Source of the DNA: a virus
Length of the DNA stretch: 64,000 nucleotides
IMG/VR virus record: IMGVR_UViG_3300020183_000009
Strand: one strand, 5' to 3'
Shown here: positions 1-64,000 of the stretch, one piece after another
How positions within the stretch are numbered: the stretch's first letter is position 1
Layout: the number at the start of each line of letters is the position of its first letter
The notes under the pieces: model-generated
The model's input: the letters and a program-made list of their open reading frames with translations, nothing else
Database searches by the model: none
What the model was told of the DNA's origin: nothing
Made by a program: the position numbers and the translations under genes

Positions 1-294
1 GCCAATTTTAACACCACTCATTATTACACTATTCGCACCTATCCAAACATCATTACCAATTACAACATCACCATTAGTTTGAGGATGACCTTCCCCGTTA
101 AACCTATCAAAAACATTTTGTTTTATGTGTCCAAATGGGTATGTTGTAACCCAATCAATTCTATGATTACCACCTAAATAAATAGATAAATTACCACCCA
201 ACGAACAAAATGAACCAATTTTTAATTTGGCACCTTCTCCCCATTCAAAAACCTTTATGTTCTGATGACCATAAGTGTGTTTACCAACAATCAT
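1..294 (-). CDS. CatB/Vat-like hexapeptide-repeat O-acetyltransferase (runs off left edge; not in ORF track)
   Basis: Manual translation MIVGKHTYG...LKIGSFCSLG...GGNHRIDWVTTYPF...GDVVIGNDVWIGANSVIMSGVKIG, typical xenobiotic acyltransferase motifs. Confidence 0.85.
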   Translation of the reverse strand, partial: MIVGKHTYGHQNIKVFEWGEGAKLKIGSFCSLGGNLSIYLGGNHRIDWVTTYPFGHIKQNVFDRFNGEGHPQTNGDVVIGNDVWIGANSVIMSGVKIG

Positions 295-437
295 TTTTCA
301 GATTCAATTTCAATTTCTTTTTTTGGTCGTTTAACTTCCTTTGTTTCAGGATAAATAGGTATTTTAACATACTCAGGTGTTATTTGGTCCATACCAACAC
401 CTATACAAACTTCAATGTATTTTATTTCGTTTTCCAT
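291..437 (-). CDS. small hypothetical protein (48 aa)
   Basis: Manual translation MENEIKYIEVC...ESEK; ATGA overlap with the acetyltransferase. Confidence 0.6.
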   Translation of the reverse strand: MENEIKYIEVCIGVGMDQITPEYVKIPIYPETKEVKRPKKEIEIESEK

Positions 438-438
438 A

Positions 439-693
439 TTATTTTTTAATTACAATTCCATTTTTTAAAATATCAATCAAGTCTTTCACATTGTTAAAAT
501 TATGAAATCTTATTGTCGGGTCGGTATTAAATACTTCAACATACCACTCCTCATTTTTTACCTCATCATTAGTTGGGGTGATTAATGTTAACCCATCCAC
601 AATATCAAGAGCGTAGTAATAAGTCTCATCTTCATCATATTCTTTTATTTCCTCGCTCTTAAACCCCAATAATATTAATTCTCTTTCTGTCAT
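439..693 (-). CDS. hypothetical protein
   Basis: Tightly packed ORF in minus-strand operon. Confidence 0.75.
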   Translation of the reverse strand: MTERELILLGFKSEEIKEYDEDETYYYALDIVDGLTLITPTNDEVKNEEWYVEVFNTDPTIRFHNFNNVKDLIDILKNGIVIKK

Positions 694-938
694 TTTACTA
701 ACTTTATTTGTTTAACCATACCTTTCTTATCAGTCCTATATTTAACTCGAAAACTATCAACGAAAGTATATTCACCTTCTTCCATATTTAGACAAGACCA
801 TTCACATGTTTCATGATAATAAAAATGAGCATGTATTGATTCTAAATATACACATCTTTCATATTCGACATCTTTATATTTCCAATTTGAGCAACTAACT
901 AAGAATAGACTTAAAAAAAATAAAAATTTTGTTATCAT
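690..938 (-). CDS. putative lipoprotein
   Basis: Hydrophobic N-terminus followed by lipobox-like LVSC. Confidence 0.6.
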   Translation of the reverse strand: MITKFLFFLSLFLVSCSNWKYKDVEYERCVYLESIHAHFYYHETCEWSCLNMEEGEYTFVDSFRVKYRTDKKGMVKQIKLVK

Positions 939-941
939 AAA

Positions 942-1217
942 TCAATTATTTGAGTAAAAATCATTTCCCGACCCTTTAACATATTGAACTGATGTTCCTG
1001 ATGGCGTGTGTAGTTCGACAAACATTGGTTTACCACTATACAAACAAAGTTCAAACTCATATGTTCGTGGTTTCATCGAGAATAATAACGTCCTTTCGGG
1101 TCCTAAAATCTTTACAGTTGCATCATCTAAAGAAAGGTCCTCATTAATATTAATCATAATACAATACTCACCAGTTGCTTTTGCATTCAAGTCTTGTAAT
1201 ACAGGTTTTGTGTGCAT
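942..1217 (-). CDS. hypothetical protein, weak resemblance to T9SS C-terminal sorting domain
   Basis: Beta-rich pattern ATVKI...LL...G-x-x-MFVEL-x-T-x-x-G; start uncertain. Confidence 0.4.
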   Translation of the reverse strand: MHTKPVLQDLNAKATGEYCIMININEDLSLDDATVKILGPERTLLFSMKPRTYEFELCLYSGKPMFVELHTPSGTSVQYVKGSGNDFYSNN

Positions 1218-1384
1218 GTTAGTTCTTTTTAATTAAATATACCGCAATTCTTCCCTCATATGTTTAACCGTAAGCTCCTGACCCTAACTCATCAAAACCT
1301 TATTTGATACAAGATAGGTTGGAGGATATAATCATAATTTAATTTTTTGTTTTTTTAAAAAGTATTTATTTATAAAATCAAAAA

Positions 1385-1783
1385 ATGGAAATAAGTAGGT
1401 TCAAAGAATTATTGGAGTCGTCATTGGGTAATGTAAAACCTCTGATAACTGAACAAATCGAGGCAAATGCCGGTGCAATTCAACAGTTTTTACAATTAAA
1501 CCAAGATAACTCTATTGTTGTTGACTATAAGTTTGGTAATAAAAGTGCCGCTGCGGCTGCTAATTATATTTTCAATGCTTACCCAGCCTCTACAAAATAT
1601 AGTAATGTTACCACTGTTCAACAACTTTGGCAAGCATTAAAAGATAACGGAAATGCAGTGGGTGAAACTCCGGGTTTTGGTCCTCTAATGGCTGGAGCTG
1701 TCGCTCGTGTTCTTACGGCGGCTAAAGCTCAAATCGATAAGAAAAACGCTGCTGCCAAAACTCCCGCAGCTCCCAAAACATAA
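1385..1783 (+). CDS. putative virion protein with degenerate peptidoglycan-binding repeats
   Basis: TATTTAT upstream, LLES/LITEQ leader, IQQFL..VVDYKFG and QAL..GFGP repeats. Confidence 0.6.
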   Translation: MEISRFKELLESSLGNVKPLITEQIEANAGAIQQFLQLNQDNSIVVDYKFGNKSAAAAANYIFNAYPASTKYSNVTTVQQLWQALKDNGNAVGETPGFGPLMAGAVARVLTAAKAQIDKKNAAAKTPAAPKT

Positions 1784-1792
1784 ATAAACTCA

Positions 1793-1936
1793 TTAAAACA
1801 AATTTAAGATTTTTTCTTTAATATTCCTAACAATACCATTTAAAATATGATTTAAGATTGTAGTTCTTTTATCATATGTATGAGGATATTTAAGTTCTCT
1901 AAACAAAATGTTTTCTGCTATTAATTCGGTTCTCAT
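1793..1936 (-). CDS. small hypothetical protein (47 aa)
   Basis: Manual translation MRTELIAEN...ILNLF; ATGA overlap with upstream gene. Confidence 0.45.
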   Translation of the reverse strand: MRTELIAENILFRELKYPHTYDKRTTILNHILNGIVRNIKEKILNLF

Positions 1937-2520
1937 GGTATAAATAAAACTGTTGGGTTCTTTTTTTGTATATTAATATCAGGATATTTTTCACTAAATG
2001 TTTTAGCATCGAACTTACCTGTAATTAAATGATAACCATTCTTTGTTGGTAATACCGACTCAATTTTTGGTCCTTCAGGTTTTAATGTTTCAATAAATCT
2101 TGTTAGTTCATATACCGCATGGTAGTCTGTGGTATCAATATCAACAATCCATCTCTTTTCTTGCGTTTTAATTTGTCCAACAACTGAATTAAATAATCCT
2201 TTTTGATTTGTCGCACCGTCTCTAATACGTTCAGCAAGTGTTGCCAACATATTTAATGATACATCTTTATGGTTTTGTTTTTGGACATGGATATATGCGC
2301 GAGCGTTAAAGATTTCACAAAGTTGTTTAATCTCATCATATCTTTTTTCTAAATATGGAATGGAATCGACGCAATAAGTTTTAATTGTTCTTACTGATTG
2401 GTGATTATCTCTTTCACCTTCAGGTTGGTCCTTCTTTCTATTGAATACATATAACATGTAGAAATCCCCCCACTCTGAGAAATTCAATAAAGGTTTTATT
2501 AATTCTATGTTGTCTATCAT
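1933..2520 (-). CDS. hypothetical protein with AEP/prim-pol-like motifs
   Basis: WIVDID (DxD) and TKNGYH motifs; TATATTTG promoter directly upstream. Confidence 0.5.
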   Translation of the reverse strand: MIDNIELIKPLLNFSEWGDFYMLYVFNRKKDQPEGERDNHQSVRTIKTYCVDSIPYLEKRYDEIKQLCEIFNARAYIHVQKQNHKDVSLNMLATLAERIRDGATNQKGLFNSVVGQIKTQEKRWIVDIDTTDYHAVYELTRFIETLKPEGPKIESVLPTKNGYHLITGKFDAKTFSEKYPDINIQKKNPTVLFIP

Positions 2521-2576
2521 ACGGCAAATATATTAAATTATATCCAATTAACAAAACCATCTTATATTTATTATAA

Positions 2577-2963
2577 ATGAAATATCTAATCACAGAGTCT
2601 AAAATAAAAGAAACCATCTTTAATTACTTGGATGATTCTCAGTTATTTAAAGGAGTTGAGGAACATAGGTCAGATTATCCAGCTGCAGTAAAGGAGTATT
2701 TCCAAACTGTTAGTTGGGGTGATGATATGGACCCTGATTATGACCATGTGTTTACTATCTATAGGGACCCTGAAGCTTACGAATGGGTCGTAGGAGTTGA
2801 ATGTCCTTACCCTTCCGATTTTTTCCCTTTAATCGAGTTAGACACTAATTATATTTATAATCCTTTATCTAATTTGTTTACCGAGGATAACGTTAAACAA
2901 TATGTGAAAGATTGGATTAATAATAAATTTCGTTTAAACGCAAAACATTTAGAACCTAATTAA
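2577..2963 (+). CDS. ITE-leader protein (putative internal head protein)
   Basis: MKYLITESKIK leader; TATTTAT at 2565-2571; paralog of 5129..5506. Confidence 0.65.
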   Translation: MKYLITESKIKETIFNYLDDSQLFKGVEEHRSDYPAAVKEYFQTVSWGDDMDPDYDHVFTIYRDPEAYEWVVGVECPYPSDFFPLIELDTNYIYNPLSNLFTEDNVKQYVKDWINNKFRLNAKHLEPN

Positions 2964-2964
2964 T

Positions 2965-3480
2965 ATGACTGAAAAATCACAATTAGAAAATTTAAAAGAT
3001 GTGCAATTGTTTTACTTATTAAAAACGGTTGGTAACGAGCATCACCCTGGTATTCAAGATATTATTAATGACCGAGATATAATCGAGGACAGTGGGTTTT
3101 TAGACTCATGTGAAAGTGCAGGTACAATAATTGGTTTAAGTCTTGAGTACCCAATTGACCCTAACTATATTGCTGCGACTATCAGATTAAATGCCGATTA
3201 TGATTTTAATTCCGCTAAACCATCGGGTCCTTTAAAAAGACCTGAAGGTGCTATTTTTTCATTTGATATTGATGAATACAGGATTGAGCATGTTAGGAGA
3301 AGTTACACTCATAAAATTAGGTCTTATTCACGAGATTTAGTAAAGACTACTATTGGCTCTATGTTAAATGAAGGGTCTGTTGATATCTACGATGGGGCGG
3401 AATCAGATGCTGACTATTATGATGGTGAAACAACTGACATTAAAATAGATAAACATTCTATTAGATTTGTTGGAACTTAA
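2965..3480 (+). CDS. hypothetical acidic protein
   Basis: Long ORF, operon spacing. Confidence 0.75.
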   Translation: MTEKSQLENLKDVQLFYLLKTVGNEHHPGIQDIINDRDIIEDSGFLDSCESAGTIIGLSLEYPIDPNYIAATIRLNADYDFNSAKPSGPLKRPEGAIFSFDIDEYRIEHVRRSYTHKIRSYSRDLVKTTIGSMLNEGSVDIYDGAESDADYYDGETTDIKIDKHSIRFVGT

Positions 3481-4028
3481 TTAAGTTTACTTTCTTCTCT
3501 TATATCACGTAGAAAAAGTCTATTTAAGATATAATATACATTTGGTAAATAAAAGTCTCTATACCAAACCAATAAATGTTCTAAGTTACGAAATTCAGTT
3601 ATTGATTTAAGTTCTTGGAAATAATCTCCCATCATCTCCTTATCAATCATTGTTTTACCGTCTTTTGTAACGGTATAATATATCGCTTCAACAGGTGTAT
3701 AATCTGAACCGTCCCAAAAAGGAGTTGCATATCCTGCGAACGTTTCTTCATATTCAGCATCATCACCATAATAATCGGTTGGTGAATCCATTCTCCATTC
3801 AAAAGTCGCATTAAATCTATCAACAAATATTTCATATTCTCTATAGACTTCAGGTAATTTACCTAGTTGGTATAAATCAAACAGAACTTGGTTAGCCAAC
3901 TCATGGTTAATTGGTATATTAAGTTCAACTGCTAAATCAGCTTGATTCAATCCCAATATTTCAGCCGCACCACGTAATCCGTGTTCATCCACTAATTTTC
4001 TTAGTCGCTTTTTTCTATCCTCTTTCAT
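3477..4028 (-). CDS. hypothetical protein, possible N-terminal HTH
   Basis: GLRGAAEILGL pattern; TATTTAT upstream. Confidence 0.7.
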   Translation of the reverse strand: MKEDRKKRLRKLVDEHGLRGAAEILGLNQADLAVELNIPINHELANQVLFDLYQLGKLPEVYREYEIFVDRFNATFEWRMDSPTDYYGDDAEYEETFAGYATPFWDGSDYTPVEAIYYTVTKDGKTMIDKEMMGDYFQELKSITEFRNLEHLLVWYRDFYLPNVYYILNRLFLRDIREESKLN

Positions 4029-4049
4029 TAATGATAAATATAAGTATTT

Positions 4050-4721
4050 ATGGATATGAGACCTGAAATTAAATTCTATTTAACCAAATATTTAAAACCA
4101 AGATATGATTTTCACGGAGTTTATTTATACCCTGAACCAAATCTTGAGACGGGGCAACTTTGGTGGGATATTGGGAATCCTAATGGTCTATCGTATAGTA
4201 TAGAATGTTTAAAGTCTTACGTTTGGGATATTTTTGATGATTATTGTAAACTAACTGATGGTTCGAATACTTTATTTAGAGGATATGAACGACACATGGC
4301 TCATTTCAATAAATTAGATAATTACTATTATTTAAATCGTGAAGATGAGAAAGAATTATTTAATAGAATGAAATCGATTAATAAAATTGATTTTAAAAAT
4401 TTTTATGCGGATATACAATGTGATTGGTTTACTATAAAACCTCAAGAAGATTTTCATATTGAGATTGGGATGAGGTTTATGAAATGTATAGATAAAAAAA
4501 CAGGTCATGTTTATACTGAAGATGAATTAGGACCTGATGGAGGTGTATTAGATAGAGTATTTCAAGATGATAAGTTTTATGATGATTATGAATATACTCT
4601 ATTTAACCCAATGAATTCTTTCATTGTTAATAATCCTTTATTATTTGATAACTCGTATATGTATTATACTAACAGTATTTATCCTTTAGATAAAAACGGT
4701 AAAAAACTTAAGATTTGGTAG
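4050..4721 (+). CDS. hypothetical protein, paralog of 6792..7412
   Basis: Shared I-x-NP-x-x-[LV]SYS-x-x-x-LK and Y[LI]N...EL...KS[IV]N[KR]I blocks; start may be 4056. Confidence 0.75.
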   Translation: MDMRPEIKFYLTKYLKPRYDFHGVYLYPEPNLETGQLWWDIGNPNGLSYSIECLKSYVWDIFDDYCKLTDGSNTLFRGYERHMAHFNKLDNYYYLNREDEKELFNRMKSINKIDFKNFYADIQCDWFTIKPQEDFHIEIGMRFMKCIDKKTGHVYTEDELGPDGGVLDRVFQDDKFYDDYEYTLFNPMNSFIVNNPLLFDNSYMYYTNSIYPLDKNGKKLKIW

Positions 4722-5106
4722 AATTAAGTTTCTTATAATCCCAACCATAATCAACACAAACGTGTGGTAATATTGTAATAACTTTATCAACAACAGTTTC
4801 CCCTAATTCATCCCAAATCCTCTCATAGATATCGTCTTGTTTGAATCCTTGTTCCCAATCATCATTAACACCTAATGATATTTGTATGGGTTCAATATAG
4901 ATGGTTCCCTCATACAAACATTCTTCATCACCAGTTGCGTCTTTCCATAAATACACTTTTTTAACTCGATATTTTATAATGTAATCGACTACATCTTCAT
5001 CACTATGAGAATATGGTAATGAATACCATCCTTCAAAAACATGGTCACCTTCCAATAGTTTATGAACCATGTCGAAGGTTTTCTTTGTATTCTTATCCAT
5101 TTCCAT
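4708..5106 (-). CDS. hypothetical protein
   Basis: Start moved to MEMDK to avoid head-to-head overlap. Confidence 0.7.
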   Translation of the reverse strand: MEMDKNTKKTFDMVHKLLEGDHVFEGWYSLPYSHSDEDVVDYIIKYRVKKVYLWKDATGDEECLYEGTIYIEPIQISLGVNDDWEQGFKQDDIYERIWDELGETVVDKVITILPHVCVDYGWDYKKLNSTKS

Positions 5107-5128
5107 ATACAATAAGTATTTATTTAAT

Positions 5129-5506
5129 ATGAAATATATAATTACAGAGTCCAAACTAAAAGATATCGTATTTAAATTTTTAGACGATAGTTTTAATCTT
5201 GAAAATCTACATTGGGAAGAGGAGGAATTTTTTGATTGGGATTCTGGTCATAATATTGAAGCAATATATTTCGGTGATGCTGAAAAAATAAATGATATGG
5301 GAGTTATCTCTGTAATTGAATATTTCAAATATCCATCCAATGATGAGGGTTGGTCTGAAGATGACCTACAATACCTACCATCATTCAGGTTTGTCGATGA
5401 TAATGTAAATAAAATGTTAAGACATATGTTTGGTTCGAGTTATGAACCGATAGCAATGGAATGGTTTAAAGAAAGAACGGGTTTAGACGTTAAAAATATT
5501 TTTTAA
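5129..5506 (+). CDS. ITE-leader protein (putative internal head protein)
   Basis: MKYIITESKLK leader; TATTTAT at 5117-5123. Confidence 0.7.
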   Translation: MKYIITESKLKDIVFKFLDDSFNLENLHWEEEEFFDWDSGHNIEAIYFGDAEKINDMGVISVIEYFKYPSNDEGWSEDDLQYLPSFRFVDDNVNKMLRHMFGSSYEPIAMEWFKERTGLDVKNIF

Positions 5507-5530
5507 AATAAACAAATAATAAATAAAATT

Positions 5531-6409
5531 ATGGAAACACTAAAAAAAGGTAGTAAGGGAGAATCAGTTAGAACCTTACAAGAATTTTTAAAATTAACTG
5601 TAGATGGTGATTTTGGTTCAAAAACTGAAGCGGCGGTAAAAACTTATCAAAAGAAAAATGGTTTAATCGTTGATGGTGTTGTTGGTCCAAAAACTTGGGC
5701 TCATATGGGGATATTAACAACAGATAACGCTGAGAATACTGAAGTTCAATCCGCGTTACAAATTGTTAAACATTATATGCCAAAAGGTACTTACTTTGAG
5801 GGTCCTGTTAAAAAGCAATGGATATTCCTACACCACACGGCAGGATGGGAAAATCCATATCAAGTAGCTGATATGTGGGCTAGAGATAACAGAGGAAATG
5901 TTGCAACAGAATTTATCTTAGGGGGACAATCAGTTAAAAATGGTAACTCTAAATTTGATGGTGAATTAATCCAATGTTTTCCTGAAGGTGGTTATGGATG
6001 GCACACAGGAACAGGGAATTCAGTAATGCACAGAAATTCAGTGGCAATCGAAGTTTGTAATATGGGTCAAATTGTAAATGGTAAAACTTATGTAGGAACA
6101 ATTGCCGAACTTAGTCAAATTGTTAAACTTGCAAAACCATTTAGAGGTCACCAATTTTGGCATCGTTATTCTGACGAACAAATTAGAGTCTTAAGAAATT
6201 GGATTTTATATTGTGCTAACAAATATAATATCGACCCAAGAGTTGGTTTAGTAGAATGGGTGAAAGAAAAGGGTGCTGATGGATTTGACGTGTTAGATTT
6301 AAACAAAGCAAATTCAACACCTGGTATGTATTCACATACTAATGTTATAAGAGGAAAAGTTGATATGTTCCCTCAACAAGAATTAATCGATATGTTGTTA
6401 AGTTTGTAA
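5531..6409 (+). CDS. endolysin: peptidoglycan-binding domain plus N-acetylmuramoyl-L-alanine amidase (Amidase_2)
   Basis: LKKGSKG...VDGDFG...VDGVVGPKTW PG-binding domain; LHHTAG, SVAIEV, SHTN..KVD zinc-amidase motifs. Confidence 0.9.
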   Translation: METLKKGSKGESVRTLQEFLKLTVDGDFGSKTEAAVKTYQKKNGLIVDGVVGPKTWAHMGILTTDNAENTEVQSALQIVKHYMPKGTYFEGPVKKQWIFLHHTAGWENPYQVADMWARDNRGNVATEFILGGQSVKNGNSKFDGELIQCFPEGGYGWHTGTGNSVMHRNSVAIEVCNMGQIVNGKTYVGTIAELSQIVKLAKPFRGHQFWHRYSDEQIRVLRNWILYCANKYNIDPRVGLVEWVKEKGADGFDVLDLNKANSTPGMYSHTNVIRGKVDMFPQQELIDMLLSL

Positions 6410-6795
6410 TGACTAAAGACCAAGAATTATTAGCATTAAATAAAATTATAAATTCATCTATACCCAGTCCTTCAATAGAATCAATTGATGTATCACTGAG
6501 TAAAGGTGAATCGTTCTTGGTTTATAAATTTTATATTAACGAACCAATTACTAAAGAAAATTTATATGATGAGTTCGATATTTTTTGGTTTGTCGACCAT
6601 CATGTAAGAGGATATTACACAAAGTTAATACCCTTCGAAAAAATTCCGATTCTAAATGGTGATTACCAAATCGAGGTTTATAATTCATATGGGATTAAAA
6701 TATTTGATTGGTTAGATGAGCTTAAAACTATGCACGGAAATAACCCTAACAGTACGGGTGGTTCTTCATGGTATAGAATGTCAAAGGAAGTTTAA
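6409..6795 (+). CDS. hypothetical protein
   Basis: TAATG coupling to endolysin. Confidence 0.7.
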   Translation: MTKDQELLALNKIINSSIPSPSIESIDVSLSKGESFLVYKFYINEPITKENLYDEFDIFWFVDHHVRGYYTKLIPFEKIPILNGDYQIEVYNSYGIKIFDWLDELKTMHGNNPNSTGGSSWYRMSKEV

Positions 6796-7412
6796 AATTC
6801 TTCAAATTTTGTTACAACATATTCAACCATCCATTCAAAGTCAACCAATGCTAACTCATTGTCTAATATAGTATCTATCTCTATATAATTAGTTTCAGTT
6901 TCATCATATTTACTGTGTCTTTGGGACTCTTTGTACAGTTCAATAGCGTTGTCTAAATTAATCTTTTTAAATTTACCATTACTTAATTTAATACTTGCTT
7001 TAATGGGTCTTATATAATTTTCAATCAAAAACGAATTGTCCCCAACAAAATTAAAAGATAAACCTAAATGTTCAACTTCAATATTATAATTGTAACAAGA
7101 TATTCTATTAACACTTTTAAAAAAATCATGTAATTCATTAGTTAAGGTATCATTTATATAAAACGACCTACCTAATATTTCAAACTTTGGTGTTCCTAAA
7201 TCAATCCCAATAAAATTATAAAATTTTTCTAAACTTTCAGTAATCCATCCTTTCAATGACATTTCACTATAAGATACATCATCAGGATTATCGATTTTAA
7301 AATACATTAAATTATCGGAATCCATTTTATATGGGACTATTTTAACACCATTAATATCCAAAGACCCTTTCAAGAATTTAATATAGAACTCAAAAATTTT
7401 TTCGTTTGTCAT
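6792..7412 (-). CDS. hypothetical protein, paralog of 4050..4721
   Basis: Shared motifs noted above. Confidence 0.75.
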   Translation of the reverse strand: MTNEKIFEFYIKFLKGSLDINGVKIVPYKMDSDNLMYFKIDNPDDVSYSEMSLKGWITESLEKFYNFIGIDLGTPKFEILGRSFYINDTLTNELHDFFKSVNRISCYNYNIEVEHLGLSFNFVGDNSFLIENYIRPIKASIKLSNGKFKKINLDNAIELYKESQRHSKYDETETNYIEIDTILDNELALVDFEWMVEYVVTKFEEF

Positions 7413-7801
7413 TTTTCTTTAACTTGTTTATAATGGTCATCACAAAGAGTTAGGTACCAACCAATGTCATTTCTAAGTTTACCTGAATTACCACATTTTT
7501 CGCAAACCTCATAACTCTTTTTTTCCGCTTCTATTATTCTATTATGTATCTCATTACTTCCATCGTAGATATAAAATCTAAGTCCTCCGAATTTTTCTTT
7601 AACTTGACATAGTTGTTTGTCCCATCCAAGTTTAATTAAATCCTCAATAAGTTCCTTGATAATACCATTCCATCCTTCTTTAACTCCAAAGTACCTACAA
7701 TCTTTTATTGGTGGTCTATCATTATAGAATCCATTTTCTAACCCGTTGATAGATTCTAAAAATTGATTCATGTTTTCTTTGGTGATAAAATAATTTTCCA
7801 T
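7409..7801 (-). CDS. conserved phage protein with C-terminal Zn-binding motif
   Basis: QVKEKFGGLRFY motif, CEKCG...LCDDH. Confidence 0.75.
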   Translation of the reverse strand: MENYFITKENMNQFLESINGLENGFYNDRPPIKDCRYFGVKEGWNGIIKELIEDLIKLGWDKQLCQVKEKFGGLRFYIYDGSNEIHNRIIEAEKKSYEVCEKCGNSGKLRNDIGWYLTLCDDHYKQVKEK

Positions 7802-7827
7802 GGGATAAAGATAATAAAAATTATTTT

Positions 7828-8358
7828 TTAAAGAAATGACCTATAATTAATTTTTTTAAAGACAAACATATAACCTGTTTTAATTTCTACATTCTCAACC
7901 ATATAATCCCAAATACAGTCTTCAATTTCATTTTCAATTTCCCAACCATATTCATCATTATCCATACCATCTCTTAATGTAACCGTTTCACCCCCAACCA
8001 TAATTAAACTAACTTCACCTTCAATATCATCAACAGTTAAACTAATTTCAATTTGATGGTTATCCTTTTCATATTCATCTATTGTAAAAGTGAAATCATA
8101 TCCACCACAGTTGTCAATTGTATGAACTTTTTTATTTAAGAATTCTTTTAAAGTTTCCTCAACATCAGTACCGAGATATTCTCTTAACCAACTATATACA
8201 ATATTTGTTGGTATAGCTCCTCGACTTAAACCAAACAATTTTAACATTTTCTCGTCAAATTTAGGTCCAAATTTGTCCCAATATTTAAAGAATCTTTTTT
8301 TATAACTTTCAAGTTCGACAACGTTATCAAATTGGTTTTCAGTTAACATTATTTTCAT
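7828..8358 (-). CDS. LTE-leader protein (putative internal head protein)
   Basis: MKIMLTENQF leader; TATTTAT at 8363-8369 on minus strand. Confidence 0.65.
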   Translation of the reverse strand: MKIMLTENQFDNVVELESYKKRFFKYWDKFGPKFDEKMLKLFGLSRGAIPTNIVYSWLREYLGTDVEETLKEFLNKKVHTIDNCGGYDFTFTIDEYEKDNHQIEISLTVDDIEGEVSLIMVGGETVTLRDGMDNDEYGWEIENEIEDCIWDYMVENVEIKTGYMFVFKKINYRSFL

Positions 8359-8424
8359 AATAATAAATACTCAATAATTCTTGTTTAAGTATTATACTAT
8401 TCATTTATATTTAAATTAAAAATT

Positions 8425-8775
8425 ATGGCACATCCAATACAACATGCTAAAAGTTCAGCCAAAAAATTTGGTGGTAAATGGGAAGATTATATTCATATCC
8501 ATAATTGGTTTGACGAAACTAAAAGTTGGTATGGTACATCTACTCACAGAATGTTCAGACATCACTCAGAGGGTATTTTTGAATGTGAAAAAATATTTGG
8601 TCCCATGTTTATAAACAGTGATGATAAAACTGTATATACTAGATATGTTGGTGAGCAACATGTTAGAGAAGATTGTTTCAACCATATACCATGTGCGAAA
8701 GAATGGATTATGGCTTTAGAAGCAAAAGAAAAACCTATATGGATGATGCGGACAATGGACATTAATATAGATTAA
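8425..8775 (+). CDS. DUF6915-like His-rich protein
   Basis: MAHP..HA.SS.KKFGG, IH.WFD.TK, HR..RHH.EGIFE, EQHV.ED motifs. Confidence 0.7.
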   Translation: MAHPIQHAKSSAKKFGGKWEDYIHIHNWFDETKSWYGTSTHRMFRHHSEGIFECEKIFGPMFINSDDKTVYTRYVGEQHVREDCFNHIPCAKEWIMALEAKEKPIWMMRTMDINID

Positions 8776-8788
8776 TATATTTATTTAT

Positions 8789-9475
8789 ATGGAAATTCAA
8801 TTAACAGAGGAGGAAAAAAAGACATTAAAATTATTTGTCTATTATGTAAAATCATATGGTAAATCAAGTGTTTATAGTGAACATGTAGTTTATGATAACC
8901 AATTAGACTATTATAGTGGAGAATGGTATGGTCAAGGAAGTCCTGTACCTAGTTATAAAGAAATAGATGAATTAGTAGAATCTATTATTGATAGGTATGA
9001 TATTCTTGATGAGGTTGGTGGCGATAATGGTGATGGTAGAGTTATGTTTATTGTTGATTGTGATGATATGGAAATTGAGGTAGAGGTGGCTTCGTATATC
9101 TTAACAACTCGAGATTCAGGTGATACGGAAATAATTAGTGAAAAGTTTGGTGAATCAGGGACTGAATTAGTAGAGTTTATGAAATCTAAAGGTATCTCAG
9201 AAGGTAGAGTCGATTTCTCAGGTGGTGGTGACTCTGGAGAAATAATGGATTATATCCAATTTGGTAATAGTGGTGAACCGAATAAACCTTTATCTAGAGA
9301 TGTATTAGATACGTTATACACTTGGTTAGAAGACTTTTATGGCGGATGGGAAATAAATGAAGGTTCTCAAGGTTATTTTACTTTTTATAGTGGAGACAAT
9401 GAATGTGAATTATTTTTTCAAGAAAATTATGAAGAATCGGAATTAGATACCGTTTTATTCGCAAAAATACAATAA
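8789..9475 (+). CDS. DUF6878-like acidic protein
   Basis: FSGGGDSG and GWEINEGSQG motifs. Confidence 0.6.
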   Translation: MEIQLTEEEKKTLKLFVYYVKSYGKSSVYSEHVVYDNQLDYYSGEWYGQGSPVPSYKEIDELVESIIDRYDILDEVGGDNGDGRVMFIVDCDDMEIEVEVASYILTTRDSGDTEIISEKFGESGTELVEFMKSKGISEGRVDFSGGGDSGEIMDYIQFGNSGEPNKPLSRDVLDTLYTWLEDFYGGWEINEGSQGYFTFYSGDNECELFFQENYEESELDTVLFAKIQ

Positions 9476-9479
9476 AATC

Positions 9480-9507
9480 AAAAACCCCTCCGAAAAGGGG
9501 TTTTTTT
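9480..9507. terminator. bidirectional intrinsic terminator
   Basis: AAAACCCCT-CCGAAA-AGGGGTTTT hairpin with A/T tails between convergent units. Confidence 0.85.
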
Positions 9508-9511
9508 ATAT

Positions 9512-9660
9512 CTGTTCAAGTGAGGTCATAATGTCAGAATACAGAGTGTTAAGATTTGATTGATAACTGTTGAACGCTTGAATCTTGACTAAAGGACCGT
9601 ACTAAATCAACATCATAACATCGGTTCTGAACAATAGTTTGTAAACATCATCACTCAACT
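9512..9660 (-). ncRNA. candidate structured ncRNA / 3-prime RNA element
   Basis: Three nested stems found by eye, ORF-free, lying between the stop of 9671..10108 and the terminator. Confidence 0.5.
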
Positions 9661-9670
9661 ATCCCACATA

Positions 9671-10108
9671 TTAAATTTGAGTTAGAGCATTGTGGGTATC
9701 CAACTCGTCTTGGATTGACTCAATCTCATCCTCCATAATTTTTACCACACTATCTCTTTCTACGATTGAAATTTCTGAGGTCATTACAGGTATATTTTCA
9801 CTACGTCTTGAGTAGTAATCTGTTGATGTACCTTCAGTACAGTTCAACATTTTGATTTTAGACACCAATGACTTCAATTCAGACAATCTGAAAATCTTGT
9901 CATACACTGGTGAATTCGCTTGGTGAATCTTTGTTTTCAATTCAACCAAATCATTGGTAAGTTTTTCAACTTTTTCCAACGACTCTGATGAAGAATATGG
10001 TCTTAGTGAACCTACCTCGACACTATTGTAGGATTGAGCTTTTTGTAGTTCTTCGGTAATTTCTTTAACCAATTTATTCTTCAACTTTAATGCTTGTTTT
10101 ACAGTCAT
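9671..10108 (-). CDS. DIP1984-like coiled-coil protein
   Basis: QAL.LK..L, L..LK.KI..AN, I..IQ.ELD..N pattern. Confidence 0.6.
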   Translation of the reverse strand: MTVKQALKLKNKLVKEITEELQKAQSYNSVEVGSLRPYSSSESLEKVEKLTNDLVELKTKIHQANSPVYDKIFRLSELKSLVSKIKMLNCTEGTSTDYYSRRSENIPVMTSEISIVERDSVVKIMEDEIESIQDELDTHNALTQI

Positions 10109-10162
10109 ATGTTGTTTTTTAATTTACTATTCAATGATAGGTGATAACCCCCAAAAGTCAAA

Positions 10163-10378
10163 TCATTTCTCGATAAACATGTTAGTGTTTGATACAGGGG
10201 TACGTAACACAGGAACAGGACTCTGCATTTCTTCGGTTCTATACATCACCTCATAATAACCCTCATGTACTTTAACTGTAGGTACGTTATTGTAACTCGC
10301 CAAAACTTGACTTTCTTCTTTTCTATCTGAGTAAAACTTAACAGTTTTTTCAGTCGTATTAAATACTAATGTTTGCAT
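10163..10378 (-). CDS. hypothetical protein
   Basis: ORF with typical codon usage. Confidence 0.7.
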   Translation of the reverse strand: MQTLVFNTTEKTVKFYSDRKEESQVLASYNNVPTVKVHEGYYEVMYRTEEMQSPVPVLRTPVSNTNMFIEK

Positions 10379-10390
10379 ATTATTTTAATT

Positions 10391-10588
10391 TTAAATTTTA
10401 GTTTCAGTTACACATGTTCCCAATATGAATAGTTGGAATATCAGAAATATAATAATTAAAAATACATTATCAAATATTGACCATTGGGTTGGGTTTAAAT
10501 TATCTTCGAACCAAGATATTACCGAATACCATAACAATTGTTTAGATAGGTATTCTTTAACATTTAGTTCGTGTTTGTTGTCTTTCAT
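10391..10588 (-). CDS. small membrane protein
   Basis: Hydrophobic C-terminal segment. Confidence 0.55.
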   Translation of the reverse strand: MKDNKHELNVKEYLSKQLLWYSVISWFEDNLNPTQWSIFDNVFLIIIFLIFQLFILGTCVTETKI

Positions 10589-10605
10589 ATAACAATAATA
10601 AATAA

Positions 10606-10629
10606 AAGGGGGTTAAACTAAACCCCCTT
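10606..10629 (-). terminator. intrinsic terminator
   Basis: AAGGGGGTT-N6-AACCCCCTT hairpin downstream of 10638..11372. Confidence 0.75.
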
Positions 10630-10637
10630 CTTGGGTA

Positions 10638-11372
10638 TTAAATCATTTTCAAAATGACTTCAGTTTTACCATCCCATTTGATGATACGGGATTTAGGAAC
10701 CCAAAACTCCATTTCACCGATTTCCTCAACTTTCGCTAAGTACTCGTTACGGAAACGTTCTGCTTGACTTGCGTCTGTGATATATTCAACACCCATGTGT
10801 TTAGCACATGTCTTACCCATTTTAGTTAACATTGAAAACTCATCAGTAAGTGTCTTAGCACAACACACACAAACATCTCCACGTTTAACCGTCATCTTAC
10901 CTGAGAACTTAACCGCCTTTGGTGATACTGCCAACACCTTAGTGATATCCAAAAGGATTGGGTTAAACTGTAGTCCGTATTGTTCTTTCATTTTTTGACC
11001 AACTGAACGTCCAACTTTAACTGTTTCACCAATAGTAGGTAGGTTCAATTTACGAGTATTTGCTTTGTTCTCGTCAGATTGGATTGTTCTGATTGCGGCG
11101 GAAACTTGTTTGTCAGAAAGTTTACCGTACTTCTCAAGTTTACTTTTCAACTCATTAACAAATGAGTTAGTACCTTGGTAGTCAGCAATAACTTTCAAGT
11201 CACCTGTCAATTCTACCTCTTTAGCTTCGGTAGGGTTAGATAAAATTTTCTCAACTGCTGATTTTTGATTTACGGTCAAAGAACCGTATTTTGTTAGAGC
11301 ATCCTTCATTTTAAGGATGAATGTGTTTTTTCCTTGATAATTTTTAACTTGTGTTGCGATGTCTGTTGTCAT
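10638..11372 (-). CDS. protein with DUF6011-like Zn-binding C-terminal domain
   Basis: CVCCAKTLTD..S...MGKTCA motif; duplicated N-terminal YQG.N.F...KYG.L..KQ repeat; host-type promoter. Confidence 0.6.
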   Translation of the reverse strand: MTTDIATQVKNYQGKNTFILKMKDALTKYGSLTVNQKSAVEKILSNPTEAKEVELTGDLKVIADYQGTNSFVNELKSKLEKYGKLSDKQVSAAIRTIQSDENKANTRKLNLPTIGETVKVGRSVGQKMKEQYGLQFNPILLDITKVLAVSPKAVKFSGKMTVKRGDVCVCCAKTLTDEFSMLTKMGKTCAKHMGVEYITDASQAERFRNEYLAKVEEIGEMEFWVPKSRIIKWDGKTEVILKMI

Positions 11373-11430
11373 GGTATCTCTGTATTTGTTTTACAAAGAT
11401 AGTCATTTTTTAGAAACCTACAAATAAAAT

Positions 11431-12381
11431 TTAGTTTTTTGGGTGATAAAATTTAAATTCGGTATTATCATTTTTTAATACCTCACTAAAATCAGATATT
11501 AATCTTTGTTCAATACCATTTTCAATATCTTCTGAGAACGGACTAGGTACAACATAACCTTCAGGATTAACAATCATCCTATTTGTTCCTTCAACAGTGC
11601 CTGCCTTATCTATTCTGATGTCAAATAAAATTTTACCATTATGTTCTTTAACATCTTTAATTGTAAACTTAACTTTCTTTTTATCGTTACCCCAACCAAT
11701 TGTTATCATCTTAGAATATAACCCGTAATTTTTGAAGGTTGTAATAGCGTCTCGTATTCGTTTACTCTTAATGTCTTCCATGGATTTACCAATCATGATA
11801 TTGTTAATTTCTTCAGGAGTTACATATAGGATATCATCTTTAATATTTGGGTCATAAGTCCTTCTTCTGATTGGATTTGCCCCTGATAAGTGTTTTGATG
11901 TACTTGATGAATAAGAATTACTTACTCTATACCACTGATTATTAATATATAGGTAAATCGGATACCATCCATAAGATGTCACCACATAGTACCATTCATT
12001 ATTATCGTTAACATCCCAATAACCTTCCAAACTAGACCCTTTAAATGGTAATTTAACCGAACTATATTCGTACGCTGAGTTGTTAGGTGTTCTTCTTTGT
12101 TTAAACTCCCTATAATGTTTAAAAGTGGATTTATCTAAATTTTCATAATCCCCTTCAGGTCTATAATTTGCGGTATAGATTTCATAGTAAAATCTAGCGT
12201 CACTTTCTGGTCTACCAATGACGGGCATCATCGATTTGAATAACTTTAGTAAGTCTCCTTGTTTACTGTGTTTGTCTTTATTTTTGTTGATATATTTAAA
12301 GAATCTAATTTCTTTTTCTGACAACGGATTTTCTCCCTCACCTTCTAGTTGCTCAACAATTAATCTGATTAAATTTTTCAT
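11431..12381 (-). CDS. IVE-leader protein (putative virion protein)
   Basis: MKNLIRLIVEQ leader, TATTTAT at 12387-12393. Confidence 0.65.
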   Translation of the reverse strand: MKNLIRLIVEQLEGEGENPLSEKEIRFFKYINKNKDKHSKQGDLLKLFKSMMPVIGRPESDARFYYEIYTANYRPEGDYENLDKSTFKHYREFKQRRTPNNSAYEYSSVKLPFKGSSLEGYWDVNDNNEWYYVVTSYGWYPIYLYINNQWYRVSNSYSSSTSKHLSGANPIRRRTYDPNIKDDILYVTPEEINNIMIGKSMEDIKSKRIRDAITTFKNYGLYSKMITIGWGNDKKKVKFTIKDVKEHNGKILFDIRIDKAGTVEGTNRMIVNPEGYVVPSPFSEDIENGIEQRLISDFSEVLKNDNTEFKFYHPKN

Positions 12382-12526
12382 CAATAATAAATATCTTGGT
12401 AAGATATAAATTACCATAGTTCATAAAAACCTTAATCGTTTAGGGTTTACTGTCTCAGTCATAAATTAATTATAACAAAAAACCCCTACTAAAAACAGTG
12501 AGGGTCTCAAAAAAAATTCCATAGTT

Positions 12527-12970
12527 TTATTTTAAGAATCTTAATTTGTATAATGTAGAATTGATTAACTCACATACCGTATCAATCTGATTTTGTATGT
12601 AGGAATCTTTACAACAATCTCTAAGTTCCTCAACTTTACCACATAGGTCCTTAAGATAATTAATTGTGTTAGTATTATCTTTATAATCTTCAAGTTTATA
12701 ATTATGATATCCTTTCAAAATACTGTATTTGCCTTGGTAAGATTCTACTAAACCGTCTACTATATCCCCAATACCGTCATAGTACCCATTAAGAGCTATA
12801 TGTTCAGCATAAGATTTAGTTTGTAAATGAAATGTATGTATTTGTGTTCTTGAGTGTAGTAATAAAGAAATCATCTCAGTAAAATCTTTAGACCCTGTTT
12901 TTTGTTCCGTGATTAAACCTCTTTTTTTAACTTCTTCAAATAATCTTTCTTTTAATAAATCTTGTTTCAT
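12527..12970 (-). CDS. ferritin/Dps-like four-helix protein (DUF5856-like)
   Basis: H.FHLQT.SYAEH.AL..YY...D.LVE.YQG and QN.ID....LI.ST.YKL..L; LITEQ leader. Confidence 0.75.
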   Translation of the reverse strand: MKQDLLKERLFEEVKKRGLITEQKTGSKDFTEMISLLLHSRTQIHTFHLQTKSYAEHIALNGYYDGIGDIVDGLVESYQGKYSILKGYHNYKLEDYKDNTNTINYLKDLCGKVEELRDCCKDSYIQNQIDTVCELINSTLYKLRFLK

Positions 12971-12999
12971 TGTATTTGTTTTAATATAAATATTAGGTT

Positions 13000-13275
13000 T
13001 TATCTTAAACTTAATACAACTTCCCCTTCAATTGAAAATAACGATAGGTGTTGTTTTATTTCTTTATTTATGAAGAATTCAAACATACTTTCTGTAAAAT
13101 ATCTAAAGTCTTCTTTATTTATTACATTTATAGTAACCACTACAATATCATTACCCCATTCTTGGTCAACCCCATTTTCAATATTTAATATTTTAATCAG
13201 AACTTTTTTATTTTCATTATTAGGTATCTTTATTTCAAGATTGTTGTTCTGATAATATTTTAAAATGTGGTTCAT
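13000..13275 (-). CDS. hypothetical protein
   Basis: ORF in minus-strand operon. Confidence 0.6.
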   Translation of the reverse strand: MNHILKYYQNNNLEIKIPNNENKKVLIKILNIENGVDQEWGNDIVVVTINVINKEDFRYFTESMFEFFINKEIKQHLSLFSIEGEVVLSLR

Positions 13276-13408
13276 TTTCTTTAAAGATTTTTCTCAAGGT
13301 CTTACCTAATTCATAATCATTAGGATATTGTTTAATTAAACTTGTTATTAAACTAACCATAGTTTTTTCATCTAAGTTTTGGATTGGGTTTATCGTTTCT
13401 TTATTCAT
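13235..13408 (-). CDS. small hypothetical protein (57 aa)
   Basis: Manual translation containing YPNDYELG; fills gap behind rmlC. Confidence 0.55.
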   Translation of the reverse strand: MNKETINPIQNLDEKTMVSLITSLIKQYPNDYELGKTLRKIFKENEPHFKILSEQQS

Positions 13409-13919
13409 TGTTTAAATTTTTAGTTATTAAATCTTTATCTGAAATTATCATAGAATTTTCATATCTTTTTAAAATATTTTTAACCACATCAACCTCTTTC
13501 CAATAGATGGAACCTTCACTTTCAGGTGAATAATCATTATCAACCAAATATTGGACAATAGTGTTATCTTCTAATGTAATAAACCCATGAGCATATCCTC
13601 TTGGTACTATCAATTCATCATTTGGGTCCATCCCGAACGTTTGGACTGACATATATTCAGATGATTCAGGCCTGATGTCAACTATAAAGTCAATAATTGA
13701 CCCATTTATGACTTTAATTAATTTACATTGTGCTTTATCACCTATTTGAAAATGTAATCCCCTAAGAGTGTGTTTAACAGGATTAACACTTATATTACTT
13801 TGTACCCAATTTTTATTTAATTCTATGATTGGTGAATTTTCGTATTTTAATGATAATGGTGCAAAATTACCTCGATTATCTTTAAAAACCTTATTATTTA
13901 TTAGTTTAGCAAATTCCAT
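13401..13919 (-). CDS. rmlC: dTDP-4-dehydrorhamnose 3,5-epimerase
   Basis: F.D.RG.F, VQ.N.S, LRGLHFQ, Q.KL, VDIR, VPRGYAHGF.TL motifs. Confidence 0.92.
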   Translation of the reverse strand: MEFAKLINNKVFKDNRGNFAPLSLKYENSPIIELNKNWVQSNISVNPVKHTLRGLHFQIGDKAQCKLIKVINGSIIDFIVDIRPESSEYMSVQTFGMDPNDELIVPRGYAHGFITLEDNTIVQYLVDNDYSPESEGSIYWKEVDVVKNILKRYENSMIISDKDLITKNLNNE

Positions 13920-13976
13920 AAAAAAACCTTTACCATAATGATATGATAAAGGTTCATAATAATCAAATATTGTAAT

Positions 13977-14279
13977 TTATTTTCCGATAATTAAATCGTC
14001 AAAGTCAAGTTTACCCATACCATCCATTTGTTTATTGTCAACAAATTCATCATACATAAATGATTTTACAACGGCAATAACGCTTTGTTCAGCTTGAGCA
14101 ACTTTACTAACCATCCAATCCTCAATTTCGTCTTTATCGTCCATCGATTCCCACATCTTATAGGCTAATGTGGCAATTGTAAATAATTGTTGTTTAGTCA
14201 TACTAGACCCTTTATGATTTTCTTTTAATGACCCGAATAAATTACCCAATTGTTTTTCTGAAATAACTATTTTTGTCAT
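13977..14279 (-). CDS. ISE-leader protein (putative virion protein)
   Basis: MTKIVISEKQL...LKE leader. Confidence 0.65.
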   Translation of the reverse strand: MTKIVISEKQLGNLFGSLKENHKGSSMTKQQLFTIATLAYKMWESMDDKDEIEDWMVSKVAQAEQSVIAVVKSFMYDEFVDNKQMDGMGKLDFDDLIIGK

Positions 14280-15070
14280 CTTCTATTTGCGGTTTTTAAT
14301 TTTTCAAGTTGTTTATCATATTCATCTTTACTCAAGACATCTTTCAACGGTCTGTAATTTCCTGTAGGTTTACGAACTTCCCATTTTTTACTAGCAGTTA
14401 AATAATATATCGAGTCATCATCAGCTAATTTATATTCACCACTTATCCAATCTCTAAAATTTCTCTCATTGTCAATGTTAGGACTAATGTTTGTACTTAC
14501 TTCAGGTTGTCTAACATTAACCGTTTCTTTAGAGGTTTTAAAATTGTCAGGTTCTCTAACAGGTATTGATGTTGTCTGAGTTTTAGGTGTTGGGTTAACT
14601 AATGTTGTTGATTTATTTGATGTAGAACCTTTCTTCTCATCAGTTTTTTCAGAATCATAATAATTAGTTACTATGTTTTGTAAATTTTTAACTGAATATC
14701 TATAACTATCATAATTAGAAATAGCTCCCCTCAAATTAGATATTATACTTGATACTATAGGGTCTGTTGTTTCAAGTTCGGAAAATTCTACTTCAACATG
14801 TTTCAATTCTTTCATTACCGATAACATAGTTTTTTCACTACTACGTATTCTTTTTAAAGAATTTCTAATAATGTTCATATTCCTACTTAAACTATATCCT
14901 TTACCTGTGAAAGCACCTTTAATACCAGCAAAAATATTACCAAATTTTAAAGTACCTATATCCCGACCTAAATCACCTAAAAACCCCTCTTCAAGCTCTC
15001 CTTCTGAACTTTCTTTAATTGTTTTTACTAACTCTTCTAATTGTTTTTCTGTTATTATGATATTACCCAT
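14276..15070 (-). CDS. ITE-leader protein (putative virion protein)
   Basis: MGNIIITEKQL..IKE..LEEG leader; TATTTAT at 15075-15081. Confidence 0.7.
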   Translation of the reverse strand: MGNIIITEKQLEELVKTIKESSEGELEEGFLGDLGRDIGTLKFGNIFAGIKGAFTGKGYSLSRNMNIIRNSLKRIRSSEKTMLSVMKELKHVEVEFSELETTDPIVSSIISNLRGAISNYDSYRYSVKNLQNIVTNYYDSEKTDEKKGSTSNKSTTLVNPTPKTQTTSIPVREPDNFKTSKETVNVRQPEVSTNISPNIDNERNFRDWISGEYKLADDDSIYYLTASKKWEVRKPTGNYRPLKDVLSKDEYDKQLEKLKTANRR

Positions 15071-15089
15071 AACAATAAATATCATAAAA

Positions 15090-15118
15090 ATAAAAAAAGG
15101 GAGATGTTACTCTCCCTT
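15090..15118 (-). terminator. intrinsic terminator
   Basis: AAGGGAGA-GTAACA-TCTCCCTT followed by T run on minus strand. Confidence 0.8.
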
Positions 15119-15169
15119 GGGGCCGATTAAGGCAATCCACCACTTTGTTTTACGAACAAAGAAACGTTA

Positions 15170-15232
15170 TTATTTAATATTAAGGAACATTCCTGAACTA
15201 CCCTCCATAGTTGTTGGTAGTTTACCATACCA
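15170..15232 (-). pseudogene. relic C-terminus of an SPFH/band-7-like gene
   Basis: Orphan frame WYGKLPTTMEGSSGMFLNIK-stop resembles the WDGKLP tail of SPFH proteins. Confidence 0.45.
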
Positions 15233-15252
15233 ATCAGAAGACTATATTAAAT

Positions 15253-15471
15253 TTATTCTACATAATCTATAACTTTATTCATAGTGTTATCATCCACAAT
15301 TTCAGTATTAGAATCTTGTGTTGTTACACCGTTAAAAGAATTTTTTATCTTCAGAACTAAAAATATAAACATAACAACAGTTCCAATCAATAACCATTTC
15401 AAAACTATTTTCCAAAATCTGTAGATGATATATAGGGTGATACCTATAGCAATTAACCATTCCATATTCAA
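15253..15471 (-). CDS. small membrane protein
   Basis: Two hydrophobic segments. Confidence 0.65.
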   Translation of the reverse strand: MNMEWLIAIGITLYIIYRFWKIVLKWLLIGTVVMFIFLVLKIKNSFNGVTTQDSNTEIVDDNTMNKVIDYVE

Positions 15472-15473
15472 TA

Positions 15474-15749
15474 TTATTTAGTTACTAAAGCCTCAATTTT
15501 ACTTTTTGCGTGGTCCGCCAAGTCATACTTCTCAACTGAAGTTAGTACAACTGAATCTACTAAGTGTTTGTACGGTACGTGTACCAAGAAATCAACTCCG
15601 TTAAAGAACGTCAAGTCATTTTTAAGTTCAAGACACCCGTGAACCATTTTCAAGAAGATTTTGAATTGAGTTGCGTCAACAAATGTCTCGTTGATTAGTT
15701 TTCCAAACTTTTCGTTTTCGATTCTGATGTTATAAGTCGATGTGTTCAT
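15474..15749 (-). CDS. hypothetical protein
   Basis: Strong codon bias; TATATTTG promoter upstream. Confidence 0.75.
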   Translation of the reverse strand: MNTSTYNIRIENEKFGKLINETFVDATQFKIFLKMVHGCLELKNDLTFFNGVDFLVHVPYKHLVDSVVLTSVEKYDLADHAKSKIEALVTK

Positions 15750-15782
15750 ACCAATTATTTTATTTAGACAAATATAGAAATA

Positions 15783-16559
15783 TTATTTCATTTTTCCTAA
15801 TGCTTCGATTATAGAATCTACACTGTTATTACCCATGTAAGTACGGTCAATATTGAAAACTACGTCTCCATTAACATCTTTATAAGAAAGGACAATAACA
15901 CTTCCGTTACTATGTTTAACTACTATTTGTTTATGGTTAGTACTGATTCCATTTTCAGTTCTTCCACCGAAATTAACTTCCGTATTATAACCCCAATATT
16001 TATTAAAGGCTAATTCAAAAGCTCTTGATTTAAGTTCAGCTTGTTTTTGTTTATGGTTATACGTATTCCAAAGACCATCAACGTATGCTTTAACCTTTTC
16101 AACCACAGGTCGTCCTGTTTTGAAGTATTTTTTATCATCTTCCCAATTACATGTTACTTTAAGTTTGTAACCGTGGTTAACAGTTCTCCATGAACCTCTT
16201 GGTTTTGTTTTATGCTCTTCAACATAAATTCTGATTCGGCAATTTTCACCTTCAGGTAGTTTACCTGTGTAAACAATCTCCATATCATTAAAATCAGAAG
16301 AAATCTCTCCAACTAACACTCTTTGTGAGTTATAATTATATTTACCTTCAGCGTCGACAATATAAGGTTGTACTTGCCATCTTTGGGTTCTAGGTGTTCT
16401 CTTTAATTCAAAGTCAGGAGAGTATTTAAGTAACTCGTTAAAGTACTTAACCCACTCAGACTCGTAGTTATTTCTATCAGCTTTAAATGTGTCCGCATTT
16501 CTTTGTACACTAGCAATGGTTTCTTTGATATGTTTCTGTTGTAGTTCTTTCTGTGTCAT
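15783..16559 (-). CDS. hypothetical early protein
   Basis: Start at MTQKEL downstream of TATCTTTG promoter (16593-16600). Confidence 0.75.
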   Translation of the reverse strand: MTQKELQQKHIKETIASVQRNADTFKADRNNYESEWVKYFNELLKYSPDFELKRTPRTQRWQVQPYIVDAEGKYNYNSQRVLVGEISSDFNDMEIVYTGKLPEGENCRIRIYVEEHKTKPRGSWRTVNHGYKLKVTCNWEDDKKYFKTGRPVVEKVKAYVDGLWNTYNHKQKQAELKSRAFELAFNKYWGYNTEVNFGGRTENGISTNHKQIVVKHSNGSVIVLSYKDVNGDVVFNIDRTYMGNNSVDSIIEALGKMK

Positions 16560-16627
16560 GGCGTAAGGGTATTTGTATCTGTTTGTAGAATACAAAGATA
16601 GTAAAAAATATTACATCACCAAAATTA

Positions 16628-16864
16628 TTATTCAGTTTTATTAATAAAAGATTGTCTTTTATATATTACTAAATTTTCAAGTGGTAAAATAACGTCATAA
16701 TGATAATCTCTCCAATATTTGTCAGGAGTCCTTTTCATTAATTGATTTTTAAAATTTCTAACCAATTGGTTGGTGGCATGTGTCTGTTGGTATGTCTCAC
16801 AAGAGTCAATTACTTTTTCTATCCATTTTGATACGTCTCCGTAGTGCATACTTTTTTTTTCCAT
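16628..16864 (-). CDS. small protein, terminal member of cassette array
   Basis: ATG lies within junction repeat; ends INKTE-stop, a degenerate version of FKSE-stop. Confidence 0.75.
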   Translation of the reverse strand: MEKKSMHYGDVSKWIEKVIDSCETYQQTHATNQLVRNFKNQLMKRTPDKYWRDYHYDVILPLENLVIYKRQSFINKTE

Positions 16865-16865
16865 C

Positions 16866-17054
16866 TTATTCTGATTTAAAGGTTAACTCATCTAATTTTA
16901 TCTGGTACTCTTTACCGTCTTTGAAGCCTTTTAGGTATTCCTCTGCCTTTTGAACTCTCTCTTTTGCTTTGGCTTGTTCAAATTTTACTACAAAATCATT
17001 TGGTATAATGTGTTTTATTTCATCATATAACCATTCTACTGCTGTCTGTTTCAT
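16866..17054 (-). CDS. cassette protein, TAVEWL family (62 aa)
   Basis: True start MKQTAVEWL in junction repeat; ends LTFKSE. Confidence 0.85.
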   Translation of the reverse strand: MKQTAVEWLYDEIKHIIPNDFVVKFEQAKAKERVQKAEEYLKGFKDGKEYQIKLDELTFKSE

Positions 17055-17055
17055 C

Positions 17056-17280
17056 TTATTCTGATTTAAATGTTTCTTTGTAGTATTGTTCTGCTCTTTC
17101 ATAATCATAAGCACAAATGTCAAATCCATAATTATTTGCAAACTCTATTATCTGCTCCTTTTCCATTTGCTTGGCTTGGTCAAATCTTTCAATAAAATCT
17201 GTATGAAGACCTCCAAAATCTTTACACATTTCTTTAAATTCATTTTCTAACCATTCTACGGCACTAATTTGTTTTTCCAT
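17056..17280 (-). CDS. cassette protein, SAVEWL family
   Basis: MEKQISAVEWL...QAKQMEKEQII...ETFKSE. Confidence 0.85.
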   Translation of the reverse strand: MEKQISAVEWLENEFKEMCKDFGGLHTDFIERFDQAKQMEKEQIIEFANNYGFDICAYDYERAEQYYKETFKSE

Positions 17281-17281
17281 C

Positions 17282-17458
17282 TTATTCTGATTTAAAGGTT
17301 AATAATTTTCTTTTTGCTATTTCAATTTGTTTTTTAAAATAATAAGGTTTTAATTTATTTGATTTTCTATTGCATATTTCAATCATTTCTTTACAGTAGT
17401 CAATATGTTTTCCAAGTTTATTTTTACTTCGGTCTATAATTCTAAATGGGTTATTCAT
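17282..17458 (-). CDS. cassette protein, basic (58 aa; absent from ORF track)
   Basis: Manual translation MNNPFRIIDRSKNKLGKHIDYCKEMIEIC...KRKLLTFKSE exactly fills the interval between two repeats. Confidence 0.8.
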   Translation of the reverse strand: MNNPFRIIDRSKNKLGKHIDYCKEMIEICNRKSNKLKPYYFKKQIEIAKRKLLTFKSE

Positions 17459-17459
17459 C

Positions 17460-17678
17460 TTATTCTGATTTAATTGATTCTATTGGCTCTGCACCTTTTT
17501 GATACATAGGGGATGATACAATAACGTGTATTTGTTCTTTACCTAAATCACCTTTACAATGTGGGCAACACTTGTTTTCAATCATTTCAATAATGGCTTG
17601 TTCATTATATGCTTTGCCAATGATTTTTGCCAATCTTTTTTCCCATAATAAAAATTGACCTAATTCTGCTTTTTTCAT
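17460..17678 (-). CDS. cassette protein with CPHC motif
   Basis: Unrelated body, ends SIKSE. Confidence 0.8.
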   Translation of the reverse strand: MKKAELGQFLLWEKRLAKIIGKAYNEQAIIEMIENKCCPHCKGDLGKEQIHVIVSSPMYQKGAEPIESIKSE

Positions 17679-17981
17679 TTATTCTGATTTAAAGGTTAAA
17701 TTCATTTGTATTCTGTTTAATATTTTATTCAATTCTTCTTTGTCTTTATTGGTAATTGGAATATCTGTACTCATAATTTGTTTACTTGAACCAAAGGTTA
17801 ATTCATCTAATTTTATCTGATATTCTTTACCATCTTTGAATCCTTTTAGGTATTCCTCTGCCTTTTGAACTCTCTCTTTTGCTTTGGCTTGTTCAAATAC
17901 TTCAATATTGATATAGCGGGTGGATTTTGAAATATTTAGGTTAGCAAATAACCATTCTACGGCACTAATTTGTTTTTCCAT
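17679..17981 (-). CDS. chimeric cassette protein
   Basis: First 33 nt identical to 17248-17280; 17793-17898 matches 16878-16983; ends LTFKSE. Confidence 0.85.
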   Translation of the reverse strand: MEKQISAVEWLFANLNISKSTRYINIEVFEQAKAKERVQKAEEYLKGFKDGKEYQIKLDELTFGSSKQIMSTDIPITNKDKEELNKILNRIQMNLTFKSE

Positions 17982-17982
17982 A

Positions 17983-18414
17983 TTAATATTCTTTTTTAAG
18001 TTCTCTATATATATCTCTTTCTTTAATTGTTTCTCTTTTATCGTATAGTTTTTTACCTCTACCTAACACTATTTCAACTTTAACCAAACCTTTATCATTC
18101 ATAAAAACTTTATATGGTAAAATAGTAAAACCTTTCACCAAATTATTACTCAATCGATTTAATTCTTTCTTTTTTAACAAAAGTTTTCTATCTCTTTTTG
18201 CATTGTGAGTAAAAGCATCTTTAGTTTCAGATATGAGGATATTTTTAACAAATAATTCCCCATTATTAAAATAACAGAATGAGTCGTTCATGGATATCTT
18301 ACCGTTTCTAATGGACTTTATCTCGGTCCCTTGTAGAACGATACCAGCAGTATAAGTTTCTAATATGTGATATTCAAATCTTACTTTCCTATTTTCAATA
18401 TAAACTTTACCCAT
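17983..18414 (-). CDS. smpB: SsrA-binding protein
   Basis: ENRK.RFEY.I..T..AGIVL.GTEIKSIR, R.RKLLL.K.E, GKKLYDKRE; start moved to MGKVY behind TATATTTG promoter. Confidence 0.95.
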   Translation of the reverse strand: MGKVYIENRKVRFEYHILETYTAGIVLQGTEIKSIRNGKISMNDSFCYFNNGELFVKNILISETKDAFTHNAKRDRKLLLKKKELNRLSNNLVKGFTILPYKVFMNDKGLVKVEIVLGRGKKLYDKRETIKERDIYRELKKEY

Positions 18415-18437
18415 AGGAGCAAATATACGAAATAAAA

Positions 18438-18475
18438 ACAAAAAACCCTAACAAATGGCTAAATTTGTTAGGGTT
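18438..18475 (-). terminator. intrinsic terminator
   Basis: Perfect 13-bp stem AACCCTAACAAAT/ATTTGTTAGGGTT with T tail on minus strand. Confidence 0.85.
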
Positions 18476-18520
18476 AATTACTACCAACTTAAAGAAAGGG
18501 GTTGTTGGGGCTATGTAAGA
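18438..18520 (-). ncRNA. candidate small RNA
   Basis: TATTTAT motif (18522-18528) followed by ORF-free CCAAC/GTTGG hairpin and a terminator. Confidence 0.35.
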
Positions 18521-18553
18521 TATAAATATATCAATATTATTAAAAAATATAAT

Positions 18554-18970
18554 TTATTTTAAAATTTTTTCAATAATACCATGTAACTGGGTATTTGATT
18601 TGATTGGGAGTTTATCTAACTTGAAATACCCGTAATCGATGTGTTCGTCCCCATCTTGAGCATTTTCTAAATCAGGTATTAATTTTTTGTCAGAATTATA
18701 AAGAAAAACGTAAAATAACCCTTCAGAATCATTTTTACCTTTAGTCTTACCATTCATAAACCCAACAAGTTTGATTTTGTCTTTAAGTTTATGACCTGTC
18801 TCTTCAAAAAACTCTCTTTTAGCACCGACCATTGCATTTTCACTATCTTCAACATTCCCACAAGGTATAGACCATTGTCCTGACATATCACCTTCATAAT
18901 TACGTTGACACATGAGAACTTCGTCCCCGCATTTAACAATTATCCCTGCATATCTCTTAGGTTGATTCAT
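18554..18970 (-). CDS. NUDIX hydrolase
   Basis: Nudix box GNVEDSENAMVGAKREFFEETG; start moved to MNQPKR. Confidence 0.9.
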   Translation of the reverse strand: MNQPKRYAGIIVKCGDEVLMCQRNYEGDMSGQWSIPCGNVEDSENAMVGAKREFFEETGHKLKDKIKLVGFMNGKTKGKNDSEGLFYVFLYNSDKKLIPDLENAQDGDEHIDYGYFKLDKLPIKSNTQLHGIIEKILK

Positions 18971-18995
18971 TACAATAGTTGGTATATTTATAATT

Positions 18996-19337
18996 ATGAG
19001 ATTAAAGATAAAAAATAATACATTTAAAATCAAAACAGTCTTTTCACAAAAAGACACTCAAAAAGGGATGATGGGTCGTAAATTTAATTCAACATTTAAT
19101 GGTATGTTGTTCTTAATGAATGAAGGTCAACATTGTTTTTGGATGAAGAACTGTATTATACCTTTAGATATCATTTTTATTAATGGTAATAAAATAACCG
19201 AAATACATCATAATTGTCCTCCATGTAAAACTGAAGAATGTGATAATTTTTGTGGTGAGGGTGATACGATATTGGAGGTTAAGGGAGGTACTTGTAAAAG
19301 TCTATATATCAATATTGGTGATACTATCCATTTTTAA
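18996..19337 (+). CDS. DUF192 family protein
   Basis: GMM.R...GMLF...FWMKN..IPLDIIFI...PC...LEV.GG. Confidence 0.85.
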   Translation: MRLKIKNNTFKIKTVFSQKDTQKGMMGRKFNSTFNGMLFLMNEGQHCFWMKNCIIPLDIIFINGNKITEIHHNCPPCKTEECDNFCGEGDTILEVKGGTCKSLYINIGDTIHF

Positions 19338-20730
19338 TTTTATCCTCCAAAACTCTAACAAATTCACTCTGAACCATTTTGGTAAATTTTACATATGGAG
19401 CGTCGTCAGAATCAGGGTTATATTTGTATTTGTTGGCAGGTGGTCTTTTACTTCTACCCATATAATTTAAACCTGAAATATTCGTAATACACTTGTGTCC
19501 TCCACTATTGGCCTGAATAACATCCCAAGCGGTTACAGTAATATTATCCAACATCTCTTTTTCTTCTTCACTTAAAGATGTAAATGGTTGGTTCATCATT
19601 TCTCCAATATCCTTTAATTTTTGTTTACCATTTTCCATGGTTTTAAAATCATTTCCGTAGATAGCAACAAAATCTTTAAAAGTAAAACCAACGGAATGTC
19701 CACCAAATTCTTTAGAAAATTCAGAAACCCATTTTATAGTTGATAATGGTATATCTCTTCTTTTAAGTTGTGACTCCCATTTAGATAAAACTTCTTGACC
19801 CATCTCACCTAAATTAACACCTTTCAATTCTCTATCTTCCTTAAATGGGTTGCAAGACGCTTGTACTAAACCTAAAGGCCAAGCGATAACTAAAAAATCA
19901 GCTTCAGGATTATTTTTAAATGGTGTGTACCTATCATAAGAACCTGGTACCATTGTACTACCACCACCGTATTGTACGATAACATTACCCATAACTTTAA
20001 CATTAGGGTGTGATTTCATCTGTTGGATATATCCTTCTTTGTTTTTTTGTAACTGTTCTTGCCCTACGTAACCCTTTTCAACCATAATTCTTTTTATGTT
20101 TTGAAGTAGGTTCATGATTGATGGTGTTGTGGTCATTACAAGTTCTTCAAGGAAACCTGGTTTGTTTTTAAACGCCAATAATAATTTATTTGCAACTAAC
20201 CCTAAAGCCATTTTATTTTTTTGTAATCCTTTTTCTTTATCTAATCTGAAAAGATAATTGATAACCTCGTCAACACTTATTTTATTAGCCGCATAATTTG
20301 CCGAATCCACAGTAGATATTAACAATAAGTCGTCACTTGAGAAGATTTCTTTTGGTGAAACTACTTGTGAAATGGTTTCAACATTTGACCTTGATTGTCT
20401 AAAAGATGTTGACTTGGTGTCTTCAGCACCTGCTTGTCTATCATGGTGGTCTGTATGTATAACAAACATTGGTTTACCATGGGCGAAATCCACTAAAACA
20501 GGCATCACATCACCAGTCGCATCATTTTTTTTTACGGCAAATTCTTTATCCCCATATTGGATTACGTGAGTATCAATAACATTAATACCATTACTTTCTA
20601 AGTAATGTTTCATAGCGATTGCCGTGGCAACTCCATCTAAATCTTGGTGAAAGTATATTTCGGCTTTAGGGTATCTTCTAGCTAATTTTCTAATGTCCCT
20701 TAAACCACTCTCTTTGATAAGTCTTTTCAC
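19324..20730 (-). CDS. DHH-family phosphoesterase-like protein
   Basis: HQDLDG, LVDF, TDHH and C-terminal GGH motifs; LIKE leader. Confidence 0.7.
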   Translation of the reverse strand: MKRLIKESGLRDIRKLARRYPKAEIYFHQDLDGVATAIAMKHYLESNGINVIDTHVIQYGDKEFAVKKNDATGDVMPVLVDFAHGKPMFVIHTDHHDRQAGAEDTKSTSFRQSRSNVETISQVVSPKEIFSSDDLLLISTVDSANYAANKISVDEVINYLFRLDKEKGLQKNKMALGLVANKLLLAFKNKPGFLEELVMTTTPSIMNLLQNIKRIMVEKGYVGQEQLQKNKEGYIQQMKSHPNVKVMGNVIVQYGGGSTMVPGSYDRYTPFKNNPEADFLVIAWPLGLVQASCNPFKEDRELKGVNLGEMGQEVLSKWESQLKRRDIPLSTIKWVSEFSKEFGGHSVGFTFKDFVAIYGNDFKTMENGKQKLKDIGEMMNQPFTSLSEEEKEMLDNITVTAWDVIQANSGGHKCITNISGLNYMGRSKRPPANKYKYNPDSDDAPYVKFTKMVQSEFVRVLEDKIKNG

Positions 20731-20737
20731 TATATAG

Positions 20738-21907
20738 TTAAATAAATAATTTTGTTAATATAGACACGGGGTCAATACCTCCTCCGCTTGATGATTGTGT
20801 TGGTGGTGACATGATAGTTGATGGTGGAGGAGCCACATTACCTCCCATATCATCAGCCCAAAGTCTTTGGGCTTGGGGTAATTGAGCGTATTCTGAATAT
20901 AATTTATTTGCTTCGTCAGCACCTCCCACGGCATTTTCAATTTCTTCAGGCCCTACAAAATTACCAACCCCTAACCAATCTAAAAAACCAGCATAAAACT
21001 TAGTTCTTCTCATAAGTGACCTGGTAGCGGGATTTCCTCCGAAAATTCTTGGTACTCCCGCTTGTAATTTAGACCATAAACTAGCATCAGATTTCATAAA
21101 CGATAACCAACTATTTTTACCCGTACCATAATCTCTGAATATTCTAACAGGGTTTTGTTTTGTTAAAACACCTAACTGTGCCTTTTCAGCTGCTGCCAAT
21201 GTTTTAGCCCCTGAAACTCCTTTTCCTATCTTACTAGCATCTTTAAATCCTTTACCAAGTTTTATCGCGTCCTTGCTAAATTCGACCGCACTTTTAACTT
21301 TTTGCTTGTTTTTCATTAACTTACCAGCGTCGTCAAAAACTTTAACGTAATCTGTGACTCCTTTCATCATTGAGCCCGACGCTTTCCCACTTGTACCAAG
21401 TTTACTTAATAAAGTAGTACCCCATTTAGGTGTTGAGGATACTAATTTTGATATTGGTCCTCCCGCAGCTTTTGCAGTTTCTGCAACTTTAGCCGCGTCT
21501 CCAACTGCTGACGCAGTTCTAAATGCTTTAACCGCATCACCCCCAAGTTTTAAAGAACCAACAACTGGTTTAGCTATTAAATCACCTAACACAGGTAAAA
21601 CCGATATCCAAGATAATATTGCGAATAATTTATCCCCTTGTCTCCAATAACTTATACCGTTTACAAGGTCCACTATACCTGTAGGGTCGAAAATACCGAC
21701 AATATCACCTACAGTGTTATACCATCTTGATTCTTTCAAAAGATATGATTTTTCAGGAAAAAGAGACTTTAAAGTTTCAATAACAAAAGTTCTATCTTTA
21801 CCTGATAATTTTTCCCATTTTTCATTAATATAGTTAAGTTGTTCCTCTTTATAAATTTGGACTAACTTCTCTCTAAATTCAGATTCATTTATATAAGCAT
21901 TATTCAT
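20738..21907 (-). CDS. putative virion/ejection protein with pre-toxin-TG-like helical motif
   Basis: INE/LKE leader; DIVGIFDPTGIVDLVNG..Y...GD...A.LS..SVLPVLGD; Ala/Gly/Lys-rich; TATTTAT upstream. Confidence 0.6.
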   Translation of the reverse strand: MNNAYINESEFREKLVQIYKEEQLNYINEKWEKLSGKDRTFVIETLKSLFPEKSYLLKESRWYNTVGDIVGIFDPTGIVDLVNGISYWRQGDKLFAILSWISVLPVLGDLIAKPVVGSLKLGGDAVKAFRTASAVGDAAKVAETAKAAGGPISKLVSSTPKWGTTLLSKLGTSGKASGSMMKGVTDYVKVFDDAGKLMKNKQKVKSAVEFSKDAIKLGKGFKDASKIGKGVSGAKTLAAAEKAQLGVLTKQNPVRIFRDYGTGKNSWLSFMKSDASLWSKLQAGVPRIFGGNPATRSLMRRTKFYAGFLDWLGVGNFVGPEEIENAVGGADEANKLYSEYAQLPQAQRLWADDMGGNVAPPPSTIMSPPTQSSSGGGIDPVSILTKLFI

Positions 21908-21954
21908 TAGAAAATGTTTTTAATATAAATACCTACATAAATCAAAAATCCCAC

Positions 21955-22806
21955 TTATAATTGTGGGATTTCTTTTATTTGTTCTAACGTCTTAAATAAA
22001 TTAACTCTTGATTCAGCTACTTTACAATAGTCGGGTGACAATTCAATACCTAACCATCTTCTATCAAGTATTTGAGCAGCTACTAAACTAGTTCCACTAC
22101 CAACAAACGGGTCCAAAACTATATCGTTCTTGTAGGACAATATTTTAATCGCTTTGGTTGGTATGTCCATGGAGAAAGTAGCCTTGGTGAGTGACCTAGT
22201 GTCAGCAAAATAATTCCACTGACCATACACAAGTTGAATAAATTCTTTTTTATCTGTTTCTTCATATATAACTTTCTTTTTTGTAGTTCCGTCAGGTTGT
22301 TCAACATCGGTTATTTGACCTTTCCATTGTGGTTCACCTTTAACTTTTTTAATGTGGTATTTTTTATAAGCTAAAATAACACATTCTTTTGGGTTATAAA
22401 TATAAGGACTTGATGGTGACATCCATGAACCCCATGCAGTGGTTTTACTTCTATGTGGGGACTCTTCTTCAAGGTCAACAATACCGAAGAAACCATATCC
22501 AATCTCTTTCATAATTTGCCACATCTCAGATACGAAAAATATTCTCCCACCTTTCTTTTGTCTGTTAATTTCGTAGGGAATGTTTAACGCAATTCTTCCA
22601 TCGTCTTTTAATACCCGATATACCTGAGATAACCAATCACGACTAAAGATTTTATAATCTTCAAATTCAACATCATCATTATGAACATCATAATCAATAC
22701 CAACACCATAAGGACAACTAGTAACAACAAGGTCGACTGATGATTCTGGTAATGTTTTCATAACCTCAACACAGTCACCATTTATTATTTTTTCAGTTTC
22801 TATCAT
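21955..22806 (-). CDS. DNA N4/N6 methyltransferase, beta class
   Basis: GDC.EVM, VDLVVTSCPY (motif IV variant), LDPFVGSGT, GIEL. Confidence 0.9.
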   Translation of the reverse strand: MIETEKIINGDCVEVMKTLPESSVDLVVTSCPYGVGIDYDVHNDDVEFEDYKIFSRDWLSQVYRVLKDDGRIALNIPYEINRQKKGGRIFFVSEMWQIMKEIGYGFFGIVDLEEESPHRSKTTAWGSWMSPSSPYIYNPKECVILAYKKYHIKKVKGEPQWKGQITDVEQPDGTTKKKVIYEETDKKEFIQLVYGQWNYFADTRSLTKATFSMDIPTKAIKILSYKNDIVLDPFVGSGTSLVAAQILDRRWLGIELSPDYCKVAESRVNLFKTLEQIKEIPQL

Positions 22807-22902
22807 ATTCTTAATTAAATCCCCGTCCGCAATGAACCATTGCATTAATTTTTTCTTTTCTTATATAAGAAAAATAATCATTAATTTTTTTTAATATTTT
22901 TT

Positions 22903-23553
22903 TCATTTATCTAAAGTTATACTGTTATTAAAAATTTTAGTATTATTAAAAACAATATCAGGGGTTACTTTTATCATTAAAGCGGTATTTGTCTTAGATT
23001 TTATACAATTTTTGTTTTCAAAATTATTAATAGTTGTATTAAATCTTGTTATAGAAGTATAACTACCTGTTTTTAATTTATCAATGTCTAACCCTATAAA
23101 ATCAGTTGTTATAACATCATAAAAATTAGGCAAATCCCTTACTAAAGTTTTATCTTTAAATGATATCCAATCGTGATTATATTGTTTGAACTCATACAAT
23201 TTATTAATTGATGTTTTCAATCCTTTTTCTAAATCCTCAACATTTTTAAAATCTATCAGTATTTTGAATATATAATTCTCATAATCTTCCGTTATTACCA
23301 CATTGGTTATTCCTTCTTGTTGTATTAACGACTTTTTAAAATTTAAGATTTTTTCTTGTATGTCTGTTTTACTTAAAACTTTTTTACCATTTAAACTATC
23401 TAAAGCTAATATCGAACTTACTTTAGTCTTACTTGAGCTTAGATTTAATGTATATTTAAAAGTCCCAGACCCATCTAAATTTATTTTTAAATCATCAATT
23501 AATTCAACACAAGAAGTTAAAAATAAGATTAATAAAAAATAAATAATTTTCAT
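22903..23553 (-). CDS. putative lipoprotein
   Basis: Signal peptide with LTSC lipobox, IN.DGSG motif. Confidence 0.7.
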   Translation of the reverse strand: MKIIYFLLILFLTSCVELIDDLKINLDGSGTFKYTLNLSSSKTKVSSILALDSLNGKKVLSKTDIQEKILNFKKSLIQQEGITNVVITEDYENYIFKILIDFKNVEDLEKGLKTSINKLYEFKQYNHDWISFKDKTLVRDLPNFYDVITTDFIGLDIDKLKTGSYTSITRFNTTINNFENKNCIKSKTNTALMIKVTPDIVFNNTKIFNNSITLDK

Positions 23554-23768
23554 TTATTTTCCAATGTTTCAATATGATGATTTAAATACCAAAGAGCTTT
23601 TTTAAGGTCCTGAAGTTCTTTATCAGAATCTTTTTTCCCCGCTCTTGAGATATACTTTACGGTATTTCCCAAACTGAACCCCAAGTCCCAAGCATCAATC
23701 ACTTTAATGGCTTCATATGGGTTTGATTCTCCTCCATAATGTTCTGGATGATTTACTTGTTCACTCAT
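23550..23768 (-). CDS. DUF3310 (SaV-like) protein
   Basis: VNHPEHY, GNTVKYISRAGKK, DLKKALWYL. Confidence 0.9.
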   Translation of the reverse strand: MSEQVNHPEHYGGESNPYEAIKVIDAWDLGFSLGNTVKYISRAGKKDSDKELQDLKKALWYLNHHIETLENK

Positions 23769-23769
23769 T

Positions 23770-24885
23770 TTAATCTTCTTTATATTCGTTCAATAATTCC
23801 TCACTTGTAAGAATACCATTATATTTCTTTGCAACCTCATCAAAATTTTTAACACTTACATTACTAAACATATTTTGAACTGTTTCATCAAGTTCATTTG
23901 CCATATCAATGGTGTCAGAAATAACTTTTATAATTTCGTAAGGATTTGCATTTGATGCAGGTCTTCTATCTTCAATATAACCTTTCCATTCTTTAGCGGT
24001 TGATAATGGTACTCGTATTGAGGCTCCTCTATCACTTACACCCCAACTAAATTTATTAATTGATTGTGTTTCATATTTACCTGTTAACCTTAAATCATTA
24101 TCGGAACCATAAACTTCAATGTGAGTATCTCTTCGTGATTCTAAAGCATTAAATAAAGAATTGAAATACTTTTCCCCACCCTCATTTCTCATTTTGTGTG
24201 TTGAAAAATTAGTGTGGAGCCCTGACCCGTTCCATTCTCCGATTCTCAATGGTTTAGGGTGATATTCAATCCAATAACCGTATTTTTCTGAAAGTTTTTC
24301 CATTAAATATCTTGACATCCATAGGTCGTCCCCAGCTTTTAATTTACCTTGTGAGAATACTTGGTATTCCCATTGACCTAAAGCAACTTCAGCATTTACA
24401 CCTGTTATATTTATACCCATACTTAAACATAAATCCATATGTTCTTCAACAATATTTCTACCTATTACATTATGTCCAACACCACAATAATATTTACCTT
24501 GTGGTTCAATAAAACCTTTAGTATGTCCTAATATTTGTCCTCCCAATTCTCGTATAAAGTACTCTTGTTCAAACCCAAACCACATGTCTCTATCTTCCTC
24601 ACCCAATTTAGCTCTTTGATTTGTTTCATGCGGTGTTCCGTCAGAATTCATTACTTCACATAATACATAAACCCTATCAACACAACCTACTTCACGATAC
24701 ATTCTCACAGGTTTTAGAATACAATCTGATTTATCACCTTCAGCCTGTAAGGTAGAAGAACCATCAAAATTCCATTCAGGGATTGATGTGAAATCTGTAA
24801 CGTCAATATTACTTACTTTAATTTTACTTCTCAAATTTGGTTCTGGTGTATAACCATCAAGCCAAATATACTCTATTTTTGTCAT
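23770..24885 (-). CDS. glnA: glutamine synthetase type II
   Basis: EYIWLDG, WNFDGSST.QA, GFEQEY, NAEV..GQWEYQ, WNGSG.HTNFS, RLTG..ET, RGASIR, EDRRPASN. Confidence 0.95.
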   Translation of the reverse strand: MTKIEYIWLDGYTPEPNLRSKIKVSNIDVTDFTSIPEWNFDGSSTLQAEGDKSDCILKPVRMYREVGCVDRVYVLCEVMNSDGTPHETNQRAKLGEEDRDMWFGFEQEYFIRELGGQILGHTKGFIEPQGKYYCGVGHNVIGRNIVEEHMDLCLSMGINITGVNAEVALGQWEYQVFSQGKLKAGDDLWMSRYLMEKLSEKYGYWIEYHPKPLRIGEWNGSGLHTNFSTHKMRNEGGEKYFNSLFNALESRRDTHIEVYGSDNDLRLTGKYETQSINKFSWGVSDRGASIRVPLSTAKEWKGYIEDRRPASNANPYEIIKVISDTIDMANELDETVQNMFSNVSVKNFDEVAKKYNGILTSEELLNEYKED

Positions 24886-24887
24886 AT

Positions 24888-25079
24888 TTATAATTTTTTA
24901 CTTCCTTTTACTCGATATTCATTATCGACTTTAATTAATATATCGTCTTCAACTAATTCATCTAAAATATTTTTCGCCACATTCTCACTCACATTTAAAA
25001 GATTTTTGGATATATAATCAATACCCAATGGTTGTCTTAATTTAGACAACATTTTTTTAATTTTTGTCGAGTTCTCCAT
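24888..25079 (-). CDS. small winged-helix-like protein
   Basis: Helix-helix-wing pattern ILDELVE..IL. Confidence 0.55.
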   Translation of the reverse strand: MENSTKIKKMLSKLRQPLGIDYISKNLLNVSENVAKNILDELVEDDILIKVDNEYRVKGSKKL

Positions 25080-25260
25080 TTTTTATAATTTTTAATATAA
25101 TAGAATCTTCTACACCTTGATTGTGTAGGTCAAGTATTTTTTTAGATTTTTTGTCAGTTAAGAATAAAGCATCTGCGGAAAAGTAATTACTTAAAGGTTC
25201 GTTATTTTCTAACCTATTTAAAATATTTTCAAATTTTATAAACCTTTTATTAAACCCCAT
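25057..25260 (-). CDS. hypothetical protein
   Basis: Overlapping operon ORF. Confidence 0.65.
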   Translation of the reverse strand: MGFNKRFIKFENILNRLENNEPLSNYFSADALFLTDKKSKKILDLHNQGVEDSIILKIIKNGELDKN

Positions 25261-26032
25261 TAGGTAATAATTTTTTTACTTTGTTACTTTCTTTTTTAAT
25301 TGTTTGGGTTATGTAACTCATTATTTTTCTTTTAAAGATTGGTATTAGAGTTTCTTCAAGAGGAAAAATTTCATTACATAACACTTCAAATACAGGATAC
25401 TTGTGACTTTTAACTTTAATATCTTTACTTAAAAAGTTAAGAATAATATCAGTAGGTGTCAAATCCGAATTGTCACTTTCATAGATTAATTTTAAAAATG
25501 TTTTTGGTTGGGTATCTTCTTTTTTTTGTTTTCTAATATTATATCTCCAAATATATAATTTTTCTTTAGCTTGATAATAAAAGAATCCCATTTTGGAATC
25601 TATATTAGATTTGTTTTTCTTTAAATTTACGGTGATGGAATCATAAACTATTGACCACACTGATTTTGTAATACCAAAATAGTCTTGTAGTCTTGGGTGA
25701 CTGAATTTAAGTATTTTTCGGTACTCATCGTATTCATCATCCGCAAGTACAGGTATGTCTTTTAATTTTAAATCAGATAAAATATATTCATCATCAAATG
25801 ATGATAACTTTTTTTCAGAGTATAAAATTTTATCTTGATTAATAAGTGTTTGGATGTTACCTAAATGTAATGAAAGTTCTGTAAACATCGGATAAACTTT
25901 CATTTGTTCTAAATCTTTATTTAACTTTTGAAAGTAATCCAATAAAATATATTGTTTTTGTTCTGAGTCTATAATTCCGTTGAACAACCAATCGGTATCC
26001 ATTACAAACTTTATTTTATTTTTCCTTGTCAT
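25250..26032 (-). CDS. hypothetical protein
   Basis: Long ORF. Confidence 0.8.
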   Translation of the reverse strand: MTRKNKIKFVMDTDWLFNGIIDSEQKQYILLDYFQKLNKDLEQMKVYPMFTELSLHLGNIQTLINQDKILYSEKKLSSFDDEYILSDLKLKDIPVLADDEYDEYRKILKFSHPRLQDYFGITKSVWSIVYDSITVNLKKNKSNIDSKMGFFYYQAKEKLYIWRYNIRKQKKEDTQPKTFLKLIYESDNSDLTPTDIILNFLSKDIKVKSHKYPVFEVLCNEIFPLEETLIPIFKRKIMSYITQTIKKESNKVKKLLPNGV

Positions 26033-26078
26033 AACTACTTAAAATATAGATAAAGTTTTTTTAAAAATGAATAGGTGG

Positions 26079-27470
26079 TTAACTCACTTTCATAATATAG
26101 TAAATTTCCCCATCAAATTCTACTTCATCATAAGTACCATCATTTCCATTCATAACTCCCCATCCATCCTCGTCAACCAATCCTTGAGCTAATTCATCCT
26201 CATCCACAAAATTTTCCAAATTTAAACTATGTACTTTAATAAAATTCATAGGGTCTCTCATGTATCTATTTACAATACCTTCCAATTTATCATCTACCAT
26301 ATCTTGACTTGGTTCATCATCTGGTTCAATACTATCTAACTCATCTTGAGCCTTATCCTTTTTTTCCTCAACTTCGTCAATCATTTTTTGGATTTCGTAA
26401 TACTTTTTGTCATATTCTTCAGGGTCCTCTAATTCATCGTAAGCCTCATTTTGTTTTTCTTCAAGGTCTGAAATATAATCCTCAAGTTCGGAAATATAAT
26501 TTTCAAGTTTACTAATTCTTCTTTCTTGTTCTGCAGTTAATTCAAAATCATCGTCATTAAAATAAACTTCAGGATTTTGCCAAATATCATCTTCATACCA
26601 TTCCCTTATATAATCTCTTAGATAATCCTCATCTATATAATTTTCAACAAAATGGTTTCTGAATCCATCCATTCCTACGTCATCAATATAATTTTTAGCA
26701 TATTTTAAAGCTGCGTCATCCATCTCTTCCGAAGTACCAACAGTGTATTCATTATTTTTAAACCCTGGTAATAAAACCTCAAAGGTTGTTAATCCATAAT
26801 GCGTCCATCTCATTGGATTTAAATCGTAAACATCTCCTTCATCTTCACCAAGGTCTGATATCTCATCTTCAATTTCAGATATTCTTTCCTCAATTTCCTC
26901 AGTATATTCTTCTTCGTTTTCAAGTCTTTCAAGTTCAGTATTCAACTCTTTTAATTTTTCCTTATCTTCATTATTCAAAACTTCAACATCTCCGTTATCA
27001 ACTAAAAATTTAAAAAGTGCGTTAGCTTTTATACCTTCATCGTCAGTATCTTCAGGGTCCCATATATTACCAAGTCGTCTACGATTACCCTCAGACCTTT
27101 TTTCTCTAAGTTCCGCCGCTAATCTTTTTGCTTCTATTGGGGAATCACTATCCCAAACATGTTTTCTAACTGTAATACCATCAATATTAGAGATTTTGGT
27201 CCTACTAATACTAAGACTACCATCAACATATTTTACATTACCCAATGAGTCCATGGGTGTATTTGAAACATCTAAATCTCCCGTTATCCATAATGGTTTA
27301 CCCTGAAACTTAGGTAATCTACTAATCCCTTGTCCATGGTAACCTGAAAGTTTTAAAAGTTCTTTATATTCTTCAGGGGATATTTTATAATATTCTTCCT
27401 CGGATTGTTCTCTTATCAACCCTAACAATCTATTCATTTTATTTTCCGATAAAAAAATTCTACGATTCAT
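26079..27470 (-). CDS. acidic LSE-leader protein with short LRR-like segment and coiled coils
   Basis: MNRRIFLSENKM..IREQ leader; ITGDLDVSNT..SL..VKYVDGSL.I..T.I; TATTTAT at 27475-27481. Confidence 0.7.
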   Translation of the reverse strand: MNRRIFLSENKMNRLLGLIREQSEEEYYKISPEEYKELLKLSGYHGQGISRLPKFQGKPLWITGDLDVSNTPMDSLGNVKYVDGSLSISRTKISNIDGITVRKHVWDSDSPIEAKRLAAELREKRSEGNRRRLGNIWDPEDTDDEGIKANALFKFLVDNGDVEVLNNEDKEKLKELNTELERLENEEEYTEEIEERISEIEDEISDLGEDEGDVYDLNPMRWTHYGLTTFEVLLPGFKNNEYTVGTSEEMDDAALKYAKNYIDDVGMDGFRNHFVENYIDEDYLRDYIREWYEDDIWQNPEVYFNDDDFELTAEQERRISKLENYISELEDYISDLEEKQNEAYDELEDPEEYDKKYYEIQKMIDEVEEKKDKAQDELDSIEPDDEPSQDMVDDKLEGIVNRYMRDPMNFIKVHSLNLENFVDEDELAQGLVDEDGWGVMNGNDGTYDEVEFDGEIYYIMKVS

Positions 27471-27568
27471 AATTATAAATACCCTAAAAAATAAATAAGG
27501 TATTGTTTACTATTAAATCAATTTGGGTGATATTTATTGGTATAATAAACCTATTAAAAAACTTAAAT

Positions 27569-27712
27569 ATGGGATGCGGTTGTAAAAACAAAGGAAATCA
27601 GGCGGCACAACAACCATCACAAAGTGCTCAACCTGCTAAAGAACAAGTTAAATCACCAAACATTCAAGAATCTATTAAAAAGGTTGTTGAGAAGTATTAC
27701 AACAAGAAATAA
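27569..27712 (+). CDS. small MGCGCK protein
   Basis: Start moved to MGCGCKNK; TATTTAT at 27531-27537. Confidence 0.7.
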   Translation: MGCGCKNKGNQAAQQPSQSAQPAKEQVKSPNIQESIKKVVEKYYNKK

Positions 27713-27741
27713 AAAAAGGGTTCAATTTGAGCCCTTTTTTT
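27712..27741. terminator. bidirectional intrinsic terminator
   Basis: AAAAAAGGGTTCA-ATT-TGAGCCCTTTTTT between convergent genes. Confidence 0.85.
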
Positions 27742-27743
27742 AT

Positions 27744-28268
27744 TTATACTCTCTTAGAATGTGACACTATCTGATAAAAATCTTTTTCCCCGTCACAATA
27801 TTCGATTACCAATTCAAGTAATTTTTTAAACATAAAGGCCCCTTCAGTTTGTTTTTCACATTTTATGAATAATTCTAAAAGTGAACATAAAAACTCGATT
27901 TTTAGTGGACCTACATTAGTTATTGTTTCATACTTTTCTACAAAGTATTCATAATATAAAAAATTATAAGACTTCATTTCATCTTTAGTTTTAAACGGTT
28001 CTATTAAGTCATATAATTCAAACCATTCAGAAACAAAATTTTTAACTTCATAAGGAGCGTATTCAGATTTAATAATTAAATCAACAATCCAATGAGTATG
28101 TGATGGGGTTCTTAATCTATTCTTACCATTTTTATATTTAACAATGAAATCTAAATCAGGATTACCCCCTCTACTACCTTGATATATTGCAATTATAGTT
28201 CCATCAGGTAGTAACCAATTATTTATTGGTTCATGTCGTACTCCTTTTTTAGAAAAACTTAAATTCAT
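27744..28268 (-). CDS. hypothetical protein
   Basis: Long ORF; HTHWIVD motif of unknown meaning. Confidence 0.75.
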   Translation of the reverse strand: MNLSFSKKGVRHEPINNWLLPDGTIIAIYQGSRGGNPDLDFIVKYKNGKNRLRTPSHTHWIVDLIIKSEYAPYEVKNFVSEWFELYDLIEPFKTKDEMKSYNFLYYEYFVEKYETITNVGPLKIEFLCSLLELFIKCEKQTEGAFMFKKLLELVIEYCDGEKDFYQIVSHSKRV

Positions 28269-28271
28269 TAT

Positions 28272-28559
28272 TTAAAGAATAAAATCCTTAATGATACCTA
28301 CACCTTCTTCTATATTTTCATAATTCACTTGTGGTGCATATAATTGCGGAACAGGTTCTTCATCTTCAGTATCTTCCACTAACATAAACGCAGGAACATA
28401 ATCACTACCAGTTATTTCAGCAAATAAATTAAATTCTTCTTCGTAGTCATCGATGTCTCTTTCGTGAAACTCCACATTACTTTCTTTTAATTGTGTTTTA
28501 AACACTTCACACCAAGGACAACCTTTCATGGTGTATACTACTACTAATTTATTATCCAT
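28272..28559 (-). CDS. glutaredoxin-like protein
   Basis: VVYTMKGCPWC, YVPAF cis-Pro motif. Confidence 0.85.
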   Translation of the reverse strand: MDNKLVVVYTMKGCPWCEVFKTQLKESNVEFHERDIDDYEEEFNLFAEITGSDYVPAFMLVEDTEDEEPVPQLYAPQVNYENIEEGVGIIKDFIL

Positions 28560-28860
28560 TTGTTAATGTATTAATCAAATCTTTTAATTGAGACTCTTGT
28601 AACAGTCCTGCTTTACTTGACACTTCATTACCTTCATTAAAGGTCTTGATTGTTGGGATTGCTCTAACTCCTAACTCAATAGCTAGTTCTCTATTCTCAT
28701 CAACATTTATTGTATACATCGGTACATCTGATGTTTCAGCAACTCTTTCAAATATAGGTTTCATCATTTTACATGGTCCGCACCAAGGTGCCCAAAAATC
28801 AACAATCATTTTTTCACCGTTATCGATTTTTTCTCTTAATTCTTTTTGTGTAATTTCCAT
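28552..28860 (-). CDS. trxA: thioredoxin
   Basis: VDFWAPWCGPCK, INVDE, VRAIPT. Confidence 0.93.
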   Translation of the reverse strand: MEITQKELREKIDNGEKMIVDFWAPWCGPCKMMKPIFERVAETSDVPMYTINVDENRELAIELGVRAIPTIKTFNEGNEVSSKAGLLQESQLKDLINTLTNG

Positions 28861-28863
28861 AAT

Positions 28864-29202
28864 TTATTTTGTTTTTAAGATATTATTAACAGTAAATTCT
28901 GTAACATTTAATCTATTTACTGTCGTGAATATAAATATCTTAGTATTGTTATGAACATATAACATAATCCCAGATTTATCATACATAAGTAACTGAGTAA
29001 TATCATCGTTTATTTTATCCCCACCAAATACTGGAACTGCCTTATGGATGTGTGTCCAAATTAATTCTGATTTACCAATTAATTTATCGATATTTTTAAT
29101 AATACCTTCATTTTTTAATGGGATGGGTATCTCAATGACACTTGGATATTCATCAAAGGTTTTAACAAAAATATCAATACAATGTGTGGGTATTTTTTCC
29201 AT
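28864..29202 (-). CDS. hypothetical protein
   Basis: Operon ORF. Confidence 0.7.
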   Translation of the reverse strand: MEKIPTHCIDIFVKTFDEYPSVIEIPIPLKNEGIIKNIDKLIGKSELIWTHIHKAVPVFGGDKINDDITQLLMYDKSGIMLYVHNNTKIFIFTTVNRLNVTEFTVNNILKTK

Positions 29203-29203
29203 A

Positions 29204-30892
29204 TTAAAAATTTAATTCTTCACCAAATAATTGTAAAGGCTCAATAGTATTACGGGCACTTACGTTTGTAATTCGTTCATCGTCCCACTTTAAATAAGGT
29301 CCGTATTGGAAGTTCATCATCCCGATTTCCTCAGTGAATCTACTACCTGAGTTAAATGTTTTATAACCAACCTTTAACTCTACTTTGGGTAAATCAAATA
29401 GTTTTTCATTAACCAATTTTTCAATTCGGATATCCAATAATAATATCGGTCTATTCCATGATTCGTCAAGTTGGTGGTTAAATCTTCCGAGTGTTTGAAC
29501 TCTCTTCAATCTAACCTTTTCATTTTCTAACTTAATCTGATATTCAATTGTTGCTCTTTCTTTAGAATCGTCAGACCCATTTCTAAGTGAGATAATAAAT
29601 GAACCTGCTCTATTAATATACCCTTTAACACAATTTGACTGAAGATGGGATTCCACATTATATTCCCTTGACGTTGTTAAAACTACAGGGTAATAAGTTT
29701 CATCCACAACTTCTTGAACTTTATCAACAAATTCTTCATTATAAAACCTGGTAAAGTCTCCATTATTGTAAAACCCTAAACGTTCTGATACGTTGAAGTG
29801 TTCGTCCATAAATGTCTGATAATCATTTGATTCCCACCGAACACTTTCAAATCTTCTTAGATTACGAATCATACTTAAATGGTCATAAAATGTATGACTG
29901 TCAATCTCACCCTTTAACATTAATTTAAAGACTTCAAATGAGTTGTATTTTTCTTTTTTACTTTGGAATAAATCTTCCTTCCACCCACTATGGTGATAAT
30001 TACTTTCTAGAATACTAATAAGAATCTTTTCAGGTTGAGACATTATAAAGTCCTTACCAAATAAGTCGAAGGTACTATTTAAAAACCCTGGCCCATTAAA
30101 TTTTTCAACCCTGTGTAATACTTTTTTTATTTTATCTCCTTTGAGCCCATATAAACCCATGAAGGTATCTATAAACTTCATTTTATATTTAACAAAATCT
30201 TTCTTCTTCGGGTGAGGATGTGACAACATGAATACGCCCCAATTATTAGGTGTTTTAATGTCATTCTTATCCAAATACATTTTATATAAAATATATTCGT
30301 GTGACATATTAGAATAGTTCTCAAATTCCAGTGAAGAATTAAAGAAGGTACTGAAAATTTTTTGAACGGTTTCTCCCTTATTAATCAACAGTTCGGGATT
30401 TCTATTAAGAATGTTAGATAATTCAGAGTTAATTAATGACTTCATTCTATTAACAGGGTCAGTGTTAAATGAATTTCTACTTACTTTCTTTCTAAATTTA
30501 CGTTTTAAATGGTAATTGGTTATACCTCCATAATATAAAGAATTTGTTTTAAAATTATAGGTTAAGTACGTCACGTCAGTTTGTACCTTAAAATACTTTT
30601 TACCAACGTTTCTATTTCTATGATATCTAAATAATTTTATACACGTCTTATCATCTGTTTTAGTAACAATTACACTGACTCTAGTGTGGTAAACACTACA
30701 TAAAGGATTGGCGTAATTTTTAAGATATGACTCTTCATTACTATGTTCCGTCTTGAATTGGAAGTAGTTCTTGTAGGTACTTTTATCTATTTTAATACCT
30801 AAAATCTCATCGGTATCGTCCTCAAGTTTACAGTACGAATCATGTTCAGTTACAATATATCTGTCGTGTCTAAATTTAAATAATTCCTCCAT
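29204..30892 (-). CDS. PcfJ-like domain protein
   Basis: C-terminal ES..QSNCV.GY...IISLR...ATIE...Q..GRFN. Confidence 0.7.
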   Translation of the reverse strand: MEELFKFRHDRYIVTEHDSYCKLEDDTDEILGIKIDKSTYKNYFQFKTEHSNEESYLKNYANPLCSVYHTRVSVIVTKTDDKTCIKLFRYHRNRNVGKKYFKVQTDVTYLTYNFKTNSLYYGGITNYHLKRKFRKKVSRNSFNTDPVNRMKSLINSELSNILNRNPELLINKGETVQKIFSTFFNSSLEFENYSNMSHEYILYKMYLDKNDIKTPNNWGVFMLSHPHPKKKDFVKYKMKFIDTFMGLYGLKGDKIKKVLHRVEKFNGPGFLNSTFDLFGKDFIMSQPEKILISILESNYHHSGWKEDLFQSKKEKYNSFEVFKLMLKGEIDSHTFYDHLSMIRNLRRFESVRWESNDYQTFMDEHFNVSERLGFYNNGDFTRFYNEEFVDKVQEVVDETYYPVVLTTSREYNVESHLQSNCVKGYINRAGSFIISLRNGSDDSKERATIEYQIKLENEKVRLKRVQTLGRFNHQLDESWNRPILLLDIRIEKLVNEKLFDLPKVELKVGYKTFNSGSRFTEEIGMMNFQYGPYLKWDDERITNVSARNTIEPLQLFGEELNF

Positions 30893-30901
30893 AAATAATG
30901 T

Positions 30902-30934
30902 GAAATAGGGGGAAAATGATTCCCCCGTTATTTT
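30902..30934 (-). terminator. intrinsic terminator
   Basis: GGGGGA/TCCCCC stem between tandem genes. Confidence 0.6.
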
Positions 30935-31688
30935 AATATGAGTAAGTATCTGCGAGTTCCCAAAGTTTAGTATTAACTTGACTAACCGCCATAATACTTT
31001 TTAAACCTCTAAGTTCAGTTTTTCTACCTTTGTCAGTAGTATATTTCAAACCTCCTTTTACGAAGTTCTCTTGAATTACGTTGAACGTTGTCCAAACGTC
31101 TTTACCCATGTCTTCTTCACGTCTTGGGTGAACGATTGACATAACGTCAAGAGTTGTTGGTACGTGACCTGATTTCCATCTAAGATTTATTGCTTGTTTA
31201 ATAAAATCAATTCTTTCTTTATCAGATAATTCTTTACCCATCATTCGACCAACTGAATCCTGTATGATAGGTAATTTACCCGCGAAAGATTCTGTTAATC
31301 GTTTAACATCGTCCAAATCAAATCTTTGGTGTTTAACGTTAAATGATTCTGCTAAAGATGTTGGTACTGTCAATCCATTACTACATACCAATCTGTGTAG
31401 TCCAGCACTAACTGAAAGTGTTGCATAACCATTATGAGAGTTTCTGATGATTGCTTCAACTAATGAGTCACCAACTTTAGGTAGTTCACCATTTCTAAGT
31501 CTAAGTTCATGGACTGAGTGAATTCCTTTTCCTGTTTGTTTTGCGGAAGATACATTCCACCCTTCTCTTTGAAAATTATCAAGAATATCCAAAGTTGGTA
31601 CGAAAACGTACTTATTGGACATCTTGTTAGAAGGTGAGGTTGCGAATACTGAAGGGGTGTTTTGTTTAATCTGTTCTAATGTCATCAT
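30933..31688 (-). CDS. DUF932/DUF945 family protein
   Basis: S.KY.FVPT, NSHNG, AGL.RLVCSNGL, RR.ED...VW..FNVIQEN, N.KLW. Confidence 0.85.
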   Translation of the reverse strand: MMTLEQIKQNTPSVFATSPSNKMSNKYVFVPTLDILDNFQREGWNVSSAKQTGKGIHSVHELRLRNGELPKVGDSLVEAIIRNSHNGYATLSVSAGLHRLVCSNGLTVPTSLAESFNVKHQRFDLDDVKRLTESFAGKLPIIQDSVGRMMGKELSDKERIDFIKQAINLRWKSGHVPTTLDVMSIVHPRREEDMGKDVWTTFNVIQENFVKGGLKYTTDKGRKTELRGLKSIMAVSQVNTKLWELADTYSY

Positions 31689-31741
31689 AGTTATATCTTA
31701 TTTGTGTCTACAAAGATATAACAAAAAATCATTAAAACAAA

Positions 31742-32029
31742 TTAATTTAGAGAAAATGTTCCGTATTTTGTTTTTTGGAAGACCCCGATAACTTTAGATT
31801 CAATCTTTTCAAAAGATTCTTTATTTAATTCGACAACAATATCAATTATTTGTTTTTGAGTTAGAGAAACCTCATCACCGTTCTCAATGTTTTTATAACA
31901 AGTTTCTTCAACCTTTTTATAAAAATCCTCCTTTAATGAGTCACCAATTAAATCAATTAAGTCATTAGGATTTTTATCAAAAAAATTTACAAATTGATTA
32001 AGATATAATTCAACTTCAATATTTTTCAT
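31742..32029 (-). CDS. hypothetical protein
   Basis: TATCTTTG promoter upstream. Confidence 0.7.
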   Translation of the reverse strand: MKNIEVELYLNQFVNFFDKNPNDLIDLIGDSLKEDFYKKVEETCYKNIENGDEVSLTQKQIIDIVVELNKESFEKIESKVIGVFQKTKYGTFSLN

Positions 32030-32058
32030 AATTTAACTTTATTACAAAGATAATAAAA

Positions 32059-33444
32059 TTAACCTACATAATAAAACCCGTTACCTTCATCACTTAACTT
32101 TTCTTGTAGTCTTTCAGGTATTTTTACGTTAGGATTACTTTCCTTTAAGTTAATGAATGCCAAACCTTCAATATCTGCAATTGACTCAGGTAAACTCACT
32201 AAATGTTTGTTACCAGGTATTGCTAAGAAATTAAGATTTTTCATTTTACCAATACTTTCAGGTAAACTCTTAATTAAGTTTTGGAAAAGTAATGCCGTAC
32301 ATTGTGTAAATCTACCAAGTGATTCAGGTACGTCTAAAGCAATGTCTTCTTTAGATTTATTATTGATTAATAAGTGTTCAATATTGTCAGGTAAACTTTC
32401 AAATAACTCATCAAATCCATATAATGCTACGAATTTACCAGCAGAACTTTCAGGATAGTTGATTTCAACTTTATTAGTTCCCTTAGTTACTAAACCTTTT
32501 GCAAACTCAGGTTTAAAGAATTCTTTAAGTTCTGACATCGGTCCATTCAGATACTCAACCAAATTAATCCCTCTATCATGTCTATCCATAAATTGGCTAG
32601 ATGGGAAATGGAATTGATATCTTTCCAACGGTAAACCTGTTTTTTTACCAACTTGACCTTTATCATCATTTGGGAAAACTACATATAATGGTCCATCTTT
32701 AATATATCCATTGAAATATGTTAAACCTGGTGATGACGTACACCATCTTGATTCTCCTTGGTCATACTCATGGAAACCTCCATACCAAATAGCCGCGTCT
32801 CTACCAACTTGGCCTCGGTCTTCAACTTTAATTAAAGTCCAATTAGGTCCTTCAAATAAAATCTCTCCACCAGCATGATTAAATCCTTCTCTTGATTTTT
32901 TTGCTTCTTTTTTCTCTAATTCAGCTCTTTTCTTTTCAGGTATTTGGAAATCTTTAATGGTGTCAAACAAAGTTCTTGGTGTGAACTTGTTAATATCTCT
33001 TTGGTCTTGAGGTAGGTATTGTTTTGCTCTTTCAAACTTTTTTAAATCGTCAGTCGTCTTATATAAATCTTCCATATATAATCTTCGATATTCAGCAATA
33101 GCGTTTTTAAACTCACGACTTGCAAAATCTAATGGTAAATTTTCAGGAAGGTCTAATTCATTTTGTTTAGGACTGGCGAAATTTTTGAGTAACCATTGTA
33201 CATATTTACCAACTTTAACGGATTCCATATCATTAACTGATGCTCCTTCAATATTAAAATTTTCAGGTGCTTTAGTTGTTGGGTCCGCAAATATAATATT
33301 TTTTAAAGTGTCAAAATCCATAATACCTTGAGCCTTCTTATTCTTTTCCAATGCTTTAGGATTTGGCTTGGTATATTTGTCGTAAACTACTTGGAACCTA
33401 GTTTGTTCAACAATAAGTTTAGATAAAAGTGAAGTAATTTTCAT
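32059..33444 (-). CDS. IVE-leader protein with C-terminal leucine-rich repeats
   Basis: MKITSLLSKLIVEQ; SRWCTS; VPESLG / LPESIG / LPESIA repeats; TATTTAT at 33460-33466. Confidence 0.75.
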   Translation of the reverse strand: MKITSLLSKLIVEQTRFQVVYDKYTKPNPKALEKNKKAQGIMDFDTLKNIIFADPTTKAPENFNIEGASVNDMESVKVGKYVQWLLKNFASPKQNELDLPENLPLDFASREFKNAIAEYRRLYMEDLYKTTDDLKKFERAKQYLPQDQRDINKFTPRTLFDTIKDFQIPEKKRAELEKKEAKKSREGFNHAGGEILFEGPNWTLIKVEDRGQVGRDAAIWYGGFHEYDQGESRWCTSSPGLTYFNGYIKDGPLYVVFPNDDKGQVGKKTGLPLERYQFHFPSSQFMDRHDRGINLVEYLNGPMSELKEFFKPEFAKGLVTKGTNKVEINYPESSAGKFVALYGFDELFESLPDNIEHLLINNKSKEDIALDVPESLGRFTQCTALLFQNLIKSLPESIGKMKNLNFLAIPGNKHLVSLPESIADIEGLAFINLKESNPNVKIPERLQEKLSDEGNGFYYVG

Positions 33445-33474
33445 TTCTAGGTTTTTATAATAAATATTCAGTCT

Positions 33475-34317
33475 TTATAAATAATTCATAATTAATATTT
33501 CCTCTCCCATATTTTGTTTTTCACCTTTCTTTGCAGCCGCGGCTTTTGCAAATTGTTTTGTTTCCCATATGTATTCATTTTTAGGGAACCATTCGGATAA
33601 TAAAGGGAAATCATAATAAGATAATGAGAATTTACCTTTAATCTCTTTTAAAGTATTTGCTATTCTTTCATGGTCGTCTCTATCAAAATCATGATTAGAA
33701 TAATAATTCTCAGTTTTCCAATAAGGAGGGTCTAAATAAACATAAGTCGATTCAGAATCATACTTTTTAATCACATCCACAAAATCCATATTCTCAACAT
33801 CCGTTATTTTTAAGAAGTGGTCAATCCAATCAGGTTTAGATAATTTATCTCTAAATGTTAAATATTTTGATTTATACTTACCCTTAAGGTCTATATATGA
33901 TGATGTTTCAGGTTTAGACCCACTAAAAACTTGTGTTAGAATATAAACATATTTTGCAGCGGTTTCATAATCACCAGGTTCTACGCTGAAACCTTCATTA
34001 AAAACTTCAGTCTGAAACCTGATGAATTGTTCTTTTAGATGTAATGGTGTAATATCAATACCTTGTTGTTGACACTCAATTGAGTTAATTGCTCTTAACA
34101 ATTCCTGTGGGTTTTGAACACACTTGAATAGGTTGTAATTTAGAGGGTTAAAGTCATTATAGACAACTTTATTTAGATTCGGGTATCCCTTCAAATCCAT
34201 ATTGAAAAAACACCAAAACATCCCTCCAAAAGTCTCAAGGTATGTCTCCATATTTTTATCATAGAAAGGGACTATCCACTTTCCTATTTTACTTTTTCCA
34301 CCAATATAAGATAACAT
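33475..34317 (-). CDS. DNA adenine methyltransferase (D12/Dam-like)
   Basis: YIGGKS, Y.E.FGG, VYND.N, YLDPPY, LSY, E.LI.NY. Confidence 0.9.
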   Translation of the reverse strand: MLSYIGGKSKIGKWIVPFYDKNMETYLETFGGMFWCFFNMDLKGYPNLNKVVYNDFNPLNYNLFKCVQNPQELLRAINSIECQQQGIDITPLHLKEQFIRFQTEVFNEGFSVEPGDYETAAKYVYILTQVFSGSKPETSSYIDLKGKYKSKYLTFRDKLSKPDWIDHFLKITDVENMDFVDVIKKYDSESTYVYLDPPYWKTENYYSNHDFDRDDHERIANTLKEIKGKFSLSYYDFPLLSEWFPKNEYIWETKQFAKAAAAKKGEKQNMGEEILIMNYL

Positions 34318-34410
34318 AATTCAAGTATAAGATTTTTTTTATTTAAAAGGAAGTGTCACCAAGTAATTTATTTTACATTATATTTAATAGTGAGTATATT
34401 TAAAAAAAAC

Positions 34411-34563
34411 ATGTCTATGGAAAACGAAGTCGGTTGTAAAAAATGTAAGAAAAAAGGTTTGAGTGGAACTCATTGGATAATGGTAGTTTTATCATTTTAT
34501 ATCCTATTCACATCAATTTACGGTACCATTCAATTATTTAAATTATTATTTGCTAATATTTAA
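34411..34563 (+). CDS. small membrane protein with CxxC (50 aa; not in track)
   Basis: Manual translation [16 protein letters not shown] followed by hydrophobic helix. Confidence 0.55.
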
Positions 34564-35481
34564 TTCTCTTTTATATTTAACAAATAATTTAATGAAAAGG
34601 TCACCATTACCATTTTGACCTCTAAATCCTTTGGATTTAACTCTCAAGGGTTTAGACGTGTCGAAATCTTCGGGTAACTTAATAAACAAATCACCTGAAG
34701 GGTGAGGTAAATTAAACCCAATTTCATTTAAATCATTTAAAGTTAAGAACGCATTATAAATTAAATCGTTTCCAACTTTTTCGAAATTTTCTTCAGGAAT
34801 AACTTTAACTCGTATAACTAAATTACCATACATTCCATGGTGATAATCTCCCTTACCTTGCATTTTAAAAAATTGTCCATCATCAACACCATGTGGTAAT
34901 TTTATTTTCAAACTTTCAAAATCTGATTTAGTCCCTTCTCCATGACAAGTTCCACATTTGGTTTTAAACACTTCTCCCATACCTCTACATGTGTTGCAAG
35001 GTTGTCTAAATTGTTGTGTAAATAAACCTGTACCCATCGTAACAACCGTAAACCCAATACCATTACAAGTACCACAAGTAATCTTATCACCACCAGACCC
35101 ATTACAACTATCACAAGCGTGTTTCCTTTGGTAGTTAATTACTTTATCTGATGAATTAAATGATTCTAAAGTCCCTATTTCAATATCGATAATTTTATCA
35201 GGAACGGTTCTTTTTCTATTAGTGTAAAACGTACCGAATAAATCATCAAAAGATGAACCTCCCATCCCACCAAAAGGATTACGTCTACTGTTATCATACT
35301 GAGTCCTTTTATTTTGGTCTCCCAAAGTATCATAAGCTTCAGATATTTTTTTAAAAGTTTCTTCCGACCCTCCTTTATCTGGATGATGTTCAACCGCTAA
35401 TTTACGATATGCCTTTTTTATTTCATCTTGTGTCGCATTTTCATTAACTCCAAGTGTCTGATAGAAATTATCCTGATTCAT
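34546..35481 (-). CDS. dnaJ: DnaJ chaperone
   Basis: J domain with HPD, four CxxCxGxG repeats, C-terminal domain. Confidence 0.95.
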
Positions 35482-35524
35482 TTACAATATTTATTTATAA
35501 TCAAATTATATTATGTTATATGTG

Positions 35525-36178
35525 ATGGAACACACACAAAACTATATCATAGTTCTTTTTAAAAATAAAGTAAAAAAGAAAATAATCAATAAATTCAAAA
35601 CATATAAAAAAGCGAACGAGTTTTATAATGATTTATTGAAAAGGAGTGATGATGTGTTATTTCCTATAGGGTATGAAAACGGTTATATATCATCTTATGA
35701 AATAGCTCTTTTAGAACGTAAAAAAGGTCCTTCGGAACATTTATTTACTAAGGATGAATTTGGCCGACAGATTAAAGTAGATTTAGATGATTCTGATTTT
35801 AAAATATCAAAAGTGTCTCCGTATTTAATAGAGGAGAATTTTGTGGATTACTCAACAGGTAAGAAAATAAATACTGATACTTTTATTAAAACCTATCTAA
35901 AAAAAGATGGTTATAAATTAATTTCCAAGTTGAATAATAAAATTGTGTTGCAAATTGATGATGATTTTAAATTATTCACGTTTAAGAGTTTGGACGATTC
36001 TGATAGGTTTATTGATACGCTAACAGAAAAATTTAAAAATGAGAGGAGGATTGATTGTTTATTAGTTAAAGATTATTCAACTAATCAAAGGAAATATATA
36101 TACGATATTTTAGTTAGGAAAGGTTTTTCTAAGAATTATCTTCAGAGACATTCAACAACTCATCCCTTAAAAAAATAA
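35525..36178 (+). CDS. hypothetical protein
   Basis: Long ORF. Confidence 0.75.
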   Translation: MEHTQNYIIVLFKNKVKKKIINKFKTYKKANEFYNDLLKRSDDVLFPIGYENGYISSYEIALLERKKGPSEHLFTKDEFGRQIKVDLDDSDFKISKVSPYLIEENFVDYSTGKKINTDTFIKTYLKKDGYKLISKLNNKIVLQIDDDFKLFTFKSLDDSDRFIDTLTEKFKNERRIDCLLVKDYSTNQRKYIYDILVRKGFSKNYLQRHSTTHPLKK

Positions 36179-36380
36179 ATTCAATCCCTGATATCTCAAC
36201 TTTAAATTGAGTATTATTTTTATCGAAGTTACTAACTTGAGCCTTTGTAAATTCAAAGTCTTCTTTATTTAATGAAAAAACTACAACAGATTTTCCATTA
36301 GGGTATATTTCTGATAACGATGTTGAGAGTATCGCAAACTTGGTTAGTAACCCATTAACATCATCCTTAGCCGTCTCCAT
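36129..36380 (-). CDS. hypothetical protein
   Basis: Operon ORF. Confidence 0.65.
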   Translation of the reverse strand: METAKDDVNGLLTKFAILSTSLSEIYPNGKSVVVFSLNKEDFEFTKAQVSNFDKNNTQFKVEISGIEFIFLRDELLNVSEDNS

Positions 36381-36535
36381 AAACTTAATTTTTCAGGTTT
36401 TTTAGGAAGCAATTCTTCCTTATTCATTTTTTTTATTTTTTTAATAAAATCGTTTTTTTCTTTCTCCAATTCGATTTTATCCTTGGCCATCTCTCTCATT
36501 AACCAATCCAGTTGTTGTTCTGACTTCTTCTTCAT
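36344..36535 (-). CDS. hypothetical protein
   Basis: Overlapping operon ORF. Confidence 0.6.
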   Translation of the reverse strand: MKKKSEQQLDWLMREMAKDKIELEKEKNDFIKKIKKMNKEELLPKKPEKLSLWRRLRMMLMGY

Positions 36536-36923
36536 CGTCTTCTAATTGAATTTTAGTGGTTTTAATGTCAAATTTTAATTGTTTAAGATAATTCAAATTA
36601 GTCTTTTCAAAGAGACCTTTTAATTCTTCCACCTTAGTTTGGAATAATTTTTCTTTTTCTTCTCTGTCCAAATTATGTTTTATAATGCTTTGGATATTTT
36701 GACTCAATGTCTCAATGTCTTTTTCTTCTATCTGAGAAACAAATGAAAATAGTCTTTCATTTGGTATTTGCGATTGTTGTTCAACCACTTTACTCTCATC
36801 TACGAATCGTTTAGGTAATTTCCATGTGTTAGGAAAACTTACATCGAAAGTTAGATAATTTTTTATCTTTCTAACTGATTGTAGATATGGGAATAAAGTA
36901 GAAAATTCTTTATATAGACTCAT
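36477..36923 (-). CDS. hypothetical protein
   Basis: Operon ORF. Confidence 0.75.
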   Translation of the reverse strand: MSLYKEFSTLFPYLQSVRKIKNYLTFDVSFPNTWKLPKRFVDESKVVEQQSQIPNERLFSFVSQIEEKDIETLSQNIQSIIKHNLDREEKEKLFQTKVEELKGLFEKTNLNYLKQLKFDIKTTKIQLEDDEEEVRTTTGLVNERDGQG

Positions 36924-36925
36924 AG

Positions 36926-37114
36926 TTATGCGGATATTATATATGTTAAACAGTATGAAACTGTAATTCCCAAAAATATAAGCTCCCTATCACCAAACTC
37001 CAAGGGTTTAGGTGGATTTTGTGATAGGGCTCTTACAAACCTAAAAACCGTTCTAACAACGGTTAAAACTGAAAATATAAAAAGGAATAAAAATATTGTA
37101 TTTAAATTATTCAT
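36926..37114 (-). CDS. small two-TM membrane protein
   Basis: Two hydrophobic helices; start MNNLN. Confidence 0.65.
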   Translation of the reverse strand: MNNLNTIFLFLFIFSVLTVVRTVFRFVRALSQNPPKPLEFGDRELIFLGITVSYCLTYIISA

Positions 37115-37289
37115 TATCAGTTTTTTTTCTTCCATCTAAGATTTCACTTCTCAACTTTTGTAACAAACCTTTAAGTTCTTGAGCAACTTTTCTAGCTCTT
37201 GTACCAGCACTCTTATTACCTTTTGAAAATTTTGTTACGTCTACCGATAGTTCTTCATTCAATGATTTGATTTTTTCTAAAGTTTCCAT
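37107..37289 (-). CDS. histone H1-like (Hc1-type) nucleoid protein
   Basis: KF.KGNKSAGTRARK..QELK...LR motif typical of Bacteroidota Hc1-like proteins. Confidence 0.8.
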   Translation of the reverse strand: METLEKIKSLNEELSVDVTKFSKGNKSAGTRARKVAQELKGLLQKLRSEILDGRKKTDNE

Positions 37290-37369
37290 TTTTTTAAAAA
37301 ATTGTTTATATTTTATTACTATAAAAGTTAATTTTTTTTGTTCTAATGTAAATACTAGAACCGTTTTTT

Positions 37370-37837
37370 TTATATTGTCATGTTTTTATCCAACATTTTA
37401 TAAATTGTTGAGACCATATCTAAATCTGATTTTGTAAATGGTTTTTTCATGTCAAATAAATCATTAAAAAAACCTTCAATAGATTTTCTAATCTTTTCTT
37501 CTTTTTGATTGTAAAATATTTCATCAAAAAACGATTTGAAATAATCAAAGTGTTCTCCTCGTTTCTCAAACGAAATACCTTCTTTTTTAAAATTATCGAT
37601 TTGTTTGTCCCAACACCATTCAAAATGTTTTATGTTGTCTTCCTGAGTTAATGTAATCTTAGTTTCATTTGACTGAGGTTGTTCACCCAAATAAGTGTTA
37701 ATGATTAAAAGATTTAAAGAATGGCTAAAATCTGAATATAACTCCAATTTTTCAGGAATTATATTATTACCCTTGAACCATATGTCAACGTCTTCAGGGG
37801 GTAATGGCTTTGTTACGTAATTAAAAAAATTCTCCAT
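37370..37837 (-). CDS. hypothetical protein
   Basis: Long ORF. Confidence 0.75.
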   Translation of the reverse strand: MENFFNYVTKPLPPEDVDIWFKGNNIIPEKLELYSDFSHSLNLLIINTYLGEQPQSNETKITLTQEDNIKHFEWCWDKQIDNFKKEGISFEKRGEHFDYFKSFFDEIFYNQKEEKIRKSIEGFFNDLFDMKKPFTKSDLDMVSTIYKMLDKNMTI

Positions 37838-37858
37838 AAGATTGTTTCTTATGGAGAA
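37830..37858 (-). promoter_or_regulatory. perfect 12-bp hairpin containing the start codon of 37370..37837
   Basis: TTCTCCATAAGA-N5-TCTTATGGAGAA followed by T run on minus strand. Confidence 0.6.
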
Positions 37859-37886
37859 AATATAATAACTAATATGTAATTGTGAA

Positions 37887-39455
37887 TTATTGAGTGTTAC
37901 GATTATATTTCATAAGTTCACTTATCCTATTAAATTCTTCATTTAATATTTTTTCTTTTTTAGGATTGTTACTTTCGGTAGTGGTCAATCTAACACCATC
38001 ACCATCTGAATATCCAGGTTTCTTATCTTTTGTCGCAAAGATAGGTTGTGGTGATTTATTAGCCGCTTTTTTAGATAAGATATCTAATTTATGTGCTTTT
38101 TGTTTTTTAAGTATTTTTTTATTAACATCAGTTTTAACTGAATTAGCATACTCATCACTGTTACCTGTTTTAGAAGACCCCGCAATGATTTCATCCATCC
38201 ACTCATCACTTGGGTGTATTTCATCGTAACTAATGTTTTCTTGACCTGGTCTTAGGTAATCATCGATAAACTCTTGTCCTTCATCACTCATGTTAAACCC
38301 TTTAATTTTACTTTTTTTCAAGTCTCCATTACTCATAGGGAAATTCTTAGGGTTTGTTTCATATTCTCCTTCCGAACCATCTTTTAAATAGTCTTTCATC
38401 TTTTTAGTTACCGATGCAAGATAATCTTTATTTTCTTTACCCGAACCTTTATAAGCTCTTTCATATTCGGCCATTCCTTTAGGTTTTGCTAAATTCTTCA
38501 AACCTTTAGATTCTTTTTCCAATATAATATTTTCAATTAAATTAACTATTTCTGACTCAGTAAGTTTAACCGATTCTTTTCTAACAGGTAGAGTTTTACC
38601 ACCGACTTTGAATGATTTTCTTCCTTCCTCTCTTGCATTATCTAAAGCCCCTGTGAAAGCATTACCTTCTTCCATGTCAGTTTCATCCATGTGTCTTTTG
38701 TTTCCTTTTCTTAACATTCTAAAGTCTTCAGCATCGATTCTACCATTATGGTTTTTATCAAGGTTTCTTTGTCTACCATGAAGTTTTTCATTCATATTCA
38801 TCTTCATAGAAGCCAAGTCTCTATTTGCTGACTTACCTGTACATTTCTCTCTATATCTTTCATCATTAGGTCCAAACATTTGTTTTTGATATTTACAAAA
38901 TGCGGAATTCTCCTCTTCTTCCTCTTCAGAGTCCCATTCATTTTCTTCATCTTCTTTATCAAAGAAACGACTTCTCATGGTTTCATCATCTTTTTCTTCC
39001 TCAAAATCCTCTTCAAAATCAAAATCAATATCGTCATATTCCTCAATATAATCGAAAGATTGTTCTTCATCACCAAATGGTTCTGCAACATCATAAATAC
39101 CTTCATCCATTTTAGGTAAACCACATTCCATACACATACCTTCAGAAACCATAGTTCCTGAACCACATTCACAAACATCTGATTCACTCAATTCAACCTC
39201 ATATAATGGTTCTTCATCATATTCTTCTTCGTCATCTCTTTCAATCTCAATGTCATCCATAGGTTGTTTTAATAAATATTCAAGTTCTTTGTCAGACATC
39301 TTAGCAATATTAAGTTTACCAAACTTAGGGTGGTTATCTTCCATACCACCTAATTCATTAATTTGTGACATGATATCATCGGCCTTTTCGTGTATATTCT
39401 CGTTAATGAATTTTTTCACTAATCTATCGATGTATTGATTATTAACTTTTTTCAT
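37887..39455 (-). CDS. large acidic modular protein, putative prohead core/scaffold
   Basis: Many [ILM]-x-E sites, internal VKLTESEI leader-like motif, EF-hand-like DKNHNGRIDAEDF, CECG..CMECG; TATTTAT upstream. Confidence 0.6.
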   Translation of the reverse strand: MKKVNNQYIDRLVKKFINENIHEKADDIMSQINELGGMEDNHPKFGKLNIAKMSDKELEYLLKQPMDDIEIERDDEEEYDEEPLYEVELSESDVCECGSGTMVSEGMCMECGLPKMDEGIYDVAEPFGDEEQSFDYIEEYDDIDFDFEEDFEEEKDDETMRSRFFDKEDEENEWDSEEEEEENSAFCKYQKQMFGPNDERYREKCTGKSANRDLASMKMNMNEKLHGRQRNLDKNHNGRIDAEDFRMLRKGNKRHMDETDMEEGNAFTGALDNAREEGRKSFKVGGKTLPVRKESVKLTESEIVNLIENIILEKESKGLKNLAKPKGMAEYERAYKGSGKENKDYLASVTKKMKDYLKDGSEGEYETNPKNFPMSNGDLKKSKIKGFNMSDEGQEFIDDYLRPGQENISYDEIHPSDEWMDEIIAGSSKTGNSDEYANSVKTDVNKKILKKQKAHKLDILSKKAANKSPQPIFATKDKKPGYSDGDGVRLTTTESNNPKKEKILNEEFNRISELMKYNRNTQ

Positions 39456-39479
39456 TTCTTTTTTATTTAATAAATATCT

Positions 39480-40367
39480 TTATTTATTGGATTTGTATTT
39501 TTGGTATTCATAAAATATGATATTCTTAAGCATATCTTCATTAATACCTTGTTTACGACTAACGTTTTTGATTACCTCAAGTAGGTCTTCATTCTCATTT
39601 GTCAATGTTAAAGCCTTAATATCACCTTGATTACAATATGGGAATTTTTTACATTTCTTTTTAACTTGAACAAACTTACCCCCTGGTATTTGTGTTTTTG
39701 ACTTACCTCTCCAATCTTTCTTTTTCATTGACTTAGCCCAAGCCGCAGGAGTTACATACGACCCTGCAGAACCTGAACCTGTGGCTTCAGTTGCTTCAAC
39801 CTTTTTAATTTCTTCGGTAGGTTCTTCATTCTCTCCCATTATAGGTTTCATTGAACTTATCTTTCCTATTGGGGTTTTTAATTTTTTAGAGTTTATAATC
39901 TTATCAACATCACTTTTCTTAAAAGTTTTTTTGATAATATCATTCTTTTTATTAGTTATTTTTTTGGGTGCTTCATCGGAGAACATTGTTAATTTTGGAG
40001 CTTCAAAATTTTCATTATATATATCCTTACCTATCTCCTCTAATTGTTTTTTGTTAATTGAAAACAGTGGTGAGGTAAACCCTCCTGCCGAACCTGACCC
40101 AGTCGCTTCTTTGTTTTCACTTTTTTTCTTTCTACCTTGACAATGTGCTTTTTGAGAGAATCCTTTGGGGTTGTTACAATCAATACTTTTCTTGTATTTT
40201 TCTGACCACTCTTCTTCAATGTCGTCATCCTCTTGGATTCCTTTTAACATACTATTAGCCGAAGTTAAAAACTCGGTACCACTCATTTGTGACGATAAGG
40301 CACCAAATTCATTACCCATAGCGTTTCTTAACGCTTTCCCTATTTTTGATTCTTCTTCGTTAATCAT
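39480..40367 (-). CDS. modular basic protein, putative virion protein
   Basis: Start MINEE (TAATG coupling); duplicated EATGSGSAG; two Cys-pair modules. Confidence 0.6.
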   Translation of the reverse strand: MINEEESKIGKALRNAMGNEFGALSSQMSGTEFLTSANSMLKGIQEDDDIEEEWSEKYKKSIDCNNPKGFSQKAHCQGRKKKSENKEATGSGSAGGFTSPLFSINKKQLEEIGKDIYNENFEAPKLTMFSDEAPKKITNKKNDIIKKTFKKSDVDKIINSKKLKTPIGKISSMKPIMGENEEPTEEIKKVEATEATGSGSAGSYVTPAAWAKSMKKKDWRGKSKTQIPGGKFVQVKKKCKKFPYCNQGDIKALTLTNENEDLLEVIKNVSRKQGINEDMLKNIIFYEYQKYKSNK

Positions 40368-40612
40368 TATGCTCTTCTTAGTCTTGGTGACCAAGTACTT
40401 CTTTGGGTCCACATGTACTCATAGAACTCCGTAAATATTCGTATTACAAGTTCTTTAGCCTCAGTTTCTAATTTACCTCTTCTAAGTTCCTTAGCCATTA
40501 TGTCTATGATTTTATCTTCATACTGTTTCATTGTATTACTACCAATAAAATCTTTAACTTCCTTCTTAATTAAAGTTTCAATTTCTCTCTTATCTGACGC
40601 GCTTAATGCCAT
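40367..40612 (-). CDS. hypothetical protein
   Basis: Coupled ORF. Confidence 0.7.
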   Translation of the reverse strand: MALSASDKREIETLIKKEVKDFIGSNTMKQYEDKIIDIMAKELRRGKLETEAKELVIRIFTEFYEYMWTQRSTWSPRLRRA

Positions 40613-41046
40613 TATTTAAATGCTATTATATAAACTAATGTCGCCGCAAAAAAAGCGGTAACGGATTCAATAATTGTGTGTTTTGTTTTCATTGTCTTGA
40701 TATCTTTTCTTAATTTCTCATTTTCATCATAAACAATTTTAAATTTTTCCTCAGTCTTAACCATAACTACGGAAGATAAACTATCCTTTAAATTCAAGGA
40801 CCCAATGACATTATCTTTTTGGATTATTTTATTATTTAACTGAAGAACTTCTTTTTCAGTTAATTTTAAAATTTCTTCAGTTCTATCACAATCATTTAAA
40901 TCAATTAAAATCTGTCTGCCCACTTCAACAGGAAAACAAAGTTTTGTTGTGTCAATCTTATTATTTGGTGTTGTACTATTTTTATTAGTTTGTGTAAAAC
41001 CAAATGTGGAAATAGAAAGTAATAGTGTTATTAACAAAGTTTTCAT
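40612..41046 (-). CDS. exported coiled-coil membrane protein, spanin-like
   Basis: Signal peptide, coiled coil, C-terminal TM helix. Confidence 0.5.
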   Translation of the reverse strand: MKTLLITLLLSISTFGFTQTNKNSTTPNNKIDTTKLCFPVEVGRQILIDLNDCDRTEEILKLTEKEVLQLNNKIIQKDNVIGSLNLKDSLSSVVMVKTEEKFKIVYDENEKLRKDIKTMKTKHTIIESVTAFFAATLVYIIAFK

Positions 41047-41047
41047 T

Positions 41048-41413
41048 TTAATATTTATATCTTGCTCTAAGTAAACTATCGATTTCCCTTGCGGTTGATT
41101 TACTAAGTTTACCTTCTTTTATTTCGTAAAAATTATTAACGACACTTTTCTCTATTTTTATTTTAGATATCGTTGAGTCTATTTTTCTAATTTTCTCATT
41201 ATAAAGATTAATGGATTCATCAATTTTTTTTCTTTGTTCCATTATTGAATTAATCTCTTTATTTAAATGTTCTAATTTATATTTAATTAATTCTGAGTTA
41301 TCTGGTGTTGGTGTGAAAGTTCTAACTAATAAATAAACTAATAAAACCCCTAATAGTGTTAAAATAATATTTTTATAATTTCTAATAAAAAATTCTTTTA
41401 AAAACTCTTTCAT
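41048..41413 (-). CDS. i-spanin-like protein
   Basis: N-terminal TM helix then coiled coil; near amidase gene. Confidence 0.5.
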   Translation of the reverse strand: MKEFLKEFFIRNYKNIILTLLGVLLVYLLVRTFTPTPDNSELIKYKLEHLNKEINSIMEQRKKIDESINLYNEKIRKIDSTISKIKIEKSVVNNFYEIKEGKLSKSTAREIDSLLRARYKY

Positions 41414-42048
41414 TATTGTTTTGTTTTTTTTCTTGATGCTAATATCTTAGCCCATTTAGATTTAAATTTTTCGTAATATTTTTGTAATTTGGTAATCATT
41501 TCAATAAATTCCTTGTCAGTTTTTATCATATCCCCATTTATGTAGATTCCACTATCTTCACCGATTGTATACATAAATTCAATGTCATAATCTATAATCT
41601 TACCTGACCACTCAACATTATTTTGATATACGTTAAGTTTATTAAAATCAACTAAATCAGAAACGTCAGTAACAAACTCATCCATAGTTTCTTGGAAAGC
41701 AATTTTTTCATCGGTTGTTAATTCAAGTTCTGTTTTATCTCTACCATGAAGTACTAAAATACCCCCCGAGATTCTGTACGCTTGTTTTTTTTCGTCTTTT
41801 TTCTCAATTTCCACATCTCCATCAACATCATCCGCAGTTTCGTACTCCTCCTCATCTTTATCGATAGAATCTTCGATGGATTTACCTATGTTTATTTTCT
41901 TAGTTATATCAGCAGTCTCATATTCTTGTTCTGTAATAATTCCATATTGTTTCTTTATGTCATTATTTTCGAACAATGAATTACCGTTATCCAATAGATT
42001 TCTTGACGCTTTTAATAATCTTTTTATTTCATCATGTGAATTGTTCAT
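41413..42048 (-). CDS. ITE-containing putative virion protein
   Basis: DEIKRLL...YGIITEQ leader. Confidence 0.65.
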   Translation of the reverse strand: MNNSHDEIKRLLKASRNLLDNGNSLFENNDIKKQYGIITEQEYETADITKKINIGKSIEDSIDKDEEEYETADDVDGDVEIEKKDEKKQAYRISGGILVLHGRDKTELELTTDEKIAFQETMDEFVTDVSDLVDFNKLNVYQNNVEWSGKIIDYDIEFMYTIGEDSGIYINGDMIKTDKEFIEMITKLQKYYEKFKSKWAKILASRKKTKQ

Positions 42049-42637
42049 TGTCAACTTCTTTTATAAAATTTTCAAAACTGAATGAGGGACTAACGTCAGT
42101 AAAAATTGAATCATAATTACTTCTAGTTGTCACTCCTTCGTATTTCTCAACTCCGTTTATTTTTGTATTATGTCCGATAATATTCTTTTTAATCCCTGTT
42201 TCCTCAAACAATTTTTTAATTAATTCAACAGTTGAGGTTATCTGTTCTTCAGTGTACGGGTCCCAAAAAAAATAGTCTCTCCACTTTTTTTCAAAAGCTT
42301 TACCTTTATAAATATCACCAATCCAGTTAACGTAATAATCTTTTAGAGGTTCTTTTTGTAACCAACCTAAATTTTCTAAAGAAATCACAATAGAGTTCTT
42401 GTTAATACTCTCTTTAGGGAATATTTCTGAGTACTCATTGTTATTTAACAATTGTAGTACCTTACCATTTTTGGTTACTATATAATTTGGGATTTTCTTA
42501 AATTTTCCGTTGTATCGGTATTTTAAGGATTGTAAATAATTCTCAACATTTCTTGATGTATGTATCAATATTATTTGTGACTTTTTTTTATTTTTTCCTA
42601 AAGATTTAAACTCTCCATACTTTTCAACATCAAACAT
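42032..42637 (-). CDS. divergent Amidase_2-fold protein
   Basis: IILIHT, NKNSIVISLE, WRDYFFWDPYTEEQI, IIGHN; collinear with the amidase domain at 5531..6409. Confidence 0.75.
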   Translation of the reverse strand: MFDVEKYGEFKSLGKNKKKSQIILIHTSRNVENYLQSLKYRYNGKFKKIPNYIVTKNGKVLQLLNNNEYSEIFPKESINKNSIVISLENLGWLQKEPLKDYYVNWIGDIYKGKAFEKKWRDYFFWDPYTEEQITSTVELIKKLFEETGIKKNIIGHNTKINGVEKYEGVTTRSNYDSIFTDVSPSFSFENFIKEVDNEQFT

Positions 42638-42664
42638 TCCATAACTAATTTGAAGTTTATTAGG

Positions 42665-43444
42665 TTAAACTTTTTTTGTGTAAGTTAATCTTCTAACTCT
42701 GTCTTCTTTATTTTCTTCGGTTTTGGAAGGAAATAAATAAGCCTCGACTAAATCGTCACTTAAAATTTTATCATCTTCAATAATATCTTCTTCAACATGG
42801 TAAGGTGTAAACGCCAATGCACTTGGTTCTTCCTCGATTTCTTCTTCTGTTGGATTTGTGGGTAGTTTACCTTCTTCTTTAAGTTCATTAACTTTTTTCC
42901 ATACTTTTTCAGATTCTTTCTTCAAATCAGATTTAGGTTCTTCTTCTAATTCTTCTACAATATCTTCAGATATTTTTTTAGTTTCATCTTCATATTTTAC
43001 AAAAAAATGTAGTGAGGTTAATGATATTATTGGTAATAAACCACCTTCTAAGAAAGCTAACCATCTTTTCATAGCAGGAATATCTGAAGGGTCAGAACCA
43101 ATCATTTCCCAAACAGGACTTGTTAATTCCACCCAAGATTTAAATAAATCCCCATTAGGGTCAATCTCTTTATATGAGAAGAATATATTACCTATCATTT
43201 GAATAAACGTTACTAATCCAAACATAAACCAAACACCACCTCTAATTTTATTAGTTGCAGCAACAAGAGCGGTCATTGCCCCTACTTCAATCGCTATTGA
43301 AAGATAAATTGCCCAACTTAGTGGATTTGCGATATTATACCAAGAGACCACATGGGAAATTGAAATCACTGCAACTAAAATTATAGGGACTAAGAACATA
43401 GTCCTATTAGGATTATTCTTTATCCATTCCCAAATTTTCTTCAT
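42665..43444 (-). CDS. multi-TM membrane protein with acidic tail (holin candidate)
   Basis: Four hydrophobic segments; adjacent to amidase and spanin-like genes. Confidence 0.55.
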   Translation of the reverse strand: MKKIWEWIKNNPNRTMFLVPIILVAVISISHVVSWYNIANPLSWAIYLSIAIEVGAMTALVAATNKIRGGVWFMFGLVTFIQMIGNIFFSYKEIDPNGDLFKSWVELTSPVWEMIGSDPSDIPAMKRWLAFLEGGLLPIISLTSLHFFVKYEDETKKISEDIVEELEEEPKSDLKKESEKVWKKVNELKEEGKLPTNPTEEEIEEEPSALAFTPYHVEEDIIEDDKILSDDLVEAYLFPSKTEENKEDRVRRLTYTKKV

Positions 43445-43770
43445 TTTTGTAATTCTTTAATATTTTTTTTAACAACCATATGTAACTGCATTAATTGTTC
43501 ACCTCTATCTTTACTTGAGATATAATTATCGTACTCAGTATGTACTTTAATTTTTTCAATCCTAATTACCTCAGATATATTTTTAATAGTGTCTTTTTGA
43601 CCATTTATAATTTTAGTTAAACTATCAACCATTTCTGTTTGTTTAGTCTCATTTTTTTCAAATTTTCTAACTTCTCCTGATTTTATACAAGACCTAAAAA
43701 AGAATATAAATAATAAAGTTGATAGAATATGTATTCTATATTTTTTAATAAATTCAATAAATTTTTTCAT
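43441..43770 (-). CDS. membrane-anchored or lipoprotein
   Basis: Hydrophobic stretch ending FFRSC, then coiled coil. Confidence 0.6.
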   Translation of the reverse strand: MKKFIEFIKKYRIHILSTLLFIFFFRSCIKSGEVRKFEKNETKQTEMVDSLTKIINGQKDTIKNISEVIRIEKIKVHTEYDNYISSKDRGEQLMQLHMVVKKNIKELQK

Positions 43771-43792
43771 AATAATATTTTTTATAAAATTA

Positions 43793-43826
43793 AAAAACCT
43801 TCTATCATAATAAATAGAAGGTTTTT
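43793..43826 (-). terminator. intrinsic terminator
   Basis: AAAAACCTTCTAT/ATAGAAGGTTTTT stem downstream of sigma gene. Confidence 0.75.
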
Positions 43827-43832
43827 CTTTTT

Positions 43833-44633
43833 TTACATATAGTCGAATAATATCGACCCATCGTTCCTCAATTTTCTGAGGGCTTTTTCTTTAATCTGTC
43901 TAACCCTTTCTTTGGTAAGTTTAAAATCACCACCAATTTCTTCAAGAGTTCTAGGGGTCCCTGTAAAACCAAAGTAATCCTCGATAATAACTCGTTCTCT
44001 TTCATCTAAACTATTAAGTAATACCATAAGTTGGGTTTTTAACATATCTTTACTATTGAAAACTCCGTCAGGCATATCTGCATCATCATTCTTGATTATG
44101 TCCAATAGAGTGTCGAATTCATCGTTGATGTTCATATCCAAATCAATGGTTGATGGTAGATTTAAAAATTTGTCGTCTAAACTACCTCCGTTACTTTCAA
44201 CTTCTTTCTTAGCTCGATGTAAATCTTGGATTACATTTACAGGGAGTCTGATTGTCCTTGCATTATCATTCAATGATTGTAAAATAGATTGTTTTACCCA
44301 CCAAACCGCATATGAGATAAATCTAAGGTCTTTACCCCAATCAAAATTTTTGATTGCTTTCATCAACCCAAGATTACCTTCAGCAATTAAGTCAGGAAAA
44401 TCAAGACCTTGATTTTGATACTGTTTTGCAACTGTAATCACAAATCTAAGATTACCTTCAAGTAATTCTTTGTGAATAGATTCTACTTGTCGAGATGTCA
44501 AATTACCTGACTTCATTAGTTTAGCTAATTCTCTCTCCCTTTCAGGTGTCATAACCTTAATCTTTCTTATATCTTTCAGATAATGTTGTATTTCTTCCTG
44601 ATTAATAGGAATCCCTGAGTTTTTTTCCTTCAT
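43833..44633 (-). CDS. RNA polymerase sigma-70 factor, short Bacteroidota RpoD-like
   Basis: YLKDI, NLRFVITVAKQYQNQGL..DLI.EGN.GL, RFISYAVWW, RTIRLP, TLEEIG..LTKERVRQIKEKALR. Confidence 0.93.
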   Translation of the reverse strand: MKEKNSGIPINQEEIQHYLKDIRKIKVMTPERERELAKLMKSGNLTSRQVESIHKELLEGNLRFVITVAKQYQNQGLDFPDLIAEGNLGLMKAIKNFDWGKDLRFISYAVWWVKQSILQSLNDNARTIRLPVNVIQDLHRAKKEVESNGGSLDDKFLNLPSTIDLDMNINDEFDTLLDIIKNDDADMPDGVFNSKDMLKTQLMVLLNSLDERERVIIEDYFGFTGTPRTLEEIGGDFKLTKERVRQIKEKALRKLRNDGSILFDYM

Positions 44634-44634
44634 A

Positions 44635-45171
44635 TTATTTTGTATATTTTTTTAACAATTCTTTTTCGTATGATGATAGTGATTCATAACCATAATCCGC
44701 TATTTTATCAAATAATTCATCAAAAGTAATTTCTTTTTTCTTATTTTTTTTGATTTTTAATAAATCATCTTCTTCAGATTCGGTTAATACCATGTCTGTT
44801 TCTTCTTCCAAATCCCCAAAAAACAATTTTTGTACCTCTAATTGTTCTTCTAAAGTATTTGTGTCTTCTTTGGAAGGATTGTCAGTATTAAACAAGTGAT
44901 TCTCGATTTTTGGGTCTAACCAATATGACATTTTGTCAGGTTCATGTCTGATAAGGAAATAAACTATACCTGAATCTCCCAATACCATTGAAAAGTAGTC
45001 GTGTATCTTTTGTTCCTCATCAAATGTTTTAAATACAAATATTGATGATTCAGGTCCGTAATAATATTTAATATCTGATTTACCAACTACCGATACTATA
45101 TCTTCAGCTAAGACTTTAACAAACGCTCCTTGATTTTTGTGTGTTGCGAAAACGAATAAAATGTATTCCAT
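44635..45171 (-). CDS. hypothetical protein
   Basis: C-terminal DELFDKI...GYESLS..EK motif; TAAATTTG promoter. Confidence 0.75.
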   Translation of the reverse strand: MEYILFVFATHKNQGAFVKVLAEDIVSVVGKSDIKYYYGPESSIFVFKTFDEEQKIHDYFSMVLGDSGIVYFLIRHEPDKMSYWLDPKIENHLFNTDNPSKEDTNTLEEQLEVQKLFFGDLEEETDMVLTESEEDDLLKIKKNKKKEITFDELFDKIADYGYESLSSYEKELLKKYTK

Positions 45172-45224
45172 AAACTATAAACTAATTGTTTTACAAATTT
45201 AATAAACCTTTTTGAATCTACAAA

Positions 45225-47597
45225 TTACTGGGTGACAAAACTTATATTATTTTCTTTACGTATTTTAATTACATTATCCGACCAATTGGATACCAATGGG
45301 TTATGGGTGATAACAAAAATTTTCTCAAAATATTCTTTAATTTTAATAAAGAATTCTGAAACCATTTCTAAATTATCGTTTGATATTTTACCAAATACTT
45401 CATCAAATACAATAATGTTAGGTTTAGGTAATGAACATATTTTACTTAGGACCGCTCTCAACGCTAGTGAGGCAATTGTTCTTTCATATCCTGAACCTGA
45501 CGACATTAATTTTTCAACTTGGGTATTATTATCAATCATAATAAATTCTACTTCATTTTTATCGTTGATTCTAATTTCTAATCTAAAGTGAGAACTATCT
45601 TCCAACAATCTTTGTAGTTCTGAATTAATTAATGGCATCATGGTTTTCATAATCATTTTAGAAATCCCATTTTTACCATAAATCTCAAGGTATGTTTTAT
45701 ATATCTTTTCTTTCTCAGATTCTTCAGAAATCTTTTTAATCTTAATATTATTTTGTTCTATCTTTTCTTTATACGAAGAAATTTGATAATTGTTACTATC
45801 AATTTTTCTTGTTATAGAATTTTTCTCAGCTTCCAACTCATCAATTCTTAAACCCGCTTTTATTATCTGTGTCTCGAGTTTTTCATTTGCAGAAATCTTA
45901 TCCTGTAATTCATTATACTTTGAGAGTTTTTCTTCAAGCCCTTTTATTTTCAAGTCAAAACTTTCAATACTAAGTTCATATTTTTCTTTGATTAACTTAT
46001 TTTTTTCGTACTCATCAAACTCTTTTTTTAACTTAACAAAACTTTGTTCTTTGTAGGATAAATCCTGCATAACAATCGTTTTTGTGGTCTTTTGCACGAT
46101 AAGTCCGTCAAGTTCCGCAATTTTAGCATTTGTGATTGCTGCGTTCATTAACTCAATACCACAGTGTTCACACTTGATTCCACCCTCTACTTCAGACTTT
46201 AACTTATTAATTGATGAAATCTCGGTATCAACTTGAATAATTTTTTTGTAAATCTCATTATATTGTTCTTTGACCTCATCGTGTTTGTCCTCATGGTAAA
46301 ACTCAGATGGTTCAATAACATTTATCAATGATAATTGATTTTCAACACCTTTTTTTTGCGTTTTAAAATATTCTATTTCACCTAAAACTTTATCAGGTGA
46401 TAACAAACTAATCTCTTTATCAATATCAGTATGTTTACTTTTGAGTAGGTTGTCTCGGTATTCCTGTCCTTTTATTATCCTATTTTGAACGTCAATTAAA
46501 TTAGTTTGTTGGGTCATGTTGTTCTCATCAAAACTTTTAATTTGTTCAGAGTATGTTTCGTTATCAGTCTTAAGTTTTTCACTACTATATACGTTTGATA
46601 ACATTGATTTGGAGAATTCACTATATATTTCTTTACCAACTTCTTCTTTCTTTTTTAAGAAATCCAATCCCATGAACCTAGAAAGTACCTGACCTCTTGC
46701 AGTTGGTTTAGAGTCAATCAAATCTTCTAAATTAGTTGCGGTAGTTAATATTGTCATTAAGAAGTCGTCTTTAGAACCTATGGATGTTTTAATGAATGAT
46801 TCAGTTTCTCTACGTTGTTCCCCTGTAAAATTTTGTAAACTACCATCGGATAACTTTTTGAAGAAGTCTAATTCTGTTTTTACATTCCAATCCCCACTTT
46901 TAGATTTCTTTCTTTCAATGTTCCTAACAATAATATATTCTTCACCGTCAATTACAATCTCACCTTTAACGTGTACTTTATTCTTATCTGTAAATCTATT
47001 GAATATTTCCTCAGCTTTACTTGTTTTAGTTGTTTCATTAAAGAATAAGAATAGTAGTAAGTCAACACTTAATACTGTTTTTCCTCCAAAATTTGGTGGA
47101 TTTGATTCAACAACTGAAATACCGTTACATTTATCAAAATCAATTCTTTGGTTTTCTCCGTATGAAAGGAAATTTGAAAACTCTATGTTTTTAATGAACC
47201 ATCTTTTGAATGGTGTTACGTCAGTTTCATTAGCCAATAGTTTATTATCAACAATGTTGTCCAAGTTTGAAACATCATCAATAATGTTTTTTTGTGATTT
47301 GTTTTCAAGATAAGATTTAACAAGTTCTACCTGATAATTTTTATCCAAGATATTAAATGATATATCAACATTGTGAGTAACATCTTCCGAAACTTTAGTT
47401 TTGGTTATAACATTAACATTTGTCGTGTTGTACTTCTTTTGGAAGTAATGTCTAACACTTTTAATTTTTTCTTGGGTGAAATTTTCAGCATGGTCTTCCC
47501 ATATCACTTGTAGATATGGGTTGTCCAAATTGGTAAAATCCAATTCTTTTATCATTATTTTGTAATTAAAATTTACAGGTGGATTAAATAAATCCAT
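45225..47597 (-). CDS. SbcC/Rad50-like (T4 gp46-like) ATPase
   Basis: NFLSYG, Walker A NFGGKT, coiled coils with CEHC zinc hook, signature GSGYE, Walker B VFDEVFG, ITH. Confidence 0.92.
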   Translation of the reverse strand: MDLFNPPVNFNYKIMIKELDFTNLDNPYLQVIWEDHAENFTQEKIKSVRHYFQKKYNTTNVNVITKTKVSEDVTHNVDISFNILDKNYQVELVKSYLENKSQKNIIDDVSNLDNIVDNKLLANETDVTPFKRWFIKNIEFSNFLSYGENQRIDFDKCNGISVVESNPPNFGGKTVLSVDLLLFLFFNETTKTSKAEEIFNRFTDKNKVHVKGEIVIDGEEYIIVRNIERKKSKSGDWNVKTELDFFKKLSDGSLQNFTGEQRRETESFIKTSIGSKDDFLMTILTTATNLEDLIDSKPTARGQVLSRFMGLDFLKKKEEVGKEIYSEFSKSMLSNVYSSEKLKTDNETYSEQIKSFDENNMTQQTNLIDVQNRIIKGQEYRDNLLKSKHTDIDKEISLLSPDKVLGEIEYFKTQKKGVENQLSLINVIEPSEFYHEDKHDEVKEQYNEIYKKIIQVDTEISSINKLKSEVEGGIKCEHCGIELMNAAITNAKIAELDGLIVQKTTKTIVMQDLSYKEQSFVKLKKEFDEYEKNKLIKEKYELSIESFDLKIKGLEEKLSKYNELQDKISANEKLETQIIKAGLRIDELEAEKNSITRKIDSNNYQISSYKEKIEQNNIKIKKISEESEKEKIYKTYLEIYGKNGISKMIMKTMMPLINSELQRLLEDSSHFRLEIRINDKNEVEFIMIDNNTQVEKLMSSGSGYERTIASLALRAVLSKICSLPKPNIIVFDEVFGKISNDNLEMVSEFFIKIKEYFEKIFVITHNPLVSNWSDNVIKIRKENNISFVTQ

Positions 47598-47598
47598 T

Positions 47599-47865
47599 TT
47601 ATTTTTCTAACTTAGAAATTTGGTCTTCAGTTGGTTTTTCTTCTTGGGTTGATTCTTCCACTACTACGTCAGTAATATTTTCAGCGTTTAATTCTTCATT
47701 TTCAGTTAAACCTGAAAATTTATCCGTAAACTCTTTTAATTTTTGTTCCATCATTTCAGAATACAACTTATTCATTTTTTTACGTTCCATTTCCAATTTT
47801 TGGTTTCTATCTTTTACTCTTTTGTTGTGGGATTTTTTACCCCCTCGTTTTCTTGATTGTGGCAT
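47599..47865 (-). CDS. hypothetical protein
   Basis: Basic N-terminus, acidic tail. Confidence 0.7.
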   Translation of the reverse strand: MPQSRKRGGKKSHNKRVKDRNQKLEMERKKMNKLYSEMMEQKLKEFTDKFSGLTENEELNAENITDVVVEESTQEEKPTEDQISKLEK

Positions 47866-47882
47866 AAATTTTTTATTTAAAT

Positions 47883-48398
47883 TTACATATTATTTCTTAT
47901 GATGTCAATTACGTTTTGGTCAATGGGATTTTTTTCAATTTGTCTAATCATTTGGTCAGTCCTTTCCTTATCAATCTTACTTTGTAAATTTTCTAAATCC
48001 TTATCAAAGGATGGTATATCCTTTTTAAGTTCTGTGATAACTTCCTCATCATCAGTCATAAACGTCTTGAAATAAGCGTCGTCAAGATACACTTTAGTAT
48101 TCATTACTTTGTTGATGTGTTTTTTAATCTCATCTTTCTTAACACCTAACACTTTTCTTATTTTATAAGATTGTTCAATTGATTTGAATTTTCTAAAAGT
48201 AACGTCTTGGGCTTCACTCTTAAAATTAATATCAATTTTATTTTCTTCCAAGTATTCAAGTATATCCATTAAAGTATCATGCTCATCCATTATACCCATT
48301 GATTCGAAGAGTGCAAAAAGGTCTTCAGAAGGTATTACCCATCTTTGCTCTTTTTTACTCTGAATTTGTTTTTCTATAAAATCCATTAACTTTGGCAT
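47883..48398 (-). CDS. hypothetical protein
   Basis: Start moved to MPKLM. Confidence 0.7.
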   Translation of the reverse strand: MPKLMDFIEKQIQSKKEQRWVIPSEDLFALFESMGIMDEHDTLMDILEYLEENKIDINFKSEAQDVTFRKFKSIEQSYKIRKVLGVKKDEIKKHINKVMNTKVYLDDAYFKTFMTDDEEVITELKKDIPSFDKDLENLQSKIDKERTDQMIRQIEKNPIDQNVIDIIRNNM

Positions 48399-48402
48399 AC
48401 TA

Positions 48403-48756
48403 TTACAATTTTGTTGGTCTATTTTCTTCAAACCATTCTATAATTGCATTTATCGCCCACACTGACCCTGACGAAATTATTCCGTCAAAAAACCAACTAA
48501 TCCATAATGGAGTTTCATATAACATAAATGTCGGTGAAAAAATAGTTAGTGATAAAAACCATCCTCCATGAAACCCAAAACACATCGGACACGATAAAAT
48601 CTCAGAAATAAATTGCCCAACAGGTCTAAATAGGGCGTATTCATTATCCCCCCATTTATTAAAAAAAGTTCTAACCCCTTCAAATATTGAGGAGAATACC
48701 ATAATGTTCATTAATCCGTAACTTAAAATGAACCATGTTAAAATGTTAGTTGTCAT
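48403..48756 (-). CDS. DUF1360-like membrane protein
   Basis: TM helices with LSCPMC.GF motif. Confidence 0.6.
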   Translation of the reverse strand: MTTNILTWFILSYGLMNIMVFSSIFEGVRTFFNKWGDNEYALFRPVGQFISEILSCPMCFGFHGGWFLSLTIFSPTFMLYETPLWISWFFDGIISSGSVWAINAIIEWFEENRPTKL

Positions 48757-49474
48757 ATTTTATATTTTTTTTAATATTATCCTCGGCCCATAATGGTTGG
48801 AGGTTAGTGTAATGATTTAGTTTAACTAAATCTTCTTCATTTTCAGAAAGGTATAATGGTTTTATGTGGTCTAAATGCCACTCCCCATAATTTTCCCACG
48901 ACATTCCTTCTTTAAATTTACTTTCAATATAGGATTTAAATTTTTCTTTATCAAGACCTATAATTTCAAAAGTTCTTTTACTTTTATTTTCCCCTGTTAA
49001 ATATTCTCTAATCCTATCTCTAAGATTCTTTTCGAGGCGTTCTAAAGGGTCGATTTTTAGTTTTAAAGATTTATATACGTTATTTTTTTCTCTTAAAACT
49101 TTTTTATTTTCATGATAATATTTTTTACTTTTTTCACGAATACTATCAATATTTTTTAAATACCATTCCTTTCTTTTTATTTTTTCTTTTTTCTTAAATT
49201 CCTCATTTTTACGATAAAGAATTAATCTGTTTTTAGATAACATCTCAGGATGTTTTTCCAAATATTTATTAATACTTTCTTTATATTTTTCAGGATTATT
49301 TTTTCTATAATTTTTAGATGATTGATTAACTTTATCTCTGTGTTTATTTCTATAATCAACACCTCTTAACCTTTCACATTCCTTACAATATATTGACCTA
49401 CCGTCTGATTTATTTTTATTAATACCAAATTCAAATAAATCTTTAATTATATTACATTTTTTACATTTTTTCAT
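48746..49474 (-). CDS. HNH-type homing endonuclease
   Basis: N-terminal CKKC..CKEC, Lys-rich linker, MSWENYG.WHLDHIKP...HYTNLQPLW..DN..K. Confidence 0.85.
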   Translation of the reverse strand: MKKCKKCNIIKDLFEFGINKNKSDGRSIYCKECERLRGVDYRNKHRDKVNQSSKNYRKNNPEKYKESINKYLEKHPEMLSKNRLILYRKNEEFKKKEKIKRKEWYLKNIDSIREKSKKYYHENKKVLREKNNVYKSLKLKIDPLERLEKNLRDRIREYLTGENKSKRTFEIIGLDKEKFKSYIESKFKEGMSWENYGEWHLDHIKPLYLSENEEDLVKLNHYTNLQPLWAEDNIKKNIKYDN

Positions 49475-49530
49475 ATTTTTTTATTATAAATATTTCTAAA
49501 TTAAAAATGTATGATATGTTCTAAAAAAAT

Positions 49531-50265
49531 TTATAAATTTTGACTAATATTTGACGATTTCATAAAAACCGCACCTTTATTTATGTTACTCTGCAAACTG
49601 TTTAGTTTGTTAGTTAACTCTTCTATTTTTTTATCTTTGTCGATTGTTTCTTTTTTCAATTTTTGTAAAGTCTCACTTAACATTTTTACTTTATTTTCAT
49701 CGACATTAATGTCTAAATTACGTCTAAGTTTGTCTAACTCTTCAGTATTTTTAGACATTTCATTTTGGAAAATATTTTCCATTTCTTCTGTTTTAATGGA
49801 AAAATTTTTCCGTTCAGAATCTAATTCTTGTTTTAAATGGAAAATATTTTCTTCCAACTTGGCAATTATTCCACCAAGTTCATCTTCTGTTGTTTTGTCA
49901 CTAATATATTCAATTTTTGTGACAACTTTCTCAACAGGAACTTCCTTAATTACCTCTTTTTCAACTACAACTTCCTTGATAATTTCAACAGGAACCTCAA
50001 TTATTTTTTCAACCTCTTTAGTAACTTCAATAGGTATTTCCACTCGTTTTTCAACAATAACTTCTTTTATTATGTGTTTTTCTTCTTCCCCGTCTATTTT
50101 TAAGTCTTTTTCACCCTCATTAAGTGTTTCTCCTAAAAGACCATATTTTTTAACATCAAATCCTTGTTTGAAACAATCTTGAATGAACTTGTTAATATCC
50201 GTAATGCTGTTAAGCATACAGAACTCATAAATCTCTTTATTGTTTTTAACTTCGATTGAATACAT
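49531..50265 (-). CDS. protein with VE[VI]PVE repeats and coiled coil
   Basis: IKEVIVEKRVEIPIE...IKEVPVEKVV repeats. Confidence 0.75.
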   Translation of the reverse strand: MYSIEVKNNKEIYEFCMLNSITDINKFIQDCFKQGFDVKKYGLLGETLNEGEKDLKIDGEEEKHIIKEVIVEKRVEIPIEVTKEVEKIIEVPVEIIKEVVVEKEVIKEVPVEKVVTKIEYISDKTTEDELGGIIAKLEENIFHLKQELDSERKNFSIKTEEMENIFQNEMSKNTEELDKLRRNLDINVDENKVKMLSETLQKLKKETIDKDKKIEELTNKLNSLQSNINKGAVFMKSSNISQNL

Positions 50266-50266
50266 A

Positions 50267-51148
50267 TTACATACAAGTTAGATATCGTTCACCTCTGTCA
50301 CAAAGAATTGTAATTACATTATCTCTACCAGTTTCTTGACAATACTTTAAAGAACCTGATACATTTGCCCCTGCACTAATCCCGACAAAAATCCCAAACT
50401 CTTTGGCTAATCGTAAAGCCATATTAGTAGCTTCTTGAGTTGACACCGTAATAATCTTGTCAACAAAATTTAAATCAACCATAAACTTTGACCCGTCTCC
50501 GATACCTTGAATTCCGTGTAACCTTGGTTCTCCACCGCTCATTACAGGTGATTCTGCTGGCTCCACCGCAACTATTTGTAAGTCAAAAAATTGTTCTGAC
50601 AACATTCTACCAGCACCCATAAGAGTTCCACCTGTACCAGTACCAGCAATGAATGCTGATGGGTTAATACCATTACACCTACATTGATACATCAATTCAA
50701 CACCCGTCCCCATGTAGTGAGATTCCAAATTTTTAGGGTTATCGAATTGGTTTCCATTAAACCATCCATTCTTGATTGCTAACTCATCTCTTAATTTTAT
50801 CGCTCCATCAAAGTCGCCAGGTCCAACTTCAATAAGTTCTGCTCCGTAAAACTTTAAAATCTTTTTACGTTCATCACTCATGTTAGATGGCATCACAATT
50901 ACACATTTAAGACCCATCTGAACACATAACATAGCAAATGAAATACCTGCGTTACCACTAGTTGCCTCAACAACAGTATCGCCCTTATTTAATAAACCAT
51001 CATCAAAACCACTTTTAAGTATGTTGTAAATTGGTCTATCTTTAACAGAACCTGATGGGTTCATAAACTCAGCCTTACCCCATATGGTAAACCCGTCTAT
51101 GTTTAATGGTAACAGTGATGTTTGTCCAATGGTTAACTCAGTTCTCAT
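50267..51148 (-). CDS. cysK: cysteine synthase (PLP-dependent, CysK/CysM family)
   Basis: KAEFMNPSGSVKDR, EATSGNAG, NQF.N, GTGTGGT, HGIQGIG, GIS.GA, CDRGERY. Confidence 0.92.
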   Translation of the reverse strand: MRTELTIGQTSLLPLNIDGFTIWGKAEFMNPSGSVKDRPIYNILKSGFDDGLLNKGDTVVEATSGNAGISFAMLCVQMGLKCVIVMPSNMSDERKKILKFYGAELIEVGPGDFDGAIKLRDELAIKNGWFNGNQFDNPKNLESHYMGTGVELMYQCRCNGINPSAFIAGTGTGGTLMGAGRMLSEQFFDLQIVAVEPAESPVMSGGEPRLHGIQGIGDGSKFMVDLNFVDKIITVSTQEATNMALRLAKEFGIFVGISAGANVSGSLKYCQETGRDNVITILCDRGERYLTCM

Positions 51149-51927
51149 TATGCGTTCGCAAGTTTTTCAGTTCCGTTTATTATGTCGTCAAATGACTTTA
51201 TTTTAAATGCCAGAAATGGTTTTGGGTTTTCCAAGTCAACAAACTCGTATTTGTCTTTAGATACGTCATAGATTCCATATCCATGTTTTTTTAATGTCTC
51301 TCCGTAGTTTTGTTGAATTGTCGAACCAACCATATAAGCTTTCTTACCTTCAGGGATATTAAAAACTTGTCTTTTATGAATGTCACCACAAAGAACCAAA
51401 TCACATCCCACAAACTTGTCACTCTCAAATCCCGTATCAAATTTATAACCTATATCAGTTGTCAATCCTTGTACAGGTCCATGGAATAACCCTATTTTAA
51501 CCCTATCTGATTTTTCAATATCAGGTGGGATGTTGTGGTCCATTAATGAGTAAACAACCCAATCAATATTTTGGTCTTCATATACTCCCCTGTTTTTTAA
51601 ATAAACTATATTATCATCTTGTAATGAATCAATTATTGGTGTTAAAGCATCCAATCTTGACATATTATTTTCAAGGAAATCATGATTACCAATAATAAGA
51701 ACTGTTTTAGCAATTTTTGAGCACTCAGTTAATGTCCAAGCAACAAACTCAATAAGTTCAGGAGTCATTTGATTTTTAGAATGGACTAAATCACCAGTAA
51801 AAACTATTCTATCAGGGGCAATTTCTTTAAACTGATTAAACATATTGTTTAAGATACTTCGGTAAAGTTCGTGGTCTTTAAACAACCTTATGTGTAAATC
51901 AGAAAAGTGTACTAACTTTTTTATCAT
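51148..51927 (-). CDS. SbcD/Mre11-like metallophosphoesterase nuclease
   Basis: SDLH, TGDL, GNHD, FHG, GDIH, GS..QQNYGE. Confidence 0.9.
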   Translation of the reverse strand: MIKKLVHFSDLHIRLFKDHELYRSILNNMFNQFKEIAPDRIVFTGDLVHSKNQMTPELIEFVAWTLTECSKIAKTVLIIGNHDFLENNMSRLDALTPIIDSLQDDNIVYLKNRGVYEDQNIDWVVYSLMDHNIPPDIEKSDRVKIGLFHGPVQGLTTDIGYKFDTGFESDKFVGCDLVLCGDIHKRQVFNIPEGKKAYMVGSTIQQNYGETLKKHGYGIYDVSKDKYEFVDLENPKPFLAFKIKSFDDIINGTEKLANA

Positions 51928-52039
51928 AGACAAAAATATAGTCGAATTTTATTAAAATGTCAATTAACAAAAAACCCACATTTAAATTAATATTAAAAAT
52001 AAAAGTTGTATATTTGTAGAAATATTAAAACTTAATCAC

Positions 52040-52480
52040 ATGAAAAATTTATTTTTGATTTTTATCATTTTAAGTAATGAGTTTTTATCTCAGAGTAGAA
52101 TTTTATTTTCTATTGATAGTGTAACTTTTTATCAGTCACCCAAATTTTTTGATACCGTCAATCCTATTGAGGACAGTTCAGTTATTTTTTATTCTGAAAT
52201 TGACTACTATACTCTTTATGATTTAGATTTAAATCTTAACACTATAACAATATATTATAATAGAAGCGTGTTTAAATATAATATAATAAAAAAAGAAATT
52301 AATTATGATTTTATTGTTTTTGATGTAGACAAAAAAACAGAAACACAATCTTCAGCAGAATACAAAATTTACTTAAATGAAAATTCACCAACAAAGATAA
52401 ACTATTTTTATTATGATAAAGATGAGTTATTAACTTTTGGATATTTTTCAAAAAATATGAAGATTCTAAATTGTGAATAG
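52040..52480 (+). CDS. putative exported protein
   Basis: Signal-peptide-like N-terminus; TATATTTG promoter at 52009-52016. Confidence 0.6.
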   Translation: MKNLFLIFIILSNEFLSQSRILFSIDSVTFYQSPKFFDTVNPIEDSSVIFYSEIDYYTLYDLDLNLNTITIYYNRSVFKYNIIKKEINYDFIVFDVDKKTETQSSAEYKIYLNENSPTKINYFYYDKDELLTFGYFSKNMKILNCE

Positions 52481-52485
52481 AACCT

Positions 52486-52803
52486 TTATGATTTACAAGA
52501 AAGGCTTTTTAATGCTATTTTTTGTAATTTATCTTTCCCTGATGTCGGCGCAGGTACTACACTCCCGTTACACCCAACAGTCCAAGTTTTATCAGATAAT
52601 GCTTTTTCACCTTGTTTAGGTACGTTTTTCATTTGAACGTCGGCAAATTTTCCATTGTAATTATATTCTGGACCAATCGTATCTGTACCAATGTGAGTCC
52701 AAGATAGACCATCAATCATATAAACGGTTGTGTCTTGTTCCATAATTACTCTCTTTACAATTCTTGCAAGGTCTGATTCAGTTAATCTTATAATTCTTTT
52801 CAT
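52486..52803 (-). CDS. LTE-leader protein (putative internal head protein)
   Basis: MKRIIRLTESDLARIVKRVIMEQ leader; TATTTAT at 52823-52829. Confidence 0.75.
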   Translation of the reverse strand: MKRIIRLTESDLARIVKRVIMEQDTTVYMIDGLSWTHIGTDTIGPEYNYNGKFADVQMKNVPKQGEKALSDKTWTVGCNGSVVPAPTSGKDKLQKIALKSLSCKS

Positions 52804-52852
52804 AATTTTTATATTTTTATTAATAAATATATCAATAAAAAAAAAACACATT

Positions 52853-53086
52853 TTACATTACAATTTTTGGTGGTATTCCTAGTTCGTCATTATCATCAGG
52901 ATTTATAGTTATAGGTAATGAAGAAATTTTAGATAAACGTTTCCATTTATTAATATCAAAATCTGGTTCTTCTTTAACCTTTTTCATTTTTTCTTGAATG
53001 GTTTCAATATCTTTTTGTTGGATGACTGTCCAACTTCTGTTAGTCATAAAACCTTCTAACCAAATATAAAATTCTTTGTATGTCAT
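52853..53086 (-). CDS. hypothetical protein
   Basis: EFYIWLEGF motif. Confidence 0.7.
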   Translation of the reverse strand: MTYKEFYIWLEGFMTNRSWTVIQQKDIETIQEKMKKVKEEPDFDINKWKRLSKISSLPITINPDDNDELGIPPKIVM

Positions 53087-53229
53087 ACTAATTCTCTTGA
53101 ATATAAATTAACTAAAATGATTCTTGCAAATTTAAAGTCTTTAACCCGATTAAGTTTTAATCCGTATGATAACGCTATTGATTTTAGATGAGGATATACC
53201 TCACTAATTGTCATTTTACCAATTTCCAT
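53083..53229 (-). CDS. small hypothetical protein (48 aa)
   Basis: Manual translation MEIGKMTISEV...; coupled at both ends. Confidence 0.6.
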   Translation of the reverse strand: MEIGKMTISEVYPHLKSIALSYGLKLNRVKDFKFARIILVNLYSRELV

Positions 53230-53453
53230 TATTTATCAAATAATTCAAAGTCTTTATTAACGTGTCCGCAATCGTTACACATATAGGTTGGGAAAGGCAC
53301 TAATGTGTCTTCAGAACTACCTGTCAATAATTTAGGTACTTTTTTAATTAACACGACTTCTCTAAAGAATTTGCTACCACATTTCTCACAAATAATCGTT
53401 TCTTGTTGTTTTAAATCAATTTTAGGCCTAATAATATTATCTTCCATATTCAT
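53229..53453 (-). CDS. Zn-ribbon protein
   Basis: CEKCG...CNDCGH. Confidence 0.75.
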   Translation of the reverse strand: MNMEDNIIRPKIDLKQQETIICEKCGSKFFREVVLIKKVPKLLTGSSEDTLVPFPTYMCNDCGHVNKDFELFDK

Positions 53454-53700
53454 TTATTTTATGTATTTTATAATCTTCATCGAAATAATTTTGTTTTTTC
53501 ATTTCTCTTGTAAATTCAAATTGGTCAATTAAGTTTGGTTCTGAACCATTTTTAAGTTCGAACTCATACATATTTTCATTAAGGTATTGTAAAATCTCTT
53601 CTTCACTTTTACCTTCAAATTCGGGATACTCTTCAGTGTTGATTTCAATATCACCATAAAGTTCATAACAACGATAAGTTTTTTCTAATCTGATTTTCAT
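53437..53700 (-). CDS. hypothetical protein
   Basis: Start moved to MKIRL. Confidence 0.65.
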   Translation of the reverse strand: MKIRLEKTYRCYELYGDIEINTEEYPEFEGKSEEEILQYLNENMYEFELKNGSEPNLIDQFEFTREMKKQNYFDEDYKIHKINEYGR

Positions 53701-53808
53701 TTTAGTGTGTAGTTGACTGTAAATTTTATGGTTTTGTCGTCCCAAGTTGTGTTGTACCACCACGATAATGTTATATTACTTTCCATGTTAAAATATAATT
53801 TATTTAGT

Positions 53809-54666
53809 TTATTTTGTCAAATACTTACTCATATCCATATTCATAATAGTATTCATAACTTCTTTAGGTACTCGGTACTCTTCATACTGACCTTCATCAC
53901 TTAGGTGTACAACAATACATCCATATACCTTAATATTTTCATATTTACTACCTTTTAACATATTCAAAAATAACTTAGCATAAAGAGGTAATTGTGTAAA
54001 ATAGTGACCAAGTGCGGTATCATCTAAATTATTAAATGGATATTTCATTTTTTTGGTAAAGTGGTTCGCCTCAAAATTCTTCTTTTTATTTGTTTTCCAA
54101 TCTGTAACAACTATCCCAACTTCAGTTTTTTCTTTATTAAAGAATAACCATTTCTTATCAGGTTGACCTACATATCCTAATTCATTACTCCCTAATACTA
54201 TTTCGGTGTCAAGTAATATTCCTCCTCGTTCTTCCATTAACTCAAGGTATTCATTACCCGCGGAAATCATCGAATCACCTTTTAATATTTGCGTAAAATC
54301 AACTTCAAATATAGGTTCCCTAACTTCCTTATTTAAACCAAACATTTCAACTGACTTTTTCTCTAAAAAGTAGTGAACTCTTGACCCCATATTAGTCGAG
54401 TATGTTCCAGCGTCGGCCCACTCTTTTAATAATCTCTCTTTCTCAATTGGGTCTCCATCGGCTTTCTTTTCGGCAATTCCATTTGAATCAAACTCGGTGT
54501 AAAAAAGTTTCATAACTTTTGATACTGAGGGCCAATCTGACCTTAATTTCCCTTCCTTATCGGCCATTGTATAAGTGTGGGTATCTTCAACGAAAGTTAA
54601 TTGTAATTCTTCTTGTTTTTTCTTTATTATTTCGTTAATTTCATCTCTTATTTCGTATAAATTCAT
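53809..54666 (-). CDS. PD-(D/E)xK exonuclease
   Basis: H.Y..PSVS, G..VH, E, GQPD, DWKT, QL.LY motifs. Confidence 0.85.
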   Translation of the reverse strand: MNLYEIRDEINEIIKKKQEELQLTFVEDTHTYTMADKEGKLRSDWPSVSKVMKLFYTEFDSNGIAEKKADGDPIEKERLLKEWADAGTYSTNMGSRVHYFLEKKSVEMFGLNKEVREPIFEVDFTQILKGDSMISAGNEYLELMEERGGILLDTEIVLGSNELGYVGQPDKKWLFFNKEKTEVGIVVTDWKTNKKKNFEANHFTKKMKYPFNNLDDTALGHYFTQLPLYAKLFLNMLKGSKYENIKVYGCIVVHLSDEGQYEEYRVPKEVMNTIMNMDMSKYLTK

Positions 54667-55565
54667 CTCATATTGTAATAATACTCATTTATTTGTCCTC
54701 TTAAATCACAGACATCTTTATCTTTTGGTAATTTAACTATTTTAATTCTACCATATAATTCACCACCATTTAAATCGTTATATAGTTTAACCGCATCATC
54801 CCACGCATCACCATCTAAAGAAATTATTATATTTTTTTTACATTTTTTATAAATGGTTTCAAATAAAAGTTGTGACATGTGTTTACCTAACATCGGGACG
54901 CTATTTGGTAAAAAGAAACCATCAAAAACACCTTCAACTAAGTAAATATCTTTTTTCCAATCTATTAAATTCTCGTTGAAGATTATTTTGTCTTTTTCGG
55001 CTTCAGGGTTTTTGTATTTTGATTTAGTGTTTGGTATCCAACTTCTTGCGATGTAATAATTTAACTCCCCGTTTTTGTTGTAGGATGGTACAATTATTCT
55101 ACTAGCATGTGTTCCCGTATCACAAAATCCAATACCATATTTTTCAATTATTTCATCGTCAATACCTCTATTTTTAAGATAATTATATGCCTGTTTTCTA
55201 ACGGGATATACAGGGGAGGAATCTTTAAAAGTTGTGAAATTTGGTGGTAATGTTAATTTTTTAACTCTCTTTTCTTTAGGTTTAAACTCTTCAGGTTGTA
55301 GAACTTTATAAACTTTTTTTTGTTTCTTATTACCATATGTGTCGAACAACTTACCTAAAGGTCCGTGAGTATCGTTTACATCTCCACATGCCCAACATTT
55401 ATACACATGTGAAAAATAATTAATTTCAAGATTTCCTTTATTCCTACCATCATCACAAACGGGGCAGTCAAAAGCAATCTGTCCTTTATTTTCGTAATGT
55501 TGTTTTTCATCACCAAGGACTTCTCGTAATAATTCTACTAAAATTTCTGCATCGTCTGACATCAC
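54663..55565 (-). CDS. DnaG-like DNA primase
   Basis: CPVC..CWAC zinc domain, YLKNRGI, RIIVP, KYKNP, TOPRIM LVEGVFD and LDGDA, KD. Confidence 0.9.
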   Translation of the reverse strand: MMSDDAEILVELLREVLGDEKQHYENKGQIAFDCPVCDDGRNKGNLEINYFSHVYKCWACGDVNDTHGPLGKLFDTYGNKKQKKVYKVLQPEEFKPKEKRVKKLTLPPNFTTFKDSSPVYPVRKQAYNYLKNRGIDDEIIEKYGIGFCDTGTHASRIIVPSYNKNGELNYYIARSWIPNTKSKYKNPEAEKDKIIFNENLIDWKKDIYLVEGVFDGFFLPNSVPMLGKHMSQLLFETIYKKCKKNIIISLDGDAWDDAVKLYNDLNGGELYGRIKIVKLPKDKDVCDLRGQINEYYYNMR

Positions 55566-55640
55566 TTAAAAATAAGATATAATATTAAAATAATCAATCT
55601 TCACAAGTTTTCAGGGGTCATTATATTTATCTAAAAAAGA

Positions 55641-55859
55641 ATGCCAACACAAATAACAATAAATGATGTGACAGGGGTAACCCCGTGTAATGTTTATCTA
55701 TGTGATAACCCAATTACTATGTGTGTTTATATCGATACGATAAATTCTTTTCCATATGATTTTTTTGTACCACCATCCGTTGACGGTCAAACTAGTTACA
55801 ATTTAAAAATAGTTGACGATAATAATTGTGAAATAATTAAAAATTTAAGTTTATTATAA
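55641..55859 (+). CDS. small Cys-containing structural protein
   Basis: TATTTAT at 55624-55630; similar to 57516..57785 (I.I..[VI].G..P..VY.C...CV....IN). Confidence 0.7.
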   Translation: MPTQITINDVTGVTPCNVYLCDNPITMCVYIDTINSFPYDFFVPPSVDGQTSYNLKIVDDNNCEIIKNLSLL

Positions 55860-57509
55860 ATGCCGATATATCAAATTCAAAATACGGGACCATCAACTTA
55901 TGTTGGTTTTACATTCACAGATATTTTATCTTCGGTTAAAGTTTTTGACCTAGAACCTTCATTATATTATTACATTAACGCGGCGGGAACTATAACATCA
56001 CCATCAGTAGATATTGTAGTAACCTTAATAGAAAAAGAAATTCCTGTTTTAGAATTTTCGGGTTGTTGTAGTGGCGAAACATTCGCCATTGCAATTTCTC
56101 GAAGGGATTCAGTAAATTTTGGGTTAGGCGATACTCTTTATTTTACAGATATAATATCATCTTCAAACCCTAACAATGAATTAAATGGTTGTTATCGAAT
56201 TGTTAATTCAGGTTATACATCAGCTTTACCTTATTACACAATTTTTTCCTCAGATAATTTTAGGTTGGGTACTTCATATCTTGACTGTAACTCTTGTATT
56301 ACTTCATTCCCTTGTTCAGTCCCTCCTGTGTGTGAGGAAATATATTGTATAAGTGGAACCGATACAATTTTTGACAGTACTTACTACAGTGCGGGTACTT
56401 ATAATTCACAACTATATTGGACGGGAAGTTCAAACAACTATTATATTTACTATTCAATAGGTAACAAACAATGGTGTTTATCAACATCTTTAGGTGGTAT
56501 GTGTCTCCTATCAGGTAAGTCACCTTGTTTTTCAGAATGTCCTGATTTATGTGAAGAATTTTTCTCTTCAGGTGTTTGCCCTCCAACTACTACAACAACA
56601 ACTTATTGTGAGGTTTTTGATTTTACCGCAATTTTTGATTGTGATGTTTCTATTAGTCCTACTCCAACTCCAACGTCAACTTTAACACCTACCCCTACCC
56701 CTACCGCAACTAACTTAACATGTGCTAACATAGATGTAGATGCGGTTATTGTTGGCATTACTCCAACCTCAACACCAACACCAACACCCACTCCAACACC
56801 AACAAGAATAATAAATAGACCTTGTAACATAACAGGTGATGTTTTTTTCACAACAATTGAGGGTGACCTTTCTTGTCCTGTTAGTAAACAATTCCAAGAT
56901 TGTATTAATGGTATGATGTATTACACCACTATGTCAGTACCTACACCATCAGGTGATACTTTAGAGGAATATATGATATTCAAAGCAACTGTCGATGGTG
57001 TTTCTAAATGTATTTCATATGTAGGTGTTAATCCTGAAAGTATTGGTGTGACTGAAATTATTTTAACTGAAGGTCCTGTGGGTTACTTCAATTTAGGTCA
57101 GTGTGTTGAATGTTATCCTGAACCGAGTCCAACACCTAGTATGACACCAACTCCTACTTTAACACCAACTCCTACTTTGACACCAACTCCTTCATTACCT
57201 CAACAATTTTACGTTTACCTTAATTGTAAAAAAACTACAGTTGAGTTTTCATCCTCTAAAGAACTTGGTAAAAATACAAAAAAAACAATAAATCAATACT
57301 TAATTCAAAATTTTCCAGGACCTTCATTAGATTCATCTAAAACGTTCTATGGTAATGATGGTAACTGTTGGACTTTTTATGGGGTTTACCCGAACTATCC
57401 TTCACTTCCACCAGGTTCAAATATTATAAACTACACAGGTAACTATTTTTCAAGTGTTGTGACTCCAACATTATATACTGATTGTGAAACTTGTTTATCA
57501 TATAATTAG
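55860..57509 (+). CDS. Cys-rich, Pro-Thr-repeat structural/fibre protein
   Basis: Three PT linkers between Cys-rich domains. Confidence 0.75.
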   Translation: MPIYQIQNTGPSTYVGFTFTDILSSVKVFDLEPSLYYYINAAGTITSPSVDIVVTLIEKEIPVLEFSGCCSGETFAIAISRRDSVNFGLGDTLYFTDIISSSNPNNELNGCYRIVNSGYTSALPYYTIFSSDNFRLGTSYLDCNSCITSFPCSVPPVCEEIYCISGTDTIFDSTYYSAGTYNSQLYWTGSSNNYYIYYSIGNKQWCLSTSLGGMCLLSGKSPCFSECPDLCEEFFSSGVCPPTTTTTTYCEVFDFTAIFDCDVSISPTPTPTSTLTPTPTPTATNLTCANIDVDAVIVGITPTSTPTPTPTPTPTRIINRPCNITGDVFFTTIEGDLSCPVSKQFQDCINGMMYYTTMSVPTPSGDTLEEYMIFKATVDGVSKCISYVGVNPESIGVTEIILTEGPVGYFNLGQCVECYPEPSPTPSMTPTPTLTPTPTLTPTPSLPQQFYVYLNCKKTTVEFSSSKELGKNTKKTINQYLIQNFPGPSLDSSKTFYGNDGNCWTFYGVYPNYPSLPPGSNIINYTGNYFSSVVTPTLYTDCETCLSYN

Positions 57510-57515
57510 TAATTT

Positions 57516-57785
57516 ATGAATGGTATCGATATTACATCTATAATAGGTTCTAATTTTCCATATGAAGTTTATGTTTGTAATTCATATGGTGGACAATGTG
57601 TATTAGTCGCAACTATAAATACAAGTGTGGGGCCTCCTGTTGTTATTTCACCATTACCTTCAATTTTTAATAATATTCCTGAAGTAGGTATCAAATTGGT
57701 TTCTCTTTCAGAAGGATGTATTACTTTTAAAACTGTACCATGTAACTCACTTCCTATAACTCCAACACCAACACTTATTACTTAA
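57516..57785 (+). CDS. small structural protein with PT tail, possibly frameshifted at 3-prime end
   Basis: Paralog of 55641..55859; coding-like sequence continues in another frame to 57859. Confidence 0.65.
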   Translation: MNGIDITSIIGSNFPYEVYVCNSYGGQCVLVATINTSVGPPVVISPLPSIFNNIPEVGIKLVSLSEGCITFKTVPCNSLPITPTPTLIT

Positions 57786-57859
57786 CTGGTGCGACAGGTA
57801 CAGGTCCTTACGACATTAGGACAAATACTAAATGTGGTTTATTGTTAAAGGGGATTTGA

Positions 57860-58036
57860 TTAGTCTTTAGGGTTAGTTTTACCCACATTATCGTATAGTT
57901 TCATTAATAGTCTAGTCTCTCTTAAATTTTTTTCAAGTCTATCCAATTCTTTTTCACTAACACCTTTTTCACATGCTTCATCATAAGCACGTTGTGATTC
58001 TACGACTAATTTTGATATTGTTTTAAGTAACTTCAT
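57860..58036 (-). CDS. VVE-leader small protein
   Basis: MKLLKTISKLVVES; TATTTAT at 58042-58048. Confidence 0.6.
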   Translation of the reverse strand: MKLLKTISKLVVESQRAYDEACEKGVSEKELDRLEKNLRETRLLMKLYDNVGKTNPKD

Positions 58037-58108
58037 ATACAATAAATATTACCCAAAATAGCATTTATTACAAATTATTGTTTTCTATATTTAATTTCAA
58101 ATAGTGTT

Positions 58109-59089
58109 ATGAAAGAAAACTTAGTATTTGTAACGGCACAACCTGACGTTCCATATTTTCATTGGCAAGTTAGAGTTTATACTCAAAACTTTATAGATTT
58201 AGGTATTGACCCAAATAAAATTCATGTGATATTTGGTATGGTTCAAGGTAATACAGAACCTACTGAAGATTCTTTAAAACTCAAAGAATTGGGTATTAAT
58301 ATCCACCATTATTTAGATGATAGACAAAGAAAACATTATATCCCAAGTATAAAACCTTTTTTAATTTATAAATGGTTGGAACAAAACCCTGAATTTGGTA
58401 GGTGTTTTTTCTTACACGATGCTGACATTATTTTTAGAGAACTTCCTGATTTTGATAAATTACTTAGTGATGACACAATATATCTTTCAGATACCATTGG
58501 TTATATAGGTTATGATTATATTGTTAGTTGTTGCGATAGATACGAAAATCAACATCCTGATTGTGGAGAAAATCAACTTTTACAAGAAATGGTTGATGTA
58601 ATAGGTATTACTATTGATGAGGTAAAAAAGAACCAACCTAATTCAGGTGGTGGTCAATACATTATTAAAAACACTCCATGGGAACTATGGTTTAAAATAT
58701 ACTACGATTGTGCTCCTCTATATGACCAAATGTTAGATTTTCAAAAAAGGTATCCAATTAGCCCAGGTGAAATACAATTTTGGACTGCGGAGATGTGGTC
58801 TCTGTTATGGAACCTTTGGTATTTTGGTTTAGAAACTAAAGTAGTTAGTGATTTAAGTTTTTCTTGGGCAACTGACTCAATCAGTACTTATGAAAAACAC
58901 CCAATATTACATATGGCAGGTGTGACCAACGACCTAAAAGATAAAAAATTTTTCAAAGGTGATTACATTAACATTAATCCATTGGAAATGTTAAAATCAA
59001 ACATTGACTTTTTTGAGTACATTGAGTCCACAAGTGCCACAAGAAAATATATTGATATTATGAAAAGGGTTATAAAATTTCAGGAATAA
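58109..59089 (+). CDS. putative GT-A glycosyltransferase
   Basis: YF.WQ, SIKP, LHDADIIF (DxD), GGGQY, WTAEMW, ILHMAG. Confidence 0.65.
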   Translation: MKENLVFVTAQPDVPYFHWQVRVYTQNFIDLGIDPNKIHVIFGMVQGNTEPTEDSLKLKELGINIHHYLDDRQRKHYIPSIKPFLIYKWLEQNPEFGRCFFLHDADIIFRELPDFDKLLSDDTIYLSDTIGYIGYDYIVSCCDRYENQHPDCGENQLLQEMVDVIGITIDEVKKNQPNSGGGQYIIKNTPWELWFKIYYDCAPLYDQMLDFQKRYPISPGEIQFWTAEMWSLLWNLWYFGLETKVVSDLSFSWATDSISTYEKHPILHMAGVTNDLKDKKFFKGDYININPLEMLKSNIDFFEYIESTSATRKYIDIMKRVIKFQE

Positions 59090-59128
59090 ATGTATTTATT
59101 AAAAAACTAAAAGAAAATATTTAAGTTC

Positions 59129-60559
59129 ATGACTTATCCTTTTTTAGGACCAACTCCTACACCTAAACCAATAATACCTGAGTTCACAAATGAATGTGAA
59201 CCAATCACTTTATTCCCTATGGGTGTTGAGTGTAATCTTACTCATCCTTCTCCATCATCATCCGATGGTTCGATTTATTTAACAATAACGGGAGGAACTC
59301 CTCCATATTATATAAGCTGGAATAACGGTAACATTTCACCCGTTATATACAATTTAACTGCAGGTGTTTATGAAGCAACAGTTATTGATTCTTATGGCGA
59401 TTTTACCGCAAATACAAAATGTATTTTAACAGGTTCAACACCAACACCTTCCCCCACACCGACCCCAACACCTACAACTCCTTATATTGAGTATCAACTT
59501 TGTATGACAACAAATATACTTAAACAAGGTTCTTATGTAGAAACTCAAACTAATTTTTCACCTAACGGTTTATTTAATTCTAAACCTTCTTGGATTTCTA
59601 ATGACTCAACACAAGTAATATATTGGGACTCAACTCTTTTACAATGGAAGTTATCGGCTTCAACTCCAACAACTTATACAATATTTAATTCAAATCCTAC
59701 TTACCCACCAATTTATGGTAGTTGGTTTATTATTGGCGCTACAGGTACTGTAATAGTTTATGAAGGTAACTGTAATCAAATAGTAAGGATTCCAAATGGT
59801 AGATTCTCGGCAGAATCAGAAGATTCGGTCCAACCTATGAATGTTTTAATTACTAAAAACCAAACAATATGTGGATGTGATGGTGGTTTAACAATTAAAT
59901 CAAGTGGTGGTTACCCTCCATATTCATATTCGATTAATGGTGGTTTGACATATAGAAATATACCAATGTTCAGTAATTTATGTTCAGGTTCCTACAATGT
60001 TGTTGTTAGTGATTCTGAAGGATTTACTGTTAGTAATAATATAACGTTAAATCCTCCATCACCTCCAACCACTTATAACGTTAAATTAGTTACCCTACCT
60101 AAAACACTACAAGCAAATAGTACATTATTAACTAAAGAGTACACGACAACATTATCAATAACACCTGATTTACCTGATGGTACAAGTATTAACTTTAAAT
60201 TGAGTCATTTAAACTTATCTAAATCTTCACCTAATGAAGATTCCGCCACTTTTAATACCAAGACCTCATTAACTATTGATGGTATCAATATAATTCCACC
60301 GTCCTCATCTTCAACAAACGATGATAGTATTATTAATACAGTTGCAGGTTGTCAATCGGAAAATGTTTGGTTAACTTCATTAAATGAAGTGTGGGATTCA
60401 ATTACTATAGATAACACAAGTGATTTTAAAATTAGAACAATAACAAGTGTAAATAGAAATGAATTTGTTAATTGTTATGTTGGTACAAGTGATGAAACAT
60501 ATAATTTATCAAACTTAAAAATTTACGGTTGTGGTTGTTGTTCAATTATAACGTCATAA
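59129..60559 (+). CDS. SprB-repeat and PT-repeat structural protein
   Basis: DGSI.LT.TGGTPPY..SW.NG...NLTAG.Y...V.D and a second SGGYPPYSYSINGG...NLCSGSY.V.VSD repeat. Confidence 0.75.
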   Translation: MTYPFLGPTPTPKPIIPEFTNECEPITLFPMGVECNLTHPSPSSSDGSIYLTITGGTPPYYISWNNGNISPVIYNLTAGVYEATVIDSYGDFTANTKCILTGSTPTPSPTPTPTPTTPYIEYQLCMTTNILKQGSYVETQTNFSPNGLFNSKPSWISNDSTQVIYWDSTLLQWKLSASTPTTYTIFNSNPTYPPIYGSWFIIGATGTVIVYEGNCNQIVRIPNGRFSAESEDSVQPMNVLITKNQTICGCDGGLTIKSSGGYPPYSYSINGGLTYRNIPMFSNLCSGSYNVVVSDSEGFTVSNNITLNPPSPPTTYNVKLVTLPKTLQANSTLLTKEYTTTLSITPDLPDGTSINFKLSHLNLSKSSPNEDSATFNTKTSLTIDGINIIPPSSSSTNDDSIINTVAGCQSENVWLTSLNEVWDSITIDNTSDFKIRTITSVNRNEFVNCYVGTSDETYNLSNLKIYGCGCCSIITS

Positions 60560-60585
60560 AAATTAAATAAGAATATTTATAATCA

Positions 60586-63114
60586 ATGGGATACATTATT
60601 AAAAATACATCGGGGTTAATTAATACAAGATTAACTGATACAGGAAGACAAAAATTATCACAAGGTAATTTTAATATTTCTTATTTTCAAATAGGTGATA
60701 GTGAAGTTTCGTATAACACATTACCAGTGTCCTATAATCAATTTGATACCACGATTCTTGAGCCAAACTTCAATGCTCAAAATTCTAGCGGGTCTCCTCA
60801 ATCAAATAAAGAAAATATTAAATACCCATATTATGTAGATGGTTCTACAGGCAACACATATGGTGTTCCTTTTATGGATTCAATAGTTAGTCCTGTTTAT
60901 AACAGAGCCGCCATGAGAGGTTTCTTCACAGGTAATACAACTGCCGAAACTACTTCATGGAGTGCAATAACTAACGATTTATATGCTATCAACGCAAACT
61001 ATTCAGTAAGAATGAATAGTTTAAACGGTACCAATGTTATAACACCAATTTTAGTTTCTAATGGTGTTTCATTCAGAGAACCTGCGGTAGGTGACATTGT
61101 TACGATATTTTATGATGGTAATGGTTTATATAATAATACATGTTCAAATGTCCCAACACCATCTCCAACTCCAACAATGACGGTTACTCCAAGTATAACT
61201 GCAAGTAATAATACTCTAACTCCAACACCATCACCTACCCCATCAGCGTCATTTACTTGTGAGACACCTACACCTACCCCAACTCCATCTGCAACATTCT
61301 GTCCAACACCTACCCCAAGTAGAGCTTGTCCCCCACCACCACCGCCAGATTGTTTAACACCTATTAGTAGTTGTTATTCAATGTTAACTTATAAAATAAC
61401 ATCAATATGTTTGGGTGAATTTACATTAGATAGACCAACACCTGATTTTTCAAATTTATCTTCTGATTGTTATGCAAGAATGATTGTATATCCACCAAAT
61501 ATGCAAACCATGTATGATTCGATAACTCCTCGTCCTCATTGGAGGGATAATGTTATTAACTATGAATCTGTTTGTTATACTGATGAGTTTGATGTTAAAG
61601 TTTGGAATATGAATATTCCTTGGTCTGAAAACCCTGCAGGTCTTTTCTCATCGATTAGTAAAGATTATACCAACTTTGGTTCAAGACAATATCTTGGTAC
61701 TAAAGAATACTTTGGTTATGCTTCAAGTAGTGGTCAAACTAACACTAGTTCAGTGTACCATTATGATTCATTAGGTGATAAAGTAATCGTAACTCCTGAA
61801 GAACAAAAAGCAATTGCGGTTATTCATTATACAAATCAAACTATAGATTTCTTCTATGGTGAAAAATTTGCGTTTGAGCCGTTTGATGTGTCAAACCCTT
61901 CAGATACTACGGGTCAAGCAAGAAACTTTAAATTACACATTCCTTGGTTGATGTGGCATAAAAATCCTGAATGTTGTTTTGGTGAAACTTTTTGGGTTGA
62001 CCCACCTGAATTTGAGGATTTAGATTTATTTAAAGTTGAGTACTTACAATCAACTAAAAATAGTGATATGAATTCCCCAGGTATTAGATACTATCATTTA
62101 TGGGATACTCATAGAAATACAAATAACTTACCTAATAGAATTGGTAAAGTATTTCCTGATTCTAAACTTGTCATTATTGACGATGAGGAAGTTATCGCGG
62201 CAATGTCTTATAAATCAAATAGGAATTGGACGTTACCCGCTCCTAAGACTTCATTAGTCACACCTAATACTTGTGGTAATGATAGTAATTCTTTAACAGG
62301 TGTTTTAACGGGTAATACACAATATATGCACGTTACTTATAGACTAAGTAATACTTCAGTATTTACAAACTCATTACATTGTAACTATTACACAGTAATG
62401 CAAGGCCCTAATATTGATTGTAACCCACAACCATCTCAAAATGTGGCGGTTAGATTTGGTGCTGAGTTCCCTTGTTTGAGACCTGAATATAGTCCAACAA
62501 CAACCACTACCACGTTTGACCCATTTACTACGACAACGACTACTTTTGACCCATTTACTACGACAACAACAACTTGTCCTGTGGGATGTGATGTTGTATC
62601 AGGATTCTACGCCGATAAATTTGAAATTATTTGTCAAAAAGTAGATGGTACAGGAAGACCAAACTCTTCTGAGTGGAAGATAATTGATTTTACAGACCAA
62701 ATCTCAAGTATGATGGTTAATGGTTATATCACTGAAGAATCGTTAACAAGTACGACATTTGTAATTACAAATGAATTATATGAGGACGCTCCAACATACA
62801 ACTTAAATAATTATATACCATTAACACCCGTTGGTTATACAGGTACATCATTAAATTTTGGTGATGAATATTATTTCTACGGTTCATTAGAAACTGACAT
62901 TCAAGCAACAATTTATGAGATGAGATATAAGATAAATTTGAGTCAGGCTGAATTTCAAGCAACATCAAATCCAACATGGGTACAAGGTAAACCTTCGTAT
63001 TTAACTGAAATTGGACTTTACGATTCTAACAAAAATCTTATGATTATATCAAAAATGCAGTCCCCTGTTTTAAGACAAGGTATTCAGCAGTTTTTGATTA
63101 AATTTGACATTTAA
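60586..63114 (+). CDS. large virion structural protein (baseplate/tail-associated)
   Basis: N-terminal LTD.GR.KL..G...YF..GDSE, C-terminal TEIGLYD...L...K..P; PT and Thr repeats; TATTTAT upstream. Confidence 0.7.
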   Translation: MGYIIKNTSGLINTRLTDTGRQKLSQGNFNISYFQIGDSEVSYNTLPVSYNQFDTTILEPNFNAQNSSGSPQSNKENIKYPYYVDGSTGNTYGVPFMDSIVSPVYNRAAMRGFFTGNTTAETTSWSAITNDLYAINANYSVRMNSLNGTNVITPILVSNGVSFREPAVGDIVTIFYDGNGLYNNTCSNVPTPSPTPTMTVTPSITASNNTLTPTPSPTPSASFTCETPTPTPTPSATFCPTPTPSRACPPPPPPDCLTPISSCYSMLTYKITSICLGEFTLDRPTPDFSNLSSDCYARMIVYPPNMQTMYDSITPRPHWRDNVINYESVCYTDEFDVKVWNMNIPWSENPAGLFSSISKDYTNFGSRQYLGTKEYFGYASSSGQTNTSSVYHYDSLGDKVIVTPEEQKAIAVIHYTNQTIDFFYGEKFAFEPFDVSNPSDTTGQARNFKLHIPWLMWHKNPECCFGETFWVDPPEFEDLDLFKVEYLQSTKNSDMNSPGIRYYHLWDTHRNTNNLPNRIGKVFPDSKLVIIDDEEVIAAMSYKSNRNWTLPAPKTSLVTPNTCGNDSNSLTGVLTGNTQYMHVTYRLSNTSVFTNSLHCNYYTVMQGPNIDCNPQPSQNVAVRFGAEFPCLRPEYSPTTTTTTFDPFTTTTTTFDPFTTTTTTCPVGCDVVSGFYADKFEIICQKVDGTGRPNSSEWKIIDFTDQISSMMVNGYITEESLTSTTFVITNELYEDAPTYNLNNYIPLTPVGYTGTSLNFGDEYYFYGSLETDIQATIYEMRYKINLSQAEFQATSNPTWVQGKPSYLTEIGLYDSNKNLMIISKMQSPVLRQGIQQFLIKFDI
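62497..62574 (+). repeat. coding tandem repeat (T6-FDPF)x2 plus T6
   Basis: TTTGACCCATTTACTACGACAAC repeated at 30-nt period. Confidence 0.85.
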
Positions 63115-63115
63115 T

Positions 63116-63715
63116 ATGAAAAAATCTATCGAGAATACTCCAAAAGTATTGGGGTTAGACGTGTCGACCAAAACCATTGGTTGGGCATTATTTGACATCG
63201 AGTCAAGAGAGTTGTTGGAATTAACCCATGTATCACCTATACCTAAACCTAAACAAGATAATAAAATTAAAGAATTAATTCTAAAAAGTGAAATTTTTAG
63301 AAGTAAATTACTTCAATATAAAAATTTAGGTATAACTAAAGTTGTGATTGAGGAACCTTTAATGAATAGTAATAATGTTTATACCATTCAGACTTTAATG
63401 AGGTTTAATACCCTAATAACTAAAGAAATATACGATATTTTGGGTATTATTCCTGAGTACGTCTCGACTTATAATTCTAGAAAATCTGCCTTTCCTAATT
63501 TAATTCAACAAAATGATAAAGGTAAATTTGTACTGTTCGGTGGGTACCCAAAAGATTGTGACAAAAAACAAATTATATGGGATTTGGTTGCAGAACGAGA
63601 ACCTCAAATTACTTGGGTCTATACTAAAAATAATACGTTAAAAAAAGAGAATTTTGATATGACCGATGCGTACTGTTGTGTATTAGGTTATATGAATCAG
63701 GAAAAAATTTGGTAA
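63116..63715 (+). CDS. RuvC-like Holliday junction resolvase
   Basis: VLGLDVST..IGWA, VVIEEP, D..DAY. Confidence 0.8.
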   Translation: MKKSIENTPKVLGLDVSTKTIGWALFDIESRELLELTHVSPIPKPKQDNKIKELILKSEIFRSKLLQYKNLGITKVVIEEPLMNSNNVYTIQTLMRFNTLITKEIYDILGIIPEYVSTYNSRKSAFPNLIQQNDKGKFVLFGGYPKDCDKKQIIWDLVAEREPQITWVYTKNNTLKKENFDMTDAYCCVLGYMNQEKIW

Positions 63716-63739
63716 TATCGTTCAAAATACCGATTATTT

Positions 63740-63772
63740 AAAATATCGTCTTTTTAGACGATATTTTTTTTT
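63740..63772. terminator. bidirectional intrinsic terminator
   Basis: AAAATATCGTCT-TTTT-AGACGATATTTT. Confidence 0.85.
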
Positions 63773-63841
63773 AACTATTAGTTAATTCTAAAAATTTAGT
63801 AGTATTACTGATTAATATTTGATTACCGAAACACCATACAT

Positions 63842-64000
63842 TTAAGTTAAGGTAGGAGTAATACTTGGGGTTGGGGTTGGAGTTGTAAAATCAGTCGTTA
63901 AACATACTGGTGATTGAGATGCTCCATATATTAAGTTACCTGTGGAGTTAATTAAAGTAATGTTATACGGACTTGACGTATCCACATTATAGATACGCCC
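63842..64000 (-). CDS. C-terminal end of a PT-repeat protein (runs off right edge)
   Basis: Manual translation ...SPVCLTTDFTTPTPTPSITPTLT-stop. Confidence 0.65.
   Translation of the reverse strand, partial: GRIYNVDTSSPYNITLINSTGNLIYGASQSPVCLTTDFTTPTPTPSITPTLT

What the first reader, a model, noticed from the sequence alone, without database searches (positions are those of the whole stretch)
9480..10108. DIP1984-like gene followed by a ~150-nt rod-shaped RNA: candidate protein-RNA module
Seen: in a very compact genome, 160 ORF-free nt lie between the stop codon (9671) and the terminator. On the minus strand they fold by eye into nested stems: GUUGAGUGA/UCACUUGAAC, UGUUCAGAA/UUCUGACA and UGUUAUGAUGUUGAUU/AAUCAAAUCUUAACA. 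These enclose an apical region with repeated UCAA units (GUCAAG-AUUCAAG-CGUUCAA-CAGUUAUCAA-UCAA). It is not tRNA- or tmRNA-like. Inference: a co-transcribed ncRNA that partners the coiled-coil protein, for example as a ribonucleoprotein, RNA antitoxin, protein sponge or 6S-like decoy.
Basis: partly seen in the sequence, partly recalled or inferred. Interest (0 to 1): 0.75.

Follow-up and report, generated by a model that had tools for sequence, protein, structure and literature searches.

The report
Partner RNA behind phage DIP1984-like gene
Directly behind a small helical-protein gene of unknown function, this phage encodes a real, conserved, folded RNA of about 166 bases with a row of evenly spaced short units; the same gene-plus-RNA pair recurs in well over a hundred phage contigs and, in another form, in bacteria, and matches no catalogued RNA family, so it is probably an undescribed protein-RNA pair.

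Summary
The 160 ORF-free bases exist and hold a real RNA element (window 9507-9672, minus strand). By itself it folds no better than shuffled sequence (z +0.38). Comparison decides the matter. All phage-type relatives of the gene that were examined (39-94% protein identity, about 100 distinct flanks) carry the element at the stop codon, usually followed by an intrinsic terminator. It is more stable on the gene strand in 32 of 33 lineages. The stem encloses a G-poor core with conserved motifs and about six Y(C/U)AA units at a 7-8 nt period. There is no Rfam, tRNA or tmRNA match. The protein has the DIP1984 fold (3KDQ, Z 13.3) and is modelled as a dimer. Bona fide bacterial DIP1984 genes also have a conserved structured 3' RNA. 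In Acinetobacter the pair lies inside rnz-rtcB-x-DIP1984-RNA-rtcA. The best reading is a co-transcribed partner RNA forming a ribonucleoprotein, possibly linked to RNA damage. Binding is untested. The scan has noted this gene-RNA class before, on other DNA.

The parts
9671..10108 (-). Gene for a 145-aa helical protein with the DIP1984 / DUF6847 fold; it is modelled as a homodimer
   Evidence: ORF. There is a weak whole-length match to NCBIfam DIP1984_fam (21 bits, cut-off 70), and 54 of 66 relatives match it. The AF2 model has pLDDT 89.7. Its best solved match is 3KDQ (Foldseek TM 0.75; VIA-align Z 13.3, rmsd 2.7 over 140 residues, next unrelated row 8.9). The dimer model scores 0.65 against a best control of 0.00.
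10134..10161 (-). Promoter-like site (TTGACT, 16 nt, TATCAT) 26 nt upstream of the start codon; possible start of the gene-plus-RNA transcript
   Evidence: Consensus scan only. Such sites were no more frequent than in shuffles, so this is weak evidence.
9507..9672 (-). The whole RNA element (166 nt); it begins within the UAA stop codon and ends just before the terminator
   Evidence: Covariance model R2 gives 80.9 bits, E 4e-14, and this is the only significant hit in the 64-kb window. Model R1, built only from a different lineage, gives 31.3 bits.
9639..9672 (-).
   Evidence: RNAduplex of the 5' and 3' ends; covariation of 22 pairs.
9507..9543 (-). 3' strand of closing helix P1 (includes UCACUUGAAC at 9514-9523)
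   Evidence: P1 is more stable on the gene strand in 32 of 33 lineages.
9633..9643 (-). Conserved motif UACAAACUAUU at the 5' side of the core
   Evidence: Highly conserved columns in the model-based alignments.
9606..9622 (-). Three GAU units (GAUGUUAUGAUGUUGAU)
   Evidence: Conserved GAU...UGAU...GAU pattern across lineages.
9545..9590 (-). G-poor display region with six Y(C/U)AA units at a period of about 7-8 nt, ending in the conserved CUUAACACUC
   Evidence: unit counts and spacings against shuffles; core composition G 11%, C 19%, A 39%, U 31%. The core is nearly invariant in close relatives.
9480..9505 (.). Bidirectional intrinsic terminator; it ends the gene-plus-RNA transcript and also the convergent gene 8789-9475
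   Evidence: A terminator follows the element in most relatives.

Best explanation
Window 9507-9672 (minus strand) is a member of a widespread, uncatalogued class of structured RNA that is obligately linked to genes of the DIP1984/DUF6847 fold. It is transcribed as the tail of the gene's mRNA and ended by the intrinsic terminator at 9480-9505. An imperfect closing helix of 25-30 bp forms from the first bases after the stop codon and the last bases before the terminator. This helix closes off a G-poor region of about 95 nt that is probably largely single-stranded. That region presents a UACAAAYUAUU motif, three GAU units and about six Y(C/U)AA units at a 7-8 nt period. I infer that this periodic display is the binding platform for several copies of the dimeric protein encoded just upstream, so that gene and RNA are the two halves of a ribonucleoprotein. 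The closing helix may serve as a processing or end-joining stem. By analogy with the bacterial pair that lies inside an RtcR-controlled rnz-rtcB-x-DIP1984-RNA-rtcA operon, the particle may act in the response to RNA or tRNA damage during infection. Shown here: the RNA's conservation, the helix, the strand, the periodic units, the strict linkage to the gene, and the protein fold. Inferred: co-transcription, protein-RNA binding, processing, and the link to RNA damage.
For: - The 3' flank is conserved in 12 IMG/VR relatives and has a near-invariant core.
- The core pattern occurs in viral contigs only beside the gene.
- 106 distinct flanks from 186 loci carry the same architecture.
- The 5' end pairs best with its own 3' end, ranking 0-2 of 31 in 22 of 32 lineages. 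The helix sequences are unrelated between lineages.
- On 80 model-aligned sequences P1 is 93% paired, against 66.7% in shuffles and about 40% when partners are slid. All 22 pairs show changes on both sides, in 317 cells against 82 expected.
- The gene-strand helix is more stable in 32 of 33 lineages, p about 7e-7.
- Models R1 and R2 find one hit per locus, always just after the gene. This holds down to 39-41% protein identity.
- There is one hit per complete phage genome of about 310 kb, at the gene.
- Units are periodic with a 7-8 nt spacing.
- The protein has the DIP1984 fold, and a dimer is modelled with score 0.65 against a best control of 0.00.
- Ten bona fide bacterial DIP1984 genes from five phyla are each followed by 190-330 ORF-free bases. 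These share conserved blocks and have 23 of 35 predicted pairs with compensatory changes.
- The A. baumannii operon reads rtcR | rnz-rtcB-hyp-DIP1984-gap-rtcA.
Against: - Transcription, RNA ends and stability are therefore unproven.
- No test of protein-RNA binding was possible.
- The window's own fold energy is no better than chance.
- No internal helix of the core covaries, so the core structure is unknown.
- The model-based alignments lean towards the modelled helix, although the duplex test is independent of them.
- The phage RNA and the bacterial RNA could not be shown to be homologous: R2 does not hit the bacterial loci.
- No RtcB is encoded in the window, in the flanks, or in four complete phages that carry the pair.
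- The Rtc context was seen by me in one bacterial locus out of ten.
Confidence: 0.5

Rival explanations
1. The element is a cis-acting 3' UTR. It controls the stability or translation of the DIP1984-like mRNA itself. Examples would be an RNase III-sensitive retroregulator like lambda sib, a barrier to 3' exonucleases, or an operator through which the protein represses its own mRNA. No free-standing RNA would have a function of its own.
For: The element starts inside the stop codon and ends at the terminator, so it is part of the mRNA. A 25-30 bp imperfect duplex is the size of an RNase III substrate (general knowledge of RNase III). The strict cis linkage to one gene is what a cis regulator would show.
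Against: A terminator hairpin alone already protects 3' ends. About 95 nt of conserved, periodic, largely unpaired sequence is far more than a stability element needs. The bacterial counterparts are multi-helix RNAs of 190-300 nt, some with a T-arm-like hairpin. In about 20 relatives another small ORF lies between the gene and the element, yet the element is kept.
Confidence: 0.2
2. The RNA is a trans-acting decoy or sponge for a host factor, not for its neighbouring protein. The Y(C/U)AA units would titrate a host RNA-binding protein or nuclease. For instance, they could mimic the U-CAA-R / U-UAA-A anticodon loops of tRNA-Leu, or T-loops, to absorb a tRNA-targeting defence nuclease. The gene would simply share the transcript.
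For: There are repeated short units in a G-poor unpaired loop. The units read U-CAA-R or U-UAA-A, which is visible directly in the sequence. tRNA-related neighbours occur in relatives: tRNA-Glu directly after the RNA in L014/L015, and tRNA genes upstream plus a Schlafen AlbA_2 gene downstream in a bacterial locus.
Against: The RNA was never seen without the gene across 39-94% protein identity, nor in bacteria. That is hard to explain if the protein plays no part. The anticodon-loop likeness is my own reading of short motifs and was not tested.
Confidence: 0.15
3. The pair is a toxin-antitoxin-like addiction or abortive-infection module, in which the RNA neutralises a toxic DIP1984-like protein (type III-like).
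For: It is a tight two-part protein-plus-RNA module. Bacterial homologues are common on small Acinetobacter plasmids.
Against: Type III antitoxins are tandem repeats encoded upstream of an endoribonuclease toxin. Here the RNA is single-copy, downstream, and not a tandem array by TRF. The protein matches no PADLOC model convincingly. It is a helical bundle with no nuclease fold. One bacterial copy lies in an RNA-repair operon, not in a defence island.
Confidence: 0.05
4. The element works as DNA. The TCAA-type units would be iterons or a protein-binding array (origin, partition or packaging site), and the inverted repeat would form a cruciform or a single-strand hairpin.
For: There are short direct units at a period of 7-8 bp and a long inverted repeat.
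Against: The helix holds about 2 G-U pairs per lineage and is more stable on the gene strand in 32 of 33 lineages. That points to a transcript of one strand. Placement exactly between stop codon and terminator is conserved. The bacterial counterparts are typical multi-helix RNAs.
Confidence: 0.03

Closest known systems
Ro60 (Rsr) with bacterial Y RNAs (Yrn1, YrlA/YrlB), including the Salmonella rsr-yrlBA-rtcBA operon (PMC4201824; PMC7790460)
   Same: In both, a protein gene has its partner ncRNA encoded directly beside it. The 5' and 3' ends of the RNA pair into a long terminal stem that closes a large, G-poor module. Both occur in bacteria and phages. One bacterial DIP1984-plus-RNA pair occupies the same kind of slot in an RtcR-controlled rtcB/rtcA operon. 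Some bacterial DIP1984-linked RNAs carry a T-arm-like hairpin, which recalls the tRNA mimicry of YrlA.
   Different: The protein is a 145-aa helical dimer with the DIP1984 fold, not a Ro60 ring of about 500 aa. No Rfam Y RNA model matches. The loop carries heptad-spaced Y(C/U)AA units, which Y RNAs lack. No binding has been shown.
DIP1984 family / Pfam DUF6847 (PF20935; NCBIfam NF038048; crystal structure 3KDQ of Corynebacterium diphtheriae; often annotated 'septicolysin')
   Same: The fold is the same (Z 13.3, TM 0.75) and the length is about 145-150 aa. There is remote sequence similarity over the whole length. Bacterial members are also followed by a structured RNA.
   Different: The window protein scores below both curated cut-offs (21 bits against 70; 18 against 27). 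The phage branch is a separate large clade, with 1679 clusters at 50% identity. The function of the family is unknown, so the match explains nothing about mechanism.
Multi-site protein-binding RNAs: CsrB/RsmZ (GGA units for CsrA), the trp leader (11 GAG/UAG units for the TRAP ring), CrcZ (A-rich units for Hfq). From general knowledge.
   Same: All have several copies of a short unit in unpaired RNA at regular spacing, suited to an oligomeric reader.
   Different: The unit (Y(C/U)AA) and the period (7-8 nt) differ. The units lie in one closed loop rather than in many hairpin loops. The presumed reader is encoded in cis on the same transcript.
Lambda sib / RNase III retroregulation and other RNase III processing stems (general knowledge)
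   Same: A long imperfect duplex lies in the 3' part of a phage mRNA, next to a terminator.
   Different: sib is a single hairpin with no conserved interior. Here the stem encloses about 95 nt of conserved sequence and travels with one gene family across phages and bacteria.
Type III toxin-antitoxin systems (ToxIN, CptIN, TenpIN; general knowledge)
   Same: Both are a two-part protein-plus-RNA gene module on mobile elements.
   Different: In type III systems the antitoxin RNA is a tandem array upstream of an endoribonuclease gene. Here there is one RNA, downstream of a helical non-nuclease protein.

Membership tests
DIP1984 family (NCBIfam NF038048) / Pfam DUF6847 (PF20935) | Score at or above the curated cut-off of the family's profile | tested here: not met
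   NF038048 gives 21 bits against a cut-off of 70, E 2.9e-4, but over residues 5-139 of 145. PF20935 gives 18.2 bits against 27. 54 of 66 relatives match NF038048 at E<1e-3, best 2.7e-14.
DIP1984 family (NCBIfam NF038048) / Pfam DUF6847 (PF20935) | Fold of the family's solved member (3KDQ) | tested here: met
   Foldseek gives TM 0.75, probability 1.00. VIA-align gives Z 13.3, rmsd 2.7 A over 140 of 145 residues; the next unrelated row has Z 8.9. The model has pLDDT 89.7.
Uncatalogued DIP1984/DUF6847-linked RNA of phages (this report's models R1 and R2) | Lies directly 3' of the gene on the gene strand, with a long covarying closing helix and a conserved core containing Y(C/U)AA units at a 7-8 nt period | tested here: met
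   R2 gives 80.9 bits, E 4e-14, at 9507-9672 on the minus strand. R1, built without this lineage, gives 31.3 bits. The window has six units spaced 7, 8, 10, 4 and 7 nt.
Y RNA (Rfam Y_RNA and bacterial Y RNA models) | Match to the family's covariance model (terminal stem with the conserved Ro60-binding helix) | tested here: not met
   There is no Rfam match at gathering score in the window. Nothing except terminator-driven noise appears at E up to 10 in 9400-9750.
Y RNA (Rfam Y_RNA and bacterial Y RNA models) | A Ro60/Rsr (TROVE) gene in the same genome and binding to it | not tested
   The window's ORFs were not screened for TROVE domains. No whole genome is held for this window.
6S RNA | Match to the Rfam 6S models; a rod with a central bubble that mimics an open promoter | tested here: not met
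   No Rfam match. The interior is one large asymmetric loop closed by a single helix.
Type III toxin-antitoxin | Tandem array of antitoxin RNA repeats upstream of an endoribonuclease toxin gene | tested here: not met
   TRF finds no tandem array. The RNA is single-copy and downstream. The protein is a helical bundle with no convincing PADLOC match.
tRNA / tmRNA | Cloverleaf or tmRNA structure detected by ARAGORN or Rfam | tested here: not met
   ARAGORN finds 0 genes in the window. Rfam finds none.

The most novel reading that the evidence does not exclude
The DIP1984-fold dimer polymerises along the heptad-spaced units of its own 3' RNA. The closing helix brings the two ends of the RNA together so that it can be cut out of the mRNA, and perhaps sealed by the host ligase RtcB. 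The resulting particle would be a previously unknown RNA-damage or tRNA-damage response RNP, shared by bacteria (within Rtc operons) and large phages. Phages would use it to withstand host RNA-targeting defences.
Probability: 0.15. Interest if true: 0.92.

Novelty: categorically new. Interest (0 to 1): 0.78.

Why it matters
If the pair is a ribonucleoprotein, it gives a first functional handle on DUF6847/DIP1984. This is a solved-structure family of unknown function that is widely annotated 'septicolysin' on Acinetobacter resistance plasmids. It would also add a new class of structured RNA, absent from Rfam 15, that is common in large freshwater and marine phages (1679 protein clusters at 50% identity). 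The RNA's design is unusual: one long covarying stem closing a loop of heptad-spaced units. That makes binding, stoichiometry and processing directly testable. The placement of a bacterial pair between rtcB and rtcA, where Salmonella has Ro60 and Y RNAs, suggests a second, unrelated RNP solution to the same RNA-repair problem. The substrates and logic of Rtc operons are still an open question.

Tried and rejected
- The single-sequence fold gave z +0.38, so it carries no signal by itself.
- Rfam at gathering score and at E up to 10 gave only terminator-like noise. Rfam on the bacterial loci gave nothing in the 3' flanks.
- A blastn search of INPHARED phages with 2.7 kb around the locus found no match. 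PHROGs has no family for the protein.
- RNAalifold on plain MAFFT alignments of mixed lineages failed, because the helix strands were misaligned. mafft-qinsi was not usable.
- An all-against-all covariation scan and averaged pair probabilities found no internal helix in the core.
- A PDB sequence search with the protein profile gave only uL29 at E 0.015. I regard this as coiled-coil noise.
- JGI's 'GatC' name for some relatives has no support from Pfam or NCBIfam.
- Reading the alternative-frame ORFs that overlap the element as genes was rejected. They cluster only through the overlapping gene end.
- I considered a boxA/nut-like antitermination reading of ACUCUUUUA. I dropped it because the downstream gene is convergent here and the motif is not constant.
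- I considered a Rho-loading (rut) reading of the G-poor core and left it as unsupported.
- R2 does not detect the bacterial DIP1984-linked RNAs, so homology of the two RNA types is open.
- No RtcB, RtcA or RNase Z homologue occurs in the window or in the fetched flanks. No RtcB occurs in four complete phages that carry the pair.
No whole genome is held for the window.
- TRF finds no tandem repeat, because the units are too degenerate.

Full report
**What is in the window.** The window is phage-like DNA of about 30% G+C. It has no tRNA genes and no Rfam match, and no whole genome is held for it. On the minus strand a 145-aa ORF (9671-10108) is followed by 160 bases without any start-bearing ORF. 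Then comes a bidirectional intrinsic terminator at 9480-9505, which also ends the convergent gene 8789-9475. A promoter-like site, TTGACT-16-TATCAT, lies at 10161-10134 (consensus scan only).

Folded alone, bases 9510-9670 give -30.8 kcal/mol. Shuffles give -32.3 +/- 3.9, so z is +0.38. By that criterion alone the finding would fail.

**Comparative evidence reverses that verdict.**
- The protein has 637 close relatives, nearly all metagenomic, and 1679 clusters at 50% identity.
- In 15 IMG/VR loci the 3' flank is visibly conserved. It has a near-invariant core (AGUACGGUCCUUUAGUCAAGAUUCAAGCGUUCAACA) and is followed by a terminator.
- The core pattern occurs in the viral collection only beside this gene.
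- With 160 further loci from metagenomes and IMG/VR I obtained 106 distinct flanks. Nearly all have the same layout.

**The closing helix P1.**
- I compared the first 36 nt after the stop codon with each lineage's own 3' region and with those of 31 other lineages. The own partner ranks 0-2 of 31 in 22 of 32 lineages. The paired sequences are unrelated between lineages, for example AUAAAGGUAGUAUAGUAUAU.../...AUAUUACUAUUACCUUUGA in L160. This test does not depend on any alignment.
- Covariance model R1 was built from one lineage (A4). It found the element in most other lineages, always just after the gene on the gene strand.
- On the resulting alignment the 22 modelled pairs are 93.1% paired, against 67.6% in shuffles and about 40% when partners are slid. 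All 22 show changes on both sides.
- A second model, R2, gave the same result on 80 sequences. Pairing was 93.0% against 66.7%. There were 317 double-change cells against 82 expected, and no shuffle out of 500 reached the observed value. These alignments are fitted to the model and so lean towards it. The slid controls and guard against that bias.
- P1 is more stable on the gene strand than on its complement in 32 of 33 lineages: mean -22.1 against -16.9 kcal/mol, p about 7e-7, with 72 G-U pairs among 826. A transcript of the gene strand is therefore what folds.
- R2 places the window's copy at 9507-9672 (80.9 bits, E 4e-14). It is the only significant hit in 64 kb. R1, which contains no sequence of this lineage, scores it at 31.3 bits with filters off.

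**The interior.**
- The two inner stems are not supported. Across 80 relatives they are paired in 58.4% of cells against 57.7% in shuffles, with identical covariation scores.
- De novo scans for covarying column pairs and averaged pair probabilities find nothing inside P1.
- The interior is G-poor (G 11%, C 19%, A 39%, U 31%). It carries conserved motifs: UACAAAYUAUU, three GAU units, and a run ending GUCAAAACUUAAAACUC.
There are 5.7 Y(C/U)AA units per core against 2.6 in shuffles. Spacing is 7 nt in 101 and 8 nt in 47 of 241 intervals, and 65% of spacings are 7-9 nt against 15% in shuffles. The window has six units spaced 7, 8, 10, 4 and 7 nt.
- TRF does not call them, because they are too degenerate.

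**Linkage to the gene.**
- R2 finds the element behind homologues of only 39-41% identity, on contigs binned with Flavobacteriia and Cryomorphaceae MAGs.
- Four complete phage genomes of about 310 kb have exactly one copy each, at the gene.
- In about 20 relatives a 62-aa Cys-rich ORF is inserted between gene and element. The element is kept and again starts at that ORF's stop codon.
- Other neighbours are only partly syntenic.

**The protein.**
- It matches NCBIfam DIP1984_fam over its whole length but far below the cut-off (21 against 70 bits). It matches Pfam DUF6847 weakly. 54 of 66 relatives match DIP1984_fam.
- An AlphaFold2 model (pLDDT 89.7) has as its only clear solved relative 3KDQ, the Corynebacterium diphtheriae protein of unknown function. 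Foldseek gives TM 0.75. VIA-align gives Z 13.3 and rmsd 2.7 A over 140 residues, with the next row at 8.9.
- A homodimer is modelled with score 0.65 against a best control of 0.00. That mark was reached by 20 of 30 proteins solved as pairs of one chain and by 1 of 23 solved as single chains. The runs agree in at least 98% of contacts, and partner pLDDT is at least 90. Because 3KDQ is a solved multi-chain crystal, this pass may partly reflect likeness to it.
- The held literature says nothing about function. 'DIP1984' and 'septicolysin' appear only as annotations on Acinetobacter plasmids.

**Beyond phages.**
- I fetched ten bona fide bacterial DIP1984/DUF6847 genes, with Pfam scores of 122-167 bits. 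They come from Bacteroidota, Alpha- and Gammaproteobacteria, Bacillota, Actinomycetota and Cyanobacteriota.
- Each is followed by 190-330 ORF-free bases.
- Six of them, from four phyla, align with shared blocks (GGCGAGCAC, GCCCAGCAC, ACGAGGGUGGGNNNGGGG). RNAalifold predicts 35 pairs, 23 of them with compensatory changes. Some contain a T-arm-like hairpin (GUGGGUUCGAUCCCCAC).
- Neither Rfam nor R2 matches them. They may be a diverged form or a different RNA, but the gene-then-RNA rule holds.
- In one A. baumannii record the gene and its 260-nt gap lie in rtcR | RNase Z - rtcB - hypothetical - DIP1984 - gap - rtcA. In Salmonella, rsr and the Y RNAs yrlBA lie in front of rtcBA (PMC4201824, PMC7790460).
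- I saw this context in one locus of ten. Phages with the pair encode no RtcB of their own.

**Interpretation.** Shown here: a conserved, strand-specific, structured RNA class that is absent from Rfam and strictly linked to a protein family of unknown function. Inferred: co-transcription, which is suggested by the position between stop codon and terminator; binding of the dimeric protein to the periodic units; possible processing at P1; and a link to RNA damage. My estimates are:
- a real functional RNA linked to this gene: about 0.9
- the RNP reading: about 0.5
- a purely cis-acting UTR: about 0.2
- a decoy for a host factor: about 0.15
- a toxin-antitoxin module: about 0.05
- a DNA-level element: about 0.03

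**Earlier notes of this scan.** After my own analysis I looked up the scan's notes. Twenty findings in at least 18 genomes describe the same gene-RNA pairing in phages, bacteria and Asgard archaea. They include the 'heptad' description, an RtcB association in one bacterial phylum, and a proposed excision and circularisation in an archaeon. These are unchecked AI notes. I tested the heptad periodicity, the bacterial occurrence and one Rtc context myself. I did not test the archaeal claims or the reported abundance.

Noticed in passing
L050, L072, L119, L123, L130 and about 15 further loci, between the gene's stop codon and the RNA (for example L072:1940-2128): A 62-aa Cys-rich ORF (CDFC...CxxCG, zinc-ribbon-like) is inserted between the DIP1984-like gene and the RNA. 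The RNA's closing helix then starts at this ORF's UAG stop codon. The ORF is absent from the window.
   Followed up: partly
L202 (NZ_CP098797.1 81634-88234): An Acinetobacter baumannii locus reads rtcR | RNase Z - rtcB - 216-aa hypothetical (no Pfam match) - DIP1984 - 260-nt gap - rtcA. A DIP1984 gene with its 3' RNA-like gap thus lies inside an RNA-repair operon.
   Followed up: partly
L192:1945-2285, L196:1166-1440, L197:1166-1440, L200:1125-1400: The bacterial DIP1984 3' flanks contain a tRNA T-arm-like hairpin (such as GUGGGUUCGAUCCCCAC). They end in a G-tract block, ACGAGGGUGGGNNNGGGG. There is no Rfam match.
   Followed up: partly
L014/L015 about 3640-3715; L192 (=L203) 1211-1422 and L203:5581-6564: tRNA genes lie next to the pair in some relatives. 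tRNA-Glu(UUC) follows directly after the RNA in two phage contigs of 117-160 kb. In a Bacteroidota genome, tRNA-Gly and tRNA-Val lie just upstream of a bacterial DIP1984 gene, and a Schlafen AlbA_2 gene follows its RNA.
   Followed up: no
window 9480-9505: One hairpin serves as an intrinsic terminator in both directions. It ends the DIP1984-like gene plus RNA on the minus strand and the convergent DUF6878-like gene (8789-9475) on the plus strand.
   Followed up: no
window 10638-11372 (minus strand): A 244-aa protein with a weak C-terminal DUF6011-like zinc-finger match and its own terminator (10604-10631) lies upstream on the same strand. A homologue is found upstream in 46 of 101 relatives' loci. 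The DUF6878 and DUF6915 genes (8789-9475 and 8425-8775) are also often syntenic.
   Followed up: partly
window 59129-60559 and 45225-47597: There is a SprB-repeat protein, a repeat typical of Bacteroidota, and an SbcC/Rad50-like ATPase. Together with the Flavobacteriia and Cryomorphaceae MAG contigs that carry distant copies of the pair, this hints at a Bacteroidota host.
   Followed up: no
window 9665-9672 with 9507-9513: At the base of P1 the window has AUAUGUG opposite CAGAUAU, which gives a G-G mismatch. Close relatives have AUAUCUG there. The window's own helix is therefore slightly weaker than the family norm.
   Followed up: no

What the first reader, a model, noticed from the sequence alone, without database searches (positions are those of the whole stretch)
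16628..17981. Gene-cassette array joined by a conserved stop/start junction (KSE-stop-ATG)
Seen: six small minus-strand ORFs follow smpB, separated by five copies of a ~25-nt sequence (consensus TTAACCTTTAAATCAGAATAAGATG, invariant core TTAAATCAGAATAA; copies start 190, 226, 178 and 220 nt apart). Each copy supplies the last codons and stop of one gene and the ATG of the next. Proteins with unrelated bodies (AVEWL family, a basic 58-aa ORF missed by the track, a CPHC protein) therefore all end F/I-K-S-E, with identical codons. The last ORF ends in a degenerate INKTE. Inference: the junction is a recombination/insertion site and built-in translation-coupling signal that lets promoterless mini-genes be gained, lost and reordered under one early promoter (18420-18427). 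This resembles integron cassettes or T4 PeSL shuffling but has no attC-like palindrome and no integrase in the window. An alternative is a shared C-terminal peptide tag for a common partner.
Basis: partly seen in the sequence, partly recalled or inferred. Interest (0 to 1): 0.92.

Follow-up and report, generated by a model that had tools for sequence, protein, structure and literature searches.

The report
Shared stop-start joint shuffles phage mini-genes
A 20-25-base sequence that ends one tiny gene and starts the next joins five small genes newly inserted behind smpB in this large phage, and the same sequence marks the points where small genes are swapped, gained and lost in over a hundred other uncultured phage contigs.

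Summary
Five exact copies of TTAAATCAGAATAA lie on the minus strand, each giving the last codons and TAA of one small ORF and abutting the next ATG.

It is a nucleotide element, not a peptide tag. The 18-mer with its ATG occurs in at least 120 IMG/VR contigs, often in arrays. In 159 of 160 distinct contexts an ATG follows within 0-2 nt. Upstream genes end in any of three frames, or nothing coding lies upstream, as after a tRNA. The K-S-E codons show no synonymous variants.

It marks recombination breakpoints. Six close relatives have smpB joined directly to ORF6, so the five cassettes are a 1,117-nt insertion. Contigs from related samples carry the same cassettes with other neighbours, and identity breaks exactly at the junctions. 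One contig junction is a clean recombinant of two window junctions.

The never-varying positions (A at -3, -6, -11 to -13) match published Bacteroidota translation-start determinants. There is no Shine-Dalgarno sequence, hairpin or promoter motif.

Best reading: a portable stop/restart start region that also serves as a homology patch for integrase-free cassette shuffling. It works like T4 PeSLs but is built differently. The translation role is inferred. Earlier notes of this scan describe similar junction systems with other sequences in other phages.

The parts
17983..18414 (-). smpB (143 aa from the ATG at 18414), the conserved backbone gene upstream of the array
   Evidence: Pfam SmpB, E 4.7e-49. 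It is 88-92% identical in L208-L213.
17973..17981 (-). Left copy of the direct repeat ATGGAAAAA, at the start of ORF1; left edge of the 1,117-nt insertion
   Evidence: Alignment with the relatives' smpB/ORF6 junction.
17679..17981 (-). Cassette ORF1 (100 aa). It is a chimeric AVEWL-family gene: a different AVEWL head joined to the middle and tail of gene 'H'.
   Evidence: The H gene is intact in L117, L293 and L119.
17676..17699 (-). Junction 1, TTAACCTTTAAATCAGAATAA-ATG, with TAA in all three frames
17460..17678 (-). Cassette ORF2 (72 aa, CCPHC motif), no known family
17456..17473 (-). Junction 2, TTAAATCAGAATAAG-ATG. It is one parent of the recombinant junction in L290.
17282..17458 (-). Cassette ORF3 (58 aa, basic), no known family
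17278..17302 (-). Junction 3, TTAACCTTTAAATCAGAATAAG-ATG. In L377, 100% identity to the window ends here.
17056..17280 (-). Cassette ORF4 (74 aa), AVEWL family. The identical protein is found in at least five different contexts.
17052..17069 (-). Junction 4, TTAAATCAGAATAAG-ATG. In L385, 99.9% identity to the window begins inside it.
16866..17054 (-). Cassette ORF5 (62 aa), AVEWL family. It is the H gene cut short at its internal TTAACCTTT and joined to the junction.
16862..16886 (-). Junction 5, TTAACCTTTAAATCAGAATAAG-ATG. It now serves the native ORF6, is a parent of the L290 recombinant, and is the breakpoint in L378 and L292.
16856..16864 (-). Right copy of the direct repeat ATGGAAAAA, at the start of ORF6; right edge of the insertion
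16628..16864 (-). ORF6 (78 aa). It is native to this position in all close relatives and ends with a decayed junction copy at 16628-16641.
16878..16983 (-). 106-nt repeat shared with 17793-17898 (95% identical). It is the common middle of ORF5 and ORF1.
18420..18427 (-). TATATTTG, which matches the Bacteroidota -7 promoter consensus TAnnTTTG, 6 nt before the smpB ATG. It is a candidate promoter for the whole array.
   Evidence: Pattern match only. No other match on either strand between 16628 and 18419.
18444..18475 (-). Terminator-like hairpin upstream of smpB

Best explanation
The roughly 20-25-nt sequence (T)TAACCTTTAAATCAGAATAA(G)ATG is a portable junction that travels with small accessory-gene cassettes of phages of Flavobacterium-like (Bacteroidota) hosts.

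In RNA it would work as a stop/restart module. It closes two reading frames, or all three in the TTAACC form. Within 0-2 nt it places the next AUG in an unstructured, A-rich, Shine-Dalgarno-free context, with A at -3, -6 and -11 to -13. This is the context that Bacteroidota ribosomes prefer. Any cargo placed behind it in an operon should therefore be translated.

In DNA the same near-identical patch lies between otherwise unrelated genes. It gives general recombination (host or phage enzymes, no integrase) a place to cross over in register. Cassettes are thus inserted, deleted, duplicated and exchanged within and between co-infecting phages.

In this window, five such cassettes were acquired as one 1,117-nt block between smpB and ORF6. 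Acquisition used the short homology ATGGAAAAA. The block is still being reshuffled in the source population.

Shown: the nucleotide-level conservation, the independence from frame, the strict adjacency to ATG, and the breakpoints at the junction. Inferred: the translation function, co-transcription from the smpB promoter, and the enzymology of the exchange.
For: Distribution
- In 596 Gb of prokaryote genomes it gives only 87 stretches, nearly all single.
- Within whole phage records the copies are clustered and co-oriented.

Nucleotide element rather than peptide
- An ATG follows within 0-2 nt in 159 of 160 distinct contexts, and downstream ORFs have a median of 65 codons.
- The upstream ORF ends in the KSE frame in 96 contexts, in the second frame in 24 and in the third in 19. 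In 21 there is no upstream ORF.
- Copies flank a tRNA.
- In 66 non-exact copies, positions -14 to -11 never vary and -6 and -3 vary once each. Positions -9 and -7, which are the second and first codon positions of Ser and Glu, vary most. At -2, 17 of 19 changes are A to G, which keeps a stop codon.
- Of 54 AVEWL C-termini fetched by protein pattern, 24 have AAATCAGAA plus a stop and none carries a synonymous variant. Third positions of the preceding codons vary by 6-41%.

Fit to a Bacteroidota start region
- The invariant A positions equal the positive determinants found in Flavobacterium johnsoniae (PMC6847099).
- The window has no Shine-Dalgarno signal (3 of 63 genes).
- The junction RNAs are unstructured.
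- Host link: an AVEWL-family gene in cultured Flavobacterium phage elemoA and a SprB-repeat protein in the window.

Recombination
- Relatives L208-L213 have smpB directly joined to ORF6.
- The L290 junction equals the left side of window junction 5 plus the right side of window junction 2, sharing only the 18-mer.
- L377 is 100% identical up to junction 3 and then unrelated. L378 and L292, from two samples, break at junction 5. L385 breaks inside junction 4.
- Among motif copies in different contigs, 17 pairs are homologous on both sides, 87 only upstream and 77 only downstream. In 60 of the 77, homology starts 1-2 nt after the TAA.
Against: - Translation coupling and co-transcription are therefore untested.
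- A generic A-rich start region would not need C at -9, G at -7 or T at -14, and the hosts do not use this exact sequence. Something beyond ribosome preference must hold it constant. This could be repeated copying by recombination, or a specific binding factor.
- The left edge of the window's insertion is not a junction copy but a 9-nt homology. L385 and L291 have neighbours without the full motif, so the motif is not required for every exchange.
- Breakpoints at gene boundaries are also favoured simply because only such recombinants survive.
Confidence: 0.6

Rival explanations
1. The motif has no function of its own. It is the inherited 3' end of the abundant AVEWL gene family (…EQYYNETFKSE-stop) plus an ordinary start context. 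It has been spread by recent recombination, and junction-located breakpoints only reflect survival of recombinants that keep genes intact.
For: AVEWL proteins carry a native …EQYY(N/K)ETF tail, and 48 of 84 homologues end in KSE. In 96 of 160 copies the motif is read in the KSE frame. Some exchanges use other short homologies.
Against: Copies occur after tRNAs, hairpins and earlier stop codons. Variation does not follow codon positions, and the invariant bases fit start-region determinants. No synonymous change appears in 24 independent KSE ends. The copy at the end of ORF6, which no ATG follows, has decayed. The L290 junction is a crossover inside the 18-mer.
Confidence: 0.13
2. The junction is an operator or processing site. 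A specific protein or RNase would bind or cut the mRNA at each cassette start (like T4 RegA or RegB), or the junction is a phage-specific promoter for near-leaderless transcripts.
For: The sequence is conserved far beyond A-richness (T at -14, C at -9 and G at -7 mostly kept). It always abuts the ATG. The exact sequence is not used by host genomes.
Against: The cassettes sit in a phage whose close relatives have no copy, so a phage-encoded partner would have to come along with them. No gene is consistently linked to the motif. There is no TAnnTTTG or sigma-70-like pair in the junction. The motif shows no special complementarity to Flavobacterium 16S rRNA (-12.1 kcal/mol against a shuffle mean of -12.2). 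It matches no Rfam family.
Confidence: 0.12
3. The junction is the site of a dedicated site-specific recombination system, an integron-like cassette platform whose recombinase is encoded elsewhere in the genome.
For: The arrays hold promoterless, co-oriented cassettes with one repeat per cassette. The insertion is bounded by a 9-nt direct repeat. One contig shows a rotated cassette order.
Against: The junction has no palindrome or hairpin. No integrase was found among the ORFs tested, although the genome is incomplete. The left edge of the insertion lies at ATGGAAAAA, not at a motif. Crossovers lie anywhere within shared sequence, including gene-internal patches (the 106-nt repeat and the internal TTAACCTTT).
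Confidence: 0.07
4. F/I-K-S-E is a shared C-terminal peptide tag recognised by a common partner.
For: Five unrelated or paralogous proteins in the window end in KSE.
Against: About 40% of copies elsewhere are not translated in that frame or have nothing coding upstream. Codon third positions are frozen while first and second positions vary. AVEWL relatives end in many other tails.
Confidence: 0.02

Closest known systems
PeSLs (promoter-early stem-loops) of T4-type phages (Arbiol et al. 2010, PMC2839356; Comeau et al. 2014, PMC4122927)
   Same: Both are short conserved motifs repeated between small non-essential genes in variable regions. Recombination between copies causes insertions, deletions and replacements of whole genes between close relatives. 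Both include the upstream stop and the downstream start, and neither needs an integrase.
   Different: PeSLs are transcription units: a sigma-70-like -35/-10 promoter plus a stem-loop terminator and a Shine-Dalgarno sequence. This junction is about 22 nt, with no promoter, no hairpin and no Shine-Dalgarno sequence. It acts, if at all, at the level of translation. The same exact sequence is shared by many apparently unrelated phage contigs, not only by close relatives. PeSL mini-circles were shown physically; none could be tested here.
Conserved 'boundary' or 'linker' sequences of lambdoid phages (Susskind & Botstein 1978; Clark et al. 2001, as cited in PMC3029335)
   Same: Both involve short conserved sequences at gene boundaries, proposed to let homologous recombination swap modules.
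   Different: Those sequences are rare and loosely defined, and they are absent from most mosaic joints. Here one precise sequence recurs hundreds of times, and crossovers inside it can be read directly.
Integron gene cassettes (attC sites and the IntI integrase)
   Same: Both form arrays of promoterless, co-oriented small cassettes with one repeat per cassette, expressed from an upstream promoter.
   Different: No folded attC-like palindrome is present and no integrase was found. Exchange points are not confined to the repeat.
Shine-Dalgarno-independent translation start regions of Bacteroidota (Baez et al. 2019, PMC6847099)
   Same: A at -3, -6, -12 and -13, no Shine-Dalgarno sequence and low structure.
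   Different: The host signal is a loose base preference. This element is a fixed sequence that also carries stop codons and is not found upstream of host genes.

Membership tests
PeSL (T4-type promoter-early stem-loop) | Sigma-70-like -35/-10 early promoter inside the motif | tested here: not met
   The junction is about 22 nt. Promoter-like hits in the region are at chance level (15 against 13.8). No TAnnTTTG lies within the array.
PeSL (T4-type promoter-early stem-loop) | Stable stem-loop acting as terminator or attenuator | tested here: not met
   The five junction RNAs fold at -0.5 to -3.6 kcal/mol, with z-scores of -0.24 to +0.99. No local inverted repeat was found.
PeSL (T4-type promoter-early stem-loop) | Copies lie between small accessory genes, and indels or replacements between relatives end at the copies | tested here: met
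PeSL (T4-type promoter-early stem-loop) | Mini-circles formed by recombination between neighbouring copies | not testable with these tools
The rotated order in L293 is a linear array, not a circle.
Integron cassette array | attC: an imperfect palindrome that folds as a hairpin | tested here: not met
Integron cassette array | Adjacent IntI-type tyrosine recombinase | tested here: inconclusive
   None was found among the 37 window ORFs scanned against Pfam or PHROGs. The whole genome is not held.
Integron cassette array | Promoterless cassettes read from one upstream promoter | tested here: inconclusive
   No promoter-consensus match lies inside the array, and candidate sites flank it. This rests on pattern matching only.
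Bacteroidota-type translation start region (Baez et al. 2019) | A at -3, -6, -12 and -13; no Shine-Dalgarno sequence; little secondary structure | tested here: met
   Motif positions compared with the paper. No Shine-Dalgarno signal. Unstructured. Activity was not measured.
AVEWL small-protein family (uncharacterised, phage-only) | N-terminal (T/S)AVEWL, central EQAKxMEKEQ and C-terminal EQYYxETF; about 60-100 aa; three helices | tested here: met
   ORF1, ORF4 and ORF5. Model pLDDT 81 with three helices. No PDB match and no Pfam or PHROG family. ORF1 and ORF5 lack the EQYY patch.

The most novel reading that the evidence does not exclude
The junction is the core of an integrase-free cassette system that has itself been selected. 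Junction-by-junction recombination would release cassettes, including tRNA genes, as small circles or fragments. These would re-insert at any junction or junction-like stop/start in a co-infecting phage. The three-frame stop plus the Bacteroidota start region would guarantee that any cargo is expressed on arrival. Earlier notes of this scan report analogous joints with other sequences in other phages. If they hold, this would be one instance of a general and so far undescribed way in which phages build and trade their accessory gene sets.
Probability: 0.25. Interest if true: 0.85.

Novelty: new variant of a known kind. Interest (0 to 1): 0.68.

Why it matters
Most phage genes are small, of unknown function and mosaic in distribution, and how they move so cleanly between genomes is an old question. 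Most mosaic joints carry no recognisable sequence, so illegitimate recombination is usually invoked.

Here one exact sequence sits at hundreds of joints. Crossovers inside it can be read directly from natural variants. The same bases fit the translation-start rules of hosts that lack Shine-Dalgarno recognition.

This makes two things testable. One is whether a start signal can double as a recombination linker. The other is what a strong, portable translation start looks like in Bacteroidota. The element could also serve as a practical marker for finding accessory-gene islands in uncultured phages, and as a candidate part for expressing genes in Flavobacterium.

Tried and rejected
- A whole-genome search was impossible because no genome is held.
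- blastn of the locus against cultured phages found nothing. tblastn with one AVEWL protein also found nothing.
- Pfam and PHROGs gave no family for any of the six small ORFs. The AVEWL model had no PDB match, and the protein atlas returned only viral hypothetical clusters.
- ARAGORN found no tRNA in the loci where the motif follows a tRNA-like 3' end. Rfam's tRNA model did, at 34.4 bits, with a large insert.
- Pairing of the motif with Flavobacterium 16S rRNA, in the manner of termination-reinitiation signals, was rejected: the energy equals that of shuffles.
- No Rfam family matches the region.
- The exact motif is absent from Flavobacterium phage elemoA (hits equal the control) and from 0.83 Mb of smpB-phage loci.
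- L293 looked like a possible circle but is a linear array with ORF4 present twice.
- Typing the carrier phages by terminase gave one hit in five records and was dropped.
- Literature searches for the sequence, and for a described motif in Flavobacterium phages, found nothing.

Full report
**What is in the window**

On the minus strand, smpB (17983-18414; Pfam SmpB, E 4.7e-49) is followed by six small ORFs of 100, 72, 58, 74, 62 and 78 aa. Five exact copies of TTAAATCAGAATAA lie at 16866, 17056, 17282, 17460 and 17679. None of 100 shuffles reached the observed hit count.

Each copy supplies the codons K-S-E and TAA of one ORF. The next ATG follows after one base (G) at four junctions and directly at junction 1. 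Three copies extend to TTAACCTTTAAATCAGAATAA, which has a TAA in each of the three reading frames.

ORF1, ORF4 and ORF5 are paralogues of one family, marked by an N-terminal AVEWL. ORF2, ORF3 and ORF6 are unrelated to them and to each other. The only slip is one spacing, 219 nt rather than 220.

**The element is not local**

Contigs often hold 2-4 copies spaced 110-600 nt apart.

In 596 Gb of prokaryote genomes it gives only 87 stretches. Nearly all are single. The multi-copy cases are tiny contigs binned into MAGs, one of them Flavobacteriales.

In whole phage records the copies form co-oriented clusters. One 223-kb record has 4 + 4 copies, and an 80-kb record has 8 copies within 11 kb. A 125-kb contig of a close relative of this phage has none. 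A set of 80 smpB-phage loci totalling 0.83 Mb, fetched independently of the motif, has no genuine copy.

**It is a nucleotide element tied to the next start codon**

- In 159 of 160 distinct contexts an ATG follows within 0-2 nt. Downstream ORFs are small, with a median of 65 codons.
- The upstream gene ends in the KSE frame in 96 contexts, at the internal TAA of the core in 24, and at the TAA of TTAACC in 19. In 21 contexts there is no upstream ORF.
- Copies lie after terminator-like hairpins and earlier stop codons. They also lie on both sides of a tRNA gene (Rfam tRNA, 34.4 bits).
- Among 66 non-exact copies, positions -14 to -11 never vary, and -6 and -3 vary once each. The most variable positions are -1, -2, -17, -7 and -9. 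At -2, 17 of 19 changes are A to G, which keeps a stop codon. This is not a third-codon-position pattern.
- I fetched 54 AVEWL C-termini by a protein pattern that stops just before K-S-E. Of these, 24 continue with AAATCAGAA plus a stop, and none carries a synonymous variant. Third positions of the preceding codons vary by 6-41%.

The peptide-tag idea is therefore rejected.

**Fit to translation initiation in the likely host**

In Flavobacterium johnsoniae, A at -3, -6, -12 and -13 are the positive determinants of initiation. Shine-Dalgarno pairing is not used there (PMC6847099). The junction has A at exactly these positions, and they are its invariant bases.

The window has 30% G+C and no Shine-Dalgarno signal (3 of 63 gene starts). 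The five junction RNAs are essentially unstructured.

A Bacteroidota host is supported by three observations:
- The window encodes a SprB-repeat protein.
- An AVEWL-family gene is present in the cultured Flavobacterium phage elemoA (hhalign 98%, E 6e-14).
- Small-gene junctions in that phage are a looser version of the motif, …AATAAGATATG.

The junction does not pair unusually with Flavobacterium 16S rRNA. It matches no Rfam family and holds no promoter consensus.

The degenerate copy at the end of ORF6, which no ATG follows, has drifted here and in the relatives. That is what a start-linked constraint predicts. All of this is inference. No expression data could be obtained.

**It marks recombination breakpoints**

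Six close relatives (SmpB 88-92% identical) have smpB, TAA, T, then the ATG of ORF6, with no cassettes. The alignment shows that the window carries a 1,117-nt insertion bounded by the direct repeat ATGGAAAAA.

The identical ORF4 and ORF2 proteins occur in contigs from a series of related samples in several arrangements:
- the window's own order;
- ORF5-like | ORF3 | ORF4, without ORF2 (L290);
- 100% identity through smpB, ORF1, ORF2, ORF3 and junction 3, then unrelated genes (L377, a 117-kb contig);
- a break at junction 5, followed by other cassettes that carry the motif (L378 and L292, from two samples);
- 99.9% identity that begins inside junction 4 (L385);
- a rotated order with ORF4 present twice (L293).

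The L290 junction equals the left side of window junction 5 joined to the right side of window junction 2. The two share only the 18-mer. This is a homologous crossover inside the motif.

Across contigs, pairs of copies are homologous on both sides in 17 cases, only upstream in 87 and only downstream in 77. In 60 of those 77, homology begins 1-2 nt after the TAA. Flank identity reaches 94-100%.

The repeats are much shorter than the assemblers' final k-mers, and several arrangements recur in independent samples. Chimeric assembly is therefore unlikely. This last point is my inference.

**Origin of the pieces**

The AVEWL family natively ends …EQYY(N/K)ETF, followed by varied tails. Of 84 homologues, 48 end in KSE. 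The junction may therefore have arisen from this family's 3' end.

ORF1 and ORF5 are two derivatives of one gene. That gene is intact in L117, L293 and L119. ORF5 is cut short where an internal TTAACCTTT meets the junction. ORF1 has a different AVEWL head joined at the central conserved patch. The family is itself mosaic around three conserved patches.

Its fold is a three-helix unit (pLDDT 81) with no structural match. Its function is unknown.

**Comparison with known systems**

The closest system is the PeSL of T4-type phages, in which conserved motifs between small genes mediate modular shuffling by homologous recombination. PeSLs are defined by a sigma-70-like promoter and a stem-loop. This junction lacks both, so it works like a PeSL but is not one.

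It realises the old 'boundary sequence' idea for lambdoid phages in a far more explicit form. It is not integron-like in mechanism. It has no foldable attC, no integrase was found among the ORFs tested, and crossovers also occur at other short homologies.

**Earlier notes of this scan**

Earlier notes of this scan report similar stop/start junction systems, with different sequences, in other phages. I did not test them. They suggest this is one instance of a recurring design. A note on ORF1 being chimeric agrees with what I found.

**Verdict**

The feature is real and strongly non-random. The best explanation is a portable stop/restart start region that doubles as a homology patch for integrase-free cassette exchange. 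The recombination role is shown by comparison. The translation role is inferred.

Noticed in passing
L002:6661-6805 (-), L051:116-260 (+): A 145-nt tRNA-like gene sits as a cassette between two junction copies. It has a clean acceptor stem and T arm and a roughly 70-nt insert, which could be an intron or a long variable region. The upstream junction's ATG is followed by only two codons (ATG AAA TAG). ARAGORN misses it; Rfam's tRNA model scores 34.4 bits.
   Followed up: partly
window 18414-18427 (-): TATATTTG, a Bacteroidota -7 promoter-like element, ends 6 nt before the smpB ATG. If it is used, it would give a leaderless or nearly leaderless smpB mRNA. A phage-borne smpB is itself widespread: over 100 viral contigs encode relatives.
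   Followed up: no
alignment A1: The AVEWL family is mosaic within the gene. It has three conserved patches: the N-terminal AVEWL, the central EQAKxMEKEQ and the C-terminal EQYYNETF. These separate two variable halves that occur in different combinations in different proteins.
   Followed up: partly
window 16878-16983 and 17793-17898: A 106-nt direct repeat (95% identical) lies inside ORF5 and ORF1. Both are derivatives of one longer gene that is intact in L117, L293 and L119.
   Followed up: yes
L294:2960-3460 (Flavobacterium phage elemoA, MT497017): Small early genes of this cultured phage are joined by A-rich TAAGATATG or TAAGATG junctions. These resemble the 3' half of the motif, but the exact element is absent.
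   Followed up: partly
window 19324-24885, 34546-35481, 50267-51148, 59129-60556: The window has an unusual set of auxiliary genes: a NUDIX hydrolase, DUF192, a DHH-like protein, a glutamine-synthetase-like protein, a full DnaJ, a PLP-dependent enzyme, two DNA methyltransferases and a SprB-repeat protein. Most large ORFs have no Pfam or PHROG match. CheckV rates a relative's 125-kb contig as 43% complete, which suggests a jumbo phage.
   Followed up: no
L124-L207 (genome contigs): About 25 Lachnospiraceae genomes and about 8 Prochlorococcus genomes each carry one exact copy of the 18-mer. This is probably a chance or gene-internal match conserved within those groups and unrelated to the phage element.
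   Followed up: no
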